A DNA stretch of 64,000 nucleotides from positions 1 to 64,000 of IMG/VR virus record IMGVR_UViG_3300010403_000002; one strand, 5' to 3'. Under the pieces are notes generated by a model. That model made no database searches. It had not been told where the DNA came from and worked only from the letters and a program-made list of their open reading frames with translations. Below are positions 1 to 64,000 of the stretch, piece after piece (the stretch's first letter is position 1; each line of letters begins with the position of its first letter). The translations under genes were made by a program, and so were the position numbers. The stretch is from a virus.

Positions 1-1
1 A

Positions 2-3000
2 GCCATCACGCTGCCCGCGACCACCGACAGTTCAAACCCCAACGCGCGGTATGTGGTCAGGTTCTACAGCACGAACAACACCCCGCTGGCTTTCTGGCAG
101 TGCCCATCGAGCGCAACTGAGCTACGCCTGCCACCTACGGTCAACAACTGGGCTGACCTCTGCACCTACAACGGCTCGGTGATCAGCGCGCCGAATGCTT
201 CCGCTTACACCAAAGACGAATTCAATCAGATGCATCCGTCCTGTGCGGAGGGGAAGTTGGTGGGCTACACGAGCGCTGGCCTGACGCAGACCTGCATTAC
301 CCCTGGTACAGGTCTGCAACTGACCGGCAACACGCTCAACGCCGCGGGCGGCGGCAGCGGCTCGGCTCCGGCAGGTTCGGGCACTGAGCTGCAAATCCGA
401 CAGGACGCGATTACACTGGGCGCGCTCCTCAATAGCGCGAGCAGTGGCAGCAGTTTGGCGCTGGGTGGTGCGGTCAACGCCTCCGCTTTGCTCACGCTCA
501 ACAGCACGACCAAGGGCTTCCTGCCGCCACGGATGACAACCACGCAAAGGGATGCGATTGCCAGTCCGACGCAGGGGCTGATCATCCACAACACGACGAC
601 TGAGCAGTTAAACGGCTATGTCAAGGCGACTGATGGCACGAGCCGCTGGCAGACCCTCATCGGCGACAACCTCACGCTGCAAAACCCGCATGTGGGCGCA
701 CCCGACACTGCCATCAGCTATGGCCTCGCCTGGAACTTCGTCACTGCGGGTACCAGCACAGCACCCAACTTCTCGACTGAGGTCGGGCAGTCGCTGGCCA
801 TGTATGTGACCAATGGTCAAAACGACATTGACCAGGCGGGCAAGAAAACCTATCAAGTGCAGAGTCTTACGATGAATGCGCGCGGGTCTGGCCAGCGTGT
901 TGCGCGCGGTCTGGCGCTCAACTGCTTTGGTGTAGGGGATTGCATCGGCGAGGACATGACTATCACGATGGCCGGGAGTCTGTCATCGAGCGGGGACGAG
1001 GGTTTCAAGTGGCAGCGATTCGCCATCCAAGAACTGAATGGACTGCAATACTCAACCGTCACTTCAATTCCGGCGCAGGCGACCATTAACACCACGCTGA
1101 GTGGCGCGGTCACGCGAAATATTAGCGAGCAGCCCGTCCCGGTCGGCTCATCAGCGGGCGTGGTGGCCGGCCAGTGGATGATTGTGGACGACGGCGCCCC
1201 AACCTCGACGGGCTACAAACGCTCGGAAGCGGTGAAGGTGACAGCGGTGCCGGATGGCACGCATATCACCGGCGTCTTTACGCATAACCACGACGCGGGC
1301 GCTGTAGTTGTTCCGGCGACCGTGCTGGTGGTGAGCAGCACGAACAATTGGGGGCCAGGGCGAACACTGGTCAATATGAGTGCGACCGCCTATACGACAG
1401 GCACCGCGCGCTGTAATCCCTGCGGCGATGGCGCGATGATTGTCGGTAGTGGCACATCGTGGGCTAGCAATATGCTCACCGGCGGGACGGCCAACAACCC
1501 CGGTGCAATCAGTTTTGAGGCTGACGACGTGACGACTTCGCCGTTCAGCCCAAGTAGCCGCCTGCGTGCGTGGTATCCGATACTACAAGTCAACAGCAGC
1601 GTTTCGCTCTCTAACTATCGGGCGAGTCAGGTCGGGCAGGGCGCTAACTACTACGGACTGGCCACCAGCCTGGGCAATTACACAATCCGCCCTGCTGCGC
1701 GACTGATGTCGTTCGACTCGATCAACGATTACTTTGCCCAAACTGTCGTCTTGTCTCCGAATAGTTTTACCTGGCAAGTGGGCGACATCGTAGAACTGGC
1801 ACACTCGACATCGTTCGATGGCGGGGGTGCAACCTGGGACTTCAAAATGTATTTGCCCGGGCAGACGTATCGCGATGGTTTGAACATTCGCAACTCAGGG
1901 ATGCGCGATTTTGCAACGGGGCTGACAATCGGCATCTATCCGGCGTCCACGCCGCAAGGATGGTGGACGACAGGGGCCGACATCAGCGGGCGCTCTACAG
2001 GGTTAAGGGTTGGCAGTGAAGGTAATGCCATCTCAATCAACTCGACCGACAACATTACCAATCCGGCTGGTAAGATTTCGTGGTCTATTGGCCCATCAAT
2101 TCAGTATTCAAGTACCAACGGGGGGCTGCTCATTGATCCATTTGCTGGCGGGGCGAACAGCTTAGCCTTTAAGCATCCGTCAGTCATCAGCGAAAGCCTA
2201 CCCCGCGCCGAGTTTACTGGCACCTGGCTCCTGCAAGGCGTTGGCTCAAACAATCCCTACTTACAGTTGAACGGTCAAAGCAGCCGTGTGTATCGTCTGC
2301 AATCCGATGGTGCAGCTACCAATGCACTCACTGCGCGAGTTTCCGTTGATGGTGGTTCGACCTGGGGCGATGTTTGGCGCTGGGGCAGTGAGGGTTTGAA
2401 TGTATTAAAGACGGTCACCGCTACCAACGGCTCGAACTGGCCCAGCTACAAGCAGATCTTTACCGCTTCCATTTATAACGGGTCAGCCGCCGTTGACAAA
2501 ACATGGTTCTTTAGGGTTGACCCACTCAGTAACTCAGCCAATGCTGACCAGAAATGGAGCGTGTGGCGCCCTACTTCCAATGCGAGCTTTCCCGTCGCCA
2601 TATTATCGGCTGAAACATCTGGCAAATTCACCTTCGGCATACAAGACCCGCTAGGTGGGGGCATAGAAGCCGTCAGAGCCGCTGTGTTTGACCCGACTGG
2701 CATTACGGCAGGGCAGACGCGCACCTACACGATGCCTGACGTTTCGGCCACGCTGGCCACGCGCACGGGCACATTTGTCACCGACAACTGCGTCAAGGTG
2801 GATGCCAATAAGAATTTCATTGACGCGGGCGTGACTTGTGGCGGTGGCGGTGGTGGTGGCGGCTCGGTGACGAGCATCACGGCGGGCGCGGGTCTCCAAT
2901 CCTCAACCACAAACCCCATCACCACCTCTGGCGCGCTCAGCATCGTCACTGGCGGGGTGACGAATGCGATGTTGGCCGGTTCGATCACTGACGACAAGCT

Positions 3001-3820
3001 GAACACGATCTCGACCCCTGGTAGGGTCAATGCCTCAGCGTTGGGTGGCACGATTGCGGCGGGGGTGTTTCCGACCCTGACCGGTGACGTGACGACGCCG
3101 GGCGCGTCGCTGGTGACCACCATCGCCAACGATGCGGTAACGTTCGCCAAGATGGCCAACCTGGCCACGAACCGGCTGATTGGGCGCTCGACTGCTGGCA
3201 CGGGCGACCCTGAAGCCATCACACCTGGCTCCACACTCTCGCTCGCTGCTGGCACGCTCGACGTAGCCAACCAGGGCATCACCTTTGCCAAGTTCCAGAA
3301 CATCGCAACCGCGCGGGTGCTGGGACGCTCGACGGCGGGCAGCGGCTCGGTCGAAGAGATCAACATCGGCACAGGTTTAGCGATTATTGCTGGCACGCTC
3401 TCCGCAACGGGGGGTGGGACGGCCATCACGGTCAAGGACGAAGGCTCGACGCTTGGCACTGCTGACACGATAGACCTGGTGGGCGCAGGCGTGACAGGCA
3501 CTTTCGCTGGCACGACTCTGACGATCACGGTTCCTGGCGCCGGTACGCCGACGTTTGGCTACGCGGCGGTGACGGGTGCGACCTACACAATCTCAGGAAG
3601 TGACAATTTCCTGAAGTGTGACACATCGTCAAACGCGATCACTATCAGCATCGGCGCGAGTGGTACGGCTGGCCGTCCGCTGAGGGTGTGGAAGTCTTCG
3701 ACGGACACAAACATTTGCACGATTTCGGATGGCACAAATTCTTATCAGATTTACGCACCTGGGGGCGTCTATGATTTTGTTGGCTCAGGTAGCGCATGGC
3801 TGGCTAGCCTTTCGAACTAG
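2..3820 (+). CDS. Large tail fibre/adhesin-like protein (5'-truncated)
   Basis: Frame is open from base 2 (AITLPATTDS...). G/S/T-rich with known fibre repeats: STTKGFLPPRMTTTQRDAI, VTNAMLAGSI, NDAVTFAKM, GRSTAGTGDPE. Confidence 0.8.
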   Translation, partial: AITLPATTDSSNPNARYVVRFYSTNNTPLAFWQCPSSATELRLPPTVNNWADLCTYNGSVISAPNASAYTKDEFNQMHPSCAEGKLVGYTSAGLTQTCITPGTGLQLTGNTLNAAGGGSGSAPAGSGTELQIRQDAITLGALLNSASSGSSLALGGAVNASALLTLNSTTKGFLPPRMTTTQRDAIASPTQGLIIHNTTTEQLNGYVKATDGTSRWQTLIGDNLTLQNPHVGAPDTAISYGLAWNFVTAGTSTAPNFSTEVGQSLAMYVTNGQNDIDQAGKKTYQVQSLTMNARGSGQRVARGLALNCFGVGDCIGEDMTITMAGSLSSSGDEGFKWQRFAIQELNGLQYSTVTSIPAQATINTTLSGAVTRNISEQPVPVGSSAGVVAGQWMIVDDGAPTSTGYKRSEAVKVTAVPDGTHITGVFTHNHDAGAVVVPATVLVVSSTNNWGPGRTLVNMSATAYTTGTARCNPCGDGAMIVGSGTSWASNMLTGGTANNPGAISFEADDVTTSPFSPSSRLRAWYPILQVNSSVSLSNYRASQVGQGANYYGLATSLGNYTIRPAARLMSFDSINDYFAQTVVLSPNSFTWQVGDIVELAHSTSFDGGGATWDFKMYLPGQTYRDGLNIRNSGMRDFATGLTIGIYPASTPQGWWTTGADISGRSTGLRVGSEGNAISINSTDNITNPAGKISWSIGPSIQYSSTNGGLLIDPFAGGANSLAFKHPSVISESLPRAEFTGTWLLQGVGSNNPYLQLNGQSSRVYRLQSDGAATNALTARVSVDGGSTWGDVWRWGSEGLNVLKTVTATNGSNWPSYKQIFTASIYNGSAAVDKTWFFRVDPLSNSANADQKWSVWRPTSNASFPVAILSAETSGKFTFGIQDPLGGGIEAVRAAVFDPTGITAGQTRTYTMPDVSATLATRTGTFVTDNCVKVDANKNFIDAGVTCGGGGGGGGSVTSITAGAGLQSSTTNPITTSGALSIVTGGVTNAMLAGSITDDKLNTISTPGRVNASALGGTIAAGVFPTLTGDVTTPGASLVTTIANDAVTFAKMANLATNRLIGRSTAGTGDPEAITPGSTLSLAAGTLDVANQGITFAKFQNIATARVLGRSTAGSGSVEEINIGTGLAIIAGTLSATGGGTAITVKDEGSTLGTADTIDLVGAGVTGTFAGTTLTITVPGAGTPTFGYAAVTGATYTISGSDNFLKCDTSSNAITISIGASGTAGRPLRVWKSSTDTNICTISDGTNSYQIYAPGGVYDFVGSGSAWLASLSN

Positions 3821-3851
3821 CAAGGCGCGGGCGGCATTCATTTCCGTAGAG

Positions 3852-4484
3852 CTATCGTGAGTGTTGGCTGTGACTGTGAAACCGGCGCGGTGCGGTGGTC
3901 TCAGGCTGAACGAGTGTCACATCTGGAATAGAGTAATCGCTATCAACTCTGAATGGAGAAATATCGAATTCGAGTTGCGGGGGACGAGTGGGAACAGGAC
4001 GCCAACTGTGATTGCCATCCCACCCAATCACCGTTGCGAAAATTGTCCACCGTTGAAACGGCTGCCAGTCGCTAGCGAACACCGCGTGCTGTATGTAACT
4101 CCCAGCGTCAGAGCAGCAGTGTTCGGTTTCGTAGATCATTAATACCGGGGCGTTCGGGTTATCCAGGCGAAACGATTTTGCGCCCTTGATCAAGGTGAGG
4201 CCGTATCTCTCGCAAGCAAGTTGCACGTCAACATAGTTCGCCTTGTATGGTATCCAAGACAGGTCTTCGGTTCTGCCCATATAAGCTAGCCCTGTGGCAA
4301 ATGCGCGTCTTAAGCATCCGCCAGACGACTGGCGCGTAAGCCCGCGCACAGTGGTAGCTAGCGACTCGTCGGAGTCAACGATAGGCATGGGAGCTACCTT
4401 GTTGGTGCTCGCCACGCCAAGTTGGAAACTTAAGGAGCAGCAAGCGATCAGTAATGCCAGGGCGCTCAGTATTGTGTATTTCAT
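3852..4484 (-). CDS. Secreted/membrane-anchored papain-fold (C39-like) peptidase candidate
   Basis: Hydrophobic N-terminus; Q-SSGG-C followed by a distal HAV motif. Confidence 0.4.
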   Translation of the reverse strand: MKYTILSALALLIACCSLSFQLGVASTNKVAPMPIVDSDESLATTVRGLTRQSSGGCLRRAFATGLAYMGRTEDLSWIPYKANYVDVQLACERYGLTLIKGAKSFRLDNPNAPVLMIYETEHCCSDAGSYIQHAVFASDWQPFQRWTIFATVIGWDGNHSWRPVPTRPPQLEFDISPFRVDSDYSIPDVTLVQPETTAPRRFHSHSQHSR

Positions 4485-4490
4485 GGCCTA

Positions 4491-4499
4491 ATTCTACCA
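4491..4499 (-). promoter_or_regulatory. Extended -10 promoter, leaderless mRNA
   Basis: Minus strand TGGTAGAAT, 6 nt upstream of ATG 4484. Confidence 0.55.
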
Positions 4500-4519
4500 T
4501 CTACCAAGGAACTCAGATA

Positions 4520-5125
4520 ATGAAAAAGACACTGATTTTATTGGCTCTTTGCCTGAGTCTCTGCGCAAGCCTTGCTCAGGCTGGATTGGCTCAATCGCCC
4601 AGCGGTGAAGCCTTACCGATACCATGGAGCATTGCGCCTACGCCGTTTGGGCCACAACAGGTGGTAATGGGCTGTCTTGTGTATCACCCTGGGGTGATTT
4701 GTGATTATTATGAGCGGCGACCCGCGCAAGACCCAGTAGCTAAGTGGTTACGTGGCGTAGGCGGCGCGGGCACGGGCACGCCTGAAGAGATTCCGGTTGC
4801 TAGGACGTTTGGCGTGGGTATAGACGGTGGCGGTGGTGGCCCAGTCGCCAGCATCACGGCGGGCGGGCAAGCCGGTAGAACGATTGGCATAGATGCGCAC
4901 CTCGCCGAATGGGTTGAGGAATCCTACATGGAGAATGGTAAGCTGATTCTGGTCAAGCGCGGCATCAGCACTCCGTCACTTACGACGTGCGCAGGAACGG
5001 ATTGCTTCGGCGAGCAAGCTTGGAAGGAAATCTATACCGCCAAGGACGGCCAGATAGTGCTTGAGCGCATCATCAGAGGCAAGATTATTCCTGCGCAGGC
5101 TGAGCGGGTAGAGTGGCCGGAGTGA
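4520..5125 (+). CDS. Secreted hypothetical protein containing fibre-like repeat fragments
   Basis: Signal peptide MKKTLILLALCLSLCASLAQA; RBS AAGGA; GTGTPEEI and GGGGPVASITAG resemble repeats of ORF 2-3820. Confidence 0.7.
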   Translation: MKKTLILLALCLSLCASLAQAGLAQSPSGEALPIPWSIAPTPFGPQQVVMGCLVYHPGVICDYYERRPAQDPVAKWLRGVGGAGTGTPEEIPVARTFGVGIDGGGGGPVASITAGGQAGRTIGIDAHLAEWVEESYMENGKLILVKRGISTPSLTTCAGTDCFGEQAWKEIYTAKDGQIVLERIIRGKIIPAQAERVEWPE

Positions 5126-5131
5126 TGGCTA

Positions 5132-5491
5132 TTACTGTCCAGCTATGCGCTTTTGCACGGCTGAACGCTGTACGCATAGCCGGGCTTGAAACTCATCTTC
5201 GGCGCGCTTCAGCTTGGTCTCGAATGTTACAAGACGCTGGCAGGAAGGTAACGAGCGACGAAGCTCAGACCACGCAGGCGTGCCGACCGACACGCTTTCA
5301 CTTTTCTCCACTGTCTCGTTGCATTGCGATGCTAGCACCCTTGTGGTCAATGTTAGCTCTTCAATGAGTGCCGGGTAAAGCGTTACGTCAGACACAAGAT
5401 AGGTTGGTTGGACTTCCTGGGAAGTGCCTGACGCAACCAAGATATAGCCGCACAGTAGGACTGTGCATAATGTTGTAATTAGGTGTTTCAT
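5132..5491 (-). CDS. Secreted hypothetical protein
   Basis: RBS GGAGAG; MKHLITTLCTVLLCGYILVASG signal peptide. Confidence 0.6.
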   Translation of the reverse strand: MKHLITTLCTVLLCGYILVASGTSQEVQPTYLVSDVTLYPALIEELTLTTRVLASQCNETVEKSESVSVGTPAWSELRRSLPSCQRLVTFETKLKRAEDEFQARLCVQRSAVQKRIAGQ

Positions 5492-5574
5492 TTGCTCTCC
5501 TTGTGGCATCAAGTGTGCGATTAACAGCCTGCTGAGTATACCTGTCCACCGAAGCGATAACAATGAAAACTGAA

Positions 5575-5763
5575 CTATTTCTTGTTGCATTGCTCGCAGC
5601 TAAATTGAAGATAGTCGTCGTTATTTGGAGGCGGTGTAGGCATAGGGCCAGACCGTAACTTGCCAAAACTCTTGAATCCCTCAGTCTCATACTGACCGAC
5701 CAGTATGAGACCGCCGTCGATCTGAAGCTTTACTACCATAGCGTCGAATTCTTCATTGTTCAT
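5575..5763 (-). CDS. Small hypothetical protein with C-terminal CxxC
   Basis: ORF preceded by extended -10 TGGTAAAAT 6 nt upstream of the ATG. Confidence 0.5.
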   Translation of the reverse strand: MNNEEFDAMVVKLQIDGGLILVGQYETEGFKSFGKLRSGPMPTPPPNNDDYLQFSCEQCNKK

Positions 5764-5783
5764 AGTCTGATTTTACCATCACA

Positions 5784-7961
5784 ATGACATTCAAAGCACT
5801 TCTTTTCGTATTATTCTCAGTGCTGGGGCTAGCTCTGCCCGCATCCGCCCAATCACGCTTCTTGCCACGGTTGGCTGATGATCCCTTCCGCCCAGCGCAG
5901 CCTGTCGTCAAGTACGAGACAATCCGTGCCGCGCGTGTGACGCCAATAGCGGTGCAGAACTCGGTGCTGGGGCGCGTGTTTCACGTGACAGCGTTCGGTG
6001 CTAAGGGCGATGGTACGACCAACGACACGCCCGCTATTATGAAGGCAGTGGCTGCCGTGAATGCGAATGGTGGCAGCGGCATTGTTGAATTCCCATCAGG
6101 TACGTTCTTGTTGACGCCGGGCAATCCGGCGAGCGATTCAACAAACTTTATGGTGACAGGCTCGGCGGGCGTGATGCTCAACTTCACGGCTACCAACAGC
6201 ACCGTGCGCCTGTCACCCGCGACCACGATCAAAGTTGTAGCCAGTTACCTCTGCCAGAACGCGGCGGGGCAGTTCGCCTCCTGCACGCAGACCCTGTTTG
6301 GCACGTCTGCCTCACCTCTCGCCAACTTCCGCATCCAGGGCAACGGCGGCAAGATCACATGGGCGACCGACACGGAGAACGGCAGCGGCTCGTCTGCTGC
6401 GCGCGTGACGGTGTTAAACGGGGCGAATGAGTTTTACTTTTTGCGCGGCAGCTACCGAGATCCGGAATGGCGCGATTTCGAGACGCAGGACTTCCCGCGC
6501 AACATTGCTCTCGATGGCGGCTACACTGATGGTAGTGGCAACACGCTCACCGATGCGCGCGTTTCCAACTGCAAATTTACTAATTATGGAGGAGCAGGAC
6601 ACGACTTAAACTCCTACTGGCAGGGGGGCAATACAGTCACGGATTGCCTATTTGAATCGCATCGTCAATGGGCATCACACGAGGTGTATCTTGGCGCGGC
6701 CAAGATAGGCAATCGGTTCGTTCGGTGCAAATTCAAGCGGTCAAATGCTGATGCTTCGCTAACTAACAAGTATGCCCTTCAGAGCTACAGTGAGGGCGGT
6801 AGCGGGGATGTGGCAGGCTTGTTGGTGGAAGATTGCGACTTTGAGGGATGGATTGCCGCAGTGCTGGTGCAGCATGCAAATATCTCGGTCTCTGGCAAGG
6901 TCGTGCGTGATGTCCAGTTCGTCAGATGTAAATTCACAGGCGATGGTACGAACACGGCGATGGCAATGGTGGACCCGAACGATTGTAGTGTCGCTTATTG
7001 CACTTTCGATAACTACCTGACGGGTATCAGCGCGACGAACGGCACGGTGAGCGGGAGCAACTTCACGGTCATCCACAACAAGTTCAAGACCGTCAAAAAC
7101 TGGGTCATTACCGGCTCAGCAATCGCCGACTCCCACGTCACCGACAACTACGGCACTACGCCGATAGTGGGTGGTGTGCTCTTTAATTGCCAGGGCAAGC
7201 GTGGCCACATCAACCGCAACCACGCCATCAACGCAGGCGGTAGTGGGACGGTGGGATTTTACATTGCGGGGGACGGCACAGAGGCGGTCGGCAATGAAAT
7301 CTTCACCGACAACAGTGTCGCCTATACCGAACTCTTTGACTTCCTGTCCGGGGCGGGCTGGACGTTCGCTGGCAATGTGGTCAACTCGAACGCCTCCGGC
7401 TACTCGCTCTTCAGTGGCAGTGATTTCAAAATCATCGGCAACACGTTCTCGGAGCGCACCATCGTCGCCGCGGGAGCCACCGGTAACAATCTCGTCTCGG
7501 AGAACATTTTCAACGGCTCGCGCGGCAAGCCTGAGATGCGCGGCACGGCCAACTTCATCAACAACGTTGCGATCAATGGCCCTTACGTTGCGACGGGCAG
7601 CGACGCCGCTGGCTTCAAGAACGCGCGCGGCAACACTTGGAATTCCTCAAACCTAATTGATACGGTCATTGCCAACGCCACAGGCACCTACACGCCGCAC
7701 ACCAATCTGTATGCGGTGTTTGCGCTCACACTGACGGGCAACACGACGATTGCCGCCTCGGAGACCACGCCGACCGACGGGCGCGCGATTACATTCATTC
7801 TCACCGAAGACGGCGTTGGTGGGCGCACCATTACCTGGAATTCTCAATATATCGTCAGTTGCACGCTCTCCACCGGGGCAAATGTGCGCAACACCGTCTC
7901 GTTTATCTACAACGCCACGCTGGGCAAGTACGTGCAGACAGGCTGCACGACTGGCCTGTAA
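5784..7961 (+). CDS. Tailspike/depolymerase-like right-handed beta-helix (pectate lyase 3-like) with signal peptide
   Basis: VTAFGAKGDGTTNDTPAI motif, N/G-rich parallel beta-helix repeats, N-terminal signal peptide ending ASA|Q. Confidence 0.85.
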   Translation: MTFKALLFVLFSVLGLALPASAQSRFLPRLADDPFRPAQPVVKYETIRAARVTPIAVQNSVLGRVFHVTAFGAKGDGTTNDTPAIMKAVAAVNANGGSGIVEFPSGTFLLTPGNPASDSTNFMVTGSAGVMLNFTATNSTVRLSPATTIKVVASYLCQNAAGQFASCTQTLFGTSASPLANFRIQGNGGKITWATDTENGSGSSAARVTVLNGANEFYFLRGSYRDPEWRDFETQDFPRNIALDGGYTDGSGNTLTDARVSNCKFTNYGGAGHDLNSYWQGGNTVTDCLFESHRQWASHEVYLGAAKIGNRFVRCKFKRSNADASLTNKYALQSYSEGGSGDVAGLLVEDCDFEGWIAAVLVQHANISVSGKVVRDVQFVRCKFTGDGTNTAMAMVDPNDCSVAYCTFDNYLTGISATNGTVSGSNFTVIHNKFKTVKNWVITGSAIADSHVTDNYGTTPIVGGVLFNCQGKRGHINRNHAINAGGSGTVGFYIAGDGTEAVGNEIFTDNSVAYTELFDFLSGAGWTFAGNVVNSNASGYSLFSGSDFKIIGNTFSERTIVAAGATGNNLVSENIFNGSRGKPEMRGTANFINNVAINGPYVATGSDAAGFKNARGNTWNSSNLIDTVIANATGTYTPHTNLYAVFALTLTGNTTIAASETTPTDGRAITFILTEDGVGGRTITWNSQYIVSCTLSTGANVRNTVSFIYNATLGKYVQTGCTTGL

Positions 7962-7977
7962 TTACACAAAGGAACCT

Positions 7978-8499
7978 ATGAAACGCATTTTCTTTCTGAC
8001 TGTTTTCTGCTGTCTCTCATTTAGCGCCTTTGCGCAAACACCGAACGGCCCCGCAGCCAAACCTGCGCCTACGAAGTCTGAGACTGCGGACAATACGACA
8101 TATCTGCCTATACGCACTGACAAGCAAGCTAGAGCGGGTGCCGCGGGCGATCAGAGCCTGAAGGCGTATGGCAAGGGCGACGAAATCACGAGCGATCCAC
8201 CAAAGCTCACCCCTGCCGAGCAAGAGGCGGGCAAGCTCCTCTCAAAAGACATCACCACCGCGCAGCAACTGTTGCAGGCAGCGCAGAAGATCATTGATAA
8301 AGGGATCGGTGACGCTGATGTCGAATTGTATATGTACAGGTCGCGCGAGCAGCAGCTCAACATCTTGAAGGGGCTAGACGTGCAGAAGGAGAAATGGTTC
8401 GCCAGTGTGTGGCAGAGGTCGGGTTGTGATCAATGCGCGGTTGATCTTAAGACAGGGGCGCTCACGAAGCCTGCGCCAGCCGAGGCTCCGAAGAAGTAA
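7978..8499 (+). CDS. Secreted hypothetical protein (helical, C-terminal CxxC)
   Basis: RBS AAAGGA; MKRIFFLTVFCCLSFSAFA|Q. Confidence 0.75.
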   Translation: MKRIFFLTVFCCLSFSAFAQTPNGPAAKPAPTKSETADNTTYLPIRTDKQARAGAAGDQSLKAYGKGDEITSDPPKLTPAEQEAGKLLSKDITTAQQLLQAAQKIIDKGIGDADVELYMYRSREQQLNILKGLDVQKEKWFASVWQRSGCDQCAVDLKTGALTKPAPAEAPKK

Positions 8500-9595
8500 C
8501 TGCCCGTTTGCGGGGAAGGCCGAGCGCCTGGATGCTGACATACAGACTCAGCGCGGCTAGGCCAAAGTGGAAGGCCGCACGCAGCACAAAGGGCAGGGCC
8601 GAAATGCCCGTGCCGGTGTGGGCGTATCCAACGGCGACGAAACCGACGAGCAGGGCTGTATAAAGGGTGCGTGCGTTGGCGAGCGAGACCGTGCCTGCAA
8701 CAACCAGCGCAAACGGTAGGAATAAAACCACACTGCGCTCCAAGTCGCCGCAGAAACTAATTGGCAGCGCGAGCAGCAGCGCGGCGCAACAGCGCGTAAA
8801 GGTTGACATCGTGCCTGCACGCCATGCCCGAAAAACTCCGACCGCTGCTAATAGGTAAATGGGCCAAAGCGCCGTCCAGAGCGTCAGGAGCAACGCCTGC
8901 GCTGCGCGCAGCACTCCGAGATCATAGAACGGCTGCAAATTATAGGTAAGGGCATAGCGCAGAAAGTCGCCCTGGGTGTCCACTCCTTGCGGGGTGCCAC
9001 GCATGCCAAGCCAGACTGCGAGCGGTAACAGCAGAAGCCACAGCAGCGACCTGCGCAGCGGGTAGGCACAAGCCGCCCAGGGCAACAGTAGCAGGATGCC
9101 GTACTCCTTGGTGAGCGCCGCCAGACAGACCAGCGGCAGTGCCAACAGCGCGCGCTCACTTTGCAAACAAAGCGCGATCAGGCAGGCAAGCAGGAGTAAC
9201 AGCGGGTCGGTCAAAATCGGTTGCCCGCCGTAGCGCGCGATTTGCAGCGCCACGCCGAGTAACAACACGGCTTGTGGGAAGAGTGGCACAGCGGCGCGCT
9301 GAAGTAGCAGCCAGAGAGCGCAGAGGGCCGCAAGTAGGCAGAGCGGCGTGGTCAGTCGAAAAGCGGTCAGGGTGTCGGTGTTGAACAGTGCCGCCAAGTG
9401 TCCGGCCAGCCAGGGCACGACCACGCGCAAGTTGTAAGGTGAACCCACTTGGCCACCTGCGGCCATCAGGTTGTAATAGTAGCTATCCCACCCGACGCGG
9501 TGGGAGCCGCCTGCGTAGAAGAACAAGTAGCAGTAGTGCGCCGCGCCAGCGACGAGCGCGACGAATAGCGGCCAGAGCTGGCGGTGTTTGGTCAT
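8462..9595 (-). CDS. Polytopic membrane glycosyltransferase (GT-C/Gtr-like)
   Basis: Many hydrophobic segments; WDSYYY after the first TM, then PYNLR, TDP and LTKE motifs typical of GT-C fold enzymes. Confidence 0.65.
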   Translation of the reverse strand: MTKHRQLWPLFVALVAGAAHYCYLFFYAGGSHRVGWDSYYYNLMAAGGQVGSPYNLRVVVPWLAGHLAALFNTDTLTAFRLTTPLCLLAALCALWLLLQRAAVPLFPQAVLLLGVALQIARYGGQPILTDPLLLLLACLIALCLQSERALLALPLVCLAALTKEYGILLLLPWAACAYPLRRSLLWLLLLPLAVWLGMRGTPQGVDTQGDFLRYALTYNLQPFYDLGVLRAAQALLLTLWTALWPIYLLAAVGVFRAWRAGTMSTFTRCCAALLLALPISFCGDLERSVVLFLPFALVVAGTVSLANARTLYTALLVGFVAVGYAHTGTGISALPFVLRAAFHFGLAALSLYVSIQALGLPRKRAVTSSEPRLAQAS

Positions 9596-9687
9596 CGTGT
9601 AAGAGCGTAAAGAAATCCCAGAAACAGTGCCAACGCGAGCAGGAAGAGAAGAAGGTCAAGGGCTTGCTTGCGCTTTGGTGTCGCCAT
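9592..9687 (-). CDS. 31-aa membrane peptide, translationally coupled to the GT gene
   Basis: MATPKRKQALDLLLFLLALALFLGFLYALTR*, ATGA overlap with the GT start; upstream TTGACT-18-TAGGAT promoter. Confidence 0.55.
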   Translation of the reverse strand: MATPKRKQALDLLLFLLALALFLGFLYALTR

Positions 9688-9733
9688 TCGCCGCACATCC
9701 TACGCCTCGTCAGTCAAAGCAGTCAATAAAGCT

Positions 9734-11746
9734 ATGCGTAAATCTATCATCATTCTGAGCCTGTTATGTGCGCTCTGCTTGAACGTCCACGCGCAAAAAG
9801 TCACCTACACGGCGGGCAAGATCGAGTATGTGAATCACGACCCGACGGGCGAAGCCTGCCAGCGTGACGCCGCGCGCAAGACCGTTGACGGAGTAGTTTA
9901 CACTTGCGCCAATGGTGTGTACGCGGCCATCGGCGGAGGCGGCGGAGGTTCGGGCACAGTCACCAACAGCGGCACGTTGACCTCTGGCAAGGCCATCATC
10001 GGCAATAGCGGTGTGCAGGTGAAGGCTAGCAAGCTGACCATCACCGACCCGGCAACGACGGCGACGCTCACCATTGCCGACAACAAGACCCTAACAGTCT
10101 CGAACACGCTCACCTTCACGGGCACCGATTCATCATCGGTAGCCTTTGGCGCGGGCGGCACGGTGCTGTACAGCGGCGGAGCACTCGGCACGCCGTCTTC
10201 CGGGACATTGACCAGCGCCACGGGCTTGCCCCTGACAACAGGCGTAACCGGTACGCTCCCGGTCGCCAATGGCGGGACAAATCTCACTGCCGCCGCTGAC
10301 GATAATGTAATGGTGGGCAACGGCACGACCTGGCAGACGAAGGCGCTCACTGACTGTCAAGATTCGAGCGGCAATCACCTTAATTACAACGCCACTACCA
10401 ACGCCTTCTCCTGCGGCACGAGCAGCAGCGGGAGCGGTCTGACGATCAATACGTCCACCATTACGGGCGGCACGACCACGCGCCTGCTCTTTGATAATGC
10501 GGGGACGGTGGGCGAGATCTCGGGGCTTACGTCAAACGGCTCGACCACGCTGGTGCAGACCAGTAACGCCGCCGCCGCCTTCGAGTCTGGCCCGAATGGC
10601 TCGACCAACCCGGTCTTCCGTCTCGTCAACAACACAGCGAGTGCGGCCACCGGCCTCTCTATTACCGGCAACGCTGCCGGCTCGGGTGTGACGCTGACGG
10701 CTCTGTCCTCTGGCTCCAATGACAGCATCAATATCGTCTCAAAGGGAACGGGGGGGGTGCGTGTCAACAGTGGCGTGCTTACCACCATTGTAAGCGAGGT
10801 TAATAACTTTTCCGTTGGCACGCCGAATGGTGCGCGCGTGGTGGTTGGCGATTTTAGTGCTGGCACGCCAGTGCTATGGGTGCAGAATGCTGCCGCTACC
10901 GTGACGGGCTATGTCGGCCACATTGACGGCTCGAACAACATAGTATTTGGGTCTTTTACCGCCCATCCGGTGGTCGTCAAGCAAAATAACGTGACGGCGC
11001 TGACGATTGACACCAGCGCCAACTTTGGCTTCGGGACGGCCACCTTCGGTACATCGGCGGCAAAGGTGCTAGCCCTTGCCAGTGGCACAGCGCCGACTTC
11101 GCAGCCCGCCGACATAGTGCAGGTGTGGTCTTCCGATTTCGCGGCTGGCGATGCCCGGCTGCGCGTCCTGAGTGAGTCCGGCGCACGCATCAGCCTTGGC
11201 AATAATGCGCTTGTCTTCGCCACGGGCACGACTGACGACACTGGTATCAAGCGCGTGGCGGCGACGGTCACAGGGTTCACTGATGGCGGAACCTCGAACC
11301 TGGGCTGGTATCAGTGGGCGGGTGAGTGCTTCCTGGCGGCAGATGCGACCAGCACGAGCGCCACGCTGGCCAATCTCTCCGGCTGCACGATCTCTGGCCT
11401 AGTCAGTGGGCGCAAGTACACCTTCGAGGCGAAGCTGTTCGCTAGCAACAGCGTAGCAGGCGAAGGCGTCAAGATTGACTTTAACGGCGGCTCGGCGACG
11501 AGCACCAACTTCATTGCTCAGTGTGAGGGCTTGGACTCCACATTGACCATCAACACTCAAGTGTCAGCACTGAACACGGCATGCTCGGCGGCCACCTTCA
11601 CGGGCAATGGGTTCATCCGCGTGACTGGCTCGTTTGAGCCGTCCGGGAGTGGCACCTTCATCCTCCGCTTTGCCGAGAACAGTGCTTCGAGCGGTACGTT
11701 GACAGTGAAGCGCGGCAGTTCGATTCGGATGTACGACAGTCCTTGA
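9734..11746 (+). CDS. Fibre-like protein with signal peptide
   Basis: MRKSIIILSLLCALCLNVHA|Q; TLPVANGGT and LGTPSSGTLT fibre repeats; C-terminal C1q/BclA-like beta domain. Confidence 0.8.
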   Translation: MRKSIIILSLLCALCLNVHAQKVTYTAGKIEYVNHDPTGEACQRDAARKTVDGVVYTCANGVYAAIGGGGGGSGTVTNSGTLTSGKAIIGNSGVQVKASKLTITDPATTATLTIADNKTLTVSNTLTFTGTDSSSVAFGAGGTVLYSGGALGTPSSGTLTSATGLPLTTGVTGTLPVANGGTNLTAAADDNVMVGNGTTWQTKALTDCQDSSGNHLNYNATTNAFSCGTSSSGSGLTINTSTITGGTTTRLLFDNAGTVGEISGLTSNGSTTLVQTSNAAAAFESGPNGSTNPVFRLVNNTASAATGLSITGNAAGSGVTLTALSSGSNDSINIVSKGTGGVRVNSGVLTTIVSEVNNFSVGTPNGARVVVGDFSAGTPVLWVQNAAATVTGYVGHIDGSNNIVFGSFTAHPVVVKQNNVTALTIDTSANFGFGTATFGTSAAKVLALASGTAPTSQPADIVQVWSSDFAAGDARLRVLSESGARISLGNNALVFATGTTDDTGIKRVAATVTGFTDGGTSNLGWYQWAGECFLAADATSTSATLANLSGCTISGLVSGRKYTFEAKLFASNSVAGEGVKIDFNGGSATSTNFIAQCEGLDSTLTINTQVSALNTACSAATFTGNGFIRVTGSFEPSGSGTFILRFAENSASSGTLTVKRGSSIRMYDSP

Positions 11747-11800
11747 TGTGTCTCAGTCTTGAGCGCGTCCGCCTGGTTCCTCTTCTTACCTATATCTCAA

Positions 11801-13264
11801 ATGAAAAGACTTCTTGTTATTGCTAGTTTGTTGCTGGCCGCGCTGCCTGTGTGCGCGCAAGTGCCAGCCAACATCCAGGGCGCGACCGTGGGCGCACTCC
11901 CGACGGCCTCCGCTAATACGGGGAAGGTGTACGTCGTGACTGACGGTCTGACGGCGGGCGACTGTGCTGTGGGTGGTGGCTCGACGCGCGTCCTCTGCCG
12001 CTCGGATGGCTCTACGTGGACGGCGCTTGGTGATGGCAACACTGGCAGCGGCAATCCGTTCGCAGACTCGACGGCGATCATTAAAGGCAGTGGCGACGCC
12101 TCGAAGCTGTTGCGCATCGAGGTGGACGGCTTCACGTCAGGGCAGACGCGCGTAGTTACACCGCCCGACAGTGACACTAAGCTGCCGATTGCCGATCAGT
12201 TCTTAACCTTCACGGGGCCGACCGCCGCACGCACCTACACGATGCCCGATGCGAATCGGACGCTTACCAGCACGGCGGATAATCTCTCAGTATTTGCGGC
12301 GACGACCTCCGCGCAGTTGCGGGGCGTGCTGAGTGACGAGGTTGGGAGCGGGGCAGCAGTCTTCGAGAACGCGAATGCGACGTTAGGCAATATTACGGTA
12401 AGTGGCTGTACGGGGTGTGGTGGCGGTGGCGCGTCTGACGGCTCTGGCACTGAATTACAACGCACTGATGGCGCGGGCGGGTTTGTGAAGGTAACAGGAA
12501 GCAGTGTGAGCGGTGGGGCGGTCACGCTAGCATCGCCGCTAACCATCGCTGACAATGCTGCCGTTATATCACTGAGCCTGACTACTACACACACGGTTGG
12601 CAGTTATTTGTCTTTTAATAGCGGCGGGTCGCGTTTGATAGGCAACACCGGAAGCGGTTCCGGTGTTGGCGCAGATAAGTTTAGTATATATGGTGGCAGC
12701 CATGTCTTTCTAGTTGATTTTGCAAGTGGTGTAACAGGCATCAACCAGACTGGTGCCTCGGCTCAGTTGCACGTAACTTCAGGTTCAGCGTCTCGCGTTA
12801 CCGCGATCTTCCAGGCTGCGGCAAGCGATTCAGTAGATAAAATTCAAGTGCAAGAAAGCGATGGCACTGTCAAGTTCGCAGTAGACAAAGACGGCAATGC
12901 CCTTATTGGCGCGGCTGGTTCGCCGTCCGCCAACGGCGGGAAGGTGCTAGCCTTCGGCGACAATGGTTCAACTAATCCCACGATGGCATCTAACACTGCG
13001 GGCATATTTGCTAAGGACGTGAGCGGCACGGTTGAGGCTTTTGCAGTGGACGAAGCCGGAAACTCAACGCAAATATCTCCTCATCGCCCTGGCACGGATC
13101 AATGGTACTTCTACAGTTGTAACTCACGCACTGGCCGCTGTGTTGAGGTGGATATGGAAAAGCTGGTCAGGACTGTAGAGAGTAAGCTAAACGTCAAGCT
13201 AATGAAGGAATGGTACGAACAGCCCAACTTGTTTCAACCACCTTCAGGGAGCGTGTACAAATGA
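11801..13264 (+). CDS. Fibre-like protein with signal peptide
   Basis: MKRLLVIASLLLAALPVCA|Q; LSDEVGSGAAVF and ARTYTMPD repeats. Confidence 0.8.
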   Translation: MKRLLVIASLLLAALPVCAQVPANIQGATVGALPTASANTGKVYVVTDGLTAGDCAVGGGSTRVLCRSDGSTWTALGDGNTGSGNPFADSTAIIKGSGDASKLLRIEVDGFTSGQTRVVTPPDSDTKLPIADQFLTFTGPTAARTYTMPDANRTLTSTADNLSVFAATTSAQLRGVLSDEVGSGAAVFENANATLGNITVSGCTGCGGGGASDGSGTELQRTDGAGGFVKVTGSSVSGGAVTLASPLTIADNAAVISLSLTTTHTVGSYLSFNSGGSRLIGNTGSGSGVGADKFSIYGGSHVFLVDFASGVTGINQTGASAQLHVTSGSASRVTAIFQAAASDSVDKIQVQESDGTVKFAVDKDGNALIGAAGSPSANGGKVLAFGDNGSTNPTMASNTAGIFAKDVSGTVEAFAVDEAGNSTQISPHRPGTDQWYFYSCNSRTGRCVEVDMEKLVRTVESKLNVKLMKEWYEQPNLFQPPSGSVYK

Positions 13265-13647
13265 AAAAGAATCTAGTTATTGTACTGTTACTCTGTTTCA
13301 GCCTAAATCCGTGGGCGTCTCGCGCGGGTGACATTGGCGGTGCGCGCGTAGTAACGCCCACGCCCGGTTCTACCGTCACTATCACAATTAGCACCGACGC
13401 CAGGCACACAATCGCAACCTGGACGGCTGCGGAGGCCGAGACCGTCAACGTCTCAGGTACGCCGCTGGATGGCGCAACAATGACCTGGATCATCGTAAAC
13501 GATGCCACATTGGGGCGTGTTATCACGTTAGGCACTGGCACACTCGGCATTGGTATCGTCACTGGCATTATCAGCAAGAAATCAACCATCGCCTTCGTCG
13601 CTTATGGTGGAACGTTCCATGAGACTGGACGGGCGGTTGGCCTGTAG
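13261..13647 (+). CDS. Small secreted beta-sandwich protein related to the C-terminal domain of 5784-7961
   Basis: Signal peptide; TPLDGATMTWIIVNDATLGRVIT resembles TPTDGRAITFILTEDGVGGRTIT. Confidence 0.7.
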   Translation: MKKNLVIVLLLCFSLNPWASRAGDIGGARVVTPTPGSTVTITISTDARHTIATWTAAEAETVNVSGTPLDGATMTWIIVNDATLGRVITLGTGTLGIGIVTGIISKKSTIAFVAYGGTFHETGRAVGL

Positions 13648-13660
13648 TATGGAGGACATA

Positions 13661-14071
13661 ATGTACAAATGGTTCAATGGTAAATGGCAGATGCGTATGC
13701 TGGCCTGTGTGATTGGCCTGGTGGTCGCGTTTAGCGGCGGCGCAATTACAGGGCAGGTTCCCACTAACACAATCCTGACTATCAAGAATGCCAACGGTGC
13801 GGTGCTCAGTGGCGTCACCTATCCTGATGCTTTCCTCATTGCCTTCAAAGACAGTGCATCAAAGACGGAAATGATTGATGCCTTTGCCTCAGCATACGGG
13901 TATCAGGCAACTATCAATGGCTCACCCAATCCGCAAACCAAATTATTATTTGCGGCAGAGAAGCTGAACGGGTACTTACGAGATATTTATAGAGCAGAGC
14001 AGATTAGGACGGCTGCCGCCACTGCCAGCGCGACTGCCGCCGCAACTGCCGATACGAAATTTCCACAATAG
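13661..14071 (+). CDS. Secreted hypothetical protein
   Basis: RBS GGAGG; hydrophobic signal ending AITG|QVP. Confidence 0.7.
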   Translation: MYKWFNGKWQMRMLACVIGLVVAFSGGAITGQVPTNTILTIKNANGAVLSGVTYPDAFLIAFKDSASKTEMIDAFASAYGYQATINGSPNPQTKLLFAAEKLNGYLRDIYRAEQIRTAAATASATAAATADTKFPQ

Positions 14072-14074
14072 CTT

Positions 14075-15286
14075 ATGAAACCAGCGATACAAGTTGTTAC
14101 TCTATGGTTTCTGCTTGGCGCGCTCGGAATGGCGCAGGTGCCAGAGAACCCTAAGCAGGTTATCGTTTCCGGCTTACCTAGTTCGGCGGCTGGCAAAGAC
14201 AAGGTGTATCTCGTTACCGACGCGAGCAGCACATCGGACTGCACGGTGGGCGGCGGCTCGTTGCGCGTCAAGTGCCTGTCCAACGGCTCGACCTGGCTCA
14301 GTCTGACGGCTGATTATGTTCCCAAGTCTGTACAGATCAACGGGAATACACTCAACACCGATGTCACGATCACCGACGCGAACCTCTCCACGTCGGATGT
14401 GACGACGAACAACGCCACAGCATCAAAGCACGGCTTCTTGATGAAGCTAAGTGGGTCATCGTCTGATGTGCTCAAAGGTGATGGCACTTGGGGCACGGTA
14501 AGCGGCGCGGCACATAATCTGCTTTCGTCCACGCACAGCGATACAACCACTGCCTCGGCAACGCGCGGCGATGGGCTGTTCGCGGTGGGCGCAACTCCAA
14601 CTTGGCAGCGGGTTGCCAAGCCCTCGGTTACTGGTGGCTATTTCAAGTGGAACGGCACTGATATAGTCGCGTCCACTCTGGCGGCAGCCGGGACAGGTTC
14701 TTGCACCAATCAGGTCGTCACGGCTGAGAATGCCGACGCTGCGCCGACTTGTACAACGCTCACGTCCAGCTATGTCAACACCTCGATTGCCCAAACCGGC
14801 GTTGACATAAACACCTCACATCAGGTCACAGCCACGCACTTATCCGCCGCGCTGCCCATTGCTCAAGGGGGAACAGCGAACACGACCGGCGTGCAGACCT
14901 ATGTGATGTTCAGCACGACAACAGCCCCGGCTTGTAGTAACGGCGGCGGCACTACGACATTCATCGGTATAAGTGGCGCGGGTAACACAACGGAAACGAG
15001 TGTGTCTCGCTACGTAGTACCCCTGGCTGGCACGGTGAAGAATCTTCGGGTGTGGTTGGGTGCTGGGGTTCCATCAAGTGAAAGTGCCGCCGCGAAGGTA
15101 GTTTTGAACGGCTCTGCTCAAGCAAATCCCACTTGTTCAATTGCTGCGGCTGGTACGACTTGCAATGATACGAGTAATACTCTCGCTGTTGTGGCAGGTG
15201 ACACGCTCAATGTCCAAATCAATTGCTCTGGTGGCACTAGCGCATTAAACGCACGAGCAGCAATCAGCTTTACGATTCAGCAATAA
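14075..15286 (+). CDS. Fibre-like protein with signal peptide
   Basis: MKPAIQVVTLWFLLGALGMA|Q; LPIAQGGT and LKGDGTW repeats; N-terminal module shared with 11801 protein. Confidence 0.8.
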   Translation: MKPAIQVVTLWFLLGALGMAQVPENPKQVIVSGLPSSAAGKDKVYLVTDASSTSDCTVGGGSLRVKCLSNGSTWLSLTADYVPKSVQINGNTLNTDVTITDANLSTSDVTTNNATASKHGFLMKLSGSSSDVLKGDGTWGTVSGAAHNLLSSTHSDTTTASATRGDGLFAVGATPTWQRVAKPSVTGGYFKWNGTDIVASTLAAAGTGSCTNQVVTAENADAAPTCTTLTSSYVNTSIAQTGVDINTSHQVTATHLSAALPIAQGGTANTTGVQTYVMFSTTTAPACSNGGGTTTFIGISGAGNTTETSVSRYVVPLAGTVKNLRVWLGAGVPSSESAAAKVVLNGSAQANPTCSIAAAGTTCNDTSNTLAVVAGDTLNVQINCSGGTSALNARAAISFTIQQ

Positions 15287-15301
15287 GGCAGAGACAACAC
15301 C

Positions 15302-16477
15302 ATGCCATTTTGGGACATATTCCGAAACGCAGGTCGGCGTGTGGGCGACTTGTTCGACGAAGAAGAATTGCTGCGGACGCCTGGCATCAATCCAGACGTG
15401 CAGCATCCGCTCCGCCGTCCGCTCATCAATCGCCCGCAGGCTTCCCCCGTGCTCGACGACGGCTTGCGCGACGATGCACCAATGGCGACACGTCCTCGCT
15501 TGGCCGTGCCACCTGCCGAGCTGGAGACGAGTCCGGCAACGCGACCGCGCACTGTTGCACCGCAAGCTGATTTCAACCCGCAGCCCGCGCTGGGCGCATC
15601 GCGCCCGCGCTTCGCGGACGAGTACGACAACACGCGCCACGAAGCGTTGCTCGGCTTGGACGAGAAGGCGCGACAACCGGGTGGACGGCGCAAACTGGCC
15701 TTGCAGAATGCGCTGCTTGGCGCGCTGAGCGGTATCGCCAATGCGTCGCGCAACCCTCACGCAGGCTGGCGCGAGATGTTGGCCGGGGCTGCGGGCGGAG
15801 CGGGAACCGCCGGGATCGTGAGCGCTGCGCGTCCCGACCTGGGCGCAAACCTGAATTGGGAAATGGTGGGCCGTCCGCGCTATGAGCAGGAGCGGGAGCG
15901 GCGCGACATTGAGAGCACGCGCGTGCTGAAGCGGCGCAAAGGAGAGGCCGAACTGGCGACGGAGGAGTCACAGCGCCGCAACTATGAAGACCAAATGACA
16001 ATGCGTGGGCGCGAGAGTAGCAGGCAGGATGAAGAACTCCGGCTGCGACAGCGGCAGACCGAGCAGCAACTCAAGCTCGAGCAAGCCAGGCTGGAAGCCG
16101 TCCAGCGTGGCACTCCCTCGCGGGTTGACCTCGAAGAAGACGATGGCACGGTGAGCACTTACAACATCTTCCCCGACGGCACACAGGTCTATTTAGGTAA
16201 AGCGGCGCGCGATCTCTACGAGCGCCGACAGGCGACGACCAGCCAGGCCAATACGCAGGCGCGCATCCAGGCAGGCGACCGCCGCACCGATAAGCAGATA
16301 GCTGCTGGTGATCGCCGGGCGCAGAGCCGGGCAACAGCCCCGCGAGCGTCAAGAGCTAAGCCTATAACATACGTCCCGCGCGCAGAGGTTGAGCAGTACG
16401 CCAAGGATCGCGGCAAGACCTTTGAACAAGCCCTGTCCGACTTGATGAATCTGGGCTACAGGCTGGCACCAAAGTAA
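15302..16477 (+). CDS. Putative internal virion/ejection protein
   Basis: G/A-rich hydrophobic segment plus coiled coil, directly upstream of the giant ejection-like ORF. Confidence 0.55.
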   Translation: MPFWDIFRNAGRRVGDLFDEEELLRTPGINPDVQHPLRRPLINRPQASPVLDDGLRDDAPMATRPRLAVPPAELETSPATRPRTVAPQADFNPQPALGASRPRFADEYDNTRHEALLGLDEKARQPGGRRKLALQNALLGALSGIANASRNPHAGWREMLAGAAGGAGTAGIVSAARPDLGANLNWEMVGRPRYEQERERRDIESTRVLKRRKGEAELATEESQRRNYEDQMTMRGRESSRQDEELRLRQRQTEQQLKLEQARLEAVQRGTPSRVDLEEDDGTVSTYNIFPDGTQVYLGKAARDLYERRQATTSQANTQARIQAGDRRTDKQIAAGDRRAQSRATAPRASRAKPITYVPRAEVEQYAKDRGKTFEQALSDLMNLGYRLAPK

Positions 16478-16482
16478 CAGTA

Positions 16483-19400
16483 ATGCCACAAGACGCTTTC
16501 GCACAATGGCGCGCGGAGCGGCGCAAGACGGGGAAGCCTGCACCAGCCCCGACTCCTTTGGATGATCTGACGGAGTTTGCGCGTGCGCGTGGCGCAACCG
16601 TCACGAGCACCAATCGTGGCCGCCACAATCCAGGCAGCGCGCATTACGACAACCGGGCGATTGATGTGCGCACACGCGACCGCTCGCCCGCCGAAGTCGA
16701 GGCGTTGATGAATGACGCTGAGTCTTCGGGTTATGCCGTGCGTGACGAACGGCAACGTCCGTCCGGTCAGCAGGTCTGGGGCGGGCCGCACTTGCACCTT
16801 GAAGCGCAGGAGCCGCCCGACGACTTTGCGCAGTGGCGCGCAGAACGGCAACGCCCGCAACCTCGCAATGAGCCGCAGATAGGCCCGCGCGTCGCACAGC
16901 CAGCGACCGCAACCGATCCCTTTGAGCGGCAGCAGCCTGTCAGCATCGGTGGCCGCCCGCTCGTCACCCCAACACAGCCAGTCAAGCTACCCGCTGTTAA
17001 TCTGCGTGAGGCGCGTCGCCAGGCTCGTGATTTTACCGTTCCGCCCGAGCTGCAATCTCCCACTCCCGAACAATTCCAGAACGAGTTACAAGCTACGCGC
17101 ATCCAGCGCGAGCAGGCACGGCAGGCCTATGTCGCACAGCAACAGGCCAAGGTCGCAGGGCAGGGCAGGCTCGCAGAAGCCGGGACACGCTTCGCGCGCA
17201 GCGCAGCTAAGTCAACCGTCGCCCCGTTGGAGATGATCGCTGCCAGCCAGCCGACGGAGATTGGCGAAGAGGCGGTGAGGCGAGCGTCCGGACTGCCGCA
17301 GCTCGATACCGCGCTTGATGAATACTTGCCGGTTGATCCGAGCAAGCGGATGACGGCCAATCCGCTTGACCCGGACTTCTACTCGGTCACGATCCCGGAG
17401 GTCGCGGGCAACGTTGTCCCGATGATCGCTACCGGTAAAGTGCTGCCAGGCGGGCTAGCCTCGCGACTTGGCGCGACGGCAACCGGGATGATGCAGGCTG
17501 GGGGGCAGGGCTACCGTGAAGCGCGCGAATCCGGGGCAACCCGCGAACAGGCTCAGCGCCACGCCGGAGCCGAAGGCGTGATCGCTACGACAGAGATGCT
17601 GGGCGGCCAGGCGGCGCTCGGCAGTGCAGTGCGTCCCGTGGCGCGCGAGGTCGCTAAGGACATTGCCAAGGACGTAGGCCAAGAGGCTTATCAGCAGTGG
17701 CTCTCGAACCTCAACGCGGCTGATTACTCGAAGATTGACCCGCAGCGCGGCGAGTTCGAGGACGTGCCAGTCAGCGCGGTGGGTGGCGCACTGGTCAGCG
17801 GCGGGATGAACGCTGCGCACGCTGGCGCGCAACGTTTTGCCGGGAATCGCGCACAGGCCAGAGACACCGCCACCGTGCAGCAAGAACCCCTCGCGCCGCC
17901 ACAGATGCAGCGCACGGGCCAGTTGCGACCCACGCAGGTTGTCCCGCGCGCACAATTGGAGATGGCAGCCAGGCAGGGCACAGCGCCGCAGGCTGCACCA
18001 CAAGCCGCACCAGGAGCCGAGGAAAACCCGCTCGAGGCCTTCTTGCGCGAGCGGACGGGGAAGCTGGCTGAAGTAGCGCCAGCCGCTGAAGTAGAGAAGC
18101 CCTTGAGTGCGATTGCGCGCCGCAAGCTCGCGCAGGAGCAAACACTGCGCGAACGTCAGACACAGGCTCAGCAGAGCAATATGGATGCTGCTGATCAGCG
18201 CGCGGAGATGCTGCGGCGCGGTGATCTGGCGGGCGCGGCTGACCTACTGGCCGGGGAACTGGAAGTCATCGGCACGCAGTTGAAGGATGCGCGCAAGCTG
18301 GGCGATGTTGAGATGCAGCGCCGCCTGGTGGTATCGCGGCAAGCTGCTGAGCGCCAATATGACGAATTGCAGGCGCAAATCAAGCAGCAACAGCGCGCTG
18401 TACGTCCCGTGGCTCCGCCCAAGGCTGCCAGGCCACCCAGAGTGCCGCCGAGCGCCGAGAACGAGCCTCCACAGGTACAGCAGCGGGCGAACGCGCCAAC
18501 GGCTGAAGCGCCGCAGCAATCGGGCAAACTGCTCCGCTCGGTGGTCAACCCCGAAGGCGGGGTGCCTGTCGTGCAGCGGGCGACGCCGAGTTTTGAGAAC
18601 CTGGCCGAGCGTGAGGGTCGTCGCGAGTTCAACAGCGAAGAACTGGAAGGGAATCGTAACCTCTGGCAGTTCGTGAAAAAGCAGGGTGGCGTGCAGCGCA
18701 GCGTCGCCAATCGGGGCGAGTTGAGCTATCTGGTCGGCAGGGAAGGCGGTGCGCCCGGTGTAGTGAGCGATGCCGGGCTGCCAGTGGACGAAATGCGGCG
18801 CTACGCGAATGAGGCAGGCTTTGGGCCTTACGAGACCGAAGACGACTTCTTGCAGGCGCTGCGGAGAGGCCGGAACGAGTTTTCAAACGCGCGCCGTGTG
18901 AGCCGCTCGCTGGCTGACGAAGAAGAGGCTTACTACAGACAGAAGGGAAGCGCGGCGATGGAAGCCCCGGAGTCACCATCGCCGCTGAGTCAATGGGAAG
19001 TCCGGCGACAGGCTGCGGAAGACAAGGCTGTCGACCTGCGCCAGCGCATGATGGATGTCAATGACCAATTAACGCAAGTTGCAGTTGGGCGAGCACGCCT
19101 CTCGGACAGCGAGCAAGAGAGGTTACAACATGACCACATCTACCTAAAGCAGCAATATGCAGAAGCTCAGCAACGATTGCGCGATCTCGAACAGGCAGAG
19201 CCAGGCGAGCACTCGCCCCATATGCAACAAGAGGCTGAGTCCTTAGCGGGTGTAGTGTTTACACCCAGTAAGCCCGCCGAACAAATGACGCGGGCTGAAT
19301 GGGAAGCGCAGCCTGCAGACTGGAAGCGCAAGAACGACCATGAACTTGCCATCATCAAAGCCCTGAAGCACGGCCAGTCTGTCCCTGGTGAGGTCTTGGC

Positions 19401-22400
19401 AGGCTATCCACGCCTAAAGGCACGCTATGCCGCCCTGCTACAACCTGCAGAGGTCAAACCACCCACCGCGCCACTCGATTCAGCCTATCGCAAGCTTGGC
19501 ACTGAAGATGCGCAATCAATCAGCGATCTCTACGCCCGCGCCGATGATGTGCACCGTCGCTCATCCACGCCGGAAGAACGTGCGCGCGCACAACAGGCGC
19601 GTGAACTGGTTGGTTCACTGACTGAGGCTGAGCGCCGCGCGGTTGCCGAAGTCTTACCGGAGCGCCGCTTCTCGCCCGTGAAAGAGGCAGACCAGCCGAA
19701 CTACGGGCGCGCCGTCCAGGACATTGCGCTTGATGAGGCCAACCCGCAAGAGTTGGCGAACTTCGAGAGCGTGGCGAACTTCTTTGACGAGATGGCAAAG
19801 GGTAGCGCCGCCTTGACGCAGGATGAGCACGCCGCCGCGCGCCAGCAGTTAGAGCGCGCTGCCGAACTGCACGCCGAAACGATCACGCCGGAGCAGCGCC
19901 GCATAGCCACAGGGCTGAACGTGCTACTGACCTCGACAAAGGGCGATGCGGTGCGCTTCCGTCAGTTGTATGATAAGCTTCACGAAGGAGAGTTGACGCG
20001 CAATGAAGCCTACACGCTCAAAGACATCGGCAAGCAGTACGGACTCGCAGCCGTCTACCTTGACCACATTATTGCCGAAGGTGGAAGACGACGAGCAGAC
20101 ACAGCGGCGGCATCATCGCGCGCTGAGCGACCTGTTGAGCTTCGTCGTGAAGCAACAACGGGCCAGCCAGTCGAACGTCCGGCCAATGCCAGCGCGCAGC
20201 CTGCGTCCGGCGAGCGAGGCCGTAACACCATTGCCCGGCAAGGTGCTGCCAATGCGCCCGAAGTCGTAGGCGAGACCTCGACTACCGAAGCCAACCCAGC
20301 TAGTCAGCCCCTACCACAAGAGCAGCGCACCGTTGTGCACGACAATCCCACCATTCACGGCAAGCCTATTGTAGCTGAGACTGCCGATGGCCGCGTGATC
20401 GTGCCAAATGAGGCCAATAAATCGGGTGTGTCAGTGGTGAAGGATCAGAGCGGCAATCTACCAGAGCAGGGGGCAGCCTTTGGCGTGCGTCAATCAGGCT
20501 TCCCTGATGGTAGCTGGTACGTGACTGATCAGCACGGCGAAATTGTCAGATTTGGCGTACCGATGGGCGAGCTACCGCGCCGCTTCAAGACCAGTGAGGC
20601 TGCATTCAAGGCCGGGGAAAAGTGGGTTAAACAACAAGATAAAATCCGCGCCGGGCAGAAAGAAGGGCCAGCCTCTCACCCTGACGCCGCCTTTATCGAA
20701 TCTGTCATCCGCGAGCAGGGCGGGGAAATGCCCCGCGCCAATCTCATCCGCGAGTCTGGCCTGGTGCGCTCACGCGCGAATCCGGCGCTGGCAGCGCTGA
20801 AGGCTGAAGGGCGCGTAGTGGAAGAGAACGGGAAACTGCGTTTGGTAAAAACGCAGGATATTATCCCATCTGCCCGCCAACCAGGGGCGGAAGGTCAATC
20901 CGGTCAACCAGTTCTCAATAAGCGCAACCCCGAAGCCGGAGCCGTCCGCCTCGGTGGCCCGCCGCGCATTCCGCCCAACTTCGACCTAACCAAGCACGCA
21001 ACCGACATTGCTGCCCGGATGAAGCGCGAGCGCCGCAGCAAGGCTGAGATGGCGCAGGCTGTGCAACTACTGCGACACCTTGAGGCTGCGCAGAAGGCCA
21101 ACGATGCAGCAGCGTTCCAGGCTGCCCACTCACAACTCCGCACGCACGTCGAAGGCGGACCGGTCAAGCGCGCCGTCGCAACCGGCGGGGAAGTCCTCAA
21201 CTTCGCGCGAAGTTTGATGCTCACGGGCGATTTGCCACACATGCGGCAAGGACTCTTTCTGACCGTGCCGCCGCGTTACTGGAAACAGGCAACCACTGAT
21301 ACCGTTGAGGCGCTGCACAATGTCCGCGACGCGACATTCAAAGCTTTCCGTAAGATGCTCGAAAACGCCCCCGCCGCGAAACTCGGCACAAAATACGATC
21401 TCTACCTGGCCAGCAACGGAATGGCGGAAGAGAACTTTGCCTCCAAGTGGGCGCACAAGTTCTTCCTCACGCGCAAAGTTGAGCAGGTCTACGCCTCTTA
21501 CCTTGATCTGCGCCGTATTGATGCCTTTGAGCGAGCGGCTCGGCGCATTCTGCGCAACACGAAGCTAGGCGCGGAAGAGAAAGAAACGGCGCTGCGTGAT
21601 GCTGCGCGCGCCATCAATATCCTGTCCGGTCGTGGGCAAGTTGGCGAGACGGTCGAGAGCGCGATTCCGCTGCTCAACAAGATTCTGCTGGCCCCGCGTT
21701 ACACGATCAGCCGCTTGCAGATCCCGACACTGCTCCAACCGCAGAAGCCGGGCTACCGCGACGCTGTGCGTGACTTGGCCGAAACGAGCGCCGTGCTGCT
21801 CAGCCTGGGCGGTCTGGCGGTGGCAGCCGGTGTGGCCAGCACGTCGCTTGATTACGATGACCCGGACTTCCTGAAGCTGCGCGTGGGTAATAAGGTTTAC
21901 GACCTCTCGGCGGGGCTAGCGCCGGTCGCCAAGATCGCCGCGCAAGTGTCGGAGTGGGCTTGGTCGCAACGGCCTAGCGAGACGCGGCGCGAGCGGAAGC
22001 GGGTTTCAGAAGAGACAGTGAGCGACTTAGCGCGCTTTAGCCGCGGGAAGTTGTCGCCTGCGGCTTCGCTTATGGCTGACGCGTTGAGCGATTGGACGAA
22101 CATGGCAGGGGAGAAGGTGACGCCCACCAAGGCAGTGCTCGACCGCGTGATCCCGCTCATCTTGCGCGACACAGCGAATGCCTGGCAGGCGGAAGGGCCG
22201 GTCGGGGCGGCGGAGATCTTCCTGCCGGCGGAGCTAGGCGTGGGCACGGCAGTCTACCCGCAATCGCCCCTGCGGCAATCAGCACTGGCGGGGGATTTGC
22301 GCCGCTTTGATCTACCACGCGGCAACCTCTATCAGAAGGCAGGCGAGCCGAAAGAAACCTTCAAGGAACGCCAGCAAGCCTATGGCGAGATGTCGCGCGA

Positions 22401-22635
22401 GTTCGCACGGAAGCTCGCAGATGCACCGACCTACAAGGCTGCGCCGGACGAAGAGAAGAAGGCCATGTTGGGCTTGCTCGGCGAGCGGCTCAAGGATGCG
22501 AGCAATGAAGTAGAGCCAGACCGCGCCAAGCTGGAGCCAGACCGCATTCAGAGCGACGCTGAAGCGGCAGAGGCTAGGCGACGGAAGAAAGCGGCGAGTG
22601 AGCGGGGAAGGCTGCGGTATCAGCCGGAGCGGTGA
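16483..22635 (+). CDS. Large internal virion (ejection) protein with N-terminal M15/LAS-type Zn peptidase
   Basis: SAHYDNRAID (H-x6-D) and GPHLHLE (HxH) motifs; 2050 aa, A/Q/E/R-rich helical body. Confidence 0.75.
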   Translation: MPQDAFAQWRAERRKTGKPAPAPTPLDDLTEFARARGATVTSTNRGRHNPGSAHYDNRAIDVRTRDRSPAEVEALMNDAESSGYAVRDERQRPSGQQVWGGPHLHLEAQEPPDDFAQWRAERQRPQPRNEPQIGPRVAQPATATDPFERQQPVSIGGRPLVTPTQPVKLPAVNLREARRQARDFTVPPELQSPTPEQFQNELQATRIQREQARQAYVAQQQAKVAGQGRLAEAGTRFARSAAKSTVAPLEMIAASQPTEIGEEAVRRASGLPQLDTALDEYLPVDPSKRMTANPLDPDFYSVTIPEVAGNVVPMIATGKVLPGGLASRLGATATGMMQAGGQGYREARESGATREQAQRHAGAEGVIATTEMLGGQAALGSAVRPVAREVAKDIAKDVGQEAYQQWLSNLNAADYSKIDPQRGEFEDVPVSAVGGALVSGGMNAAHAGAQRFAGNRAQARDTATVQQEPLAPPQMQRTGQLRPTQVVPRAQLEMAARQGTAPQAAPQAAPGAEENPLEAFLRERTGKLAEVAPAAEVEKPLSAIARRKLAQEQTLRERQTQAQQSNMDAADQRAEMLRRGDLAGAADLLAGELEVIGTQLKDARKLGDVEMQRRLVVSRQAAERQYDELQAQIKQQQRAVRPVAPPKAARPPRVPPSAENEPPQVQQRANAPTAEAPQQSGKLLRSVVNPEGGVPVVQRATPSFENLAEREGRREFNSEELEGNRNLWQFVKKQGGVQRSVANRGELSYLVGREGGAPGVVSDAGLPVDEMRRYANEAGFGPYETEDDFLQALRRGRNEFSNARRVSRSLADEEEAYYRQKGSAAMEAPESPSPLSQWEVRRQAAEDKAVDLRQRMMDVNDQLTQVAVGRARLSDSEQERLQHDHIYLKQQYAEAQQRLRDLEQAEPGEHSPHMQQEAESLAGVVFTPSKPAEQMTRAEWEAQPADWKRKNDHELAIIKALKHGQSVPGEVLAGYPRLKARYAALLQPAEVKPPTAPLDSAYRKLGTEDAQSISDLYARADDVHRRSSTPEERARAQQARELVGSLTEAERRAVAEVLPERRFSPVKEADQPNYGRAVQDIALDEANPQELANFESVANFFDEMAKGSAALTQDEHAAARQQLERAAELHAETITPEQRRIATGLNVLLTSTKGDAVRFRQLYDKLHEGELTRNEAYTLKDIGKQYGLAAVYLDHIIAEGGRRRADTAAASSRAERPVELRREATTGQPVERPANASAQPASGERGRNTIARQGAANAPEVVGETSTTEANPASQPLPQEQRTVVHDNPTIHGKPIVAETADGRVIVPNEANKSGVSVVKDQSGNLPEQGAAFGVRQSGFPDGSWYVTDQHGEIVRFGVPMGELPRRFKTSEAAFKAGEKWVKQQDKIRAGQKEGPASHPDAAFIESVIREQGGEMPRANLIRESGLVRSRANPALAALKAEGRVVEENGKLRLVKTQDIIPSARQPGAEGQSGQPVLNKRNPEAGAVRLGGPPRIPPNFDLTKHATDIAARMKRERRSKAEMAQAVQLLRHLEAAQKANDAAAFQAAHSQLRTHVEGGPVKRAVATGGEVLNFARSLMLTGDLPHMRQGLFLTVPPRYWKQATTDTVEALHNVRDATFKAFRKMLENAPAAKLGTKYDLYLASNGMAEENFASKWAHKFFLTRKVEQVYASYLDLRRIDAFERAARRILRNTKLGAEEKETALRDAARAINILSGRGQVGETVESAIPLLNKILLAPRYTISRLQIPTLLQPQKPGYRDAVRDLAETSAVLLSLGGLAVAAGVASTSLDYDDPDFLKLRVGNKVYDLSAGLAPVAKIAAQVSEWAWSQRPSETRRERKRVSEETVSDLARFSRGKLSPAASLMADALSDWTNMAGEKVTPTKAVLDRVIPLILRDTANAWQAEGPVGAAEIFLPAELGVGTAVYPQSPLRQSALAGDLRRFDLPRGNLYQKAGEPKETFKERQQAYGEMSREFARKLADAPTYKAAPDEEKKAMLGLLGERLKDASNEVEPDRAKLEPDRIQSDAEAAEARRRKKAASERGRLRYQPER

Positions 22636-22656
22636 GCTATTATCTGTCGGGAAGGT

Positions 22657-22923
22657 TTAGGATACGCCCTTACCATCTATCTCATCGGCCACAGGCCGCA
22701 TTCGCCGATGCTCGGCAAATAGTGTTATGGCGTGCTCCCAACGCAGTGAGGGGCCGATATGAAAACCAAAGCCACATGTCGTGCAGACGTATTCGGTATA
22801 GCCTTTTTCTTTGTGCAATGATTTACGGTAGGTATCCAACGACAGAGAGGCAACGCCGCACGCTGGGCAGTAGGCGAGTCGGGCAAACTTGCTGGTTTTG
22901 GATTCTTTCGTATAATGCGACAT
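22657..22923 (-). CDS. Zinc-ribbon protein
   Basis: CPAC ... CTTC. Confidence 0.6.
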   Translation of the reverse strand: MSHYTKESKTSKFARLAYCPACGVASLSLDTYRKSLHKEKGYTEYVCTTCGFGFHIGPSLRWEHAITLFAEHRRMRPVADEIDGKGVS

Positions 22924-22926
22924 TCC

Positions 22927-23433
22927 TTAGTCCCACCATCCGCGTAGGTGCTTCTTCAGCATCCTGCCAAGATAATCAATGTCCTGCTGTGCTAAATACT
23001 CAGCATGCTGCCAGACATAAGTCCGCCGGCGCGATGACCATTGCGGGTAGGCTGCGTGCTCGTATCCCGCCAACTCCGGATAATCATCAGCTTCAAGTCT
23101 ACGGCATAACTCTGACACGATAAGTAGCTGCTTGGCGCTGCGCTCCGAGCTGGTCACCTTGCCGTGCTTTTGATGATGCGTTGCCATTAATCGTGCGGCG
23201 GTTGAGAGCATATCCATCAGCGGAGCATAGTCACAAGTATCAAAGTGCCAGACAACGGAACGGAAACGCCAGCAGTTGCGCAGGCCCACATACAAACACC
23301 AAAGCCGCCAGCGCATAGCTGCATAAGGACGCCACCCTTCATGGTTGAATCCGAGTAGACGGCGCAGCTTGAGCCTCAGCGAGCGCCACTGTGTTGGCTT
23401 GCTTCTGGTGATTATCTCTACCGTTTTTTCCAT
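22927..23433 (-). CDS. Hypothetical phage protein
   Basis: ORF ending WWD; operon context. Confidence 0.7.
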   Translation of the reverse strand: MEKTVEIITRSKPTQWRSLRLKLRRLLGFNHEGWRPYAAMRWRLWCLYVGLRNCWRFRSVVWHFDTCDYAPLMDMLSTAARLMATHHQKHGKVTSSERSAKQLLIVSELCRRLEADDYPELAGYEHAAYPQWSSRRRTYVWQHAEYLAQQDIDYLGRMLKKHLRGWWD

Positions 23434-23776
23434 CTTTCATCCTTTTAAGTTGCAGTTCGTTGCGCTCCCGATTGCACTGCACGCAGCTTGCCACCAGATT
23501 CTCCGCTGTAGAATTGCCGCCTAACGCGTGCGGAAACAGGTGGTCAGTAGTAGCCTGATACGCCGTGATGGTTTGCCCCTCGCCGTCCACATAGCGGAAT
23601 TGTCGGCCAAGATCACATAACCCGCGCCGCCGATTTTTACGCACGGAGGCCACTGTCTTGATGATCCGTCCGCACCAAAAGCAGCGATCACGCTGCATCA
23701 TCAGCAGGAAATCGAGGTGACGCCGAGCTGTCAGGCGTTCATGGCGAACCTGTTTGCTGCTGCAATGGACTGTCAT
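23339..23776 (-). CDS. HNH endonuclease
   Basis: CFWC ... TDHLFPHALGG ... NLVASCVQCN. Confidence 0.85.
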   Translation of the reverse strand: MTVHCSSKQVRHERLTARRHLDFLLMMQRDRCFWCGRIIKTVASVRKNRRRGLCDLGRQFRYVDGEGQTITAYQATTDHLFPHALGGNSTAENLVASCVQCNRERNELQLKRMKDGKNGRDNHQKQANTVALAEAQAAPSTRIQP

Positions 23777-23951
23777 AACAATGTGAATATAGCACAGGAT
23801 GCCCGTCTTTATTGATCGAAATGCGCCTTGTCTATGGTAAAATACTGTCCACATCGAGGACGCACACAGCAGTGAGGCCGTCCGATCAGCAAGCTTGCGG
23901 GCTAGATCGTGAGCCGGGGTAGTTTGACAAAGTAAAACGAGCACGATACGC

Positions 23952-24007
23952 CGAAGGCCGTCAGGAAGAAAGCAAACTTACTGCTTAATCCTGACGGCCT
24001 TTCGTTT
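23952..24007. terminator. Long hairpin, probable (possibly bidirectional) terminator
   Basis: AAGGCCGTCAGGA ... TCCTGACGGCCTT followed by TCGTTT. Confidence 0.65.
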
Positions 24008-24064
24008 GCCGCGAGCCAGATAAATGGCATAGGCAGGTGTCTAAGCTACCTCGCGACGTTGCGC

Positions 24065-24103
24065 AGAATACGCCTTGACTCAGCCGAACGCAAGCCAGAT
24101 AAT
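24065..24103. promoter_or_regulatory. Overlapping divergent sigma70-type promoters
   Basis: Plus strand TTGACT(24075)-17-GATAAT(24098); minus strand TTGCGT-17-TATTCT. Confidence 0.7.
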
Positions 24104-24125
24104 GCGTCCCGTCTAAGCTAATCAG

Positions 24126-24236
24126 ATGACTATGGCGATCACACTGCCAAAACTGAATAACTTGACCGCGCTGGCGCGGCGATACCTTTGTGTCTGCCCG
24201 TTGGCGTGTTTATGGCTCTTGAAGTCTGAGCAATGA
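24126..24236 (+). CDS. 36-aa Cys-containing hydrophobic small ORF
   Basis: MTMAITLPKLNNLTALARRYLCVCPLACLWLLKSEQ*, directly after the plus-strand promoter. Confidence 0.35.
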   Translation: MTMAITLPKLNNLTALARRYLCVCPLACLWLLKSEQ

Positions 24237-24252
24237 GCAGTTGCATACTGCG

Positions 24253-24699
24253 CGGTTGGGGTGGAAGGCGAGATCACCGAGAAATCAAGCCTCCGGCGGT
24301 TTGCGAGTCTTGCGCTTCGGCGCTTTCACTCGCAGACGCCAGCCGAACGGGGAAGCCACCCGGTCAGGTTCAGCGCGAGATTCAACCGGAGCGATAATCC
24401 GGCCAAGCGGGCGCGCTGAGTATTGAAAACTGTTACGACTGCTTAGGCCGTTCCTCTGGCGTTATGCTCGCCAGAGTCTTCCCGGGCAACGCCGTGCTAC
24501 TAGATGCACTCACCGCCGCCTGCGTCCCGGTTGCAACTTGGTCTCTTGAAAGAATCGGCTAAGGTGGTACGGATAGCCTGTGAAATATCGGCAAAGCGGC
24601 TCAGACGGGAAGCTTCTCCACACTCGTAAGGTAAGACCAAGCGGGAAGGGCGGCGTTTCTCTACATGTGATTATTGCGGTGGTAACGGAATCTCAGCCG
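24253..24699 (+). ncRNA. Large structured non-coding RNA (ROOL/GOLLD-class candidate)
   Basis: 5'/3' closing helix with G-U pairs, many hairpins including a C(UUCG)G loop, multiple long-range pairings, upstream promoter, no credible ORF. Confidence 0.7.
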
Positions 24700-24724
24700 G
24701 GAACTCATCAGCCGGCCTCCTTCC

Positions 24725-25195
24725 TTATTCGTCCTCTACGGAAAGACCGAGCGCGCTACACGCAGCCAGCGCAATCTGTTCGGGCGTGGCAGGTAAGAAG
24801 ATGCCCACATCCATACAACTCAATACGTAATCAAAAATCTTTTGCTGTCCCACCCGACCTAGCCCTAGGGCGTGGTAAAGTTCGCCAAAGAAGCGCAGCC
24901 AAACTTGATGGGCTGCGTCTGCTGGGTCTGAGGTACGCGGGTACAACCACGCAACCAACTTAGCCGCCGCTTCTCGGTCGGTAAAGAAGGCGGGCACTAT
25001 CTGAGGGTACATCTGGTCTGGCGGTAATGGCTTAAATAATGCTGACATGCTCGCGCGCAGACGAGCCTGCTCTTGCCACTCCTGATTGTTTGGAGGCAAC
25101 CCCCAACCTTCGCCCCATTTGCTGCCAATTTCAGTCCAGCCCATCTTTTGGGCCAGCGCGGCGCACGCTGCTGTTCTGCTTATCTTCTCGCTCAT
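24725..25195 (-). CDS. NinX/BC1872-like phage protein
   Basis: AQKMGW ... PAFFTDREAA ... ATPEQIALAA pattern. Confidence 0.5.
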   Translation of the reverse strand: MSEKISRTAACAALAQKMGWTEIGSKWGEGWGLPPNNQEWQEQARLRASMSALFKPLPPDQMYPQIVPAFFTDREAAAKLVAWLYPRTSDPADAAHQVWLRFFGELYHALGLGRVGQQKIFDYVLSCMDVGIFLPATPEQIALAACSALGLSVEDE

Positions 25196-25423
25196 TCTGC
25201 TCCTTTCACTTCACACAGGAACTTAGCCTGCCTGGTCTTTTCCTGGCCGCACTTGCAACGATACGTGGCGACGCCTGTCTCTTCGTCGAAGGCGACCAGT
25301 TTCTTGAATCTGCAAACGTGTCTTCTTTTTCGGGTAGCCATTAGTTTCCTATTGCGGCTCAGCAGGGGAGCCATTATCTGTATTCATCTTTCCAAGCATA
25401 TCCAGTACGTCCGATAATGGCTT

Positions 25424-25894
25424 TTATGTCCCAGCGGCCTCGGTTGTCGGGTCTTGGGACTGCTTAGGTGTCGGGTTCAGGGCAGTGTCAATCCACGATG
25501 TGAAGCCATTAGGATTAAGGCCCGCGCTCGCCGCCAAATTAGTCAGGCTGTCTTTCGCGCGCCGCAACGCCTCATCCTTCACCGTGATTTGCTGGCGCAG
25601 TTCGTCGCGCTCGCGTTCAAGAGCAAACCGCTGCGCCTCGAGATCGAAAATCTTTGAACGCAAATTACCACCTCGCGCGGGCGTCCTGTCCAGTTCCGCT
25701 TTCACGATTGATAGTTCAGCCCGCAACCGCTCGCACTCCGCCAACTGCTCGGCTTGGGCGGCAAACTCGACGAGCGCATCACGTATCAACTCGCAATAGG
25801 ACTGACCGAGAAGGATGCACGGCGTCTCGCCAAGCAGTTGTATATCCAGATCGGAGCGCAACGTGTTGAGCCTTTTCAGGTCTTCGTCATTCAT
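25424..25894 (-). CDS. Coiled-coil hypothetical protein
   Basis: Heptad-rich ORF in operon. Confidence 0.65.
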   Translation of the reverse strand: MNDEDLKRLNTLRSDLDIQLLGETPCILLGQSYCELIRDALVEFAAQAEQLAECERLRAELSIVKAELDRTPARGGNLRSKIFDLEAQRFALERERDELRQQITVKDEALRRAKDSLTNLAASAGLNPNGFTSWIDTALNPTPKQSQDPTTEAAGT

Positions 25895-26197
25895 TCACTC
25901 CCCCTCTTTCCCGGCCCGCAATGAGCCGCGCTCGGTCGCCACTTCCATCATTTGACGCAGCTTGCGCTTCTTGGCTTCTATACGGTCACGATCCCCGATA
26001 GTGATGGGCAGACCGAGTTCCTGTAGCAACTCGACCACTCCCAACACATCATCCAACTCGATGGATAGAACCTCCACGTTGCCGCGCCCATCTGGGTACG
26101 CACCCTTAACGGCGAATCTATTCACCTTGCATGCCGCCTGAATGACCTCGGCGCACTCTTCGTTCAGGCACTCCAATACGTGCTCAATTAGGTTCAT
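25895..26197 (-). CDS. MazG-like nucleotide pyrophosphohydrolase
   Basis: EECAEVIQAACK ... ELDDV motif. Confidence 0.7.
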   Translation of the reverse strand: MNLIEHVLECLNEECAEVIQAACKVNRFAVKGAYPDGRGNVEVLSIELDDVLGVVELLQELGLPITIGDRDRIEAKKRKLRQMMEVATERGSLRAGKEGE

Positions 26198-26218
26198 TTT
26201 CCCTCTTTCCCGGCCCGC
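25902..26218. repeat. 18-bp direct repeat flanking the MazG-like gene
   Basis: CCCTCTTTCCCGGCCCGC at 25902-25919 and 26201-26218. Confidence 0.9.
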
Positions 26219-26435
26219 GCTTGGCGGGCTTCTGCTGCTTTTCGATCACCTGCAATAGGTAGATCACTTTATCTACAACCTCGCCGACCGGCACGCCCAA
26301 CGCGAATTGAGCGTGCGCATCTTTAAGCCACATCGTGGTCGGATTATCTGCAAAGCCCCTTCCCCCGCCGAACGACGGAAACCTGTCGGCAATGAGCTTC
26401 ACGATGTTTTGACGCTGTTTTTTAGTTACTCGCAT
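26184..26435 (-). CDS. Hypothetical protein
   Basis: ORF MRVTKKQRQ..., operon context. Confidence 0.55.
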   Translation of the reverse strand: MRVTKKQRQNIVKLIADRFPSFGGGRGFADNPTTMWLKDAHAQFALGVPVGEVVDKVIYLLQVIEKQQKPAKRGPGKRENEPN

Positions 26436-26518
26436 TCCGCGTTCCCTCCCTCGTCTGCCTGTTCCCCTTGTAGTGCGAAGGCCAGCAGACACGCACGCCC
26501 ACTGGCCCCTTGCGCCAT

Positions 26519-27166
26519 CTACTGCGCCCTACTCTTCGCAATGTCTGCCTCAAGCTGCGTGGCCAAGCTGTAATCGCCCCGCTCTCTCAACTGCGCGATT
26601 TTCTGGTTCAGCCGGTCATAGCTGACCGGAAGATCAGGCAGTTGATAAGCCACTGCCGGAGCGCCCAACACCACGTTCACCACACGCAAGCCAACCGTGC
26701 CGCCGCTGGGCTGCTTGCCTTCGCTGCTCACTTGCAACCCTAGATGTGGGCTGAAGCAGTTCTTCTGCCACGCCCCCGCAACTGTGCGCTCACCACATGT
26801 CACCTTGAACGGCAAGCCAGGCCAGTCAGCATTCAGGCCACTGCGGCTGTAGGTGGTCGCCGGGTAGCCGAGAAAGTCGAGCACTGCGCTGCCGTCGTGT
26901 GTGCGCAACTGGCCGTGCTGTGGATCAATCCACGTCTTCAGGTTCAACGTAACGGCACCATCCGGCTTTCGATGCTGCTGCGTTTCATAGCTGCGCCCGT
27001 CGCCATAGGTAAAGCGCCGGAACGTTGAAGTGACGACGCCATTGGTGGCGAACTCCACATCCACCGTTGACGGGAGAGCGAACTGCGGCGCGGATTGTGC
27101 GCGAGAGATGCGCCAGCCAACTGCCAGCGCCAACAGACAAATCGAAACAGCGAGCAATTTCTTCAT
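26519..27166 (-). CDS. Secreted beta-rich protein
   Basis: RBS AAGGAG; MKKLLAVSICLLALAVGWRISRA|Q. Confidence 0.75.
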   Translation of the reverse strand: MKKLLAVSICLLALAVGWRISRAQSAPQFALPSTVDVEFATNGVVTSTFRRFTYGDGRSYETQQHRKPDGAVTLNLKTWIDPQHGQLRTHDGSAVLDFLGYPATTYSRSGLNADWPGLPFKVTCGERTVAGAWQKNCFSPHLGLQVSSEGKQPSGGTVGLRVVNVVLGAPAVAYQLPDLPVSYDRLNQKIAQLRERGDYSLATQLEADIAKSRAQ

Positions 27167-27201
27167 GGGTAATCTCCTTGTGTTAGTTGTTACAGGTGAG
27201 G

Positions 27202-27459
27202 CTAGGTGAGTATACATCCGGGGCAGGTGCTACAGCACCCCATTGTGTTCCAGCCGGGCGTTCCCTCACCGCAGTCATAAGACATCACCTCGCAGCCTTC
27301 TGCCAGGGAGCAGCAGCCGGAACAGAAGGTGGACATATACCGGCAACCCGCTGGCGGCGCCGGAAAGCTGCAATCGGCGTATTGTGGTGCGGTAAACCAC
27401 ACCAGCGCCGCGCAGAGTAGCAAGGCGAGTGAGAGGAAAAACGTTTTGTTCAACTTCAT
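27202..27459 (-). CDS. Secreted cysteine-rich peptide
   Basis: RBS AAGGAG; signal peptide followed by ~57 residues containing 11 Cys. Confidence 0.75.
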   Translation of the reverse strand: MKLNKTFFLSLALLLCAALVWFTAPQYADCSFPAPPAGCRYMSTFCSGCCSLAEGCEVMSYDCGEGTPGWNTMGCCSTCPGCILT

Positions 27460-27519
27460 TGAGTGATTCTCCTTTTCGGGTTTTGAGTTAATCGGGGCTA
27501 CTAAGATCGCTTAGCAGCG

Positions 27520-27933
27520 CTATTGCGCGTTCCGTCCAGGTCGTTTCTTCTTCAGCTTTCCTTGATACAACCGACAGCCACACGGCTCGGCGTACACACA
27601 CTTGCCAACCTGCACTTTGGTTATCTCAACTTTGTGAGTCGGGCAGATGTCGTTCTTGATGTCTTCGAAGTGCGCTTTGATCACGGCCAGTGTGCGCGCC
27701 TCGTCTGCTTCTTCCTCTTCTTTAGTGGGATAAGAAGCTTCAGTACAACACAGCCTGGCCATCACTTCTTCGCCCAGCGGCAAGCCGTGCGGTATACATG
27801 GATAAGCCAACGCGTACATTGGAGCGACAACGCCATGATCAGTTGGTTGCGCGACGGATTCATAAGGAATGCCTTTGTCGCACGTCTTGTTAGCTGTGCC
27901 GTTGAAATGGCGGCAGGTGGTTGTTTTGAGCAT
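27520..27933 (-). CDS. Cys-rich hypothetical phage protein
   Basis: CRHFNG ... CPTH ... YAEPCGCRLYQG. Confidence 0.7.
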   Translation of the reverse strand: MLKTTTCRHFNGTANKTCDKGIPYESVAQPTDHGVVAPMYALAYPCIPHGLPLGEEVMARLCCTEASYPTKEEEEADEARTLAVIKAHFEDIKNDICPTHKVEITKVQVGKCVYAEPCGCRLYQGKLKKKRPGRNAQ

Positions 27934-28123
27934 TAGGCGTCCTCCGTAAGCTGGGCAATCAATGCCTCAAGCGTGAGAATGCAAAAGCAGGCGGCAAGGT
28001 GAACTCTGTAATCATGCTCCCCGGCTAGCGCGATTAGCTCAGCGTCGCCTGCTAGGTCTATGGGCCACAGTAGATTCATCGGCATCTTCCCGGTCGGAAT
28101 ACCCCAATGCATTCCATAGATCA

Positions 28124-28693
28124 TTAGTTCACCTCTCTGCTTTCGGTTGGCACGTCGGGCAGTTCCCTACTGCCCACACCCCGCACTCCGCGCACACGAT
28201 CACGCCCGGTAGTAACAGAGCGAGGCCGTGTGCGGTTGCTTGCTGTCTGACCGCTAAGCCGTCTTGTCGAGCCTGACTGGTAGCCTGCTGCAAGATGCTC
28301 AGCGAAGCCTCTAAGTCTATCGGCCTCGTCCCGGCTCTGTTGGTGACGACCTTTGCCGCGTCGCCAGGCGAGTCGTCTTTCGACGGCGGGGGTAAGCTTC
28401 CCGCCTGGCCTAATAACTCGCTCTCTAACGAAGCGGAGCACATATCTGTAGTTTCCGCGTCCATCCTTTTCAACCCTCCATAATTCAGCCCAAGCATCAT
28501 CTTCGGGTATTTGATTTTCTGCTTTATTGTTCCAAATAACCGACAGGTCTAAGTCTTCTGTTTCCAATGTGATGATTTGCCCGGTGATTTCATCGGGTAT
28601 TTGCCTGATTACATCCCCGCCATCTGCCAGAGTAGTTGAAATACCCTCAAGCCTAGCGCCAGGCATATAATCGCCATCACCCAATGCTCCCAT
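28124..28693 (-). CDS. Hypothetical protein
   Basis: ORF in operon; overlapped by a second plausible ORF. Confidence 0.45.
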   Translation of the reverse strand: MGALGDGDYMPGARLEGISTTLADGGDVIRQIPDEITGQIITLETEDLDLSVIWNNKAENQIPEDDAWAELWRVEKDGRGNYRYVLRFVRERVIRPGGKLTPAVERRLAWRRGKGRHQQSRDEADRLRGFAEHLAAGYQSGSTRRLSGQTASNRTRPRSVTTGRDRVRGVRGVGSRELPDVPTESREVN

Positions 28694-28953
28694 GATGTTT
28701 TCACCGCGGGTGGCTGGTAAAAGGGACGCAGGCATCCCATCACATAGCCCACCAGTGCGATTAGTAAGAGTGTCGCTTTTAGTCCTGTGTCCATTGCCTT
28801 CCTTGCTCAGCCCAGAGACCAGAAGAGCGCCCGTATCATTCCTATTACAGCCAGTACCGCCGCCAAGATCAGCAACTCTCCCAGTAGTTTGTTTTGCTCG
28901 TCGTCCATCCTGGTCTCCTTCCGCCTCACCCCCAGCATCAGGAATGAGGCGCG

Positions 28954-29566
28954 TTAATTTGGGCGCTGGCCCTCCCTCTCTTCTCCATTGATGTACTGCG
29001 GCAGCGGCTCAGTGTGCCGCTCTCCCGCTCTCCCGCTCTCCCGCTTCCCTACTCCGGCCTGTGCGACCGGTTGCCGCCGTGAAGCAACCGCAAAGATCAC
29101 CATCGCCGAAGCCAATTCAAGGAAGGCGAGCAGCGCAGCATTGACCGCCACGTCATCACCGAACATCCGGTCGAGCGGGGTAGCCTCGCGTGCGCTCATC
29201 CCGATCTGGCGCGCGATGGCTTTGCTCGATGCCCTGGCCGCCGCCGCCATCCCAGCTTCGTACTTGCGCACCTGGGCAGAGTTGAAGGACTCGACGCCGG
29301 CAGCGCGCACGCCGTTGTACGCGAGATAGCCAGCGTTGGCGGAGCAGATGACCGCGAGCACGACCTTCATGAAAGTCTCACCAGGCGTCTCGACGTGGAA
29401 CAGGTAGAGCGCGGCGAGTCCCGCAATCGCTGCCGAGACCGCCACCCAGACGCCAAGCTGCGCACCGTAGACCCACCACGCGGCAACGCTGATGCCGCCG
29501 ACGAGCAGCGTGTAGATCAGCAGGAATACCACCCAATCAAACAGTGTTCTGCGGTTGTCACTCACT
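28954..29566 (-). CDS. Multi-pass membrane protein
   Basis: About 4 hydrophobic segments; RBS GGAGAGG before a GTG start. Confidence 0.65.
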
Positions 29567-29594
29567 TGTTTCCTCTCCGGCACCATGGTTGTTG

Positions 29595-29909
29595 TTAGTC
29601 TTGCTTTGGCGCGAACTTGCGCGGAAACGGTAAATCCCAATTGTCTACGACCCGTTGCCAGTCCAGATCGTCAGCCTCGGCATCGGCCTGTCCGACGCGG
29701 AGAACGCTAGCGAATTGCTCTTGAATGTGCGGCAGCAACATCGCCTCTTTGGGGAACATTCCAGCAGACGGCAAGCTTAAGAAAACGCTCGTTACCGCGC
29801 ACTCCAGGCACATGCCGTTGTCTGATTTGCGCACCGGTCGCGCTTGCTGGTTGCCGGTTTTTTCGGCTACGCATTGCTTGCCACAGCGCGGGCAGTTTTT
29901 AATGTTCAT
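29595..29909 (-). CDS. Zn-finger hypothetical protein
   Basis: CPRC ... CLEC. Confidence 0.6.
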   Translation of the reverse strand: MNIKNCPRCGKQCVAEKTGNQQARPVRKSDNGMCLECAVTSVFLSLPSAGMFPKEAMLLPHIQEQFASVLRVGQADAEADDLDWQRVVDNWDLPFPRKFAPKQD

Positions 29910-31173
29910 CGTTCTCCTTGTCGGCACCATCTTGTTCTGTTATTGCTTCGACCGCCGCTTTGATAAATTCCGCCGCTGTTTGCGGACAGATTGCATTGCC
30001 GTAGCCCCGCAAGAGTCCCACCCTGCCGGGAATCCCATTAGCCAAGCACTGAAGGCTGGATTTAACGCGCCGCGCTTTTCCGTCGAGACAATAGACGAGT
30101 TCGTAATCACTCCACGCGCCACCACATTCAAACTGACCGTTGCTTTTGTCCCGTCCGGTCGCCGCCCCGTCAACGTCGCACCCTTCGCCATTTGTGAGCC
30201 GTCTGCGTTGGCCGCCGTCGGGGTGGGCCATCCCCCTAAGATAATCCCCTGTACTTGATCTTCCAGTCTCGCCTGGCCATCGCACGCTCTCTCCGGATTC
30301 CCGTTGCCGCCGTTGTTCGCTACGCGGGGCGTCCCCCAACCAGCCAGCGTCACTTGCTGGCTTAGCGGAACACCCGTATCCCAAGGACGGGGCGGCTGAT
30401 TGCCTCTTGCCCCGTCCTGTGCTGTTGGGCTGCACCAGCCCGCCAAGACTGCCTGGTCTGCCAAGTTGATTTGATGCCCGCTCTCCATCCTGGCCAATGC
30501 TTTTGCCGGGTCCGCGTAATCCCCGCCGCGCTCGTTGCTGTCCGGTGAACGCCATCCAGTAAAGCCGCTGTCTGATGTGGGGCGCGCCGGGTTCACAATC
30601 AAATTGAGCGTAATTGCCGCTCTCGACCCACCATTCTCTAAAAACCTCTGCTGCAAGTTCTCCAAGCTCGCCGACGATAGCTTCAGCAATTCGCTCACCG
30701 ACTGTATCGGTTTTCGTGCCTGTGCCCGCAGCGCACAAATCTGCGGCCCCGACTCCATATCCCAACGTTTCCAAGTCAGCGCGTACTCTGGCGAGCCATC
30801 TACGTCCAAGCGGGCTTGCAGTTTGCTCTCCAAAGACGATTGCAGGCGCGCACTGAGCAATAAGGCTGCGGAAGTATGGCCAGAGGTGGCGCGGGTCTTC
30901 TTCGCCGCGCTGCTGGCCGGCTTGGCTGAAGGGTTGGCAGGGCGGTGAGCCTGTCCAGACGGAGCAGTTTGTGGGCCATCCGGCGAGTCGAAGAGCTTCT
31001 GACCATCCAGCAACGCCAGCAAAGAAGTGGCATTGAGTGAATCCCATAACGTCCACTGGTCTGACTTCTTGAATATCTCGCTCATCAACTTCACCATTAG
31101 GAATCAACTTCGCCTTTATCAATTCGCGCAGCCACGCGGCGGTTGGCTTGTCGTGTTCGTTGTAGTAATTCAT
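29899..31173 (-). CDS. DNA cytosine-5 methyltransferase, alpha chain
   Basis: HFFAGVAG (motif I), GSPPCQPFS (IV), GEQT (VI), HIRQRLY (VIII), GYGNAI (X). Confidence 0.9.
   Translation of the reverse strand: MNYYNEHDKPTAAWLRELIKAKLIPNGEVDERDIQEVRPVDVMGFTQCHFFAGVAGWSEALRLAGWPTNCSVWTGSPPCQPFSQAGQQRGEEDPRHLWPYFRSLIAQCAPAIVFGEQTASPLGRRWLARVRADLETLGYGVGAADLCAAGTGTKTDTVGERIAEAIVGELGELAAEVFREWWVESGNYAQFDCEPGAPHIRQRLYWMAFTGQQRARRGLRGPGKSIGQDGERASNQLGRPGSLGGLVQPNSTGRGKRQSAAPSLGYGCSAKPASDAGWLGDAPRSEQRRQRESGESVRWPGETGRSSTGDYLRGMAHPDGGQRRRLTNGEGCDVDGAATGRDKSNGQFECGGAWSDYELVYCLDGKARRVKSSLQCLANGIPGRVGLLRGYGNAICPQTAAEFIKAAVEAITEQDGADKENDEH
29940..31085 (-). CDS. Overlapping alternative-frame beta chain of the C5 methyltransferase
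   Basis: Nested ORF with WxTP/WxSP repeats and RGALNPAFSAWLMGFP (motif IX), as in M.EcoHK31I-type enzymes. Confidence 0.75.
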   Translation of the reverse strand: MSEIFKKSDQWTLWDSLNATSLLALLDGQKLFDSPDGPQTAPSGQAHRPANPSAKPASSAAKKTRATSGHTSAALLLSARLQSSLESKLQARLDVDGSPEYALTWKRWDMESGPQICALRAQARKPIQSVSELLKLSSASLENLQQRFLENGGSRAAITLNLIVNPARPTSDSGFTGWRSPDSNERGGDYADPAKALARMESGHQINLADQAVLAGWCSPTAQDGARGNQPPRPWDTGVPLSQQVTLAGWGTPRVANNGGNGNPERACDGQARLEDQVQGIILGGWPTPTAANADGSQMAKGATLTGRRPDGTKATVSLNVVARGVITNSSIVSTEKRGALNPAFSAWLMGFPAGWDSCGATAMQSVRKQRRNLSKRRSKQ

Positions 31174-31224
31174 CTTGTTGCTCTTCATCCCGGCGCACGT
31201 CTTCGTGCGCCAGCCAGTCGGCGC

Positions 31225-31509
31225 TCATTCTGTTTTCGCTCCAACCAAGCTGGCGGGATCGGCGCAGAGGTTGAGCCAGTATTCCTTATCTGCGAGCGGC
31301 ATCACCAGGTCGGCCTTGATGGCGTCAGCAAAATCAATCTGGAAATCAACCGGCAACATTGCCTTGCGAATCACAGCCACGGCATTGTTAGCGAATTCCT
31401 CCAACTCGCCGCCTTTCAGAGCGCCAGCCTGGGCGAGCAGGTCACAGGCACGCTCAATGCCGTCGTTGAAGATCGCGTTGTAGAGTGGGTTGTGCAGTTT
31501 TTCGATCAT
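31225..31509 (-). CDS. Hypothetical protein
   Basis: RBS AGGAGG, operon context. Confidence 0.6.
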   Translation of the reverse strand: MIEKLHNPLYNAIFNDGIERACDLLAQAGALKGGELEEFANNAVAVIRKAMLPVDFQIDFADAIKADLVMPLADKEYWLNLCADPASLVGAKTE

Positions 31510-31519
31510 GTGTCCTCCT

Positions 31520-32368
31520 TTATGCGTTGCGGTCTGCCGGTTTCACGGAGGGCATCTGGCAAACGCGCAAATCCAGCGGCCATTCGCTCCAATCGCCGCC
31601 CTTGCGGTCTTCGTACCGATACTTGAACACCAGCTCTGTCTTGAAAGAGGAGGCAGGCGGGATCATTTCAATCGGATTTGCGCCAAGCTGCTTCACAAAG
31701 CAAGCCACGTCCTGCGCCTTACACTGCGCGACGATTGAACGCGCCCAGCGCAGATCGAATGGACGCGCACCGTGGCCAGATTCCCCGCCAACGATTATTT
31801 GACTTAGCCAGCTAGCAGCTAGCTCCAAATCAATTTCGCCTAGTAAAGGTTCGCACGATACGAACCAGACAACGGGCAGATTCCACAATCCCGGCTGGTT
31901 CAGAATCGCCCGCGTCCGCTTGTCAAACCATTCTTGATTTTCTGCTGTGAAGCCGAGCCAGACATTCGGATAAGTTGCGCGGCTGAAGTCGGCGGGCAGG
32001 CAAGATAAGATTCTATCGGCGCGCTTTGTGAGCAATTGCCAGTCAAGCCAGGGAGTCGCCTTTATCAGCGGCCAGAGCTTCGCCCGTTCTTGCTCAATCG
32101 TCGGGTGATCCTCGAACACGTCCGCCATACTTGAACAAAACACCCGACGGCGAACACCCTCACGCTCAGCCTTCGCGTTCCATTTCAAAGGCTCGCGCCA
32201 GTGCTTTTCGCCGAACGTGCGCCGCTCAGCTTTCGGCCCCCAGCCAACGCCGTAACGCTTTGCCCACGTCTCTGCATAGCAATGCTCGCAAGCGGGAGAC
32301 ATGCGAGTACACCCCCAGGCAATGTTAAAAGTGTGATCCGTCCACTGGATTGCTGTTTTCTCTCCCAT
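31520..32368 (-). CDS. Phage Gp37/Gp68 (DUF5131) family protein
   Basis: IQWTDHTFN, GCTRMSPACEHCYA, VFCSSMADVF, IVGGESG. Confidence 0.9.
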   Translation of the reverse strand: MGEKTAIQWTDHTFNIAWGCTRMSPACEHCYAETWAKRYGVGWGPKAERRTFGEKHWREPLKWNAKAEREGVRRRVFCSSMADVFEDHPTIEQERAKLWPLIKATPWLDWQLLTKRADRILSCLPADFSRATYPNVWLGFTAENQEWFDKRTRAILNQPGLWNLPVVWFVSCEPLLGEIDLELAASWLSQIIVGGESGHGARPFDLRWARSIVAQCKAQDVACFVKQLGANPIEMIPPASSFKTELVFKYRYEDRKGGDWSEWPLDLRVCQMPSVKPADRNA

Positions 32369-32465
32369 TTAAGTAGTCTCCTGTTCAGCGCGCTCGCAGA
32401 ATGCGCGCATCGTCTCGATGATGCGGGCGGCGAGTTGTTCAGCTTGTGCGAGTTTCATTACTTAC

Positions 32466-33551
32466 CTAAAAGCCAAACCCGATGTTGGTCTGGCAGCGTT
32501 GCTCGATCAGCTTGATGTACTCAGGATTGAGTTCGATCAGAATTGCGCGACGACCATTTTCAATAGCGACCTTGCCGGTTGTACCGCTGCCCGCGAACGG
32601 GTCAATCACTGTGCCGTCTTTTGGACATCCAGCAAGAATACAAGGGCGTATCAAGTCGGGCGGGAAGGTGGCGAAGTGCGCACCTTTGTAACCTTTCGTC
32701 GTGACGGTCCAGACGCTTTTCTTATTCGCCATTACCCCGCCACGCGGCGAACCGTCAGCGTTGAAATATCCGCTATGACCCTGTGACGCCGGAGCGCCGC
32801 CCGCCATCTTTGGCGTCCATTCTTTGCCTGACTGTAGGCGCGTATCCGGGCATTGTTTGTTGCCGCCGAACTTCACCGCCTTCATTGCGCCATTCGTCTT
32901 ACCCGGCACACGATCACTGCCCTTCTGATTCTCTACGTCCTGAATTAAGCGCGCCGCACTGGTGTCTTTGATTGGCTCTTTAATTGATTCCTGGTCGAAG
33001 TAGTACCGCGGCGATTTGCTTAGCAAGAAGATTTGTTCGTGCGATTTTGTGCATCGGTCGGTAACTGATTCGGGCATCGGGTTCGGCTTGTGCCAGATGA
33101 TTTCCTGCCGCAAATACCAGCCATCAGTACGCAGTGCGAAGGCAACCATCCAAGGGATTCCGATGAGGTCTTTTGCCTTCAGGCCTCGAGTGCCACTGCG
33201 GTCAGCCATTGCTGGCTTAAATGTCCCGTAACGATCTTTGCGGCGCTTGTCCAGCGCCTTCGCACTTGTACTGCCCGCTGCAACGTAATTACCCCAACTG
33301 CCCGAGTAGCTATCTCCAAGGTTCACCCAGAGTGTCCCGTCTGTGCGCAGAACGCGCCACACTTCTCGGAATACCTCAACCAATCTAGCAACATAAAGCT
33401 CCGGCGTTTCTTCCATACCAATCTGCTCTTTTCTTCCGTAATCCCGTAAACCAAAGTACGGCGGACTTGTGACGCAGCACTGCGCACTGCCAGCTTCAAG
33501 CTGTGACAGTTTTTCGAGCGCGTCGCCTTGAAGAATAGTGAGCAGGTTCAT
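32466..33551 (-). CDS. Site-specific DNA methyltransferase (N4C/N6A, beta class)
   Basis: TSPPY before DPFAGSGTT; HFATFP. Confidence 0.92.
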   Translation of the reverse strand: MNLLTILQGDALEKLSQLEAGSAQCCVTSPPYFGLRDYGRKEQIGMEETPELYVARLVEVFREVWRVLRTDGTLWVNLGDSYSGSWGNYVAAGSTSAKALDKRRKDRYGTFKPAMADRSGTRGLKAKDLIGIPWMVAFALRTDGWYLRQEIIWHKPNPMPESVTDRCTKSHEQIFLLSKSPRYYFDQESIKEPIKDTSAARLIQDVENQKGSDRVPGKTNGAMKAVKFGGNKQCPDTRLQSGKEWTPKMAGGAPASQGHSGYFNADGSPRGGVMANKKSVWTVTTKGYKGAHFATFPPDLIRPCILAGCPKDGTVIDPFAGSGTTGKVAIENGRRAILIELNPEYIKLIEQRCQTNIGFGF

Positions 33552-34090
33552 TGCTCCAGCGCCCCCTCCCAAGCTTCGTTTGTGACTCCGAGATACCACA
33601 GCAATACCTCGCGCGCTTTTTCCCAGCCGTTGCACACGCACACGCAGTAGCCTTGCTCCGATAGCCTAGTAATCCAGTTCCGCTGTGATAGGCTCACATC
33701 TGAAGCAGTGGCGCTTTGGCGCTTCAGCTCGATGTACAGGCCGTGAAACCCGCGCGCGGCGACCGGCAAGAAAATATCCAACACTCCGGCTTTAACGCCT
33801 TCAGCGCGCAGCTTGCCTGCTACAGCCTTGCGCCGATGCCCCCCGTTTGGGATAGCGTAAGCAAGATCGAGCGCGGGCAAGGTTTGCTTTTGTCCTTCCA
33901 TCCAGTTGAAAAGCATTACCTGCTCTTCGTGCTCGGTTGGGCATTTGCGCCGCTGCTCACTCATCTCTTTAGCCACGCGATCAATCCCCGCACGCCCAAC
34001 GGCGGCAGGAGACAGACCGGGCACCTTACGCCCAAACTTCGCTTGGTGCGCGGCGGCAAGCTCTTCTGTGATGCCGTAACTTCTGCTCAT
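33548..34090 (-). CDS. VRR-NUC nuclease
   Basis: EHEEQ, AIPNGG, GVKAGVLD, YIELK. Confidence 0.9.
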   Translation of the reverse strand: MSRSYGITEELAAAHQAKFGRKVPGLSPAAVGRAGIDRVAKEMSEQRRKCPTEHEEQVMLFNWMEGQKQTLPALDLAYAIPNGGHRRKAVAGKLRAEGVKAGVLDIFLPVAARGFHGLYIELKRQSATASDVSLSQRNWITRLSEQGYCVCVCNGWEKAREVLLWYLGVTNEAWEGALEQ

Positions 34091-34093
34091 TGG

Positions 34094-34531
34094 CTAGTTG
34101 CCCGCCGAAGTTTCGCCAAGCGCGGGCAGTAGCTTCTGCACTTGCCCGGTCAGATACATTTGCTCGACAGCCTCTTGAGTTTCCTCGTAAATCGTCTTAC
34201 CACTTGGCAATACGACGAACGCATAAAACTCCTGTTCAAAACTCACTGTGCCGTTTTCGACAAGATCGAGCTTGGCCTTAATGCCGAGCGCTAGGCTGCG
34301 CCAGCGCTGCCGCGTTGCCTGCTCAAAAGCGGCCTGCGAGTAATATGTGTCGCGCACGGGCATCTCTTGAATGTACTTGACCTGGCGATTTTTCATCTTG
34401 AACTGAATCAAGACTCGGTTGTCATCCCAGCCGTACATGAAGCCCGTTGCACCGTAGCGGATCAGCGTGCGCTCTATTTCGGTGCGCGATTTCTCAGGGC
34501 TGACTTGTGTTTTTGCTGCAAACTTAGCCAT
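34094..34531 (-). CDS. Conserved hypothetical phage protein
   Basis: SRTEIERTLIRYGA ... RQRWRSL ... FEQEF. Confidence 0.75.
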   Translation of the reverse strand: MAKFAAKTQVSPEKSRTEIERTLIRYGATGFMYGWDDNRVLIQFKMKNRQVKYIQEMPVRDTYYSQAAFEQATRQRWRSLALGIKAKLDLVENGTVSFEQEFYAFVVLPSGKTIYEETQEAVEQMYLTGQVQKLLPALGETSAGN

Positions 34532-34889
34532 TGGTCTTTCCTTCTCCTGCTTTGTCCGGCTGGTGCTCGTCCAAAATGCGCTCAATGTGGTCACGCATCG
34601 GCTCTTCGGCCCAGCCGTCACCACTGTCTTTGCCTGCCATCCAAAGAACCAAGCGGTGCGCACGTTGGCCATTGCCGTCCGTGAAGAGGTGATGCGCGAT
34701 TTCGGTTGCTAGGTCATGGTTATTCATCGTTTCACCGCCTCGCGTTGCTCATTGGCTTCCTGCGCCATCTCCGCTCTCACTTTCGGCGCGCACTCCCAGC
34801 AGTACCGCATTGCCTCAATGATGCGCTCGCAATCAATGCAGACAGGTGCGAAGCATTCATCGCACTCGTCCAGGAACCCGTCACCTTCG

Positions 34890-35336
34890 TTACACGTTGG
34901 ACACATCGTGTTCCTCCTGCTGTTCCGTTTCTTGTGGTGTCTCGGGTGCTGGCGACAGGTCGCACTCCGGCATCTTAATTGCCGTTTGTTTAATTTGATG
35001 TACCTCGCACACTAACTCGGCGACAACTGAATGGCGCGTGATATTACTCGCCCCGTCTTTCACGTAGACTTCCATTTCATCAATAAGACCATCCCCGTTG
35101 TGGCACTTCATATCGAGGTACTTTTCGGCAGCGTCTTGGGCGTCCCGCGCGTGAATCCCCCTGCACCATTCAATCTCATCAAACTCCGCTTGGGTAAGCT
35201 CACTGATCTCGCGTTTGTCTTTATGGCCAAACCACTCCTTACGATTGACGCAACGAAATAAAGGCGCGCATTTGTGGCTCCCCCGCCAATCCCAATCACC
35301 ACAAGAAGAACATTTGATAAAATTCGATTCGCTCAT
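34890..35336 (-). CDS. Hypothetical protein with N-terminal CxxC
   Basis: ORF with RBS GGAG. Confidence 0.6.
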   Translation of the reverse strand: MSESNFIKCSSCGDWDWRGSHKCAPLFRCVNRKEWFGHKDKREISELTQAEFDEIEWCRGIHARDAQDAAEKYLDMKCHNGDGLIDEMEVYVKDGASNITRHSVVAELVCEVHQIKQTAIKMPECDLSPAPETPQETEQQEEHDVSNV

Positions 35337-35364
35337 AATTTTCTCCGCCGTGTTTTGTTGTTGA

Positions 35365-36096
35365 TTATTCGTGTGCTTCTTTATCAGGTTGCTGCTCGGG
35401 TGCGCGCCTCTCGGCTGCCCGCTCCGCCGCGCGTGTTATCGTCACTTCCAGTCCGTCGTAAGCAGCCTTTGGTAAGTCCTGCCCAAGCCGGAGGAGTAAT
35501 TCATCCGGCGAAATAAAAGTCCGCGAACTTACGCTGAATGCAGCGCGGATAATGTCGTCAGCCTTCGTGCCAACCGGCAGCGCCAACTGGCCGCGCTTGA
35601 TTTCCAGCCACTCCATTAGGTTTTGATTGCTGAACAGATTCGCCGCTACTACTTCTTTCCAGAATTGCCCATGCTCGCCTTTGGCAGGTCTCAGCTTCGG
35701 CTCTTTCTTCGTCCGGCTCTCTTTCTCGGTCAGCGGCTCGCCGGTCTTATCGCCCTTCTGCACTTCGACCTCGAATACAGCGTCGGGTAAATCGAAAAAC
35801 CTAGCCGTCTGCACACGCTCGGAAAGTGGTGCATCAAAGCGCGCCTTGAAGCGCTTACGCCCGCCAAGTGCTGTTTTGTGCGGTGGAATGCTGGCGCGGA
35901 AACGAATAGCCGTTGGTAGATGCGCGTCGTGTCGCACGGTCAGCGTGAGCAGTCCGTTGCCGCAATCAAAGAGGCGTCTGGCAGCGAGCACGTGAGATTG
36001 CTCAATTACGAAGATCACGCACATTTCGCCGTCACCGCCCGTCAGGTTGCGGTCGGAGTTGTCGAGCTTGGCGTTGAAGATGATCGGTTCGCTCAC
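35365..36096 (-). CDS. Hypothetical protein
   Basis: ORF with RBS GGAGG before a GTG start. Confidence 0.65.
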   Translation of the reverse strand: MSEPIIFNAKLDNSDRNLTGGDGEMCVIFVIEQSHVLAARRLFDCGNGLLTLTVRHDAHLPTAIRFRASIPPHKTALGGRKRFKARFDAPLSERVQTARFFDLPDAVFEVEVQKGDKTGEPLTEKESRTKKEPKLRPAKGEHGQFWKEVVAANLFSNQNLMEWLEIKRGQLALPVGTKADDIIRAAFSVSSRTFISPDELLLRLGQDLPKAAYDGLEVTITRAAERAAERRAPEQQPDKEAHE

Positions 36097-36536
36097 TGTG
36101 TTACCTCCCATAAAGCTTTCTGCTCAGTTGGCGCTTTATCAACGCGCGGCCTGCTCTCTCGACTCCAAGAGCCACCACCGGCAACCCCCAACTCTTTGTA
36201 GCCAGCAGCTCGCAAAGAAGCCCCGCCTTCGCTGGGCAGCGTGTATGTGATCAGGCGGCGATAACCCAACGCGAATACAGCGCGACGAACTGCGCCAAGT
36301 AGGAACGAGGCGGCGTTATGCGTGCCATCAGTGCAGAGCCGCGTGAGTTCCATCGTCCAGCCATCGTCAGACATGCGCGCGGTTGGTCTACTGACCACTG
36401 CCACGCCGACGACTTTCTCGCCGTCGCTCGCTCCGACACCGAACTTCCAGCCAATCGGCGGTAAGTGATGACGATGGTGTTGCGCGATAAACGTGCAAGC
36501 CTCGTCAAAGTTGATTGGCTGTAGTTGCAAAGCCAT
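36093..36536 (-). CDS. XF1762/Mom-like GNAT DNA-modification protein
   Basis: FIAQHHRHH, ELTRLC, LITYTLPSEGGASLRAAG. Confidence 0.8.
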   Translation of the reverse strand: MALQLQPINFDEACTFIAQHHRHHLPPIGWKFGVGASDGEKVVGVAVVSRPTARMSDDGWTMELTRLCTDGTHNAASFLLGAVRRAVFALGYRRLITYTLPSEGGASLRAAGYKELGVAGGGSWSRESRPRVDKAPTEQKALWEVTQ

Positions 36537-36726
36537 CGCTAAAACATCCCCACTGCTGCTTTGCGCTCACTCTGGTAAATCTCTTCGCAATCAGCCCGCC
36601 TGCGCTCGGAGTCGCGGAAGACGGCGTTGCGAATGTCTTGCAACAACGTGAGCGTTTCTTGCTGGTCTTGTCGCTGCGCCAGGACAATGCGCTCGTCCAG
36701 ATAGTCGAGCATTTCCGTTGTACTAC

Positions 36727-38112
36727 TCATAGGTCGTTGTCCTTCCGTAGATTTTCAAAGCTTGCTGACACCTTGTTAAACCGCAGTTCGATCTTGCCGG
36801 TTGGCCCGTTGCGGTTTTTACCAATAATCAAATCAGCCAGTCCGACGCGCGTCGTTTCGGGTTTGTAGTATTCTTCCCGATGAAGCATCAGCACGATGTC
36901 TGGCTCGTATCCACCGACATAGGAAACGTCATTCAATGTCGGCGCTTTCACGTCCTGTCCTTCGGTTTTATTGAGCGGCAGAATTGCGATCAGTGGCGTG
37001 TTGAACTCTTTAGCGATTGCTTTTAGTTCTTGCGAAAGCGCCTCACAGCGAATCTTCTCGCTCGACTCTTGCGCGCGACTCGCGCCCGGCAAGCGCATCA
37101 GCGAAAGGTAATCCACCAGCACGAGCGAGAGCGGCTTACGCAGACGGCGCAGCTTGGCTCGCACCTGCATCGGTGAAAGCGCCGGACGGTCATCAACGGT
37201 GAGGTTACCGATGCGAGAGAGCACGACACGCGCCGCGTTGAGGCGCTTCCACTCTTCGGAACTCAGTGTGCCTGTCCGAAGTCTGCGCAAGTCAATGCGC
37301 GCTTCTTGTCCGTACCAGCGGTTCACGACCTGCTTTTTGCTCATCTCCATCGAGAAGACCGCAACCGTCTTACCTTCGTTGGCGGCGTGCTTGGCCGCAT
37401 TCAGTGCCGCGCAAAACGCGAATCCGCTTTTTCCCATCGAAGGCCGACCAGCCACGTAAACCAACTCGCCCGGCTCAAAGCCAGCCGTCAGATAGTCCAA
37501 GTCGTAAAAGCCAGTAGCCGTCCCGATGATTGATTTATTCGCCTCGGAAATCGTAATTATCTCAGAAAAGCGCACGTCGGCCATTTCCTTAACCGACTCC
37601 CACGTATCACGGCAACCGGGCAATTCCAGGTCGTAACCGACGCGCTGCGCCCGCTCAATTACGTCCTCAACGGATTCAGATTTGTCATAGGCAATTTCCA
37701 TGAGGAAGCGCGCCTGTGTGAGCACTTCGCGCCTAAGCGCCTGCTCTTTCACGGCACGGGTGTAGTTGTCAATGTTCGAGAAACGCGGCACGCCGTCGTA
37801 GAGACTGCTCAGGTAAGCCGGGCCACCAACGCGCTCTAGGTCGCCCGTGGCCTGCAATTCGTTCTGCAAAATCAGTGGCTCAAGTGAGTGGCCGCGCAAG
37901 ACAATGCGCCCCATCGCCGCGAAGATGACGCGATGACTGTGCAGTGAAAAAGTATCCTCTGGCTTGGCGTTCGGGCCGACTGGTAAAGCCGCCGCAGTTT
38001 CGGCATAAAGCGCTCCGCCGTCGAGCAGGAGCACGCCGAGGATCATCCGTTCAGCTTCGCTGTCGTGCGGTGCTACTCGTTCGAGTTGTGCGGAATTATT
38101 CTGTGACATCAT
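36727..38112 (-). CDS. dnaB: Replicative DNA helicase, DnaB family
   Basis: PHDSEAERMILG N-domain, GRPSMGKS Walker A, FSMEM, VDYL, KNRNGP. Confidence 0.92.
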   Translation of the reverse strand: MMSQNNSAQLERVAPHDSEAERMILGVLLLDGGALYAETAAALPVGPNAKPEDTFSLHSHRVIFAAMGRIVLRGHSLEPLILQNELQATGDLERVGGPAYLSSLYDGVPRFSNIDNYTRAVKEQALRREVLTQARFLMEIAYDKSESVEDVIERAQRVGYDLELPGCRDTWESVKEMADVRFSEIITISEANKSIIGTATGFYDLDYLTAGFEPGELVYVAGRPSMGKSGFAFCAALNAAKHAANEGKTVAVFSMEMSKKQVVNRWYGQEARIDLRRLRTGTLSSEEWKRLNAARVVLSRIGNLTVDDRPALSPMQVRAKLRRLRKPLSLVLVDYLSLMRLPGASRAQESSEKIRCEALSQELKAIAKEFNTPLIAILPLNKTEGQDVKAPTLNDVSYVGGYEPDIVLMLHREEYYKPETTRVGLADLIIGKNRNGPTGKIELRFNKVSASFENLRKDNDL

Positions 38113-38944
38113 CGCGCTTCTTGTGCTTGCCTTCGGTTAGTGCCGCCGTGCCGCGTCCTGTCCAATCGTCGTAGGCGGGGCCAGGTGGGGCGTGTGAACC
38201 GTTTCGCGCTGGCGCTCTCGCTTGATCCCTGCGCCAAGCGGTTAAATCGCGGACAACGAAATTCAGGGCGCTTGTTCTACTTCGCCCGGTGTCGAACTCG
38301 CGCAAGTCGGCAATTGTGAATTTTGCAAGTTGCAATTCTTTGGCGGCTTGTTTTATCCGACCGACAACGCTGTAGTGCCTGCTGGTTTCCGCTGTGATTT
38401 CAGCCAGGACGCATTCAAACTCCGAAAGCTGACCAGGTAGGGTTTCTTCGCCGAGGAAGTCAGAGGTGCACTCTCCCTCTCTCTTCTGACGGTCTTCCTG
38501 ACGGTTATTCCTTATATGCGTGTCGTCTCGTTCACCTTTTATGTCGTCAGCTTCACCTTTTACGCTCCCTAAAAGGTGAACGTCCTGCACCTTTTCTTGG
38601 TCTAATTGGTGAAGCTGGTTCACCTTTTTACCGTCTAAAAGGTGAAGCCCGTTCACCTTTTCTGTCGTTTCGTTCACCTTTTCTCCGGTCAGTAAGAGGC
38701 GATAGCGAGAGCGATTTCCGCGCCCGACTCCGCGTTGTTCGCAAACGATCAAGCCTGCCGATTCCAGGTGCTCGACGATGCCGATTGCTCCGCGTTTTGT
38801 TATGTCACAGGCTTCCGCAATCATGGTCATTGAAGGGAAACAGATACCCTGTTCATCCGCTCTTTCAGCTAAAAAAAGCAGGACGAGTTTACGTTCGGAC
38901 TTGAGTTTTACGCGCCATGCGGCGTCTCGGTATGCTCTGCTCAA
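38096..38944 (-). CDS. Replication initiator (N-terminal wHTH, lambda-O-like)
   Basis: KLVLLFLAERAD...CFPS...IA; internal iterons; probable TTG start after GGAG. Confidence 0.8.
   Translation of the reverse strand: MSRAYRDAAWRVKLKSERKLVLLFLAERADEQGICFPSMTMIAEACDITKRGAIGIVEHLESAGLIVCEQRGVGRGNRSRYRLLLTGEKVNETTEKVNGLHLLDGKKVNQLHQLDQEKVQDVHLLGSVKGEADDIKGERDDTHIRNNRQEDRQKREGECTSDFLGEETLPGQLSEFECVLAEITAETSRHYSVVGRIKQAAKELQLAKFTIADLREFDTGRSRTSALNFVVRDLTAWRRDQARAPARNGSHAPPGPAYDDWTGRGTAALTEGKHKKRDDVTE
38531..38682. repeat. Iterons, probable replication origin
   Basis: TTCACCTTTT at 38531, 38552, 38619, 38652, 38673; inverted AAAAGGTGAA at 38571, 38637; imperfect copies between. Confidence 0.85.
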
Positions 38945-38989
38945 TGTCCGCTCCGGGAAGGCTAAGGTGATGGAACGAACAGCACGGCC

Positions 38990-39160
38990 AGGTAGAATGG
39001 CTCGCCGTTCTTGGGCCTTGCCTTCAGAGTTGCTACACAGTGAAGACGCAGACGCGCGAGGCGGCGAGCCATCCGGCATGAATAAACTTGTGCGGATATA
39101 TTTGCAAGCCTGGTGGGCCACGCACGTCTTCCGCGATCATCACTGTGTAGCGCGGACAAT
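38990..39160 (-). ncRNA. Structured leader / CI-C4-like regulatory RNA upstream of the initiator
   Basis: 12-bp complementary pair 39032-39043/39140-39151; 11-bp stem 38997-39007/39062-39072; TGnTATATT promoter upstream. Confidence 0.5.
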
Positions 39161-39352
39161 ATAGCATAAATCCGAGATATGGTGTAACGAAAAATGCGTT
39201 TTAAGCCAATAAAGACGCGGGTTTTAGTGCGATTGCTCGCACGATTTTCGTGAGAAATGTTCACCGAAATCACCGTGAGATGTCACCAGTCCGTTGGGCA
39301 CCGTGCGGGCTGATGTAGGGTTAATAGTTTCGCTCCTGGTGGGAGCGGCGTT

Positions 39353-39607
39353 TTACTTGAACAGCACCGCGCGGACTGCGCAGTCTTTGGCCTCCAACAA
39401 TTTGCGTAGGGCAACCGTGCGCTCTGGGTTGCGCGGCAGAGCGGCGCCGATGGTGACAGTTCCACTCTCCGGCACGTTGTCGCCTTTAACGATGGCGTGC
39501 GCTAGGTCGCAGAAAGGTTTGCTGATTTCCTGCAAATGAGGGGGCAGGTGCTCATAAGCGAAGAATTGCAATAGTGGTTCGTTGGTCGGTTGGTTCTCAG
39601 TGTTCAT
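39353..39607 (-). CDS. Small helical phage protein, Acb2/Tad1-like candidate
   Basis: FFAYEHLP ... PRNPERTVALRKLLEAKDCAVRA. Confidence 0.55.
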   Translation of the reverse strand: MNTENQPTNEPLLQFFAYEHLPPHLQEISKPFCDLAHAIVKGDNVPESGTVTIGAALPRNPERTVALRKLLEAKDCAVRAVLFK

Positions 39608-39850
39608 AGGTTACCTCCTTGTTGTTAGTTCGAGAGTTACTCTGACCAGAAAAGCACGTACTCGATCAATCCGATCTGCTCCAGGAGGGCCTCGTCTTCT
39701 GTCTCGTTAAACTCTTCGCAGAGCGCGTCGTGCTTGGCGATTAACCGTTCTCGTTCTTGAATGGACATGAGTACCTCCTGGTTGTTGTATGGCCCGCCTC
39801 CTCCCAATCAACACAGCGCGCCGCGCGGGCTAGACGGAGCGCCGATCTTG

Positions 39851-40315
39851 CTAAAAAGGTATTTCGTCGTCGTCATGTTTGGACATTCGCGTTGCAGCGG
39901 TCGCCGCCGCTGGCTTGCTGCTCGGCGCGCGCTTGGCCGGTTCTCGCGTTTCCGCCTTGGCTGGTTGGTCTCCCTCGCCGCGCTCGGTTTTTGCGCCGAT
40001 GAATTGCAGTTCGGTGGCTGTTACTTCCAGCGACGAGCGTTTGTTGCCGTCGCGGTCGGTGAATTCCTCCAGGCGCACACGGCCTTCGAGGTAGACCGGT
40101 TTGCCTTTCGACAGGTACTCACTCGACACTTCCGCGAGCCTGCCCCAGCACGTGACGCGGAACCATGTGGCGACTTCTTCGTTTTCGCCGTTATTCTTGC
40201 GGCGCTCGGTGGTGGCCACGGAGAACTTGCAAATGGCTGTGCCTTGCGGTGTAAACTTCAGCTCGGGATCGCGGCCTAGATGGCCTATTATGATGATTTT
40301 GTTGAAAGATGACAT
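39851..40315 (-). CDS. ssb: Single-stranded DNA-binding protein
   Basis: NKIIIIGHLGRDPE ... acidic DDEIPF tail. Confidence 0.95.
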   Translation of the reverse strand: MSSFNKIIIIGHLGRDPELKFTPQGTAICKFSVATTERRKNNGENEEVATWFRVTCWGRLAEVSSEYLSKGKPVYLEGRVRLEEFTDRDGNKRSSLEVTATELQFIGAKTERGEGDQPAKAETREPAKRAPSSKPAAATAATRMSKHDDDEIPF

Positions 40316-40326
40316 GCGTGTTTCTC

Positions 40327-40728
40327 CTAGCTTAGCCTGTTATGAAGTTCGTTAATTGCCCGCTCTAGCGCGCTCATCGCGTCTGCGATGTCTACCCACC
40401 CGATGAACCGCTCACCGTCTTCGGCCTTGCCGTAGGCATACTCTTCAAGTTCTGGGTGTAACTGGCGCAGTCTATTTAGTAGCGCTTGGTCATTCTTTGC
40501 CCACTCTTCGCGCTCCTGTTCAGACTGTTGCATTCGCACCATGTCCAGATCGTGACACTCACCGCGCAGATGGAATCCTGGCATTAAGCAGCGGTCTGGA
40601 AACTCGCAGCCGAATAAGTCGTCTTCTTCGTCGGGCGCGTCGAAATAGTCAGGGCCGCGATAATCCAAGTCGTCAGGCTCGAAGCCGTGCATTGTGTCTG
40701 TGATGTCGTCGTAAAGCTCAGTCTGCAT
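40327..40728 (-). CDS. Acidic hypothetical protein
   Basis: ORF in operon. Confidence 0.6.
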   Translation of the reverse strand: MQTELYDDITDTMHGFEPDDLDYRGPDYFDAPDEEDDLFGCEFPDRCLMPGFHLRGECHDLDMVRMQQSEQEREEWAKNDQALLNRLRQLHPELEEYAYGKAEDGERFIGWVDIADAMSALERAINELHNRLS

Positions 40729-40745
40729 ACTCGCGCCTGCCTTGG

Positions 40746-41276
40746 TTAAGGTTTGTGATATAAATAAAGCCCCAGGCCGAACTTAGCTGCTGCGCGCCGC
40801 AGTGCCATTGATTCGGCGTTGCTAGAAGGGTCTCCGTACATCCGCTCGCCCTCTTCCGGCTCTTCCTCGGTGCCGGTGGCTTCGCGGTAGACAATCCCTT
40901 CAAGACAGGGAATGGAAAGCCGCACCGTCAGAACAAGCCGCCCTTCCGTGTTCCAGACGGTCGAGCGCACCTCGTAGCTCCAGCCGGCGGCATGGAGGTC
41001 GAGGTATTTCACGGCGTGATACCAGGGGATGAAGCTTATCGCCCTGCCACCTTTGGTTTTCTGTTTTAAGTGGCGCTCTTTAATCGGCTGAGACAGGTCG
41101 GCGATGATTGCAGCAAGGGGATGCAGTGCCGCAGTCTGCGTTAGTGACTGTTTTGCGTCCGCGTCTTTCTTCCATTCCGCGTAGTGTGGCGGGCAGAAGC
41201 CTTCCCGCGTTTGGCCGGTATATTTACATTCTGCTACTTCGCAGGTTATAACTGGGACTACAACTTGAGCTTTCAT
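40746..41276 (-). CDS. Rad52/Rad22-like (Sak) single-strand annealing protein
   Basis: GWSYEV, AESMALRRAAAKFGLGLYLY. Confidence 0.85.
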   Translation of the reverse strand: MKAQVVVPVITCEVAECKYTGQTREGFCPPHYAEWKKDADAKQSLTQTAALHPLAAIIADLSQPIKERHLKQKTKGGRAISFIPWYHAVKYLDLHAAGWSYEVRSTVWNTEGRLVLTVRLSIPCLEGIVYREATGTEEEPEEGERMYGDPSSNAESMALRRAAAKFGLGLYLYHKP

Positions 41277-41625
41277 AGTGTTCCTCTCTATTCCTCTTCG
41301 TCGAAGTGAATCGTCAAATGAATGTCCACTCCCGCTACCTTGAGCGCCAGCAGCGTGGCATCCGGGAGCCTATATAAGACTCTCGCGCCGAGCGTCGGGC
41401 GCAACAGAGCAAGAATCGCTTGCTCGATTGCACGGCGTTTGCTGTTGCTCATGCTGCCTCCGTCTTTCTCCGTTCGTTCATTTCCTGATAGCCGCGCGCC
41501 GTTTCCATCGCCGCCTTCGTGCCGTGGATTTGCCAGATGAGCTGCACGCAGACGCGCTGTAGCGATGTGAGTGTGATCATTGCTGTCAACAAGGGGATCG
41601 GATATTTCATTGAACTTCCGTGTGT

Positions 41626-41661
41626 AAAAACGCGGGGCGAATGCTTGCGCGCCCACCCCGC
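41626..41661 (-). terminator. Intrinsic terminator
   Basis: GCGGGG...CCCCGC stem followed by GTTTTT on the minus strand. Confidence 0.55.
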
Positions 41662-41690
41662 CAAGACGCTGGATTGGTGCGGATGTGATT

Positions 41691-41763
41691 CGCGCGTGCC
41701 GAAGTTGAATCGGCTTAGGGCTAGTAATTCCCCAACTAGCCTTAGAGTCCACACTCACGCGCG
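41691..41763 (-). ncRNA. tRNA-like cloverleaf element (non-canonical)
   Basis: 7-bp acceptor stem CGCGCGU/ACGCGCG, D-like hairpin, 7-bp central arm, T-arm GCCGA-UUCAACU-UCGGC. Confidence 0.55.
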
Positions 41764-41959
41764 AGCAATGCGATGACAGCCGGTGTTTAGCCGCTCAGCT
41801 GACCTTTACAGATGCCTCTGTACCTGCCGGTAGCTAAACGTCTCAAGGGTCAGCAATCCGACTGCAACCGCAATTTCAAAGACCGCCCGGCGTGGAGCGG
41901 GACAAGCTCACAGCGCCGGGCTTTCCGAGCGGCATCCCGCGCTCGGAAGATGAACATTC

Positions 41960-42295
41960 TTACGCTCGCATCAGCGCGTATATAAGCTTGGCCTTTGTTG
42001 GCAGGCCCGCCGGTGCGGTATAGACGTAGATTTGATTAATGCGCTGGCTGCGCTCAGCTACCGTCCCGCTGATCTGTCGCGGGCATTTCATTCCGCGAAT
42101 GCCGTTGGTTAAGCGTACCTGGATTGTCGTCAGCAGTTGAACGTCAGCAGACCTGGAAGCCAGGAGCAAGAGTCGCTTCACTTCATCAAGCGAGAGCGGA
42201 CTGTAGGCGCGTTTGGGTTTGCCGTCGTATCGTGCGCCGCGCTCGTGCGGGCAGCGAGTATCCAGCAGTTGGTCTTGCATTGGTTCTCTTTTCAT
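41960..42295 (-). CDS. Hypothetical protein
   Basis: ORF in early operon. Confidence 0.5.
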   Translation of the reverse strand: MKREPMQDQLLDTRCPHERGARYDGKPKRAYSPLSLDEVKRLLLLASRSADVQLLTTIQVRLTNGIRGMKCPRQISGTVAERSQRINQIYVYTAPAGLPTKAKLIYALMRA

Positions 42296-42659
42296 ATATC
42301 GAACCTCCCATAACGCTCGCCTTTTTGTAGCAAACTTGGCGCAACCATCACGGCTTTCTCGCGCTCGTCTTGCGCTGCTACGATCTGCTCGAAGTCGAGC
42401 GATTCGTCATCGTTCAGTTTCCGAACCATTGAATCGAGAAATGCCTTCGCTGGCGATTGCTCAATCCTTGGCGCGTGTGACCGTCGCCCCTTGTCAGTCA
42501 CCGCAGGCATCGTGGCGGCGCGCTCAGCACGAACAATCTCGTGCAGTAGCAAGCTGACCTTGGCTGCCGACTCCTTGGCTTGCTCGAAGCGCTCAGCGGC
42601 GACGTGTTGTTCGAGCGCGTCGAGGTGCATAGCTAGCTGTTGTTTCAGGTCAGCGGTGT

Positions 42660-43067
42660 TCACTTGGCTACCCTTTCCTGTGTGGCGGCGATTGGTGCAG
42701 TTTGTTGAAGTTCGGCGAGCAAGTCGCGCGCGGCTTCTAAAATCATAAAGGCTCGCATTTCGCCTTTGTCTATCCATCCAGTGCTGTCTGTTGCGCCGTT
42801 CCGCGCTGATCCGGGCAAGTCGGTCTCGCGCTCAATTAACGACAGGAGATCCTGAAGTATTTCTGCCACCTTCCCGTTCTCCGCATCGTTCCATAGCTGC
42901 ACAAAACGTTTTGCTACCCATTCATCTTCGCATTCAGCCAGATGCAAAAATAGGCCGCACTCGTTGTAGATGTGATAGCGCGTCACCTCTTGCGCGCCCG
43001 ACACAAAGTCCCGCTCGGTTTCTTGTTGATAGCGAATATGTATTGGTGTTTTTGCTTGTTCGCTCAT
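42660..43067 (-). CDS. Hypothetical protein
   Basis: RBS GGAGG. Confidence 0.6.
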   Translation of the reverse strand: MSEQAKTPIHIRYQQETERDFVSGAQEVTRYHIYNECGLFLHLAECEDEWVAKRFVQLWNDAENGKVAEILQDLLSLIERETDLPGSARNGATDSTGWIDKGEMRAFMILEAARDLLAELQQTAPIAATQERVAK

Positions 43068-43094
43068 CTTCTTTACCTCCCTCTACGTTGCCTT

Positions 43095-43382
43095 TCAGCG
43101 CAGCCCTTCGATAAGCCGCAGCGCCCGTTCTTTGGGCTGTTGCCGGGCTTTTGCTTTTGCAATCCACGCCGAACGCAGCGCCATCACTTCAACCTTGAGC
43201 AGTCGCACGATGGTGCGTTGGCCGTTCACCACGCGCACTCTCGTTAAACTGTCCGTGCCCCCCTTGCCGTCCCGCACTGTGTTTGGCGCGAGCGTTAAGA
43301 TTCGCCCTGCCTCGTTGCAGTCAATAAGTTCATCCGGGTCGTTGAGCGGTGCGGCCAGTTGGGTTTTGAGCTTGGCTTTCAT
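43095..43382 (-). CDS. Excisionase-like HTH protein
   Basis: LIDCNEAGRILTLAPNTVR; first gene after the regulated promoter. Confidence 0.55.
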   Translation of the reverse strand: MKAKLKTQLAAPLNDPDELIDCNEAGRILTLAPNTVRDGKGGTDSLTRVRVVNGQRTIVRLLKVEVMALRSAWIAKAKARQQPKERALRLIEGLR

Positions 43383-43536
43383 GGCGTGTCTCAGTCGCAC
43401 CCGCAGGAGTGGTCAACCCCATCCCTCAACGAAAATCAACCACTCCTGCGGACGCTTCACCTCAAAGTAGAAGCGGACGGCGCGTGCCGCTCGCCGCCAG
43501 CGAAGACCGTTAGTGGTTTCGCTGACGGATGACAGT

Positions 43537-43890
43537 GTATAGTAGAACTATACCGCTTGTCAAGTGAGACTATACACTTTTTGCAATTTTGCTCTCGGTA
43601 CGATATTATAGGCAATCAGCAGACGCAGTAAGGTGCTACCTCTCGGCTCGGATTCGCCGGTCTCGTATTGTGAGACCGCCCCTTTTGTAACCTTTAGTAA
43701 GTCGGCAACTTGCACTTGAGTGAGTCCGGCTTTCCGGCGTGCCTTTTGTAACTTTTTGGGGTCAAGTTTGATCTCCAGAAGATTATCCATAGCGGGCCAA
43801 TTATCCCTACCTCCCTAGGCGAAGTCAAGTAGCACTATACAGAAAAAAGTAGTCAAACTAGACAAGAAGGAATGTATAGTGGGACTATAC
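43537..43890. promoter_or_regulatory. Five 17-bp operators (GTATAG-N5-CTATAC consensus) and two leftward promoters
   Basis: Operators at 43537, 43559, 43824, 43847 (degenerate) and 43874; minus-strand TTGACA-18-TACACT and TTGACT-17-GATAAT. Confidence 0.8.
43560..43790 (-). CDS. Cro-like XRE HTH regulator
   Basis: ARRKAGLTQVQVADLLKVTKGAVSQYETG. Confidence 0.9.
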   Translation of the reverse strand: MDNLLEIKLDPKKLQKARRKAGLTQVQVADLLKVTKGAVSQYETGESEPRGSTLLRLLIAYNIVPRAKLQKVYSLT

Positions 43891-43892
43891 CT

Positions 43893-44294
43893 ATGAGCAA
43901 GGATAAGCAGACTTTCGGGCAGTGGCTGTACGCAGCGCGTCGTAGTAGGAAACTGACGCAACAGGGTCTGTCGGATAAGACGAACGGTGCGGTGAGCAAG
44001 GCCTACATCAGCTTATTGGAAACTGACCGGCTCACGAATAAAGGGCGGGCACATCAGCCTAGCCAGGACGCCTTGAAGGCGATAGCGAGGGCGCTGGATA
44101 TTCCTTTAGGTGAGGCGATGCAGGCGGCGGGATGGGACATTACCTTGCCAGTGAAACACATGACCCGTGTTCATCGCATTGCGGCATTGTTCGAGCAGGT
44201 TCCCGAAGTCCAGCAAGTCACCTTTGAAGAGGATAACGATGAGTGGCTTGGCGTACTTGAAAACAAAATTAAGCGGCTCGTAGAAGAGCCATAA
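43893..44294 (+). CDS. XRE-family immunity repressor (ImmR-like)
   Basis: HTH LTQQGLS...VSKAYISLLE; divergent from cro; no S24 domain. Confidence 0.85.
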   Translation: MSKDKQTFGQWLYAARRSRKLTQQGLSDKTNGAVSKAYISLLETDRLTNKGRAHQPSQDALKAIARALDIPLGEAMQAAGWDITLPVKHMTRVHRIAALFEQVPEVQQVTFEEDNDEWLGVLENKIKRLVEEP

Positions 44295-44345
44295 TATCAC
44301 CTGTAGTATCACTTGCTGGATTGGCCTTACAGACAGGAGGCCACC

Positions 44346-44768
44346 TTGAAAACTATTCCTCAACGCCTATGCAAGCTCGGCTGGAACCGGCGCGTCCTTA
44401 CCTACGCTGATTTCGAACAAGCCTGCGAAGACGATCAGATCACTGTCATTACGAAGCATCTGCCCGACGACCTGGGGCAGTACCGCATCGAACAGAGCAG
44501 GGAAGTGATTACGCTCGACCGCGCATTGCACGACCCGCTGCGCGTCTTCGTTGCCTTTCACGAGTTTGGTCACGCGCTCTATCACGTGCCAGGGCATTAC
44601 GGGTTGCACGCGAAGACCGAGCTTGAGGCTGACGTGATCGCCGTGGTGGCGTTGCTGCCGCGACCGTTACTTTACAAGTTATCACCCGGAGAGATTTCCG
44701 AAGCGCTGGGCTATCCACTCTCGCTGATTGATGAGCGGTATAGCATCTTGCGCAACCTTCAACTTTAA
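44346..44768 (+). CDS. ImmA/IrrE family metallopeptidase
   Basis: HEFGH ... ELEAD; RBS AGGAGG before a TTG start. Confidence 0.85.
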   Translation: MKTIPQRLCKLGWNRRVLTYADFEQACEDDQITVITKHLPDDLGQYRIEQSREVITLDRALHDPLRVFVAFHEFGHALYHVPGHYGLHAKTELEADVIAVVALLPRPLLYKLSPGEISEALGYPLSLIDERYSILRNLQL

Positions 44769-45958
44769 TGGCAATCAAGAAAGTCTACAGCAAACGACAG
44801 AAGGCGCACGTCTGGGGCTTTGACGTGTGGGTCGGCGGTCGGCGCAAGCGTGACTTCGCCTTTGCCACCAAGCGCGAAGCCGAAGACGCTGAGGCGGCGC
44901 TCAAGCTCGCTGCGCGGGCCGACAAGTACGGCCTGGCACGCGAGCGGGTGAAAATTACCGTGGCCGATCTGGTCGAAGCCCGCGCCGCCGCCTTGCTCGC
45001 CGCTGAGAAAGAAGGGAAGGACTGGAACCGGCGGCGCGCGGTCAAGGTGCTCCGCGCGTGGCTGAAGACGCTGCCCGCCGGTCTTGCGGTGGTTGAGGTA
45101 AAGACCGCGCACGTGAGCAAATATCTTGAGCAGCGGCGACCACACTTAAAGCAATGGTCGCTGATCCACGAACTCAGCCACATACGTTCCTGCTTGAGCA
45201 GCGCGCCGAATCACTTTCCCGGATTGCAAGACTACCAGCCGCCGAAGATGCCATCGCTGCCTGCGCCACGCCGGGGCCGCGAGCGCGTGCTTGAGCCTGA
45301 AGAGTTGGAGAAGATCCAAGCTCAACTGCGCGCGCCCTGGCCGCGTGCATCCGCGCGTGATTGCAAGCGCCGTGCGGTGTTGGCCGACTTCCTGGAATTC
45401 CTGGTGCTGACTGGGATGCGCCAGGGCGAAGCCGGGCGGCTGCGCCAAGCCGATGTCAATCTGCGTTGGCATACGGCGCGCGTGGAGGCGACGAAGACCG
45501 ACACGGTGCGCACCGTCCATTTGAACGCGCGTGCTGAAGAGATCGTCAGACGACAATTGGAAGGGAATCAGACTGACTGGGTGTGGCCGAACGAGCAGGG
45601 AACTGGCTCTTACAAAATCCATCGCACCGTCTTGAAGAAATGGTGCAAGCGCGCGGGTGTCGTCTATGGTAATAACGTGGCTGGTGGTTTCGTCCCTCAC
45701 GACTCGCGCCACACGTCGGCAACTGAGATGCTTCGTGCTGGCGCAGATCTCCCGACCGTTGGCGCGGTACTTGGCCATTCAGATATGACCATGACGATGC
45801 GCTATGGTCATACCTCACCCACTCAGCAACGCGCGGCGATTGACAGGCTTGCTGAGTATGGCGTCCATTTGGAGTCTAAAGTTCGTCTAAACGACAGACC
45901 GCTAACGGAGTCCCAGAGCGGGCAGAGCGAAGCCGAAGCACTGCGAAAAACTTCCTAA
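44768..45958 (+). CDS. int: Tyrosine recombinase/integrase
   Basis: TGMRQGE, ATKT, HDSRH, LGHS, RY catalytic set. Confidence 0.95.
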   Translation: MAIKKVYSKRQKAHVWGFDVWVGGRRKRDFAFATKREAEDAEAALKLAARADKYGLARERVKITVADLVEARAAALLAAEKEGKDWNRRRAVKVLRAWLKTLPAGLAVVEVKTAHVSKYLEQRRPHLKQWSLIHELSHIRSCLSSAPNHFPGLQDYQPPKMPSLPAPRRGRERVLEPEELEKIQAQLRAPWPRASARDCKRRAVLADFLEFLVLTGMRQGEAGRLRQADVNLRWHTARVEATKTDTVRTVHLNARAEEIVRRQLEGNQTDWVWPNEQGTGSYKIHRTVLKKWCKRAGVVYGNNVAGGFVPHDSRHTSATEMLRAGADLPTVGAVLGHSDMTMTMRYGHTSPTQQRAAIDRLAEYGVHLESKVRLNDRPLTESQSGQSEAEALRKTS

Positions 45959-46160
45959 GTCACTGTCTGGTTTGCTTTATCTTGTCACCGGTAGACTTAA
46001 TCGAATAATCCAACCAGCCGCGCTCGTTGCTGTTCTTGCTACGGGCGAGGAATCTGGCTGAATTTCTCACGCTTGCAACCTCAAGCAGCGCAGCGCCTTG
46101 CGGACAGGTTTGGCGTTTGGTCTGGCAGCGCGAATGATTGGAGTCTATAATTCGTCCACA
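45860..46160. other. Probable attP with integrase arm-type sites
   Basis: TTGGAGTCTAAAGTTCGTCTA (45869) and TTGGAGTCTATAATTCGTCCA (46138) flank a non-coding core. Confidence 0.6.
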
Positions 46161-46537
46161 AAATTCCTTGCTTGTGCCCATGCTTCTGTGATATAGCGTG
46201 CTCATTCTGGAGCATCAATGACACACTTACTCACAAACCAAAAGGCGAACACACTTGAACGAACCTCATGCGGAGGCTGGTGCCGCTCGTACAATGTCGC
46301 CAGTAGAAATGCAGGTTGCTTTTGAGAAACTGACCAAGCGCGTGCTCCAACTTGAAGACGAGCGCGCGCGTGAAAAACAACGAGCAGAGAAGCGGCGCGC
46401 GGCTTGGCAAGGCGCGCTGGGTTGGCTCAAGCAGCTTGCTGAAAACTGAATAGGCTTTGATCCTGGATTTTGGCCGCCGTTTGACTGGTTTGATCTCAAT
46501 GAGATTTTGCTGGTGAGACGGCGGCTTTTGTTGTTTT

Positions 46538-47200
46538 ATGGCCACTGTAAGCGCCGCACAACTCCGTCAGATTTGCCCGCGCCTCAAATTGGAGGCAGCG
46601 CAAACCTGGGTGCCTTTTCTCAACGAGGCGGCGGCTCGGTTCGATATTTCAGCCAATGCAGACCGGCTGGCCGCGTGGCTGGCCCAGGCCGCGCACGAAT
46701 CCGGCGAATTTAGCAAGGGCCGCGAGAATATGAATTACACCTCAGTGGCGCGCATCCGTGCGGTCTTCAAGCGCGTGAGTATGCCGGGGGTGCATCGCCG
46801 GACCAATCCTGAACTACAAGCCTATGTGCGAGCGCCGGAGCAGTTCGCAAACTTCATCTACTCGCACCTACTCGGCAACGGCAACGAGGCGAGTGGCGAC
46901 GGCTGGGCATATCGAGGTGGCGGTAGTATCGGGCTGACCGGGCGTGCGCAATATCGGGAATGCGGTCGAGCGATTGGGTTGCCACTTGAACAGAAGCCGG
47001 AATTGATCGAGCGGCCATTGGCCGGCGCGCTTTCGGCGGCGTGGTTCTGGCACAAGCGCGGCTTGAACAAGGTGGTGGACGAGACGGAAGGGGAAAGGGA
47101 AACGCGGGAGGTCACGCTGCTAACCAATGGTGGATTCAATGGGTTGGCTGATCGGCTGATGTATGCGGAGAGGGCTGAGCAAGCGTTCGGGTTGAAATGA
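46538..47200 (+). CDS. Endolysin, glycoside hydrolase family 19
   Basis: AWLAQAAHESG, GDGWAYRG, LTGRAQY, SAAWFW, NGGFNGLADR. Confidence 0.92.
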   Translation: MATVSAAQLRQICPRLKLEAAQTWVPFLNEAAARFDISANADRLAAWLAQAAHESGEFSKGRENMNYTSVARIRAVFKRVSMPGVHRRTNPELQAYVRAPEQFANFIYSHLLGNGNEASGDGWAYRGGGSIGLTGRAQYRECGRAIGLPLEQKPELIERPLAGALSAAWFWHKRGLNKVVDETEGERETREVTLLTNGGFNGLADRLMYAERAEQAFGLK

Positions 47201-47426
47201 GAGATGGGAGTATCCAGGCAACTGAGGCGGACATCCGACGGCATAGGGCTGAGTGTTGGAGTCCTAGCTGTAGGCGCCGGGCTTGGTTTTGTAATTGGTG
47301 CGGGTGGCATTGGTGCTGGTCGCATGCTTGGCGTGATCTACGCTGGGGTGGTGGCTCTTTTGGTTTTGGACTCAGGACGCTGCGGTTGAGATGGCCGTTT
47401 TAGTTTGGAGCAAGCGTTCGGGTTGA
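47177..47426. repeat. 19-bp direct repeat duplicating the endolysin 3' end
   Basis: GAGCAAGCGTTCGGGTTGA at 47177-47195 and 47408-47426. Confidence 0.9.
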
Positions 47427-47441
47427 GGTAATAGGTGAACA

Positions 47442-48002
47442 ATGTCAGACATCGAAGACCTGCAGTTAAAGCATCCGGAACTCGCAGCGCGGCTGATCGC
47501 CTTCGCGCAAGAACTGGCGCCCCTCGGCGGCAGGCTGAAGATTGACATGCCGGGTAATTATCCCGCGCCGCAGTCTGCCACTCCCACCCCAAACGCTGAC
47601 CGGGCTGTCCTGGCGGCTCAGCCCGCCAAGGGCGAGGTGACAAAAGATCAAGCCGCTAGCTGGGCGCGGGCCGGACTCACGGCGGTCTCGTCTGCCGTGG
47701 CTATGCTCGGCGCACTGGGGTGGCTTGGCTGGATCAAGCCGGAACACCTAAGCACTTTGAATAATCCAGCACTGGCCGGGCTGTTGAGCGGTGTCATCTT
47801 TGCTGCGGCGCGGCTGTGGAGTTTGTATCAGAGCAAGAAGAAGGCAACGGAGAAGTCCCAAGAGGTCACGACTGCTCTACACACGTCGCCGCTCAAGGCC
47901 GACGAGACGCCGGTGAGCGTGGAAGAAGTCAAAGCTAAAACGAAAGAAGTTGTGCAACAAGCTCAGGTAAGTGATAACGCGGTGAAAGGGGAAGGGAAAT
48001 AA
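47442..48002 (+). CDS. Holin-like membrane protein
   Basis: Two TM segments; follows the endolysin. Confidence 0.5.
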   Translation: MSDIEDLQLKHPELAARLIAFAQELAPLGGRLKIDMPGNYPAPQSATPTPNADRAVLAAQPAKGEVTKDQAASWARAGLTAVSSAVAMLGALGWLGWIKPEHLSTLNNPALAGLLSGVIFAAARLWSLYQSKKKATEKSQEVTTALHTSPLKADETPVSVEEVKAKTKEVVQQAQVSDNAVKGEGK

Positions 48003-48296
48003 CCATGCCATTTTTTCACGGCTGGGGATGGTTCAATGCGGGCGCGGCGCATTCAGTAAAGGCGCGCAGGAAAGATCGCAACAAGCGCGCGAAATCCCGC
48101 CGCGCAATGGTCAAAGCTTCAAGAAAGGGAAACCGATGAAAGGAAAAATATACCGGCTGCGGATTTGCCGCTGGCACTTTGCGGTTAGCTTTGGCCACTT
48201 CACATGGCGTCACTGGTCACAGAAGAGTTGGCCTCTGCCCGCCGGATCATTCGCCTTTGGTTTTGGCTGTCTGACTTATATGCGAGGTATTGCCTG

Positions 48297-48899
48297 ATGA
48301 AACGTTATTTACTCTATCTCGTGCTGGCGCTGGCGCTGGCGTCGCAAACGGCCTGCCCATTTGCCACGGCCAATAACGCGATTGACAACATCCTGCTCAA
48401 CACTGAGCGCGCGGCTCGTTACATTGATCGCAGCAGTGAGATGGTGCATGAGCTTTACTGCCCGACTTGCGAGACGCACTTTCTCAAGAAAGAGACCGAG
48501 CTACAGCTTCAACAAAACCTGCTGACCGCGCAGGAAAAGCTGGCGCGAGCTTATGGCGCGCTACGGGCCTCTGGCATTGATACCGGTAAGATCACGCTGA
48601 CGCCGGCGCGGAAAGCCGACATCGAGAGCAATCTGACCGCGCTCAGGGTCGGGCTGCCGACGGGGAGCGAGATCGGCCCTGGCACTTCGGCGTCTGCTAA
48701 GTTGCAAGGCATCCTCGCGCCACTTGATCGAGCGGTCAGCGATGTTCTCTTGCAATTGTCGAAAGTGAAAGTCGCGCAAGCTGGCACGACCTTTCAACTC
48801 TCAGCCGCGCAGACGATGCGCGTGCAGTCTCGAATTAACCATTACGTCACTATTGGTCTATTGCCTATATCCACGACCGAGGAAAAGGCGGAACGATGA
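48297..48899 (+). CDS. Lipoprotein (possible spanin-like)
   Basis: MKRYLLYLVLALALASQTA|C lipobox-like sequence. Confidence 0.6.
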   Translation: MKRYLLYLVLALALASQTACPFATANNAIDNILLNTERAARYIDRSSEMVHELYCPTCETHFLKKETELQLQQNLLTAQEKLARAYGALRASGIDTGKITLTPARKADIESNLTALRVGLPTGSEIGPGTSASAKLQGILAPLDRAVSDVLLQLSKVKVAQAGTTFQLSAAQTMRVQSRINHYVTIGLLPISTTEEKAER

Positions 48900-49249
48900 A
48901 TGTAGCATTCTTAGACACGCTAGGGTTGATTGGGCAAATTGCGGCTGGCTTTCTGCCGCCTGGGATCAGTAGCAAGGTTGCCAATGCTATCAACCTCGCC
49001 ATTGCTGGCATTCATGACGTTCAGTCGGAGATCGCAAACGAAGCGCGCTTGCGTGGTATTCCGCCTGAACAGCTACACGCTCAATTGATTGCTGAGAATG
49101 ATGCGCTGATGGCTGAGAGCGGCCAAGAAAGCGTAGCGCAGCACATCCGGGATCGGATTGCTGAGACTCAAAGGACGACGCCACCTGTCGCACCGCAGAC
49201 TGTTCAAAAAACGCAAGGGCGAAAGGCGGCGCGCAAAAAGAGCAAGTAG
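48896..49249 (+). CDS. Hypothetical protein
   Basis: ATGA-coupled ORF. Confidence 0.6.
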   Translation: MNVAFLDTLGLIGQIAAGFLPPGISSKVANAINLAIAGIHDVQSEIANEARLRGIPPEQLHAQLIAENDALMAESGQESVAQHIRDRIAETQRTTPPVAPQTVQKTQGRKAARKKSK

Positions 49250-49379
49250 CACGCTGCTGAAACCTGGCCCGCACTCTCCGCAAGGATTGATGTGGGGTCT
49301 CACAATTCATAAGGGTTCTCTTCGGAGCGCCGAACTTGTACACGCTAGGATTCGTGTGCGCGTTCGGCCTTCTGTTTTT

Positions 49380-49940
49380 ATGGCTCGCTCATCTCATTAC
49401 ATCCAACTGCCCAACGGCTCACGCTCGACCATCAGCGCCAAACGCTGGCAGGCTTACGTTGCCGCCGGCTTACTGGTCGTAGTTGATCAAGCACAGCGCC
49501 GCGCTCGCTTGCGTGATTCGCTCGTGCAGGCGCGGGTGGTGGCTGGCGAAATGGAACTCTTTGAGGTAGGCGCGCGGGTGAAGACGAACGCGGAGGTGAT
49601 TGACCGCCTCTGGTTACTCTCGGAAGCCGGTCGTCAGAACCTCAGCGAGGCAGAGCAACACCGCGTTGCCGCTATCCGCCGGCAGTACGGTGAAGACACG
49701 CGCCAATCGCGGCGTAGTGACGCACCGGGCACGCGCGCTGCTGTCGCAGAGTATCTGGCTGACCAGCGCAAGCGTCGCATTCAGGCTGAATTGATCCGCT
49801 CAACGCGCACACAGATCGTAGTGCGGCGGGAACTGCTGGGCGCTAAACCGGAACTGGAGAAGGAGATTTATGCACGCGAGGCTGACACTGACAATCTGCT
49901 TGCTACTACTGCTGACTGTCCCCGCCCTGGCACAGCTTAA
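49380..49940 (+). CDS. Hypothetical protein
   Basis: ORF, codon context. Confidence 0.55.
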   Translation: MARSSHYIQLPNGSRSTISAKRWQAYVAAGLLVVVDQAQRRARLRDSLVQARVVAGEMELFEVGARVKTNAEVIDRLWLLSEAGRQNLSEAEQHRVAAIRRQYGEDTRQSRRSDAPGTRAAVAEYLADQRKRRIQAELIRSTRTQIVVRRELLGAKPELEKEIYAREADTDNLLATTADCPRPGTA

Positions 49941-50379
49941 AGGTGACTATGTCGGGTCGTATGACGGCGACCAGGTGAAAGCGACGGTGGGCGTGAAAGG
50001 CAAAACTGTGCTGCGCATCTACCGCTTGGCTGCAATAGACGCGCCCGAAGTGCGCGGCCATCAACCCGGCTGGCAAGAGTCGCGCGATGCGCTGCGCTCA
50101 GGGCTAACTGGCAAGAGCGTGACGATTACGGTGCGCGGGCGTGACACGAAATGGCGGCGACCATTGGCGGTGGTGACGGTGGATGGCGAAGACGTCGGGC
50201 TAGCGCAGGTGCTAAATGGACACGCCTGGTTCTATCGGCAGTATGCGCGCTCACTCACGCCTGAAGAGCGCACGGCCTACGAGGCAGCCGAACTCGAAGC
50301 ACGCCAACAGCATCGCGGGATTTGGCAGCAGGCGCGGCCCGTCCCACCGTGGCAGTGGCGGAAAGGAAAAGGGCGATGA
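49870..50379 (+). CDS. Secreted thermonuclease (SNase family)
   Basis: Signal peptide; DGD, RLAAIDAPE, GHAW, GIW, PPWQWR. Confidence 0.9.
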   Translation: MHARLTLTICLLLLLTVPALAQLKGDYVGSYDGDQVKATVGVKGKTVLRIYRLAAIDAPEVRGHQPGWQESRDALRSGLTGKSVTITVRGRDTKWRRPLAVVTVDGEDVGLAQVLNGHAWFYRQYARSLTPEERTAYEAAELEARQQHRGIWQQARPVPPWQWRKGKGR

Positions 50380-50793
50380 CGCAGGAAGAGTTTGATAACC
50401 TAGAACAGGGCGATGTCGTTAGAGTCGTGCTGACCGATGATGAGTTGGTGGTGATCGGGCAGCCTGGCTTTGGCGGTGTGGGAGCGCTGCGTACTGTTGT
50501 GGATTTGGTCAATCCGCAGGCTTTGGAACTCGTCGCTAAAGGTCGGTTCAATTTCGCGCGGCAAGGGGCTGCGGCCAAGAGGGGAGCCGTAGCTGGTTAG
50601 TCCTCTGCGGCTATTTGGCAACCGCCTTCTAGTCGCACGTCGCCATCCCGGTAGGTGATAATCTTGCCTTCCGCGCCGCAATCAAAGGTGACATCGCGGC
50701 GTGTGTCGCCATTGATCTGTTCGTTGATTTGGTCAATCACGAAGTCCGCCCCGCAATTAGGGCAACGGGCGTCTTTCCAGCTTGCTATTGGAA

Positions 50794-51153
50794 TCATGCT
50801 TGCTCCTTATCCGTGTCCCGAAACGTGATGCTCCGCAGCGCGTTGCTCATTGTTGATTTGCTCACGCCCGCTTCTTTGGCGAGCTTCGTTACGGAATCGC
50901 CCGCACCGTTCGCCCAACGCTTGCGATAGCGCAGGACGGCTTTCATTGTGAGCTTGGCCATTGGCGCACGCTCACCGCGAAGACTGGAATACTTGGGCGC
51001 GTCTTCTGGCAAGCCTTGCGCAGTTCGCCGGTAGCGATTCATGTTGCGGCGGTTTTGAGTGCGCCGCCGCTCGCGCAATTCGGATGTGGTGTAGATTTTT
51101 GGTTTTGGCATTGGATGCTCCGGTCGCCCCGCTGCCCCGTCCGTTTGCTTCAT
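50794..51153 (-). CDS. HTH DNA-binding protein with its own promoter
   Basis: SVTKLAKEAGVSKSTMSNAL; TTGCAC-17-TATCTT upstream. Confidence 0.6.
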   Translation of the reverse strand: MKQTDGAAGRPEHPMPKPKIYTTSELRERRRTQNRRNMNRYRRTAQGLPEDAPKYSSLRGERAPMAKLTMKAVLRYRKRWANGAGDSVTKLAKEAGVSKSTMSNALRSITFRDTDKEQA

Positions 51154-51238
51154 TGCTAACGTGATAATAAGATACCACACCCTCACGAACAGTGCAAGTT
51201 TTATTTTCAGTAATCAGCAAAATTCTTTAGGAGAATTC

Positions 51239-51910
51239 GTGAAAGTTTTATTCTTGGCTTTATTGAGTCTCTGTGCTGTCTCCGTCCACGCCCAAGACCG
51301 CTACGCCGACTTGCAGCGAGGGCATCCCGGCGCAGTAGCTGAGTGCAGGCTTGATAAATCGGCGGTGTCGTCGCCGCAGCCGGTCGTGCAGTTCCAGTGC
51401 GTAGAGCGATTAGGCGAGGGCCAGTACGATTGGTTCTATTTGGAAATTGCATACGACCGCTTGCCACAATCGTGGAAAAAATCTCTATCTAGCCGGGCGT
51501 ATTTCTATTTAGCGCGCGAAGGTGATGATCTGGTAACTATCCAGGCGGGGCCGCTGACGGTCTGTGATCCTGGCTATGACCGAGGCGGCTATAATCGGGC
51601 TGGCCCGCCTGCTTATTGCAATAGCCAGTGGCTAACTCAGGCTGCTGAGCAGCACGGGATACCGCCGAAGACGGCAGAAAATACTTTGGTGATGAAGCTA
51701 TCGGAGGAAACTATGGACGAACAACTCAAACTGCAAGTCGAAGTGCTCTTGAGACAATATCCAAATACGCCACTGGCGCATTATCTAAGCTGTGCCATCC
51801 AGGCCTACCAACAGCCCTCGTTCACTGAGGCGGTCACGCTGCGCAAGAACTGGCTGGAAGACGTAGGTGCCGATATACGCCGTTGGGCGCACGTCCACGC
51901 GCGAGGCTGA
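51239..51910 (+). CDS. Secreted hypothetical protein
   Basis: RBS AGGAG; signal ending VHA|Q; paired Cys. Confidence 0.65.
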   Translation: MKVLFLALLSLCAVSVHAQDRYADLQRGHPGAVAECRLDKSAVSSPQPVVQFQCVERLGEGQYDWFYLEIAYDRLPQSWKKSLSSRAYFYLAREGDDLVTIQAGPLTVCDPGYDRGGYNRAGPPAYCNSQWLTQAAEQHGIPPKTAENTLVMKLSEETMDEQLKLQVEVLLRQYPNTPLAHYLSCAIQAYQQPSFTEAVTLRKNWLEDVGADIRRWAHVHARG

Positions 51911-51911
51911 G

Positions 51912-52142
51912 ATGAATCGTAGAGCCTTTGTACAACAGGCTTCAGTGGTGGCGGTTGGCGCGCTGCTGGTTCCAAGCTTGCCCGTGGCTGAGTCTGGCGT
52001 TGATTATGGGCGTGGCATTGAGGCTGCAATTGAATCTCAGCGCGCCATCAACACACTTAGGTCGTTTTGGATGGCTGCTGAGTCGAAGGGGGAGTTTGTG
52101 CACACGAAGCTGAAGTCTTTGGGTGCGAAGAGGATTACTTGA
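51912..52142 (+). CDS. Small protein with twin-arginine-like leader
   Basis: MNRRAFVQQASVVAVGALL. Confidence 0.5.
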   Translation: MNRRAFVQQASVVAVGALLVPSLPVAESGVDYGRGIEAAIESQRAINTLRSFWMAAESKGEFVHTKLKSLGAKRIT

Positions 52143-52143
52143 G

Positions 52144-52611
52144 ATGCCAGCGCGCGGCAAAACCAAAATCAGTAAAGAGCGTAAAGCTGAGCTGGTGGCT
52201 CAACTCCCCGCCTTTGGGGGCTGCGCTGCCGCAGTTGCCCGTGAGTCAGGGATCTCGCCCGATGTGGTCGAGCGGGCCGCTCGCAATCCTGAGATAGCGG
52301 CTTTGGCGGGCATAAAAAAGGCTGAGCTTGCGGCTGGCTTCGCCTCGCTCACGCAGAAACTATTGAGCCACTACGAGTTATTGGTCGAGCGGGCCGACCT
52401 AGACAATAAAGGCACTACGCTGCTGGGAATCGTCGCCGATAAGGCGCTGCTTTATGCTAATGAGCCGACGCAAATTACCGCTACGGCTGAAACTCTAAGG
52501 CAGCTTGCCGAGGCCAAACGTAAAGAACTGGGGGACAAAGGTTGGGAGCCCAGCAAAGCCGACGAGCTAGTCGCGCAGGTATACCCAGAGGTTTCGCCGC
52601 TCGTGCAGTGA
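52144..52611 (+). CDS. Terminase small subunit (putative)
   Basis: N-terminal HTH, LLGIVADK, coupled to the large subunit. Confidence 0.7.
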   Translation: MPARGKTKISKERKAELVAQLPAFGGCAAAVARESGISPDVVERAARNPEIAALAGIKKAELAAGFASLTQKLLSHYELLVERADLDNKGTTLLGIVADKALLYANEPTQITATAETLRQLAEAKRKELGDKGWEPSKADELVAQVYPEVSPLVQ

Positions 52612-54371
52612 CTGAGTTTGAAATTGAGTTAGAGCGAGCCAAAGCTGAGCGCGAGCGGGTGCTGGTGGCGCAGCTTGGACGCCCACGCTGGATTCCACAC
52701 ACTCCAACGCCGCGTCAAAAGCTCTGGCTTGACCTGGATTGCCGCGAGGCGCTGTACGGTGGAGCTGGCGGCGGCGGGAAGACAGACGCCATCCTGATGA
52801 GCCATCTGCGCTATGCAGATACTCCTGGTTATTCCGGGCTGATTATGATGCGGACCTACGCCGATCTGTCCAAGCCAAAGGCCGCGATGGATCGCATGGC
52901 CGAGTGGTTGACCGGTACAGGCGCGAGATGGTCAGGTGAAAAGAAACAGTGGCGCTTCCCATCCGGCGCGGTCATCAGCTTTGGCTACCTCGCTAGCGAT
53001 CAGGACAAGTACAACTACAAAACAGCGGAGTACCAGCAGATCACTATTGACGAGGTGACGCGCTTTCCGCTGACTGATTACGAGTTCTTGTTCTCGCGCT
53101 TGCGCCGCTTGGCCGGTAGCAATGTACCGATTCGGATGCGCCCGACCTGTAACCCGCCTGAGGCCAGTGAGCCAGGGTACTCGTGGGTTAAGGCGCGATT
53201 TATCCCGCAGGGCTGGCGACCGGCATGGGCTGAGACGACGCGCGTTTGGTGGAAAGAGGGGGAGGACGGGCGCGGGCGGAAGGTGCAACGTGCTTTCGTT
53301 CCCTCGCGCTTGGAAGACAACCCGCATCTCGATCAAGAAGCTTACGATGATTCTCTGTCCGAAATGGATAAGGCGCGCTATGCGCAGATTCGTAAAGGTG
53401 ATTGGGATGCGCAGCGGCGCGGGAATATCTACAACGATTTCACCGATGGTTACAACGGCCATCACGTTATTACCTGGGAGCAGTTCGAGGCGGTCTTCGG
53501 CGTCCCTTTTATCCCGCATCACTGGAAAGGGAACATGGGGCAGGACAAAGGTTACAGTCCTGACCCCTGCGCAACGCTCTGGAATTTCACCGCAGCCGAG
53601 AATGCGCCGGTTGCGCATAGTGTACCACTCGCTGGCTCGATCTTCGTGCCCGGCATTCTGACCTGTCGAGAGAAAGGCGTGTCGCAGGTTGGCGATGCGA
53701 TCATCGAGAAGGAGCAAATGCGCGGCTGGTCAGGCCAGGTCTTCGCGCGCTATCTCTCACACGAAGCCAATGAGTGGGAGGCGACCTACAAGCGGGAAAA
53801 GAAGCTGAACTTTCAGCGCTGGAAGCCGGGCGCTGATTTGGGCATTGGCCGGGTGCAGTATCAACAAGAGATCAAGCACCTGAACAAGCCGCATCCGTTC
53901 AAGCCGTGGCTGATGGGGCGACCGAATTACTACCTGGTCGTGCCGAATCAGATGCTCGACGGCTACACACCCAGCCTGGAAGACCCAGATGCTGACGAGG
54001 GCTTAGGGCTGCTGCGCGCTGAGTTTTTGGCCTATCGCTGGGTGGTGCCGAATGTAACTGAGCAGCGCGGTAGTACGAAGATCCAGCCATACGATTATTT
54101 CAATCACTATATGGATGCGCAGCGCGGGATTGCACAGATGTGCTTTCCACTCGTCGCCCCGCGCACCCAATACGAGCAGGTGCAAGAAGCCCTTCCCCCA
54201 GGCTGGCGCGACTCTGATCTTTCAGTGCTCCCCTGGCAGGAGCGCGACCTACGCGCGCTGGCACGCCAGGAAACACTGGACGATCTCAAGCAAACCATCG
54301 CCAATCGCCACCGGCCACAGGTCTATGATGAATGTGTGACCGACAGCGGTGAGATTGACGCCTATCTATGA
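52608..54371 (+). CDS. terL: Terminase large subunit
   Basis: YGGAGGGGKT Walker A, IDE Walker B, PTCNP, DNPHL. Confidence 0.93.
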   Translation: MTEFEIELERAKAERERVLVAQLGRPRWIPHTPTPRQKLWLDLDCREALYGGAGGGGKTDAILMSHLRYADTPGYSGLIMMRTYADLSKPKAAMDRMAEWLTGTGARWSGEKKQWRFPSGAVISFGYLASDQDKYNYKTAEYQQITIDEVTRFPLTDYEFLFSRLRRLAGSNVPIRMRPTCNPPEASEPGYSWVKARFIPQGWRPAWAETTRVWWKEGEDGRGRKVQRAFVPSRLEDNPHLDQEAYDDSLSEMDKARYAQIRKGDWDAQRRGNIYNDFTDGYNGHHVITWEQFEAVFGVPFIPHHWKGNMGQDKGYSPDPCATLWNFTAAENAPVAHSVPLAGSIFVPGILTCREKGVSQVGDAIIEKEQMRGWSGQVFARYLSHEANEWEATYKREKKLNFQRWKPGADLGIGRVQYQQEIKHLNKPHPFKPWLMGRPNYYLVVPNQMLDGYTPSLEDPDADEGLGLLRAEFLAYRWVVPNVTEQRGSTKIQPYDYFNHYMDAQRGIAQMCFPLVAPRTQYEQVQEALPPGWRDSDLSVLPWQERDLRALARQETLDDLKQTIANRHRPQVYDECVTDSGEIDAYL

Positions 54372-54383
54372 AGGAGCAACACA

Positions 54384-54779
54384 ATGATTTTGATTACCGA
54401 TCAAGAATTACGCGAGCGGCTGGTGGACAAGGCGCTGCCTGAGGCCCAACAGCTTTTGGAGATGACCAGATTGCGGCAGGCTGCCCGCTTGCTGGCCGAT
54501 GGGCGCAAGCCAGGTGAATTGACGGCGGCTGAAGCTGAAGCTGCCAAGCGCGTGCTGACCGTCGGCCCGGTGGTGCTGAGTGATGAATATCCCAGGGTGG
54601 GCACCCCGGCTTTTGATAACAGGGGCAATGAGGTCAAAGAAAAACTGCCGTGCTGGGATGTGGCGGAGGTGGTTAAGCCGGCAGCAAAGACTGGTGAGAG
54701 CACGCTGCCACCGCCAAAGACCGGTGATGGCAAGCTGCCACCGCCTGCTACTACTGCGCCAGGTAAACCCAAGGCGTAG
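54384..54779 (+). CDS. Hypothetical protein, Pro-rich tail
   Basis: RBS AAGGAG. Confidence 0.65.
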   Translation: MILITDQELRERLVDKALPEAQQLLEMTRLRQAARLLADGRKPGELTAAEAEAAKRVLTVGPVVLSDEYPRVGTPAFDNRGNEVKEKLPCWDVAEVVKPAAKTGESTLPPPKTGDGKLPPPATTAPGKPKA

Positions 54780-55048
54780 CAGCTTGTGGCATGCGCGGTG
54801 TTTCTGGCCAAACTGTACGGCTTCACCATTCGGCCAGTGAATTGGGAGAAATGAGTAGTGGTCACCTTGATCCCGGTAGGCAGCGAGCCTTTTGAGCCCC
54901 CAACGTGTGAGCAATGCAAGAGCGCAGGCGTTCGCACGCTGTTTAAGGGGCGGTGCTTGTTCTGCCTTAACAGTCAAGAAGCGCAGCAGTTTGCTGATAT
55001 ATGTGAACGGGTCGTGCAAGACACGGACGTTATCAAAAGGAGATAGCT

Positions 55049-55381
55049 ATGTTTTCAGGACACGAAGAATTCAAGAATCACATTCCGTCTGGGCTGGCGA
55101 TGGTCAATCACGTGACGGACTATCTCGGCTCGACCTATCACGCGAGCGACACCACGGTCGCGGGCTGGAAGGCGACCAACAACACAGGCTTTAGTGCGCT
55201 GCACGAGGCGGACAAGGCCAGCAACCAACCAGTCAATCGGTATGTGGATAACCTGGCCGCGATGGACATTTACGACGCGACGGATATTGCGGCTAGCGAT
55301 ACCCGTGCGGCGGCGCAAGCTATTTTCACGGCTTACGACCCATCGCTCCCGGCTGGTTTCCACGGCTCGCGCGCTCGCTAG
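55049..55381 (+). CDS. Hypothetical (possibly virion) protein
   Basis: RBS AGGAG. Confidence 0.65.
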   Translation: MFSGHEEFKNHIPSGLAMVNHVTDYLGSTYHASDTTVAGWKATNNTGFSALHEADKASNQPVNRYVDNLAAMDIYDATDIAASDTRAAAQAIFTAYDPSLPAGFHGSRAR

Positions 55382-55816
55382 ATGTTGACGGCTGTTCTGA
55401 TTGGCGTTTGCCTGGCTGTCGCGTTCGCTGCCTGCGCATCACTCATCTGTTTTTTGCGCTCCGACCGGGATTACTGGCGCAAGGAATATCAGGCGAGAGA
55501 TGCGGATGCGCGGCGGCGCGAGCTGTGGCTGTACGACCAGTTACTAGCTGTCAAAGGTTTTAGAGTGGTCGGTCAGCCTCTGACACCGCAGGCGAAAGAG
55601 CAGGCAGCATATGCGTCGGCGCTCAGTGAGGACGATCTAGCAGTCTTGCGCGACCGGCTGCGTGAGCGTGAAGAGGCGGGGCTGTGGTCGCCGCAGGAGT
55701 CACAGCAAATAGTCGAGGAAGTACAGAGCGGACGGCTGACCTTGGCAGGGGTTGAGCGGGAATTATGGACACGGCAGTTGAATCAATATCAGGGCAGCGT
55801 GGCCGGGCAAATGTGA
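55382..55816 (+). CDS. Membrane-anchored hypothetical protein
   Basis: N-terminal TM. Confidence 0.6.
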   Translation: MLTAVLIGVCLAVAFAACASLICFLRSDRDYWRKEYQARDADARRRELWLYDQLLAVKGFRVVGQPLTPQAKEQAAYASALSEDDLAVLRDRLREREEAGLWSPQESQQIVEEVQSGRLTLAGVERELWTRQLNQYQGSVAGQM

Positions 55817-56268
55817 TGAGCGGGGAAGAGATCGCCAGAGCAGTAATTGAATTAGCCCAGGAATTTTGTGGGCGCGCAGGTGCGATAGTTCCGTTGTCAG
55901 TGGAAACCGCATTGCGCGATATTCGGCACGCGTTGGAGCATGAGACTGAATTAGGGCGGGAACTCTATCGTTTGCGACAGCAAAAATGCGAGGAACTCAA
56001 GGGTGTGCAATTAGATAGAGTCGGCTGCCTGGTATTGGCGCGTTCTCAGAAAGATGCAAACCGCCCAACTAACACAGAACAACTTAATCCGCATTCATTA
56101 CCAGCCATGTCACCCAAACTGCGTGACATGGAAGTGGCAGAGCAGGCTGTCCTATCGGCGGTCTGCCTTGGTCGACCGCCTGATGAAGTCCGGCAGTTGA
56201 TGGCGGAGGTGAGATCGGCGCGCCTCCGCTGGCTGGAGTCGCTGTTGCGGCGTTCAAGGGTCGCGTAA
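55816..56268 (+). CDS. Hypothetical protein
   Basis: Coupled ORF. Confidence 0.55.
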   Translation: MSGEEIARAVIELAQEFCGRAGAIVPLSVETALRDIRHALEHETELGRELYRLRQQKCEELKGVQLDRVGCLVLARSQKDANRPTNTEQLNPHSLPAMSPKLRDMEVAEQAVLSAVCLGRPPDEVRQLMAEVRSARLRWLESLLRRSRVA

Positions 56269-56270
56269 GA

Positions 56271-58790
56271 ATGCAGACTGCTGCTCAACCTAACCTCGCC
56301 CCCGCGCGTGAAATAGCCGCGGCCAGAATGGAGCGGCAATTCAAGCCGCGCCGTCTGGTAGATGTCTGCAAGGAGTGGGTGCAGGAACTGCGCGCCGAGG
56401 GGGAAACCCCGGAGTGGCGAGATCGGCGACTGTATAGTCAGCGGAACGAGCTGTACTATCGCGGCTATCAACGACTGCGGCAGGCTGACCTGACCAATGC
56501 GTGGCGCATCCTTGAGCCGAAGCCGATTCATTATACATATAATGAATTTCAGTTCTGGTGCAACGTCACGAGTGCTAAATTTGTGGCGAGCCGGGTGGAC
56601 TTCAGGGTCAATGGCATTCCTGAACAGGATGTTGAAGACAAGGAAATGGCGGCGTCGAAGCTGCGCAATATCGGGCGCTATTACGACGGTAGATTCTGGA
56701 ACCGCACCAAGACGCTGGACGCCAGCAAGCAGCTTCAATTCACGGGCTACCTGATCGGGTACGTGCCGTATAGTGAACGCGCGGGCGTGAAGGCTTACAA
56801 GCCAATCACGGAGCGGGTTTCGATCAAACTGGGCAAGGATGTGTATCGCTGCGCGGATTGCGGCGACGTAGGGGAGATTGATGGAAGTGGAACTTTACAA
56901 CAAGAAGGTGCATGGGCTGCCGATAGTATGTCTGCCGGCGGAACCGGAGGGCTATCTACTCTGTCAGGATCAGGAAATGGGACAGGAGATTACAGTTCTC
57001 AACCTGCCTTCACTGAGACTGCTAGCACGTGTGCCCACTGCGGATCATCCAACCTCGCCGTCACCGAAATCCCCTCAGAAGAATTCGAGGTTGAAACCGG
57101 GCAGCAAGAGTACGACGCGGGCGACGTAGAGCCGCGCCTGTTGTCCATTTATGACGTGACGTGGTTTGCGGCACTGGGGCCGGAGCGCAGTTCGCTGCTG
57201 CTGTGGGAAGAAGACCACGACGAGGCAGATCTGCAAGCTGAGTATCCCGGCATCAAGTTGCCGGGTGGTGAGGCGCAGAACGACGGCATTCAAAAGAAAG
57301 AGCAGTTGCGTCGCTTTGAGCGTAATCCGCAAAACAAGCGCAAGACGCTGACTCGTCTCTGGGTTGAGCCGCGCCGCTATCACGACCTAGAAGAAAAAGA
57401 AGAAGTTCAGACGGTCGCAGGGATTACGTTCCCGGCTGGGACGCGCTGGTCACAAATGTTCCCGCACGGCATGCACGTGATCATGGTCGGCGACCTGATC
57501 GTAGATATTTACGCGGCGGTCAAGAATGACGACATCGTGGTAATGGATTATCACGATGTGCCGAATGGTGGGATGGCACAGGGTGTTGATGCGATGTGCG
57601 AGCCGCAGCGGGGCATGAATACCACGATGTCGCTGCTCAACGTGTGGATGCGTCATAACGCTGCACCGCGCCAGCGCTTCAATCCCGAGTTGATTGATGC
57701 GGCTGACATCAGCGGTGATCCGAGCCGCGCCATCCCGATTAACGCTGCGAACCTGGGCTTGCGCGATGGCGCGACCATTGAAAACGCCATTTACGAGCAG
57801 CCAGGCGCGCAGATTCCGGCTGGCGTGTTTGGGCTAAAAGATGAACTGCGTGGTTCGATCCAGTTTGCCGCCAATGCTACGGAGTTTGCTGAGGGTATGC
57901 CGGGTTATGATAGTCCGACCTTTGGTGCGGCCAAACTCGGCACGAATTTATCTCAGTCTATTTCAGGCGTCGTGCTTGGCAAGTTCGCCGACTTCCGTGT
58001 CGGGATGGTCAAGCGCACGCTCAAGAAGCTCAGGGCCTATTGCTGGGATGAACGGACGGTCGAATTTGCCGGGAAGTACGGAGCAGCGGAACTACTGACG
58101 CTTTCCGGACAGGAGATTCCTGACAGTTTCGAGATTGAAGCGGTGCCAAATTCCTGGCTGCCGCGCACGGCTGAACAGCGTCAGCAAAATCTACAAGGCC
58201 TATTGCTGGCAACGGGCGGCTGGGCTGGTTTGCTAGCAATGCCGCCTGAGATGGTGGCAGAGTTGTGCGAAACCTTTGACGTGCAACTCGACATCAATTT
58301 GATGCCGATAGCGATTCGCACGGTGCGGCTGCGGCTTAAGCAGATGGAAGCCGCGCTGCCTGCTTTGTTGCTGGTCAATCAGCAATTGAACGCGATGGGC
58401 GCGCCGCCGGTGCAGGCGGAGGTTGATCCCATGACTGGGCAGCCAGGGCTAGCACCACTCAGTGTCGGTCAGCAGTTAGTCGAAGTCTTGCAGCCGCCGT
58501 TCAATCCGCGCGAGAAAGGCTGCGGTGAGGCGGCGGAGTATATTTCGACCTGGTTTACGACTGACGAGGGGCTGAATGCAAAGCTCGATCTAATCGAGGC
58601 AATGGGCGCATTGCAAGATTTGTACATCCAGGCCGCAGAGTTGCAGGCGGTGGTGCGGGCGGGTGTTGAGATGGCAGGACAGCCTATGCCAATGCTGGAT
58701 GCGCAGAATGCGGATGGTGCGCCGCCAAGTCAGAAGCAGAAACAGCCAGCGAAACCGCAGATGGGGGCGTTGGCGCAAACCGGAGGTTGA
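56271..58790 (+). CDS. Portal protein (P22-like size) with Zn-finger insertion
   Basis: Position between terL and scaffold/capsid; ELYYRGYQ N-terminal motif; Q/P/M-rich C-terminus. Confidence 0.8.
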   Translation: MQTAAQPNLAPAREIAAARMERQFKPRRLVDVCKEWVQELRAEGETPEWRDRRLYSQRNELYYRGYQRLRQADLTNAWRILEPKPIHYTYNEFQFWCNVTSAKFVASRVDFRVNGIPEQDVEDKEMAASKLRNIGRYYDGRFWNRTKTLDASKQLQFTGYLIGYVPYSERAGVKAYKPITERVSIKLGKDVYRCADCGDVGEIDGSGTLQQEGAWAADSMSAGGTGGLSTLSGSGNGTGDYSSQPAFTETASTCAHCGSSNLAVTEIPSEEFEVETGQQEYDAGDVEPRLLSIYDVTWFAALGPERSSLLLWEEDHDEADLQAEYPGIKLPGGEAQNDGIQKKEQLRRFERNPQNKRKTLTRLWVEPRRYHDLEEKEEVQTVAGITFPAGTRWSQMFPHGMHVIMVGDLIVDIYAAVKNDDIVVMDYHDVPNGGMAQGVDAMCEPQRGMNTTMSLLNVWMRHNAAPRQRFNPELIDAADISGDPSRAIPINAANLGLRDGATIENAIYEQPGAQIPAGVFGLKDELRGSIQFAANATEFAEGMPGYDSPTFGAAKLGTNLSQSISGVVLGKFADFRVGMVKRTLKKLRAYCWDERTVEFAGKYGAAELLTLSGQEIPDSFEIEAVPNSWLPRTAEQRQQNLQGLLLATGGWAGLLAMPPEMVAELCETFDVQLDINLMPIAIRTVRLRLKQMEAALPALLLVNQQLNAMGAPPVQAEVDPMTGQPGLAPLSVGQQLVEVLQPPFNPREKGCGEAAEYISTWFTTDEGLNAKLDLIEAMGALQDLYIQAAELQAVVRAGVEMAGQPMPMLDAQNADGAPPSQKQKQPAKPQMGALAQTGG

Positions 58791-58797
58791 GCTGCAG

Positions 58798-59097
58798 ATG
58801 CCCGAACAACAAACATCAATCGTCCGCGTGGAAGTGGATTACGCGGAGCAGCCGAGCACGGCTTACGCGAACTACGTGTCCATCTCGCACTCGCCGACGG
58901 AACTATTCATTGATTTCTGCCTGGTCGCCCCGCCGTACACGGTCGAACCCGATAACTCAATCAAGGTGCGGGCCTTTCAGCGACTGGTGATACCGGTACA
59001 GGTAGGTGCAGGCGTGGTTGAGGCATTGCGCGCACAGCTTGCTAAGCTGGCGGAAGAGCACGAGGCGCAGCAATTCCCGGAAGAGATTGGGGAGTGA
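58798..59097 (+). CDS. DUF3467-like protein
   Basis: YANYVSISHSPTELFIDF motif. Confidence 0.7.
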   Translation: MPEQQTSIVRVEVDYAEQPSTAYANYVSISHSPTELFIDFCLVAPPYTVEPDNSIKVRAFQRLVIPVQVGAGVVEALRAQLAKLAEEHEAQQFPEEIGE

Positions 59098-59287
59098 TCA
59101 TTACGGAGATTCAAATTCGTGACAACCCAAGAAATCGTCATTGATCTGTGCGGCGCACCATTAAGTCAAGCCGCGCTGGACTATATTACCCAGACAGTCA
59201 GGCAATCGGCAGAGGACGCATCTGTGACTATCGTGTTGGGTCATGTGCCATCAGAGGGGTTTCCACGTTTAGGTCTTGTGGCAGACG

Positions 59288-59635
59288 ATGAATAAGATGC
59301 CGTTACCTGATATTTTCAACCAACCGGACTACGAAGGATTGCCCAAGTCAGAGGTTGCGCGCATCGTGGCGCGCTCTATTATTCAGGCTAACACTATCAG
59401 GTGCGAAGTATGTGGTGGAACCTGCGAGTCTCAGGTAGGTCAGGGACTGGGCGGCTACTGTGACTATCAATGCTTAGGCTGCCAGCAGCGTTATATTTAT
59501 GATGAGGGTTATCGGCTTGAGTTGACGCCTCATCAAATCGCATTGTTGAAGGTGGCCGCGCTCGGTTTGGAGTCAGATGCAAGCAGCACTGGGTCTGCAC
59601 GTGTTGATGCGCAAGAGAAGGTGATATCAAGATGA
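59288..59635 (+). CDS. Zinc-ribbon protein
   Basis: CEVC ... CLGC. Confidence 0.55.
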   Translation: MNKMPLPDIFNQPDYEGLPKSEVARIVARSIIQANTIRCEVCGGTCESQVGQGLGGYCDYQCLGCQQRYIYDEGYRLELTPHQIALLKVAALGLESDASSTGSARVDAQEKVISR

Positions 59636-59805
59636 CGCGCGCCGAGGCTATTACAAAAATCATTCGCCATCTACTCGCCATCGTCAAAGTGTTGGCGATC
59701 TACGCGGGAGTGCAGGCTGCATTCCCAAAACTATTCGCTGAAAGTGCACAAGCAGTGAAAGACTAGCAATCACAATTTACTAGGCCACTCTCACACGAGA
59801 CACGC

Positions 59806-59865
59806 CGCCAAGTTTTTGAGCGCCACCTAAAGCACGCGCTCAGGCTTGGCGGCTTTTTCTTTTTC
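59806..59865 (+). terminator. Long hairpin plus U-tract upstream of the scaffold gene
   Basis: GCCGCCAAG...TGAGCG/CGCTCA...CTTGGCGGC then TTTTTCTTTTT. Confidence 0.6.
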
Positions 59866-59881
59866 AACACAAGGATTTTCA

Positions 59882-61219
59882 ATGTCAGACATTTCTTCAA
59901 TGGGTGCAACAGGGGCTGGCACGGCCCCTGCGCCGGCGGCTGACAACGCGGCGGCTTCAAATACCCCGGAAGCATCGGTGCAGTCAGAAACGAGCCTGGA
60001 ACAGCCTGAGCAGCAGTTACAAGCTGAGGGGCAAGCAGAAAGCGCACTTGCGGAGTCGCCTTCCGCGCCAGCAATTGAAACCGAAGTCGAGCCAGCGCCT
60101 GAAACGCTGATTGACCCGGCTCAGTTGGGCGAAAAGGCTGGAAAAGCGTTTGCTGCGTTGCGTACCAAAGCTAAGCTGGCCGATGAACTCAGTGCTTTCA
60201 AGGCTACGGCAGAACCCATCGCTAATTGGGTACAGGAACGCGGCGGCATCGAGCCAGTCCAACAGGACGTGCAGATGCTCGATGCGCTATTTGCTCCCGA
60301 ACTGGCAGGACGCGAGCCGTTCTATGACTACATAGGACAGCAGGGCGGCCCGGAAGCACTTACCCGAATGGCGCTGGATTTTGCCAGCACGCCTTTTGTT
60401 CTCGATCAAGCGTTACTAAATCTCGGTCAGGGTGCCGGTGTCACGCCGGACGATTTGCCTGCCTTGCGCGAGCTGATCGCTTCGGGTGCCTGGCGCAGCG
60501 TTGATCAGCAAGCAGCGCAGGCGTTCACGCCCGATCCCGCCATCCTGCAAAGCATTCCCGAGCATTTGCGTGAGACCTACCAGTCTCTGCCGCCCGAAGT
60601 GCGCGCTGATTTCGATCAGCGCCCGGAGAGCGTGCGTACCTGGGATTTGCAGCAGGCTTACATTGCGCAAACTGCGCAGCGCGAGGCGCAGCGGGGTAGA
60701 TTGGCTCAGCAACGCGCACAAGAAGCAGCCGACAAGGCAGCTAAAGCCGAAGCGAAAAATCAAGCTTATGTATCTGTGCAAGGCATCGTGAGGCAGAAGC
60801 TTGCCAGTATCTTCAAGGATAACGAGCAAGCGATTGACTACACGTTAAGCGCGGTTGAATCGAAGCTCTACAGCAGCCCTAAAGGGGAGACGCTGTGGAA
60901 CGAGTTGGAGGCGCATCTCGACGAGGGGGAAATGCGCGAGTTCAACAAGAAACTACCGCTGATTATTGCTGAAGCTGAGGCTATTGCGAGCCAGCAGGGT
61001 AAGTGGCTCAACGAACGCGAGGACAAGGCGCGCAAGTTTGACGATCTGATGCGGTTGGGATCAATGGATCAAATCGTGCAGATGGTGAATCAGTTGCGCG
61101 GCGCCGGACGCGACCCGCAGGGCGGGCAGCCGGTGGCACCAAATGCGAATGGCAACATTCCCCATCCTGAACGACGCGGCCAATTCGACCCGGCCAATAT
61201 TGCAGCCTATGGCCGATAA
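59882..61219 (+). CDS. Capsid scaffolding protein (putative)
   Basis: Acidic, A/E/Q-rich helical protein directly upstream of the capsid gene. Confidence 0.7.
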   Translation: MSDISSMGATGAGTAPAPAADNAAASNTPEASVQSETSLEQPEQQLQAEGQAESALAESPSAPAIETEVEPAPETLIDPAQLGEKAGKAFAALRTKAKLADELSAFKATAEPIANWVQERGGIEPVQQDVQMLDALFAPELAGREPFYDYIGQQGGPEALTRMALDFASTPFVLDQALLNLGQGAGVTPDDLPALRELIASGAWRSVDQQAAQAFTPDPAILQSIPEHLRETYQSLPPEVRADFDQRPESVRTWDLQQAYIAQTAQREAQRGRLAQQRAQEAADKAAKAEAKNQAYVSVQGIVRQKLASIFKDNEQAIDYTLSAVESKLYSSPKGETLWNELEAHLDEGEMREFNKKLPLIIAEAEAIASQQGKWLNEREDKARKFDDLMRLGSMDQIVQMVNQLRGAGRDPQGGQPVAPNANGNIPHPERRGQFDPANIAAYGR

Positions 61220-61249
61220 CTTCGGCCTTTTGCATTTAGGGGAATAAGA

Positions 61250-62536
61250 ATGATTGGCACAACCACTTACAACAACGTTGAAGTGTTCCTGAACCAGCTT
61301 CAGGACAACGAAGTGCACGTCCAATATCAGGACGAGGCGACTTTTTGGACCAGCGTTGTCAGTCAGCTTCCTGGTGAATGGGTAAACCAGAAGGGTTACG
61401 AAATTACCAGTGAATTCACGCCTGACAACTCGCACGGCTATATCTCGGCGGGCGGCTCGAACCCGATGGGGGGTTCGAACGACTACGCCAAGATGTACGT
61501 CGGCTTTACGCGCTACCGCAAGACAATTGATCTCGATAACGATACCTACGCCGATCTGACGAGCGGCAAAGAGTCCACCAAGGTGGACTTCGCCAAGAAG
61601 CTCGCCCGGGTCAACGCTTCGGCCATCCGCGAGATGGAAGAAGCGGCGATGGGTGACGGTCGGGGCATTAAGGCGGTGGTAGGGAGCGGCTCGACCACTT
61701 CGAGTATCGTGCTGACGACCACGCAAACCACCACTCCGACCAGTTCGAAGGGGGCGGAGTTCCTCAACAAGAACCACCGCTATGCGCTCTACGATTCGTC
61801 AAACGCTTTGCGCGAGGCGAACATTGTGGCCTCGGCGGTTGCGAAGGGCACGTCGCCCACGCTGACCCCGCAAACGACGCTGGGCGTGACACCTGCCTCG
61901 ACCGACTACCTGGTTTATTACGATCCAGGTTCGGGCACGTCTTGCAACCGTGTCCCGCGCGGCTTGGCTTATTTGGTCAATAACGGCTCAGGTCTGTTCC
62001 AGGGCTTGCTGCGTTCGGATTATCCCGAACTCAAGTCCATCGTGGAGGACTTCGCCGGGGTCAACTTGCAGCCCTCCGACATCATGCGGATCCGCGGCAA
62101 GAAGAAATACCGCAGCGGCACCAAGAACGGTAAGCTGAACTTGATTCTGCTCGCGCCGTCGCAGTTCGAGAGCTACAGCCGCAGCGGCATCAACTTCTTG
62201 CAGCTCAATGTCGGTCAGAAGTGGGACGGCACGGTGAACGAGATCGCCATGGGTGACGGGATGATCATGGAGAACGTCGTAGTTGATGAAGGCTTTATCT
62301 ACTTCCTCAACAAAGGCGACCTCTACAAGATCGAGCGTCGCAAGTGGGGCTTCGTCAAGGACGCCACGGGCACTACCTTCACAAAGAAGTCGGGCACCAA
62401 CGGCACGGGCGCTGATGGCGTCTATGCCAATCTGGGTCAAGACTGCAACCTCTACATCAAGGACCCGCGCTCACACGCGGTAGCGCAGCGCGTCGGCACA
62501 ACCGATGTCGCAACGTCGGCCAATTCCTGGTCTTAA
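61250..62536 (+). CDS. Major capsid protein
   Basis: 428 aa, strong codon bias, AMGDGRG and PRGLAYLV motifs, position after scaffold. Confidence 0.85.
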   Translation: MIGTTTYNNVEVFLNQLQDNEVHVQYQDEATFWTSVVSQLPGEWVNQKGYEITSEFTPDNSHGYISAGGSNPMGGSNDYAKMYVGFTRYRKTIDLDNDTYADLTSGKESTKVDFAKKLARVNASAIREMEEAAMGDGRGIKAVVGSGSTTSSIVLTTTQTTTPTSSKGAEFLNKNHRYALYDSSNALREANIVASAVAKGTSPTLTPQTTLGVTPASTDYLVYYDPGSGTSCNRVPRGLAYLVNNGSGLFQGLLRSDYPELKSIVEDFAGVNLQPSDIMRIRGKKKYRSGTKNGKLNLILLAPSQFESYSRSGINFLQLNVGQKWDGTVNEIAMGDGMIMENVVVDEGFIYFLNKGDLYKIERRKWGFVKDATGTTFTKKSGTNGTGADGVYANLGQDCNLYIKDPRSHAVAQRVGTTDVATSANSWS

Positions 62537-62605
62537 GGGATAGCTGATTAACACACCGGGGCGGGGGTAGGTCATCCCCGCCCGTTTCCCAGCAAGGAGA
62601 AAACA

Positions 62606-62887
62606 ATGGCTATTGCAGTCACATATATTGGCCCGGTGGGGGAGTGTGCGGCGCAGGGCAAGAGCGGTGCGGACTTGTATCGTCTAGCCGGCGATGGCTC
62701 TGCGACGACCGTTACGCTGACGGCGCACAAGTCGGCTGCCGTACAAGTGATCAAGGGGATCATCACCTCACAATCGGTTAGTCATAACATCACCAGTGCG
62801 ACCACCAACGCCGTGGCCCTCACCCTGGCGGCGGCCCTGGGCAACGGGCTGACCGGTGACGTGCTGGTCTGCGGCGACGCGGTGTAA
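62606..62887 (+). CDS. Putative capsid decoration protein 1
   Basis: Small T/A-rich beta protein after the capsid gene; RLAGDGSATT. Confidence 0.6.
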   Translation: MAIAVTYIGPVGECAAQGKSGADLYRLAGDGSATTVTLTAHKSAAVQVIKGIITSQSVSHNITSATTNAVALTLAAALGNGLTGDVLVCGDAV

Positions 62888-62897
62888 AGGGGGAGTC

Positions 62898-63173
62898 ATG
62901 CCAATCACTGGAACCAAAATCATGCCGGAAGGCGCGGAGATGGTGAAGGGCTATGCTGGTCGGCTCACTGAAGTCTGGCGACTGACTGGCGACGGCTCGG
63001 CCACCACCTATGCCCTAACGGCGCAATCCGGTCGTTATATTGAAAGCATTATCGGGATGGGCTTCACACATAATGTGAGCGCGGCCACCCCGTCGCTTTC
63101 GGCAACTCTGACCTTTGCGACAGCGCCGGGCAACACCCTGACGTTTGACGTGCAGGTCAATACACGCGAATGA
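62898..63173 (+). CDS. Putative capsid decoration protein 2 (paralogue)
   Basis: RLTGDGSATT, shared with the upstream gene. Confidence 0.6.
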   Translation: MPITGTKIMPEGAEMVKGYAGRLTEVWRLTGDGSATTYALTAQSGRYIESIIGMGFTHNVSAATPSLSATLTFATAPGNTLTFDVQVNTRE

Positions 63174-64000
63174 TGAACCTCTCCATTCACCCATTTGACC
63201 GTCTCCCCTTCACGGAGAACTATCCACAGCCGGTCAGTCTTCGGGAATTCAACCGCGAACTGGTGACGCTCTTCGGTAAGCATTTACCGACTGGGCAGCC
63301 ACACATCCGCGCGGTCTGGATGCCGTCGCAACAGCGTGACGGTCAGGGGCGCTGGCTGGCGAAGGACTGGTCTCCCTATGGGCGGGGCGGTCATGGTGAA
63401 TGGCGGCAGCGTTACTTGTACGCCTCGTCGCAGTCTTATCAAGAAGCCTACGACGAGGCGCGTCAAATTTGGGGCGTGTGGGAGGTGTGGAATGACATCG
63501 CCCCGCAGCGCTTCTGTGTTGAAAAGCTCATCCTGCCCGAATTCGCCCTACCGGGCTGGGATCGTCACACGACCAGTTGGGTGGACGCGGCGCACATGTT
63601 CCGCGTGGGCCGTGACGGGGACGGCGATGCCTTTACCGCCCGCAAGCCGGTTGAGGGATACTACGTGCCAATGGAAGGCGTGCAGCATCGGCTACTCAAG
63701 GGTGGCGTGATCGCTACGCACGACGACTGTTGTTGCGCGCAGGCGAAGCGTGAGCAGGTGATGTGTTACGGCAGCTATGCCGAGCCGGGGGAGGCGCATT
63801 TGTCGCTCTTCCGCAAGGCGGCTTGTGGGATGCGCTACGCTGAAAAAGCCATGAAGCTGGGGCCACTTTCGGCGGCTGAGCGCGAGCAGAAGCGCAAACA
63901 GTCGGCTGAGCGGCTAGAGCAATGGGAGGCCGGTGTCGAAGCGCGGCTGACCCAGCGTATCAACGAAGCCAGGAAGACGCATCGCGGCATGCTCTCGTCT
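63170..64000 (+). CDS. Hypothetical protein (3'-truncated)
   Basis: MMNLSIHPFDRLPF..., ATGA-coupled, appears open to the window end. Confidence 0.65.
   Translation, partial: MMNLSIHPFDRLPFTENYPQPVSLREFNRELVTLFGKHLPTGQPHIRAVWMPSQQRDGQGRWLAKDWSPYGRGGHGEWRQRYLYASSQSYQEAYDEARQIWGVWEVWNDIAPQRFCVEKLILPEFALPGWDRHTTSWVDAAHMFRVGRDGDGDAFTARKPVEGYYVPMEGVQHRLLKGGVIATHDDCCCAQAKREQVMCYGSYAEPGEAHLSLFRKAACGMRYAEKAMKLGPLSAAEREQKRKQSAERLEQWEAGVEARLTQRINEARKTHRGMLSS

What the first reader, a model, noticed from the sequence alone, without database searches (positions are those of the whole stretch)
24253..24699. ~450-nt highly structured, probably pseudoknotted phage ncRNA
Seen: a closing helix 24253-62/24690-99 with three G-U pairs (implying plus polarity); helix 24430-42/24676-88; hairpins 24295-340 (containing a C-UUCG-G loop), 24370-419 and 24454-76; GAACGG 24345/CCGUUC 24448. 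Three adjacent 3' segments pair with separate upstream sites: AGACCAAG 24634 with 24537, CGGGAAG 24642 with 24478, and GGCGGCG 24649 with 24514. It has a dedicated promoter, runs against the surrounding operon and has no credible ORF. Established: ROOL and GOLLD are large phage-associated RNAs of unknown function. Inference: a compact member of that class or a new class.
Basis: partly seen in the sequence, partly recalled or inferred. Interest (0 to 1): 0.85.

Follow-up and report, generated by a model that had tools for sequence, protein, structure and literature searches.

The report
Orphan non-coding island beside phage HNH gene
A 950-base gene-free stretch in an uncultured soil phage has a convincing promoter and several strong hairpins, so it probably makes an untranslated RNA, but the claimed 450-nt pseudoknotted "large structured RNA" could not be confirmed: it matches no known RNA family and no relative was found.

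Summary
The stretch is non-coding: no coding signal and no Pfam or PHROG match in any frame. A sigma-70-like promoter (TTGACT-17-GATAAT, 24075-24103, +) has the same hexamers and spacing as the phage's early promoter. Only 7 sites this good occur in 76 kb.

The evidence for one large ordered fold is weak.
- The fold scores z = -2.8 against shuffles, but ranks only 49th of 680 equal-sized windows of the same genome.
- The extra stability comes from three or four local hairpins in the 5' half. The 3' half, which carries the proposed pseudoknot, folds like shuffled sequence.
- The two long-range helices disappear when the transcript is folded from the promoter.

Rfam 15 gives no match even at E <= 10, so this is not ROOL, GOLLD, HEARO, an intron or RNase P RNA.

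No homologue of the stretch was found in any collection. Five related loci that carry the neighbouring gene lack both the gap and the HNH gene. The stretch is therefore a lineage-specific island and covariation cannot be tested. No RNA data exist.

Best reading: a promoter-driven untranslated transcript that converges on the end of the early operon. A new large-RNA class remains possible but unsupported. The same stretch was noted twice in this scan on this genome, never on other DNA.

The parts
23777..24724 (.). Gene-free gap of 948 nt between the HNH gene, as called in the source record, and the P0001 gene
   Evidence: ORF list. The source's HNH call is 145 aa, starting at ATG 23776. No frame has a coding signal. 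Six-frame pieces have no Pfam or PHROG family.
24075..24103 (+). Promoter-like site P2, TTGACT-17-GATAAT (10 of 12); predicted start near 24110
   Evidence: It is one of only 7 sites of this quality in the 76-kb genome, where 3.5 are expected by chance. About 0.04 chance sites are expected inside this gap. Hexamers and spacing are identical to the early promoter 43828-43800(-).
24110..24722 (+). Putative untranslated primary transcript ('RNA2'); 3' end undefined
   Evidence: Fold -236 kcal/mol, z = -2.32. No intrinsic terminator is called. The 5-bp hairpin 24696-24717 scores z = -1.06 and is followed by CUCCUUCC.
24253..24699 (+).
24295..24340 (+). Hairpin 1: 4 + 9 + 4 pairs, C(UUCG)G loop on the plus strand
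   Evidence: -26.7 kcal/mol, z = -5.05, 0 of 200 shuffles as good.
24370..24419 (+). Hairpin 2: an 8-bp and a 5-bp stem with large internal loops
   Evidence: z = -2.29.
24454..24476 (+). Hairpin 3: perfect 8-bp stem
   Evidence: z = -4.71, 0 of 200 shuffles as good.
24634..24655 (+). 22-nt block whose three parts are complementary to 24537-44, 24478-84 and 24514-20 (proposed pseudoknot)
   Evidence: The complementarity is exact. Pairing probability in the nested ensemble is 0.00-0.01. The surrounding 3' half is not more stable than shuffles.
23816..23843 (+). Promoter-like site P1, TCGAAA-16-TAAAAT with a TG extension
23848..24010 (+). Candidate ~155-nt small RNA ending in a plus-strand intrinsic terminator (13-bp perfect outer stem 23954-66/23989-24001, then UUUCGUUU)
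   Evidence: Fold -60.3 kcal/mol, z = -3.68, 0 of 200 shuffles as good. Inverted repeat I4. The U-run lies only on the plus strand.
23786..23794 (-). Extended -10-like TGCTATATT, 9 nt before the HNH ATG (leaderless-type start)
   Evidence: Read. The early regulator gene has the same 9-nt spacing (GATAAT, 9 nt, ATG 43790).
23339..23776 (-). Free-standing HNH endonuclease gene (145 aa)
   Evidence: Pfam HNH_5 and HNH, PHROG HNH families. Gene call P0006. Best solved relative is 4h9d, a small HNH endonuclease.
22927..23316 (-). Gene of unknown function (phrog_8579-like, 129 aa as called)
24725..25195 (-). P0001, the last conserved gene of the early operon; complete at its C-terminus
   Evidence: 39 family representatives align to its last residues.
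24661..24708 (-). 15-codon mini-ORF preceded by AAGGAAGGAGG, 7 nt upstream, directly after the P0001 stop
   Evidence: Read (frame 1). It has no relative among the downstream ORFs of related loci.

Best explanation
The 948-nt gap is a lineage-specific non-coding island that sits with a free-standing HNH endonuclease gene at the far end of the minus-strand early operon of an uncultured temperate soil phage (76 kb, direct terminal repeats).

The island appears to carry its own transcription signals:
- An extended -10 element drives a nearly leaderless HNH mRNA leftwards.
- Promoter P1 with a plus-strand terminator gives a ~155-nt small RNA rightwards.
- The strong promoter P2 gives an untranslated plus-strand RNA of at least 600 nt. 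It contains several stable hairpins, has no intrinsic terminator, and runs head-on into the end of the early operon (antisense to P0001).

Most likely mode of action (inferred, not shown): the RNA and its transcription act in cis. Convergent transcription or antisense pairing would stop or dampen read-through from the early operon into the HNH cassette, and the hairpins would stabilise the transcript. It probably does not act as a ROOL/GOLLD-like globular RNA.

Shown: the non-coding nature, the promoter match, the hairpins, the absence from relatives, and the lack of any Rfam membership. Inferred: that it is transcribed, which strand is used, where the RNA ends, and what it does.
For: Non-coding.

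Promoter P2:
- It matches 10 of 12 consensus positions, one of 7 such sites in the genome against 3.5 expected.
- About 0.04 chance sites are expected in this gap.
- Four of the other six sites lie in non-coding regulatory spacers, next to the early regulator and the integrase.
- Its hexamers and spacing equal those of the early promoter.

Other signals:
- Plus-strand terminator hairpin and a well-folding 163-nt unit between P1 and P2.
- The HNH gene has its own -10 element, with the same 9-nt distance to the ATG as the early regulator gene.
- Strong local hairpins.
- The plus strand folds better than the minus strand, z = -2.79 against -1.80.
- UUCG tetraloop on the plus strand only.

Island status:
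- Five metagenome loci with P0001 homologues have the gene at the operon end, followed by other small ORFs and convergent genes.
- None has a long gap, an HNH gene or any blastn match to the gap.
- The only related phage lacks it.
Against: - All signals are consensus matches.
- The host is unknown.
- No intrinsic terminator defines the RNA's 3' end.
- The perfect Shine-Dalgarno sequence and mini-ORF on the minus strand at 24726-24661 suggest that the minus strand is also expressed across the 3' end of the proposed RNA.
- The enrichment of helices is strand-symmetric for the perfect stems, so it does not by itself show which strand matters, or even that RNA rather than DNA matters.
- No complementarity above chance to any other part of the phage was found, so nothing points to a trans target.
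Confidence: 0.42

Rival explanations
1. A genuine large, tertiary-structured, possibly pseudoknotted and multimeric ncRNA: a singleton founder of a new class with a role like that suspected for ROOL and GOLLD.
For: - Own promoter.
- Fold z = -2.79.
- 7-mer self-complementarity in the top ~1-2% of shuffles and genome windows, including a 24-nt tiled block reached by 2 of 500 shuffles.
- UUCG-capped hairpin.
- No ORF.
Against: - No Rfam match at E <= 10.
- Ranks only 49th of 680 among windows of its own genome.
- At least 25 windows on a finer scan, many inside long ORFs, carry as much or more self-complementarity.
- The 3' half, which holds the pseudoknot partners, scores z about -0.9.
- The long-range helices depend on the chosen ends.
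- No homologue in phage records, plasmids, IMG/VR, JGI metagenomes or species-representative genomes.
- It is absent at the equivalent position in relatives.
Confidence: 0.15
2. A functionless spacer: decayed or shuffled DNA carried in with, or left behind by, the mobile HNH cassette. Its hairpins would serve at most as terminators or stabilisers at the meeting point of convergent operons, and the promoter match would be fortuitous or vestigial.
For: - The stretch is confined to this lineage and sits next to a free-standing HNH gene, a typical mobile element.
- Its thermodynamic stability is not exceptional within the genome.
- About half of the 10-of-12 promoter matches in the genome are expected by chance.
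- The content downstream of P0001 homologues varies between relatives.
Against: - About 0.04 chance promoter sites are expected within this particular gap (derived).
- Phage genomes are tightly packed, and 950 nt of junk is unusual.
- There is a clean promoter-terminator unit.
- No trace of a decayed gene was found.
Confidence: 0.28
3. A minus-strand RNA tied to the HNH gene: a long 5' leader, or an omega-RNA-like guide for an IshB-like HNH-only nuclease (OMEGA systems: an ncRNA encoded directly upstream of the nuclease on the same strand).
For: - The gap lies directly upstream of the HNH gene on its strand.
- The only NCBIfam matches of the HNH protein are to the HNH cores of Cas9d and IscB (24-25 bits, E about 1e-5), and Cas9-type HNH chains are among its PDB matches.
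- IshB proteins are described as ~180-aa HNH-only proteins of the IscB lineage (PMC10734217, PMC11610941).
Against: - The scores are far below the family cut-offs (175 and 375 bits) and cover only the generic HNH core.
- Reading the sequence shows no PLMP motif.
- There is no HEARO match on either strand at E <= 10.
- The best solved relative is a small stand-alone HNH endonuclease, 4h9d.
- The minus strand folds worse, z = -1.80.
- All promoter-like sites in the gap face the other way, and the HNH gene has its own -10 element 9 nt before its ATG.
Confidence: 0.05
4. A DNA-level element: binding sites, a recombination site or the homing target of the HNH enzyme. The inverted and direct repeats would act as DNA.
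For: - Perfect stems are strand-symmetric.
- There are short direct repeats around P2: CGCRAGCCAGATAA twice, GTCTAAGCTA twice and AATRCGCCTTGNCT three times.
Against: - The repeats are short and few.
- The palindromic operator-like sequence of the early region (GTATAGT-N3-ACTATAC) is absent here.
- The integrase and the probable attP lie 20 kb away.
- The replication genes lie elsewhere.
Confidence: 0.07

Closest known systems
ROOL and GOLLD (large ornate RNAs often found in prophages)
   Same: Located in a phage, several hundred nucleotides long, no ORF, rich in hairpins.
   Different: No match to either Rfam model, even at E <= 10. No tRNA nearby, and none in the whole window. No family of homologues. 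Structure not supported by covariation.
Phage 'moron'-type units and convergent or antisense RNAs (for example lambda OOP, P22 sar; named from general knowledge)
   Same: Its own sigma-70-like promoter inside, and opposed to, a long phage operon. An untranslated transcript that would overlap the 3' end of a neighbouring gene in antisense.
   Different: It is much longer than the classical antisense RNAs. No terminator is defined. No target pairing beyond simple overlap has been shown. Nothing has been tested experimentally.
HEARO / omega-RNA with IscB, IsrB and IshB nucleases (OMEGA systems)
   Same: A large structured non-coding stretch directly upstream of an HNH-domain gene. The HNH core weakly resembles the IscB and Cas9d HNH cores.
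   Different: No HEARO match, no PLMP or RuvC domains, scores far below the family cut-offs, and the promoter and fold evidence point to the opposite strand.
Group I introns carrying HNH homing endonucleases in phages
   Same: An HNH gene next to a hairpin-rich non-coding stretch.
   Different: No interrupted host gene: P0001 is complete to its conserved C-terminus. No group I intron match at E <= 10. The HNH gene lies outside the proposed RNA and has its own promoter-like element.

Membership tests
ROOL RNA (Rfam) | Match to the family covariance model (sequence plus consensus structure) | tested here: not met
   cmscan against Rfam 15: no match at the gathering score in the whole window, and none at E <= 10 in 23600-25000 or 24090-24730 on either strand.
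ROOL RNA (Rfam) | Usual context: prophage regions, often beside tRNA genes (from general knowledge) | tested here: not met
   The setting is a phage, but ARAGORN finds no tRNA in the 64-kb window.
GOLLD RNA (Rfam) | Match to the family covariance model | tested here: not met
   No match.
HEARO / IscB-type omega-RNA | Match to the HEARO covariance model on the strand of the nuclease gene | tested here: not met
   No match on either strand at E <= 10.
HEARO / IscB-type omega-RNA | Partner protein of the IscB, IsrB or IshB lineage (PLMP domain; RuvC and/or HNH) | tested here: not met
   NCBIfam guided_IscB scores 24.4 bits against a cut-off of 175, over the HNH core only. No PLMP motif in the translation. 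Pfam finds only HNH and HNH_5.
Group I intron | Match to an intron model, and a host gene split into two exons | tested here: not met
   No Rfam match. P0001 aligns to its family through its last residues, so it is not interrupted.
Group II intron | Match to an intron model (domain V) and usually a reverse-transcriptase ORF | tested here: not met
   No Rfam match. No ORF in the gap matches any Pfam or PHROG family.
RNase P RNA, tmRNA, 6S, OLE, raiA and all other Rfam 15 families | Match to the family model | tested here: not met
   ARAGORN finds no tmRNA.
Structured ncRNA in general (any class) | Base pairs supported by covariation among homologues | not testable with these tools
   No homologue of the stretch was found in any reachable collection. 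The only sequencing run holding it is its probable source, with no variants.
Structured ncRNA in general (any class) | A discrete transcript of the stated strand and size | not testable with these tools
   No RNA run holds the sequence.
Structured ncRNA in general (any class) | Folding clearly better than controls | tested here: inconclusive
   z = -2.79 against shuffles, but rank 49 of 680 against windows of the same genome. The 5' hairpins are strong and the 3' half is at control level.

The most novel reading that the evidence does not exclude
The 24110-24720 plus-strand transcript is the first seen member of a new class of large, pseudoknotted phage RNAs. It would travel with a free-standing HNH endonuclease as a mobile cassette and act as an RNA particle in its own right, for example as a decoy or scaffold against host defence. 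It would be invisible to homology searches only because its phage lineage is almost unsampled.
Probability: 0.1. Interest if true: 0.75.

Novelty: new member of a known kind. Interest (0 to 1): 0.3.

Why it matters
If the large-RNA reading were true, it would add a new example to the very short list of large structured bacterial and phage RNAs of unknown function, and it would link one to a mobile nuclease cassette.

As the evidence stands, the locus is a plausible but ordinary phage non-coding transcription unit in a nearly unsampled soil phage lineage. Its main use is as a candidate to revisit once relatives or RNA data appear.

The check also shows that hairpin counts and a shuffle z-score near -3 are not distinctive in this genome. 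Many coding windows do as well.

Tried and rejected
Homologue hunts that found nothing:
- blastn of the gap against phage records and plasmids.
- The flanking proteins P0001 and P0002, and the first P0001 alignment, in IMG/VR, JGI metagenomes and species-representative genomes.
- The terminase in the species-representative genomes.
- An 18-mer from the pseudoknot block in IMG/VR, which gave one chance hit with no further similarity.
- Wider P0001 alignments in IMG/VR; one alignment was too diverse to use.

Relatives that lack the stretch:
- The single related phage, G001 (terminase 44% identical), shares only structural genes and has neither P0001 nor the gap DNA.
- The five P0001-family metagenome loci and the two P0002-family viral loci show no similarity to the gap and no HNH neighbour.
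- Rfam on those five loci found nothing.

Expression and variants:
- No RNA holder is listed. The only run is a soil metagenome that is probably the source.
- Laying it gave one identical contig with no variants.

Other checks:
- The genome search does not draw relatives for a virus record, and the metagenome records of L008, L011 and L012 are not held.
- The weak RAGATH-31 match (21 bits against a gathering score of 71.8) is just the terminator hairpin read on the minus strand.
- Decayed-gene reading: no family match for any six-frame piece.
- Trans-target reading: no complementarity above chance elsewhere in the genome.
- Tandem repeats: none in the gap.
- The mini-ORF as a truncated copy of a downstream gene of relatives: no similarity.
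- Host inference from DnaB: uninformative.

Full report
**Setting.** The window is part of a 76,215-bp IMG/VR virus record with direct terminal repeats. The phage is temperate: it has an integrase at 44768-45958(+), and a DnaB-type helicase, an O-like initiator and methylases on the minus strand. Minus-strand early genes run from about 43800 down to about 22900. Plus-strand tail genes end at 23123.

The finding lies near the far end of the early operon. On one side is P0001 (24725-25195, -). On the other is a free-standing HNH endonuclease gene. The source's own call for the HNH gene starts at ATG 23776 (145 aa), so the gene-free gap is 23777-24724, or 948 nt.

**The observation.** The stretch is non-coding. 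A codon-usage score trained on the phage's long genes finds no sustained positive frame from 23740 to 24700. No ORF exceeds about 60 codons. No six-frame piece matches Pfam or PHROGs.

**Is the fold more than chance?**
- The 447-nt core folds at -182 kcal/mol on the plus strand (z = -2.79; 2 of 100 shuffles as good) and -163 kcal/mol on the minus strand (z = -1.80).
- I folded 680 windows of the same size across the whole phage and regressed the energy on composition. The plus-strand core then scores z = -1.59 and ranks 49th. It is above average but not an outlier, even though its borders were chosen to close a helix.
- A strand-neutral count of perfect 7-mer self-complementarity gives 149 covered nucleotides, against 72 +/- 28 in shuffles (4 of 500 reach it) and 8 of 340 genome windows. 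The 24-nt tiled run that includes the 22-nt 'three-partner' block is reached by 2 of 500 shuffles and 5 of 340 windows. On a denser scan, at least 25 windows, many inside long ORFs, exceed the core.
- The excess stability is local. Hairpins 24295-340 (C-UUCG-G loop), 24454-76 and 24370-419 give z = -5.05, -4.71 and -2.29. The 3' half, which should hold the pseudoknot (24478-24592 and 24597-24665), gives z = -0.84 and -0.91.
Both are replaced by other pairings when the RNA is folded from the predicted start (24110-24722).
- The three pseudoknot helices have probabilities of 0.00-0.01 in the nested ensemble. By simple counting, about six perfect 7-mers and five or six 10-pair helices with G-U allowed are expected by chance in 447 nt.
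- The G-U argument for plus polarity is weak: 20 against 15 G-U pairs in the two minimum-energy folds.

**Transcription signals.**
- The promoter-like site TTGACT-17-GATAAT (24075-24103, +) is real and good. Only 7 sites with at least 10 of 12 matches exist on both strands of the 76-kb genome, against 3.5 expected. Four of the other six lie in the regulatory spacers next to the early regulator and the integrase. One of them, 43828-43800(-), has identical hexamers and spacing. Only about 0.04 chance sites are expected in this gap. A plus-strand start near 24110 is therefore likely.
- No intrinsic terminator follows. The hairpin 24696-24717 has 5 pairs, scores z = -1.06 and has a poor U-run. The RNA would therefore run on as antisense to P0001.
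- Upstream there is a second, cleaner unit. An extended -10 site (23816-23843, +) is followed by a 163-nt stretch that folds at z = -3.68 (0 of 200 shuffles as good). It ends in a 13-bp perfect hairpin followed by UUUCGUUU on the plus strand only.
- The HNH gene has its own extended -10-like TGCTATATT, 9 nt before its ATG. The early XRE-type regulator gene has the same spacing after its -10. This suggests leaderless-type starts and means the HNH gene does not need the minus strand of the gap.
- Against a purely plus-strand picture, a perfect Shine-Dalgarno sequence and a 15-codon ORF lie on the minus strand just after P0001.

**Known families.** Rfam 15 (4227 models) gives nothing at gathering scores in the whole window. 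With lax filters at E <= 10 on the gap it gives only noise. The RNA is therefore not a member of ROOL, GOLLD, HEARO/omega-RNA, group I or II introns, RNase P, tmRNA, OLE or raiA.

A group I intron is also excluded by context. P0001 belongs to a family of small proteins (39 cluster representatives) and aligns through its last residues, so no gene is split.

The HNH protein's only NCBIfam matches are to the HNH cores of Cas9d and IscB (about 24 bits, far below the cut-offs). Its best solved relative is a small stand-alone HNH endonuclease, 4h9d. It has no PLMP motif. IshB-type HNH-only OMEGA nucleases exist (PMC10734217, PMC11610941), but nothing here meets their defining features.

**Relatives.** The phage is almost a singleton.
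- No DNA match was found in phage or plasmid records.
- One distant phage (terminase 44% identical) shares only structural genes.
- Five metagenome loci with P0001 homologues were recovered with a family alignment. In all five, the homologue sits at the end of its operon and is followed by unrelated small ORFs and convergent genes. There is no long gap, no HNH gene and no similarity to the gap.
- Loci with relatives of the gene beyond the HNH gene show no synteny.

The gap and the HNH gene are therefore specific to this lineage, and covariation cannot be tested. The only sequencing run that holds the DNA is a soil metagenome that is probably its source.

**Verdict.** The 'non-coding, own promoter, opposed to the operon' part holds. 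The 'compact 450-nt pseudoknotted RNA of the ROOL/GOLLD kind' part is not supported, although it cannot be excluded.

My best reading (confidence 0.42) is a promoter-driven untranslated plus-strand transcript in a mobile, HNH-associated island. It would act in cis by convergent transcription or antisense overlap at the end of the early operon, and its hairpins would serve as stabilisers.

Rivals:
- Functionless spacer brought in by the cassette: 0.28.
- True new large structured RNA: 0.15.
- DNA-level site: 0.07.
- Minus-strand leader or omega-like RNA: 0.05.

**Earlier notes.** The same stretch was noted twice by first readers on this genome, and never on other DNA.

Noticed in passing
window 23816-24010 (+): Candidate ~155-nt small RNA. 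An extended -10 promoter-like site is followed by a well-folding unit (z = -3.68) that ends in a 13-bp perfect hairpin plus UUUCGUUU. On intrinsic evidence it is a more convincing ncRNA than the large one.
   Followed up: partly
window 23774-23794 (-) and 43788-43828 (-): Both the HNH gene and the early XRE-type regulator gene start exactly 9 nt after a -10 element. This suggests that the phage uses leaderless or near-leaderless mRNAs at its promoter-proximal genes.
   Followed up: no
window 43538-43890: Operator-like palindromes GTATAGT-N3-ACTATAC: two perfect copies, plus two half-degenerate copies that overlap the -35 hexamers of the two early promoter-like sites. These are probably the repressor/Cro binding sites. 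They are absent from the promoter of the finding.
   Followed up: no
window 24725-25195 (-); loci L008-L012: P0001 belongs to an unannotated family of small proteins, with 39 representatives at 50% clustering. The conserved motifs are N-terminal KLTRAEACAELARRMGW, central PPDFFTSRDAAAELVAW and C-terminal LLATPEQITLAACAALGIEVE. In the five metagenome loci it is the last or second-to-last gene (third-to-last if the 50-aa ORF in L008 is counted) before convergent genes.
   Followed up: partly
window 24661-24726 (-): A perfect Shine-Dalgarno sequence (AAGGAAGGAGG) lies 7 nt before an ATG that opens a 15-codon ORF (MSSRLRFRYHRNNHM), directly after the P0001 stop. It could be a leader peptide, the remnant of a truncated gene, or a coincidence with the pyrimidine run on the other strand.
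   Followed up: partly
window 24010-24120: Short direct repeats flank the P2 promoter: CGCRAGCCAGATAA twice (79 nt apart) and GTCTAAGCTA twice (72 nt apart). A third motif, AATRCGCCTTGNCT, occurs three times, at 23820, 24067 and 24101. They could be a duplicated -10/start region or protein-binding sites.
   Followed up: no
window 22632-23316: The last plus-strand tail-module ORF (22632-23123) overlaps the last minus-strand ORF (22927-23316/23433) by about 200 nt. One of the two is probably shorter or spurious. The HNH ORF also overlaps the long form of the next gene.
   Followed up: no
window 23339-23776 (-): The only curated NCBIfam matches of the 145-aa HNH protein are the HNH cores of Cas9d and IscB (about 24 bits). 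No close relative appeared in a word-based search of 5.8 billion proteins.
   Followed up: partly
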